A DNA stretch of 7,150 nucleotides from Candidatus Woesearchaeota archaeon (GTDB taxonomy: Archaea > Nanobdellota > Nanobdellia > Nanobdellales > Nanobdellaceae): assembly GCA_964468425.1 (NCBI GenBank), contig CAYXSZ010000027.1, forward strand, positions 1 to 7,150. Direction: 5' to 3'. Positions 1 to 7,150 of this stretch are shown here, in pieces. The translations under genes were made by a program, and so were the position numbers. Below the pieces are notes generated by a model. That model saw nothing but the letters and a program-made list of their open reading frames with translations. It ran no database searches and was not told the origin of the DNA. Each line of letters begins with the position of its first letter. The first letter of the stretch is position 1.

Positions 1-1
1 G

Positions 2-1444
2 TACAATGTAGTAATTAACTCGTTGCGGAACCTTAAAGAGGTTGCGGGTAAAAAACCTTTGATCTACAATGCACATCCAGCTGGATGGGGCTGGAGAGCG
101 AATTACATTGTTGAAGAAGGGAGGGAATACATAGATATAATTTTCTCAGAGGCTACTGAGGTAGATTTTCAACCTTTGGGTTTTCTATTCGAAATATCTA
201 AATTAGTTAAAGGCTTGTCTCAAAGGGAGGTTTGGACGTCTCGAAACGCATTTTATCTCTATCATACCACTCTCCCAACGTCAAAAGCAGCCTTAGAGCT
301 TGGAATTTGGGAAATAGTCTCCGCTGGAGCTAGACCCCTCGTAACTACATTTTTATCTACATATTATCAGAATAAGCAAAAGCTTAAGGAGGTTTTTTCG
401 AAAGTTTTGAGGAAAGTGGAAGCTGTTCAATATTACTTAGACGAAGCCGAGCCAGTCTCGGAGGTGTTAATCGTTTATTCAAACAAAACTAGAGATTATA
501 TTGGAAAGGAGAATCCAGCGTTGTATGACGATGAAGTCAGAGGATTCTTTCACTTTTTTTATTGGAACAATTATCAAGTTGGTTTTATAGGAGACAGAGC
601 GTTGGCTAGTGGAAAGTTAGACGACTTTAGAATTCTAGTTCTTCCAAACAAAGCTGTTATGTCTAAAGAAGAATCTAAAGTTATTAAGAAACTTAGTTCC
701 AGCAAAACAGTTCTGGCAACTTATCTAACTTCTCTATATAAAGATTTTAGGCGAAGAAGAGATTTCCTATTGCAGGACGAATTTGGAGCGTCCTTCGACG
801 AAGTCATCGAGTCTCCCTGGTTCTACATCAAAAACGTAGTATTTGGGGACTACGATCCTTCAGGTCAAAAGATTTGTAGAGTTTCTCCATTGAACAGAAA
901 GTTCATTAAGTTTGAGATCTATTCTGGAAAGTATAAGTTTGGATACGAGTACGTTCTGGGGGTGTCTCCTCCTCCTAGAGGCGAAAAAGTTATTTCTTTC
1001 GTAACATCGAACAAAATTACATACATCCCATTTCAGCTTGGAAGAATGTTATTTTATTACTCTCATCACTCGTACGAGAAGTTTGTCAAGGAATTACTCA
1101 ATGGCTACAATAAATTAATCAAGGTAAGCAAGAAGACGGTGAGAGCTACGATTTGGAAGAATGATGACAAACTTTACATCTGCTTGTTGAACTATAACTG
1201 CAATGAGAGGATGTCTATCGTACCTCCACTAAAAACTACATTCTCTACATATGATAGACCAACTATAAGACAGCTCCAGAGGATTTCTACAGTGCATAAC
1301 ATCGTCCTAAAAGTTTTGGGAAACTTCAGCAAAGTTTCGTCGCTGTTTAGCTCAACGAAACCTAAGATAATTAAAAAAGATAAAGGTTATACTATCATAA
1401 AGGTTCCGGAGCTTAAAGTGTTTGATTTATTAATCTTAGAATGA
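2..1444 (+). CDS. 5'-partial CDS; glycoside hydrolase family 42-like architecture (end of a putative TIM barrel, then a trimerisation / class-I-GATase-like middle domain, then a C-terminal beta-sandwich)
   Basis: The frame is open to the left window edge with no in-frame stop before the TTG at 23, and there is no in-frame ATG until about codon 212, so the gene probably starts upstream. The block EVLIVYSNKTRDY...YDDEVRGFFHFFYWNNYQVGFIGDRALASGKLDDFRILVLPNKAVMSKEESKVIKKL...TVLATY follows the GH42 middle-domain pattern (kvAilfd...y..L.elgi.vd.v....dls.YklvvaP.l.lvs.e....l..yv..GG.lv.ty). The C-terminal TVRATIWKNDDKLYICLLNYNCNE...YTIIKVPELKVFDLLILE resembles the 'ylfvlN.s' beta-sandwich tail of glycosidases. 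This is pattern recognition by eye, not a computed alignment. Confidence 0.8.
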   Translation, partial: YNVVINSLRNLKEVAGKKPLIYNAHPAGWGWRANYIVEEGREYIDIIFSEATEVDFQPLGFLFEISKLVKGLSQREVWTSRNAFYLYHTTLPTSKAALELGIWEIVSAGARPLVTTFLSTYYQNKQKLKEVFSKVLRKVEAVQYYLDEAEPVSEVLIVYSNKTRDYIGKENPALYDDEVRGFFHFFYWNNYQVGFIGDRALASGKLDDFRILVLPNKAVMSKEESKVIKKLSSSKTVLATYLTSLYKDFRRRRDFLLQDEFGASFDEVIESPWFYIKNVVFGDYDPSGQKICRVSPLNRKFIKFEIYSGKYKFGYEYVLGVSPPPRGEKVISFVTSNKITYIPFQLGRMLFYYSHHSYEKFVKELLNGYNKLIKVSKKTVRATIWKNDDKLYICLLNYNCNERMSIVPPLKTTFSTYDRPTIRQLQRISTVHNIVLKVLGNFSKVSSLFSSTKPKIIKKDKGYTIIKVPELKVFDLLILE

Positions 1445-2244
1445 AAATCATACTTAACAGACCGAATTCCTTCGAAGCTGCGATAGTTCTTAGAACTCTT
1501 TATTATTCCACTTACTTTGAAGATGTAGAAGTTTATATAGCTGGAAAGGTCAGGAGAGATCAGATCGCTCGTTACTCGCGCGTTCCGATCTACGAGTTAA
1601 AAGAAAAGATTCGATGGACTCTCCCCGTTCTTGACGAAAACACTTATATTCTTGATCCAGATGCAAATAAGTCTATTTTTGAAGTAGAAACTCCAGAAAA
1701 TCTCTTAATAGACTTCTCTGGAGAGTTCTTTGGAAGATTTTCACCAGTTCGTGGAATTGGCTTGAGGTTCTACCCTTACGAAGCAGTTTCTGCAATTTAT
1801 TACTTATTCGTTCGCTCGCTACGTAAAAAAATTCCGAATCTTAGAAATACGTTGGATAAAATCTCTCTATATCTAGCAAAGCGCTTTTTAGATTTCTTGG
1901 ACAGCGATTTTCCAAATCCTCGTAAGCTCCTTTATATTTTACAGCAAGTACACAAGATAAAGAAAATGGTTCTCGGTTTAAAAGGATTTCGTGTTGAGGG
2001 AAACCACAAAACATTTAAAGTTACGTACTTTTTCGAGTTTTTTGATAGAAATTTGAGAAAAATCTCTGAAGCAAAAGCATTTTACAGTGAAAATGTGTTA
2101 AGAGTTCCAGTTTTTACTGGAAACTCTATAGAATACCGAGAATTCTTTTTAGATCGTGATAGACAGCGAGTTTATATCACAAAAGATTTTTACATCTCGA
2201 GAGAAAAGGAAGATTCGCTTGGATTATTCGCTCAAATGTTTTAA
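1441..2244 (+). CDS. hypothetical protein (267 aa), translationally coupled to the upstream ORF
   Basis: Uninterrupted 267-codon ORF. Its ATG (1441-1443) overlaps the upstream TGA (1442-1444) as ATGA. Composition and codon usage resemble the neighbouring genes. I recognise no catalytic or family motif. Confidence 0.75.
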   Translation: MKIILNRPNSFEAAIVLRTLYYSTYFEDVEVYIAGKVRRDQIARYSRVPIYELKEKIRWTLPVLDENTYILDPDANKSIFEVETPENLLIDFSGEFFGRFSPVRGIGLRFYPYEAVSAIYYLFVRSLRKKIPNLRNTLDKISLYLAKRFLDFLDSDFPNPRKLLYILQQVHKIKKMVLGLKGFRVEGNHKTFKVTYFFEFFDRNLRKISEAKAFYSENVLRVPVFTGNSIEYREFFLDRDRQRVYITKDFYISREKEDSLGLFAQMF

Positions 2245-2247
2245 AAA
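2239..2247 (+). promoter_or_regulatory. TATA-box-like element for gatE fragment (TTTTAAAAA), -31..-23 relative to the ATG; implies a leaderless or near-leaderless mRNA
   Basis: TTTTAAAAA lies 23-31 nt upstream of ATG 2270 and overlaps the TAA stop (2242-2244) of the upstream ORF. There is no purine-rich SD-like sequence before the ATG. Confidence 0.5.
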
Positions 2248-2269
2248 CCCTAAATCCCTTTAACCTTGA

Positions 2270-3085
2270 ATGAAAGCTGGATTGGAGATTCATCAACAGC
2301 TAAACACGAGAGAAAAACTTTTTTGCTCTTGTCCATCCATTCTTTCGGATAAAGTGTCTAAGCGAATTTTAAGAAAGCTTCGCGCAGTTGCAGGGGAAAC
2401 TGGTGAAATAGATGTCGCTGCACATTATGAGCAAACCAAAGGAAAATATATGGAATACGAATATGATAATTCTTATGCTTGCTTAGTAGAACTTGATGAA
2501 GAGCCGCCACATCTAATCAATGAGGAAGCTTTAAAGATTTCTTTGATTCTTGCAGAATTCTTTGGTATGCGAGTTCCATCGGTTCTTCAAGTTATGCGAA
2601 AGACTGTAGTAGACGGTTCAAATACTTCTGGTTTCCAGAGAACTGTTTTAATTGGGTTAAATGGTGAGTTAAATCTGAATGGAAAGAACATTACAATTCA
2701 AACGCTTTGTTTAGAAGAAGACGCTGCCAGGAAAATCAACGAGACGGAAGATAAAATAATTTACAGGCTTGATCGATTGGGGATTCCGCTCGTAGAGATT
2801 GCTACAGGACCTGAGCTCGAGAGCCCAGAAGAAGTTAAGGAGTGTGCCAAAAAAATTGGATTGATCTTGAGATTAACTCGTAAAGTGAAAAGAGGTTTAG
2901 GCACTATTCGACAAGATATAAACATTTCTATTCCTGAAGGAGAAAAAATAGAAATAAAGGGGGCGCAGGACCTAGATATAATTCCAGATATTGTTAGAAA
3001 CGAGGTGGAGCGTCTGAAAAAACTTTTAGAGTGGCAAAAACTCGTTAAGGAAAGAGGAATAGAAAAGATAATTATCGAAGATTAG
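2270..3085 (+). CDS. gatE: Glutamyl-tRNA(Gln) amidotransferase subunit E, N-terminal fragment only (first part of the cradle domain; split or truncated gene)
   Basis: Hallmark GatE blocks appear in the correct order: GLEIHQQL..KLFCSCP, CLVELDEEPPH, MRKTVVDGSNTSGFQRT, LCLEEDAARK, YRLDRLGIPLVEIATGP, KVKRGLGTIRQDINISI, IEIKGAQDLDIIPDIV. The ORF stops after 271 aa, whereas full-length archaeal GatE is about 600-630 aa. No GatE-like continuation exists in any + frame downstream. Confidence 0.9.
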   Translation: MKAGLEIHQQLNTREKLFCSCPSILSDKVSKRILRKLRAVAGETGEIDVAAHYEQTKGKYMEYEYDNSYACLVELDEEPPHLINEEALKISLILAEFFGMRVPSVLQVMRKTVVDGSNTSGFQRTVLIGLNGELNLNGKNITIQTLCLEEDAARKINETEDKIIYRLDRLGIPLVEIATGPELESPEEVKECAKKIGLILRLTRKVKRGLGTIRQDINISIPEGEKIEIKGAQDLDIIPDIVRNEVERLKKLLEWQKLVKERGIEKIIIED

Positions 3086-4215
3086 CCTAGGTGAAACATC
3101 TCGAGTGTAGCATCCTCTTCCTCCAAGCTTTTTTCTAAAGATTCCCTCATTCTTCCGAGGTTAAACTTTTCTTTCTTGAACCTCCATATAAACTTTGAAA
3201 GAACTCTAACTATCTTGTGAATTATGTATGCAGCAATTAACGCTCCTACAATGAATAGTGCGAATTCTTTAGGCGTCATTGGGTGATGTACTATAAAACC
3301 ACCAACTTCAACTATTACGTAAATTATAGCGATGTTTCTAACAGTTTCTAGCTCTTGTTGATGCATTGCCCACCTTAAAACTTCGATATTTTCAATTGTT
3401 TCTTTAGTGTACTCTATAGTTTTCTTCCAAAGATGTTTAGTGTACCTAATTAAGTACTCGCATTCTTCGTAAAGAGTTTCTACAACTTCTTCATCGAAAA
3501 CATCTTTAAGGAGGTTTTTGGTTCCAACCAAAGCTTCTCCTACTTGCGAAAGCCTTACCTCAACATATTCTAGCTGGTGTTTGTATTTCACGAGTTCTTC
3601 TTTTAGTTGGAGTATTAACTGCATTGAAATGTTGGTAGGTTTTCTAATGTTGTCAACAGCTTCCCAAACCCGTCTGTGTATGTTTATAACATTTCTCGCA
3701 AACTTTATTATACAGACTAAAATAATTAAACAATGAACTAAGTATATTTGATTTTCCTTCATGTAATTCTCGTTTACCCAAATTTTGTTTTCAGAAATTA
3801 TAACATTTTTAGATTTATAAAGCTCATTTTTTACATCATCGCATTCCTTTTCAGAGATTATTATTTCTATAGGGGTTATGTCTCTCGATACAAGTGCAGG
3901 TACGGGCATTCCCGCTTTAAATATTTCTGAAAAAACCTCAAGAATGTTGTTTAATCTCTTTAATGCTACATTGGGGTTATTTGCTTTGGAAATTACTACC
4001 CCATTGGAGAATACGGAAATTACTCCATCTTCGTAATCGAGCTCCAATTCTAAAATCTTACCGTCCTTTACCTGAAAGCGTACTGGTTTTATTTTTTCTA
4101 AAAGTTTTTCAGGATCTTTCACGTAAGGATTTGGTCTAGCGCCTTCAACTAATTTTACTACTTCTAAGAAGTGAACAGCTGTACGAGGGGTCCAAATTCC
4201 ATACATAGTTTCCAT
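3082..4215 (-). CDS. membrane protein with CorA-like / DUF155 (RMD1-YagE)-like architecture: soluble N-terminal alpha/beta domain, long helical region, C-terminal two-TM hairpin; no GMN motif
   Basis: 377-codon ORF. Residues 295-336 (nt 3208-3333) read IAIIYVIVEVGGFIVHH-PMTPKE-FALFIVGALIAAYIIHKIV, which is two hydrophobic helices with a short loop, followed by a 41-aa charged tail. The preceding ~130 aa are heptad-like and helical (LILQLKEELVKYKHQLEYVEVRLSQVGEAL...). The N-terminal DGVISVFSNGVVISKANNP resembles the 'vfvFryGvvVfw' strand pair of DUF155. The family assignment is tentative. Confidence 0.75.
   Translation of the reverse strand: METMYGIWTPRTAVHFLEVVKLVEGARPNPYVKDPEKLLEKIKPVRFQVKDGKILELELDYEDGVISVFSNGVVISKANNPNVALKRLNNILEVFSEIFKAGMPVPALVSRDITPIEIIISEKECDDVKNELYKSKNVIISENKIWVNENYMKENQIYLVHCLIILVCIIKFARNVINIHRRVWEAVDNIRKPTNISMQLILQLKEELVKYKHQLEYVEVRLSQVGEALVGTKNLLKDVFDEEVVETLYEECEYLIRYTKHLWKKTIEYTKETIENIEVLRWAMHQQELETVRNIAIIYVIVEVGGFIVHHPMTPKEFALFIVGALIAAYIIHKIVRVLSKFIWRFKKEKFNLGRMRESLEKSLEEEDATLEMFHLG
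3129..3134 (+). terminator. candidate archaeal oligo-T termination signal for the gatE-fragment transcript
   Basis: A T6 run (AGCTTTTTTCT) lies about 45 nt downstream of the gatE TAG, inside the 3' end of the convergent gene. Archaeal RNAP terminates at oligo-T tracts. No experimental support is available from sequence alone. Confidence 0.25.
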
Positions 4216-4237
4216 TTTATTTTATAGATTCATTAAA

Positions 4238-4247
4238 CTTTAATTAA
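4238..4247 (-). promoter_or_regulatory. TATA-box-like element for the 377-aa membrane-protein gene (minus-strand TTAATTAAAG), -32..-23 from its ATG
   Basis: The minus strand reads TAAAAAGAAAATC-TTAATTAAAG-N22-ATG, with a purine-rich BRE-like stretch just upstream. The element overlaps the alaS stop codon (4244-4246). Confidence 0.4.
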
Positions 4248-6796
4248 GATTTTCTTTTTAGAACTAGGTAAAACGGTCCGATTTTTCTATAAGATCCTTT
4301 TGGATCTTCGCTAGTTATTATGGCATCTTCTAGCTCTAAGTGGATTGTTGCTAACTTATCTTTGTTCTTCATGAGATGTGGTATCACTTCTTTAGATTCT
4401 AGAGGTAGTTTAGCCTTTAATCTCTGATCTCGGATTAACAAATCTAAAATATACTCTACAAGTCTGTTATACTTTTTCCTTAGCTGATTTCTATCTCTAT
4501 TTAGGTTTTCTATTGCGCTTGGAGCGTACTCTTTCGTCGTGTTTACAATCTTGCAGATGCTAGAAACAGTGAATTCTAAATCCCTCAAATATGAAATTAC
4601 GTTGTCTCCAGCCACAAATTCGAATCTAATTATTCCATCGGCTATTCTTTCTACATTTGTTATCTTGATTAATCCTACTTCCAATGTATTGTCAACGTGA
4701 AGTCCAGAACAAGCTTCGACATCGTGGTTTTCTATTTCTATAATTCTTAGATTGACTTCAGGGATAAAACCACCTTGGTAAATTGTAAATCCAAACTTTC
4801 TTTCAGCTTCGTCTCTACGCAAAGTATATTTTCTTACCTTTAGTCCTTTCATCACAATTTCATTTGCGAGATCCTCTATTCTTTTCAATTCTTCTTCAGT
4901 AGGGAGCTTATAATGTGTTACATCGAGTCTTGCCTTTTCGGGAGTTTTTTCTGCTCCAGCCTGCCAAACATGATTTCCATAAATCTTTCGAAGCACTCCA
5001 GTTAAAATGTGTGTAGCTGTGTGATGCCTAACGAGTTTTTCTCTCCTTTTCTTATCAACTCGCATAACAACCTTAGAACCAGGTTTCCAATCAATATTTT
5101 TGTTAGTTTTGTGTAAAATCACGTTATCCACTTCAATAACTTTTACTATTTCTGCAAACTCCTTTGGATTATCTTTAAAGATTATTATTCCCGTGTCATG
5201 CAGTTGTCCTCCCTTTGTAGGATAGAAAACAGTTTTGTCAAATATTAGGTAATCATTTATTTTACCTAAATAAGTTGTTTCTATTTCTGTTTTTCTCCAA
5301 TCCTCATAAAATGTTTTTTCAGTCTTCGGGAAGTTCGAAACATCTAATTCTATTTTCTTTTCAGATCTTTTAGCCTTAGACCTTTTTCTAAATTCTTCTA
5401 GTTTAGAATAAAAATCTCCAGGAAGTTCAAAGTTTGGAATCAAATCTTGAAGAAGCTCTGGAGTTATTCCGTGAGAAGTATATAATTCCAAAATTTCCTC
5501 AGAGCTTAGTTTTTTGTTTGACTGGATTATACCTTGGATTATCTTGCTAGCCTTTCTTTTAGTTTCTTTATATTTGCTTATTTCATAGTTAACTACTTCT
5601 ACTACTTCTTGAATGTTGTTCTCGAGTTCAGGCTCCATCCAATCTTTAGATACAACTTCAAATAATTTGTAAAGATCTAAATCTTCGAAATACTTTTCAA
5701 TGAAATTATACATTCTTCTAAGGATCAATCTTAGATTATAACCTCCACCAATGTTTGATGGGATTACTCCATCCGAGATAGCAATTAACAAAGTTCTCGC
5801 GTGATCACAAATAGAGTAAATCGCCCCGGCAATTTTTATTTCCTTCGAAACATCTCTTCCTACTTTGCTTGAAATTTCATTAATGAAATCTTGGATAGTT
5901 CTTTTTTCAAAGTCGAATAAATTATAATAGGGAGCTACTTGGTACAAAATAGACAAATCGCAAGGATCTCTTAATAAAGATTTTAAATATTTGATCGTGT
6001 GGGGAAATGTTGGCTCATATGCGGTTGGAGATCCAGAAAGCAACCAAGCTACTCGCTCGTGACCCATTCCCATATCAAGAACCTTTAACTTTTGCAGTTC
6101 TTTGATTTCTCCATTAGTTTCGAATTGCATGTAAACTTGGTTCGCAACCTCAAGACCTCTCACGAAGAATTCGATGCAAGTTCCGGCGTTTCCACCCCCA
6201 GCCCAAACATCCTCGTGAAGTATAATCTCACTTTCAGAGATTCCGAGCGATTTTGTAAACCACTCGAAGAGATCTTCGAAATACTGATTAATATCATATT
6301 CTTCTGGAGCAACGAACGCGTGCTGACCTATCATTACAAAACCGGTGAAGTGTCTACCTGTAAATCCTACATTTCCTACGTCGTTGAACCTCAAACAGAA
6401 CTGAGGAACTGTTAGTTTCTTAGATGGGGGATCTATTATTCCTTTAGTGACCCACGGTTGAAAATCTGCAATTGATGCAATGACGAACTCTAGATCGTCT
6501 CTCCATCTAGCTACGACCGGGTAACGCTTTATAGGTAAGTATCCTTTGTTTTCAAGGAACTTTGAGAAATCTTCCCAAACTTCTGAGTAATTTAGCTCTT
6601 TTTTCGCCACTTTTTCACCAATAAACCTATAAACATCGTGATCATCGCAAATTTCTCTATCATCTAAGCTCCAGAACGCTCTTCCACATATCTTACATTT
6701 TTTTCTTCGATATCCAAGTTCTTTAAGCTTTTCATCGGGGAAAAACTTCGAGTGACTCTTCTCCGCGATCGTTAAGAGCTTGTCTTTAAGATTCAT
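4244..6796 (-). CDS. alaS: Alanine--tRNA ligase (alanyl-tRNA synthetase), archaeal type, contiguous 850 aa
   Basis: N-terminal knuckle CKICGRAFWSLDDREICDDH; catalytic-core blocks RYPVVARWRDDLEFVIASIADFQPW, CLRFNDVGNVGFTGRHFTGFVMIGQHAF, DVWAGGGNAGTCIEFFVRGLEVANQVYMQF, LDMGMGHERVAWLLSG; middle-domain PSNIGGGYNLRLILRR; editing-domain motifs HHTATHIL (HxxxH) and ACSGLHV (CxxxH). Confidence 0.97.
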   Translation of the reverse strand: MNLKDKLLTIAEKSHSKFFPDEKLKELGYRRKKCKICGRAFWSLDDREICDDHDVYRFIGEKVAKKELNYSEVWEDFSKFLENKGYLPIKRYPVVARWRDDLEFVIASIADFQPWVTKGIIDPPSKKLTVPQFCLRFNDVGNVGFTGRHFTGFVMIGQHAFVAPEEYDINQYFEDLFEWFTKSLGISESEIILHEDVWAGGGNAGTCIEFFVRGLEVANQVYMQFETNGEIKELQKLKVLDMGMGHERVAWLLSGSPTAYEPTFPHTIKYLKSLLRDPCDLSILYQVAPYYNLFDFEKRTIQDFINEISSKVGRDVSKEIKIAGAIYSICDHARTLLIAISDGVIPSNIGGGYNLRLILRRMYNFIEKYFEDLDLYKLFEVVSKDWMEPELENNIQEVVEVVNYEISKYKETKRKASKIIQGIIQSNKKLSSEEILELYTSHGITPELLQDLIPNFELPGDFYSKLEEFRKRSKAKRSEKKIELDVSNFPKTEKTFYEDWRKTEIETTYLGKINDYLIFDKTVFYPTKGGQLHDTGIIIFKDNPKEFAEIVKVIEVDNVILHKTNKNIDWKPGSKVVMRVDKKRREKLVRHHTATHILTGVLRKIYGNHVWQAGAEKTPEKARLDVTHYKLPTEEELKRIEDLANEIVMKGLKVRKYTLRRDEAERKFGFTIYQGGFIPEVNLRIIEIENHDVEACSGLHVDNTLEVGLIKITNVERIADGIIRFEFVAGDNVISYLRDLEFTVSSICKIVNTTKEYAPSAIENLNRDRNQLRKKYNRLVEYILDLLIRDQRLKAKLPLESKEVIPHLMKNKDKLATIHLELEDAIITSEDPKGSYRKIGPFYLVLKRKS

Positions 6797-6818
6797 TTTT
6801 AAGTATTCGTCGAAGAGG

Positions 6819-6827
6819 TAAATAAAG
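6819..6827 (-). promoter_or_regulatory. TATA-box-like element for alaS (minus-strand CTTTATTTA), -31..-23 from the ATG, preceded by BRE-like GCATAAAA
   Basis: The minus strand reads GAATCGCATAAAA-CTTTATTTA-CCTCTTCGACGAATACTTAAAA-ATG. The spacing is the same as at gatE, and there is no SD. Confidence 0.55.
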
Positions 6828-7063
6828 TTTTATGCGATTCTGCAACCCTTCTATAATCTAAAATTTTTACTCACAGCTTAGGTCCCTAATAATTTAAGCA
6901 TAACTGAATTAAGAATTGCACTGGTTGGTTATGATAAATACATTTCCATATCTCTTCCTTCCTCTAATTACCAATCTTTCGAAAGGAGAATTCTGAGGTT
7001 TATACATTAACTAAAATAAATACAAATGGCAAATAAAAAGTCGGTTTGCAACTTACAGTAGGT

Positions 7064-7077
7064 GTATATTCTAAAAG
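7064..7077 (+). promoter_or_regulatory. possible TATA-like region (TATATTCTAAAAG) for the gene starting at 7100
   Basis: An AT-rich TATA-like string lies 23-36 nt upstream of ATG 7100. It matches less well than the other three elements. Confidence 0.3.
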
Positions 7078-7099
7078 CTTTTCTTATACATCACAAAAT

Positions 7100-7150
7100 A
7101 TGGAAGAAAATATAAGGAAATTTATCTTCGAAGAAGTTGAAAGAGTAAAG
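7100..7150 (+). CDS. probable 5' end of a CDS running off the right edge (MEENIRKFIFEEVERVK...)
   Basis: An ATG at 7100 opens a frame that stays open for all 17 codons to the window end. There is an in-frame TAA at 7034-7036 upstream and an AT-rich TATA-like stretch at 7064-7077. The composition (E/K/I/F) matches the neighbouring proteins. The fragment is too short to identify. Confidence 0.4.
   Translation, partial: MEENIRKFIFEEVERVK

Follow-up and report, generated by a model that had tools for sequence, protein, structure and literature searches.

The archaeal route to Gln-tRNA(Gln) is the GatDE-type amidotransferase, and in the solved GatDE structures the helical and YqeY-like domains hold the tRNA. 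The gene for GatE usually adjoins gatD, in a gatDE operon. Canonical archaeal GatE, represented here by the proteins of M. thermautotrophicus (2D6F) and P. abyssi (1ZQ1), is a single polypeptide of 619-633 aa. The full one-chain architecture (~620 aa) consists of a cradle domain, a GAD insertion domain, a second cradle segment, a helical domain and a YqeY-like tail. The cradle, or catalytic, domain is discontinuous, in that the last ~43 positions of its Pfam profile, the RMYPETD motif included, come after the insertion domain.

In Nanoarchaeota the gene is found in two pieces, referred to here as the N-half and the C-half. Published tables for N. equitans (NEQ245-396), Nst1 (197-449) and N. 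acidilobi (Nps 2280-3415) give the Glu-tRNA(Gln) amidotransferase as a split protein, with the "same site" in all three (PMC3655853, PMC4935971); gatD lies at a third locus in Nst1 and N. acidilobi. Podar 2013, citing Sheppard et al. 2008, reports that the GatDE route has been confirmed experimentally in N. equitans. The initial annotation of the DNA studied here had pointed to a split amidotransferase subunit in N. equitans, and the published pair NEQ245/NEQ396 is indeed that case.

The window (the whole 7,150-bp stretch of DNA that was analysed, which is a complete contig) carries an ORF of this kind, whose position and surroundings are given in Table 1.

Table 1. Features of the window around the gatE N-half (coordinates are those of the window).
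Feature	Position	Strand	Remarks
Conserved ORF, family unassigned, 267 aa	1441..2244	+	Directly 5' of the gatE N-half, 25-nt gap
TATA-like box TTTTAAAAA	2239-2247	+	23-31 nt 5' of the ATG; candidate archaeal promoter
gatE N-half	2270..3085	+	ATG start, 271 aa plus stop; ends ...IEIKGAQDLDIIPDIVRNEVERLKKLLEWQKLVKERGIEKIIIED*
Codon CTG (Leu249)	3014-3016	+	Gln in every other homologue compared (CAG in L099); Gln249 nearly invariant
C-terminal tail EKIIIED, residues 265-271	3062..3082	+	Comes after conserved ERGI; colinear with the linker of unsplit relatives
Stop codon TAG	3083-3085	+	Lies in the 4 nt (3082-3085) shared with the convergent gene at its 3' end
Convergent ORF, 377 aa	3082..4215	-	Hydrophobic C-terminal region; no family match; unrelated to GatE
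Alanyl-tRNA synthetase, unsplit, 850 aa	4244..6796	-	Context gene

The ORF had been annotated as a 271-aa N-terminal piece of GatE, and the ORF itself, Pfam, NCBIfam and the alignments with solved structures all agree on this. Pfam GatB_N covers residues 2-254, corresponding to profile positions 2-234 of 277 (E 3e-50, 171 bits), and the ORF aligns with residues 8-271 of M. thermautotrophicus GatE (2d6f_C, 619 aa) and residues 15-279 of P. abyssi GatE (1zq1_C, 633 aa), with the same fold and conserved motifs. The two NCBIfam GatE equivalogs align to it at model positions 11-277 of 630 and 9-274 of 622 only, the score being above the cut-off for TIGR00134 (351.8 against 319.55 bits) and below it for NF003107 (398 against 456 bits). 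The protein ends as the annotation had quoted it and, as also claimed there, the insertion domain, second cradle segment, helical domain and YqeY tail are all missing, and the ORF does not have the one-chain architecture. The ORF corresponds to the first of the GatE catalytic/cradle segments and is orthologous to NEQ245, Nst1_197 and Nps_03415.

The structure of the N-half was predicted using AF2 (pLDDT 93.2). The model terminates after the helix at 235-261, and the tail at 265-271 is predicted to be coil, with falling pLDDT. Foldseek places it on the N-terminal region of the solved GatE structures with a TMq of 0.86-0.90 (0.90 to 1zq1_C).

The ORF stops 7 residues past ERGI, at the position from which full-length GatE continues into its AspRS-like (GAD) insertion domain. 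The proposal that it ends at a domain boundary is therefore correct as regards the entry to the insertion domain, but the break interrupts the discontinuous catalytic domain at the site of the insertion and does not separate two autonomous domains. The aligned N-half homologues stop 6-11 residues after (K/R)ERGI, within a few alignment columns of the window stop. The exception is P0007, apparently a truncated copy with a low-complexity end, whose tail looks artefactual. Junction alignment, together with codon-level comparison against the unsplit gene of locus L016 and the starts of the C-halves, shows that the EKIIIED tail is repeated at the head of the C-half, the two halves sharing about 7 codons of ancestral linker.

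No gatD (asparaginase-type) was found in the window using Pfam and NCBIfam, in agreement with the statement that gatD is not adjacent, and the window holds no tRNA, Rfam family, rRNA or ribosomal-protein marker. The pair formed by the gene directly upstream and the N-half recurs in related contigs, and so does the gene downstream, which had been correctly described as convergent and overlapping the stop codon. The TATA-like box noted upstream is present, and may be the promoter of a leaderless or short-leader transcript; comparable A/T boxes lie at about equal distance 5' of homologous N-half and C-half genes, in genomes that are A+T-rich. A scan for sigma-70 promoters and intrinsic terminators gave nothing near the gene ends, these models not being meaningful for an archaeon.

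N-half homologues of 269-278 aa, 61-84% identical to the window ORF, form about 20 sequence clusters. The stop is at the same position throughout these clusters, in at least 6 different gene neighbourhoods, and they include N. equitans (L021) and Nanobdella aerobiophila (P0020). All of the columns that are invariant across 30 and 67 aligned GatE sequences are kept in the ORF. Values of dN are 0.19-0.33, with dS saturated for most pairs, so that dN/dS can be given only as an upper bound, this being at most 0.14 wherever computable. Both halves are under purifying selection. The expectation that the ORF is not a decaying pseudogene is in this way supported.

Stand-alone genes with the missing content form a family of their own. 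A genome scan with the N-half alignment led to the unsplit gene of L016, and the C region of that gene was used as the seed to reach the C-half family (P0123-P0141, P0250 and P0292). Its members, of 328-385 aa, contain the GAD insertion, the last cradle segment with RMYPETD, the helical domain and the YqeY tail. In P0126 (382 aa), Pfam places GAD at residues 25-112 and GatB_Yqey at 287-381, while residues 107-171 correspond to GatB_N profile positions 233-276 with 18 bits, which is under the Pfam cut-off of 23.4 bits. The C-half gene has an ATG and an upstream region of its own and is flanked by unrelated genes (L096, L097 and L098). The suggestion that the missing half is encoded elsewhere thus stands in so far as C-halves exist with exactly the predicted content, one of them in the same metagenome as a near-identical copy of the window locus, but the two halves overlap by ~7 codons and do not abut.

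An N-half one residue different from the window protein (P0001) is found on contig Ga0105700_1023090 of JGI metagenome 3300007771, which has 99.56% DNA identity to the window; Leu249 is the single non-synonymous difference between the window gene and the JGI copy. P0126 is on contig Ga0105700_1026948 of the same metagenome. The N-half contigs have a GC content of 35.7-37.2% and the C-half contigs 37.7-37.8%, and their tetranucleotide profiles correlate at 0.96-0.97; the other loci that were compared gave 0.70-0.93. The shared metagenome and similar composition, on different contigs, suggest that P0126 is probably the C-half of the window's organism. An NCBI copy of this C-half (P0125) is on a 7,505-bp contig.

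The halves are unlinked wherever they were located. No C-half was found within +/-10 kb of the N-half in any nanoarchaeal N-half locus searched, N. equitans included, nor nearby on the contigs around N-halves that were examined. Both complete genomes contain the pair: N. equitans has its N-half at AE017199.1:217,416-218,228 together with NEQ396 (P0250), and Nanobdella has P0020 and P0292 on a chromosome of 668,961 bp. The viral contigs gave no match to the N-half protein, and two matches to the RMYPETD DNA pattern, one of them by chance.

The N. equitans pair provides the most direct comparison. Its N-half (NEQ245, L021) has 270 aa and shares 61-62% identity with the window ORF; its last residues read ...KKRGIDGFELVEL*. 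Comparison of the breakpoints, which had been proposed as a check, gives ERGI+7 in the window and KRGI+8 in N. equitans, a match within 1-2 residues. NEQ396, a 328-aa protein with a GAD domain, starts MKAILKDVT..., within 2 residues of the window-clade start. It is about 55 aa shorter than the window-clade C-half because a lineage-specific insertion after RMYPETD is much shorter. The window organism is not N. equitans, since alaS is unsplit in the window and split in N. equitans; it is also unsplit in Nst1 and N. acidilobi (Podar 2013 Table 1).

Nst1 ('Nanobsidianus stetteri'), Nanopusillus acidilobi and Nanobdella aerobiophila have the same split site, with N-halves of 269-271 aa and C-halves of 381-385 aa. 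They differ from the window organism in being terrestrial, in having a GC content of about 24% and in their neighbours of the N-half (flagellin/Memo/HSP20), and are 62-68% identical to the window ORF. The published neighbour genes of the C-half (Nst1 annotation table, N. equitans) were absent from the first nanoarchaeal loci compared. The gene order around the N. acidilobi N-half is that of L002 and L007, and the order around its C-half (TatD-TFE-alpha-GatE_C-HIT) is that of L098.

A neighbor-joining (NJ) analysis of the N region groups the window ORF with N. equitans, the Nanopusillaceae MAGs and Nanobdella in one clade, with bootstrap values of 83-100%. The window organism belongs to the Nanoarchaeum/Nanopusillus/Nanobdella lineage; within it, the N. 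equitans group is a separate branch with 100% support and the window organism is in a different clade.

Our interpretation, with a probability of about 0.9, is that the window ORF is the N-half of a gatE that became divided, in the Nanoarchaeota lineage (Nanoarchaeum, Nanopusillus, Nanobdella and relatives), into two genes, each transcribed and translated on its own. Most of the catalytic cradle, where Glu-tRNA(Gln) is phosphorylated and amidated, would come from the 271-aa N-half. The C-half, of ~382 aa in the window clade and encoded at an unlinked locus, would supply the GAD insertion domain, the last cradle strands with RMYPETD, and the helical and YqeY-like domains. The two polypeptides would associate non-covalently to complete the cradle, and with GatD would form a GatDE-type amidotransferase. 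We infer that the halves assemble physically in trans in the window organism too, and that the split arose by a duplication or a staggered rearrangement that left the 7-codon overlap.

It could be argued that the N-half works independently of the C-half, with another tRNA-binding partner or in a different role. The confident compact fold that AF2 gives for the N-half on its own would fit this, as would the GatE of the Woesearchaeota/Pacearchaeota type, which lacks the whole insertion domain and indicates that the family tolerates domain loss. However, in these short proteins the second cradle segment and the tail are still on the same chain, and the RMYPETD segment is part of the same Pfam catalytic-domain model as the N-half. 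N-halves and C-halves co-occur in every complete genome checked, and the sample that yielded the near-identical N-half P0001 also contains a matching C-half. We consider an independent N-half to be very unlikely.

The N-half could also be the truncated relic of a gene, with Gln charging left to GlnRS, to the host or to an intact gatE at another place in the genome. The window does hold only half a gene, two close relatives have an unsplit gatE, and L068, from a MAG labelled Nanopusillaceae, carries an intact gatD-gatE operon of crenarchaeal type. Against this, a form of 270 aa is kept in about 20 clusters with the invariant GatE columns and the low dN/dS described above, and N. equitans and Nanobdella, whose genomes are complete, have both an N-half and a C-half. 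In N. acidilobi both halves (Nps_03415 and Nps_02280) have abundance values in the proteome table, as has GatD (Nps_02755), and Nst1 has one Glu/Gln-type synthetase gene. A relic is in our view highly improbable.

A further alternative is that the halves are joined into one chain after expression, by a split intein or by RNA trans-splicing. There are precedents in N. equitans, which reportedly has a split intein for its PolB DNA polymerase and tRNA halves that are joined in trans. The joining of tRNA halves is listed in Podar 2013 Table 1. The two halves of GatE nevertheless total 653 aa, compared with 649-650 aa for the unsplit protein, the excess being the ~7-residue overlap only, and there is therefore no room for intein halves. 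The N-half end ...IIIED and the C-half start MIVKAKV match the ancestral linker colinearly, a separate start and stop codon are present in each half, and Pfam shows no further domain in either of them. Joining after expression is thus extremely improbable.

An artefact of assembly or a frameshift, with a continuous gene on a chimeric or indel-bearing contig, would be in keeping with the unsplit versions in relatives (P0121 and P0122) and with the artefactual look of P0007, but can be discounted for practical purposes, given that the window has no C-terminal coding potential in any frame, that the DNA downstream is the convergent 377-aa gene, which is found in related contigs too, that the same stop occurs in contigs from three JGI metagenomes and further ENA assemblies, and that the C-half has a start, an upstream region and neighbours of its own. 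The initial annotation had likewise rejected a simple frameshift. Four C-terminal GatE queries gave no tblastn match in the window, nor did the C region of a closely related nanoarchaeal-type GatE, and there is therefore no frameshifted remainder; the C-terminal queries taken from Woesearchaeota-type and partial 620-aa GatE proteins had no match in the first 13 loci either. Besides the NCBI/ENA copy in the window, near-identical 271-aa copies are found on three JGI contigs and in a further ENA assembly (P0241), which makes an assembly error at the stop codon unlikely.

The two close relatives with an unsplit gatE are P0121 (L016:9995..11944, 649 aa) and P0122 (650 aa). Over the N part they share 73-74% identity with the window ORF, and over the C part 46-51% with the C-half P0126, with which they also have in common the lineage-specific insertion after RMYPETD. 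They differ from the split genes in being one continuous ORF with the 8-residue linker in a single copy, their one-piece junction reading ...KERGIEKVNYEIKEITDLF.... In P0121, Pfam finds GatB_N, GAD and GatB_Yqey all on one chain. The model of the unsplit relative superimposes on canonical GatE with a TMt of 0.81, and places the break position at the coil 261-267 and at the strand with which the insertion domain opens.

P0121 shares 79-80% identity with the split N-half P0006, compared with 63% with N. equitans, and in 92% of bootstraps both unsplit genes go with split lineages other than the N. equitans group, which stays outside. The NJ phylogenies do not separate a basal from a nested position of the unsplit genes, that is, genes never split from genes that were re-fused. 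On the strength of the N-domain phylogeny and the identities, it is a tentative and rather unlikely proposal that the unsplit genes lie inside the split clade, that gatE fission is reversible or recurrent, and that the 7-codon overlap is its footprint. If this topology were true, either the halves would have been re-fused, the duplicated linker being removed precisely, or independent breaks would have happened more than once at a single site. The overlap would then be the footprint of duplication and reciprocal truncation, or of a staggered rearrangement.

The interpretation of the window ORF as a split gene is supported but is not new, being a published hallmark of the Nanoarchaeota; the ORF adds one more ortholog, from an uncultured vent relative of N. 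equitans, to a split gene already known. The finding mostly confirms textbook nanoarchaeal biology, in which reduced genomes carry essential translation enzymes in pieces, and the shared breakpoint has served as an argument that genomes had started to fragment before the marine and terrestrial lineages parted. What is added is that the split is extended to another uncultured clade, represented in metagenomes from hydrothermal vents and elsewhere, that the partner C-half family is defined at the sequence level, and that the break is mapped to a coil and the first strand at the place where the insertion interrupts the catalytic domain, with an overlap of 7 codons. The unsplit close relatives give the ancestral or re-fused junction, and form a natural control for experiments on completing the catalytic domain in trans.

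Other nanoarchaeal protein genes described as split are those for reverse gyrase, AlaRS alpha/beta (N. equitans), DPH2, archaeosine TGT and RNA polymerase B. They resemble gatE in that each is an essential information-processing enzyme encoded by two unlinked genes, with assembly presumed to follow translation, and differ from it in that the proteins and the breakpoints are different. For AlaRS, a 2020 paper reports alanylation assays with the combined alpha and beta proteins of N. equitans (PMC11392972). The contigs related to the window also include a 592-aa ORF with the zinc finger and helicase domains of reverse gyrase, which is probably an N-half, and a 223-aa Diphthamide_syn ORF, which is probably half of DPH2.

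The ORF at 2270..3085 is a real gene for the N-terminal half (N-half) of a split GatE, subunit E of Glu-tRNA(Gln) amidotransferase, and the initial interpretation holds; the split is already known as a hallmark of Nanoarchaeota and is here extended to another uncultured member of the group. As the initial annotation stated, it encodes 271 residues ending ...KERGIEKIIIED*, and only the first part of GatE. In Pfam, residues 2-254 match GatB_N, the catalytic domain of GatB and GatE, but only at profile positions 2-234 of 277; the hits to both NCBIfam equivalog models for GatE are confined to the first ~275 of 622-630 positions; and the protein aligns to residues 8-271 of 2d6f_C (619 aa) and 15-279 of 1zq1_C (633 aa), the solved GatE chains of M. 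thermautotrophicus and P. abyssi. The next gene is indeed convergent and overlaps the gatE 3' end by 4 nt, including the stop codon. The rest of GatE is likewise absent downstream, as had been claimed: C-terminal regions of GatE, one of them from a close relative with the nanoarchaeal-type protein, had no tblastn match anywhere in the window. No gatD, tRNA or Rfam element was found within the window, in line with the earlier remark that gatD is not adjacent.

A nearly identical twin contig (14,665 bp) is present in JGI metagenome 3300007771, with 99.56% identity across 3.2 kb and three nucleotide differences in its gatE copy. Residue 249 is Leu in the window (CTG, 3014-3016) versus CAG in the twin, in a nearly invariant column that is Gln in essentially all GatE; either the variant is genuine or the assembly is wrong at this codon.

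The short form is no accident but a conserved gene. Among 5.8 billion proteins searched, ~20 clusters with lengths of 269-278 aa share 61-100% identity with the ORF; they rank ahead of any full-length GatE among the matches listed, and both a Nanopusillaceae MAG and the cultured species Nanobdella aerobiophila are represented in them. In all aligned clusters the N-half stops 6-11 residues past the conserved W....(K/R)ERGI, the exception being P0007, a deviating N-half whose tail looks artefactual. There are at least six distinct gene neighbourhoods around the N-halves. Between the window gene and its homologues dN is 0.19-0.33 with dS saturated, and dN/dS is at most 0.14 wherever the ratio is computable. 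The same-length clusters and the low ratio agree with the earlier view that this is not a decaying pseudogene.

A genome scan identified a 270-aa ORF in N. equitans Kin4-M (AE017199.1:217,416-218,228), 61-62% identical and ending ...KKRGIDGFELVEL*. The split amidotransferase subunit that the initial annotation mentioned for N. equitans is on record as NEQ245-396, together with Nst197-449 at the "same site" (Podar et al. 2013, Table 1, PMC3655853), to which Nps 2280-3415 was added as a "same site" split (Wurch et al. 2016, Supplementary Table 1, PMC4935971). The N. acidilobi gene order at the N-half is phosphoesterase, GTPase, HSP20, Memo-like, GatE-N, flagellar gene and NurA (PMC4935971). The same order is found in Nanobdella (L002) and the Nanopusillaceae MAG (L007), and their 269-271-aa proteins are therefore the published N-halves. 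Abundance values for both GatE halves and GatD appear in the N. acidilobi proteome table (Wurch et al. 2016, PMC4935971), and the GatDE route in N. equitans is stated to have been confirmed experimentally (Podar et al. 2013, PMC3655853).

The genome scan also gave L016, a MAG contig (CAZNIQ010000001.1) with an unsplit gatE; over the N part, its identity to the window ORF is 73%. The C region of this gene was used as the seed for a C-half search and matched an unsplit protein, P0122 (650 aa; the N parts of the two unsplit proteins are 73-74% identical to the window ORF), the stand-alone 374-385-aa proteins P0123-P0141, and the 336-aa P0148. With P0148 as query, NEQ396 (P0250, 328 aa) and the C-halves of Nst1 (P0265) and Nanobdella (P0292) were matched, the last of these lying with its N-half, P0020, on one 668,961-bp chromosome. 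One C-half context, TatD-TFE-alpha-GatE_C-HIT on L098, is the published one. In the C-half P0126, Pfam finds GAD at residues 25-112, GatB_Yqey at 287-381, and, at residues 107-171, a match to profile positions 233-276 of GatB_N that scores 18 bits, under the Pfam cut-off of 23.4 bits. The matches of both halves thus divide the catalytic-domain profile at ~234, either side of the GAD insertion.

The missing half was expected as a separate ORF elsewhere, and such a family exists. P0124-P0127 are almost the same C-half sequence recorded from JGI, NCBI and ENA, a spread of sources that mirrors that of four near-identical N-half variants, and P0126 lies on contig Ga0105700_1026948 of the metagenome that also holds the twin. 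GC content is 37.7-37.8% in the C-half contigs, whose tetranucleotide profiles correlate at 0.96-0.97 with those of window and twin; for other nanoarchaeal and archaeal loci the correlation is 0.70-0.93. On this co-occurrence and composition, rather than a shared genome, P0126-type proteins are the likely partner of the window's N-half. Both split and unsplit GatE of the nanoarchaeal type contain an additional segment of ~40 residues after RMYPETD and before the helical domain; this segment is much shorter in N. equitans and its group, whose C-halves measure 328-338 aa.

Coordinates of the features in the window and of related loci and proteins
Feature	Location	Strand	Details
GHL6-family (putative glycosyl hydrolase) gene, 3' two-thirds	window 1-1444 (listed ORF 23..1444)		full protein 678 aa
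264-267-aa ORF directly 5' of N-half	window 1441-2244; L011:9184-9978; L099:9172-9975		no Pfam or NCBIfam match
gatE N-half	window 2270..3085	+	ATG start, 271 aa
Overlap zone	window 3062-3082; L097:2777-2800; L098:10001-10024		EKIIIED tail, MIVKAKV / MIINTKI heads; unsplit EKVNYEI
Convergent ORF	window 3082..4215	-	377 aa, no family
alaS	window 4244..6796	-	850 aa, intact, one gene
Unsplit gatE (P0121)	L016:9995..11944		649 aa, MAG contig
Long helix closing first cradle segment	P0121 234-260		AF2 model
Coil (RGIEKVN)	P0121 261-267		AF2 model
First strand of GAD-like insertion	P0121 268-272		AF2 model
GAD-like insertion domain	P0121 268-392		AF2 model
Second cradle segment strands	P0121 395-419		AF2 model
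Lineage-specific beta-meander + helix	P0121 426-473		AF2 model
Helical + tail domains	P0121 480-648		AF2 model
~40-residue extra segment	P0121 ~421-478 (L016:~11255-11428); P0126 ~160-215		three-stranded beta-meander + helix predicted
457-481-aa GatE	L054, L065, L072, L085; P0023, P0028, P0031, P0032, P0047, most of P0023-P0120

The AF2 model of the unsplit P0121 (pLDDT 94.9; TMt 0.81 to the solved chains) locates the break. Modelled alone, the window N-half (pLDDT 93.2) keeps the same elements, with its last helix at 235-261 and a 10-residue tail at low confidence, and superimposes on 1zq1_C (TMq 0.90, rmsd 2.1 A). It ends at the equivalent of P0121 residue 270, and the C-half Met is equivalent to residue 264. 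When mapped on the solved chains, as had been proposed, the break falls at about residues 272-279 of 2d6f_C and 278-285 of 1zq1_C. The claim that the ORF ends at a domain boundary holds in that the break is at the insertion point; however, the insertion interrupts the catalytic domain, whose closing stretch with RMYPETD belongs to the C-half, so that the active cradle could be completed only in trans.

At the codon level, the N-half tail (GGA ATA GAA AAG ATA ATT ATC GAA GAT TAG) and the C-half head (ATG ATA ATA AAT ACA AAA ATC GTA GAT ATA ACT GAT) are both colinear with the same ~7 ancestral codons, as judged from the unsplit L016 gene (GGA ATA GAA AAG GTA AAC TAT GAA ATT AAA GAA ATA ACT GAT), and the halves therefore overlap rather than abut. 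The spacing from RGI to (E/D)(I/L)TD is 8 residues in the unsplit gene and 7 + 8 in the split pair. The ~7-codon overlap may be a trace of the event that split the gene; as speculation, this event could have been a duplication in which the copies were truncated reciprocally, or a staggered rearrangement.

On the simplest reading the gene split once, and L016 and P0122 are the nearest lineages in which it never did. The single linker copy in the unsplit genes fits this, as does the C-half start MI(V/I)x(A/T) common to the window clade and P0148 and P0249 of the N. equitans group; NEQ396 starts two residues later (MKAILK). C-region trees with full taxon sampling unite all split C-halves in one clade (79% and 70.5%), to which the unsplit pair is the sister group. 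The unsplit genes could alternatively be re-fusions of the halves: in N-region NJ trees they are nested among split ones, with 92% support for a group of the non-N. equitans sequences and the unsplit genes, and 0% for split monophyly. The unsplit C regions are nearer to the outgroups than the split C-halves are, which suggests that evolution sped up after fission and that artefacts may affect the trees in either direction.

Two conserved separate proteins jointly hold every part of GatE once, apart from the 7-residue overlap. In the GatDE structures of Schmitt et al. (2005) and Oshikane et al. (2006), the kinase/amidotransferase site reportedly lies in the cradle, and the insertion, helical and tail domains are said to bind tRNA(Gln). 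The two halves would associate non-covalently, and could then bind GatD and carry out transamidation. Joining via a split intein is opposed by the lengths (271 + 382 = 653 aa versus 649-650 aa unsplit, leaving no space for one), by Pfam, which finds no further domain in either half, and by the start and stop codon that each half has of its own. A TTTTAAA-like box ~25-30 nt 5' of the ATG in both halves is compatible with independent archaeal promoters and is a candidate for these.

The window is an entire MAG contig, and its first ORF runs off the end; the TTG "start" of this ORF is therefore an artefact. A 4-nt overlap (ATGA) with the following ORF suggests that the GHL6 protein, the 267-aa ORF and gatE-N form an operon; the last two are a gene pair kept in the window clade and the P0006 lineage. 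The alaS gene is unsplit, whereas in N. equitans it is split (NEQ211/547). N. acidilobi and Nst1 are reported to have unsplit alaS, as here; Podar et al. (2013, Table 1, PMC3655853) give both the split state in N. equitans and the unsplit state in Nst1.

Many GatE proteins of MAGs that carry the label Woesearchaeota, Pacearchaeota or "Nanoarchaeia" measure just 457-481 aa and have none of the AspRS-like (GAD) insertion: the ...RQ helix is followed by ~12-20 residues and then RPMPGAARMYPETD, the gap being at the exact position of the nanoarchaeal gatE split. GatE fragments also occur on long contigs of other archaeal lineages, namely P0319 (Thorarchaeota, 388 aa, 38-kb), P0330 (371 aa) and P0042 (357 aa, 29-kb). 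They start or stop close to the nanoarchaeal split site but not at it (P0319 starts ~30 residues upstream), and could be independent fissions, frameshifts or gene-calling artefacts. A low-GC contig (26.6%) of a Nanopusillaceae-labelled MAG (L068:2576-5757, JAVYNJ010000019.1) has gatD (437 aa) adjoining an intact gatE (628 aa); both are of crenarchaeal type and share 50-55% identity with genes of Desulfurococcaceae and Thermoproteales. Either the split gene was replaced by horizontal transfer or the contig is mis-binned. In related contigs, further split genes are likely in a 592-aa ORF with reverse-gyrase zinc finger and helicase domains only (L005:13679-15457) and a 223-aa Diphthamide_syn ORF (L098:2276-2947), probably a DPH2 half. 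In an N. equitans-group MAG (L004:10816-20816), the N-half is directly followed by a CRISPR-Cas cluster of Cas6, Cas4, Cas1, DevR/Cas7 and a Cas3-like helicase.
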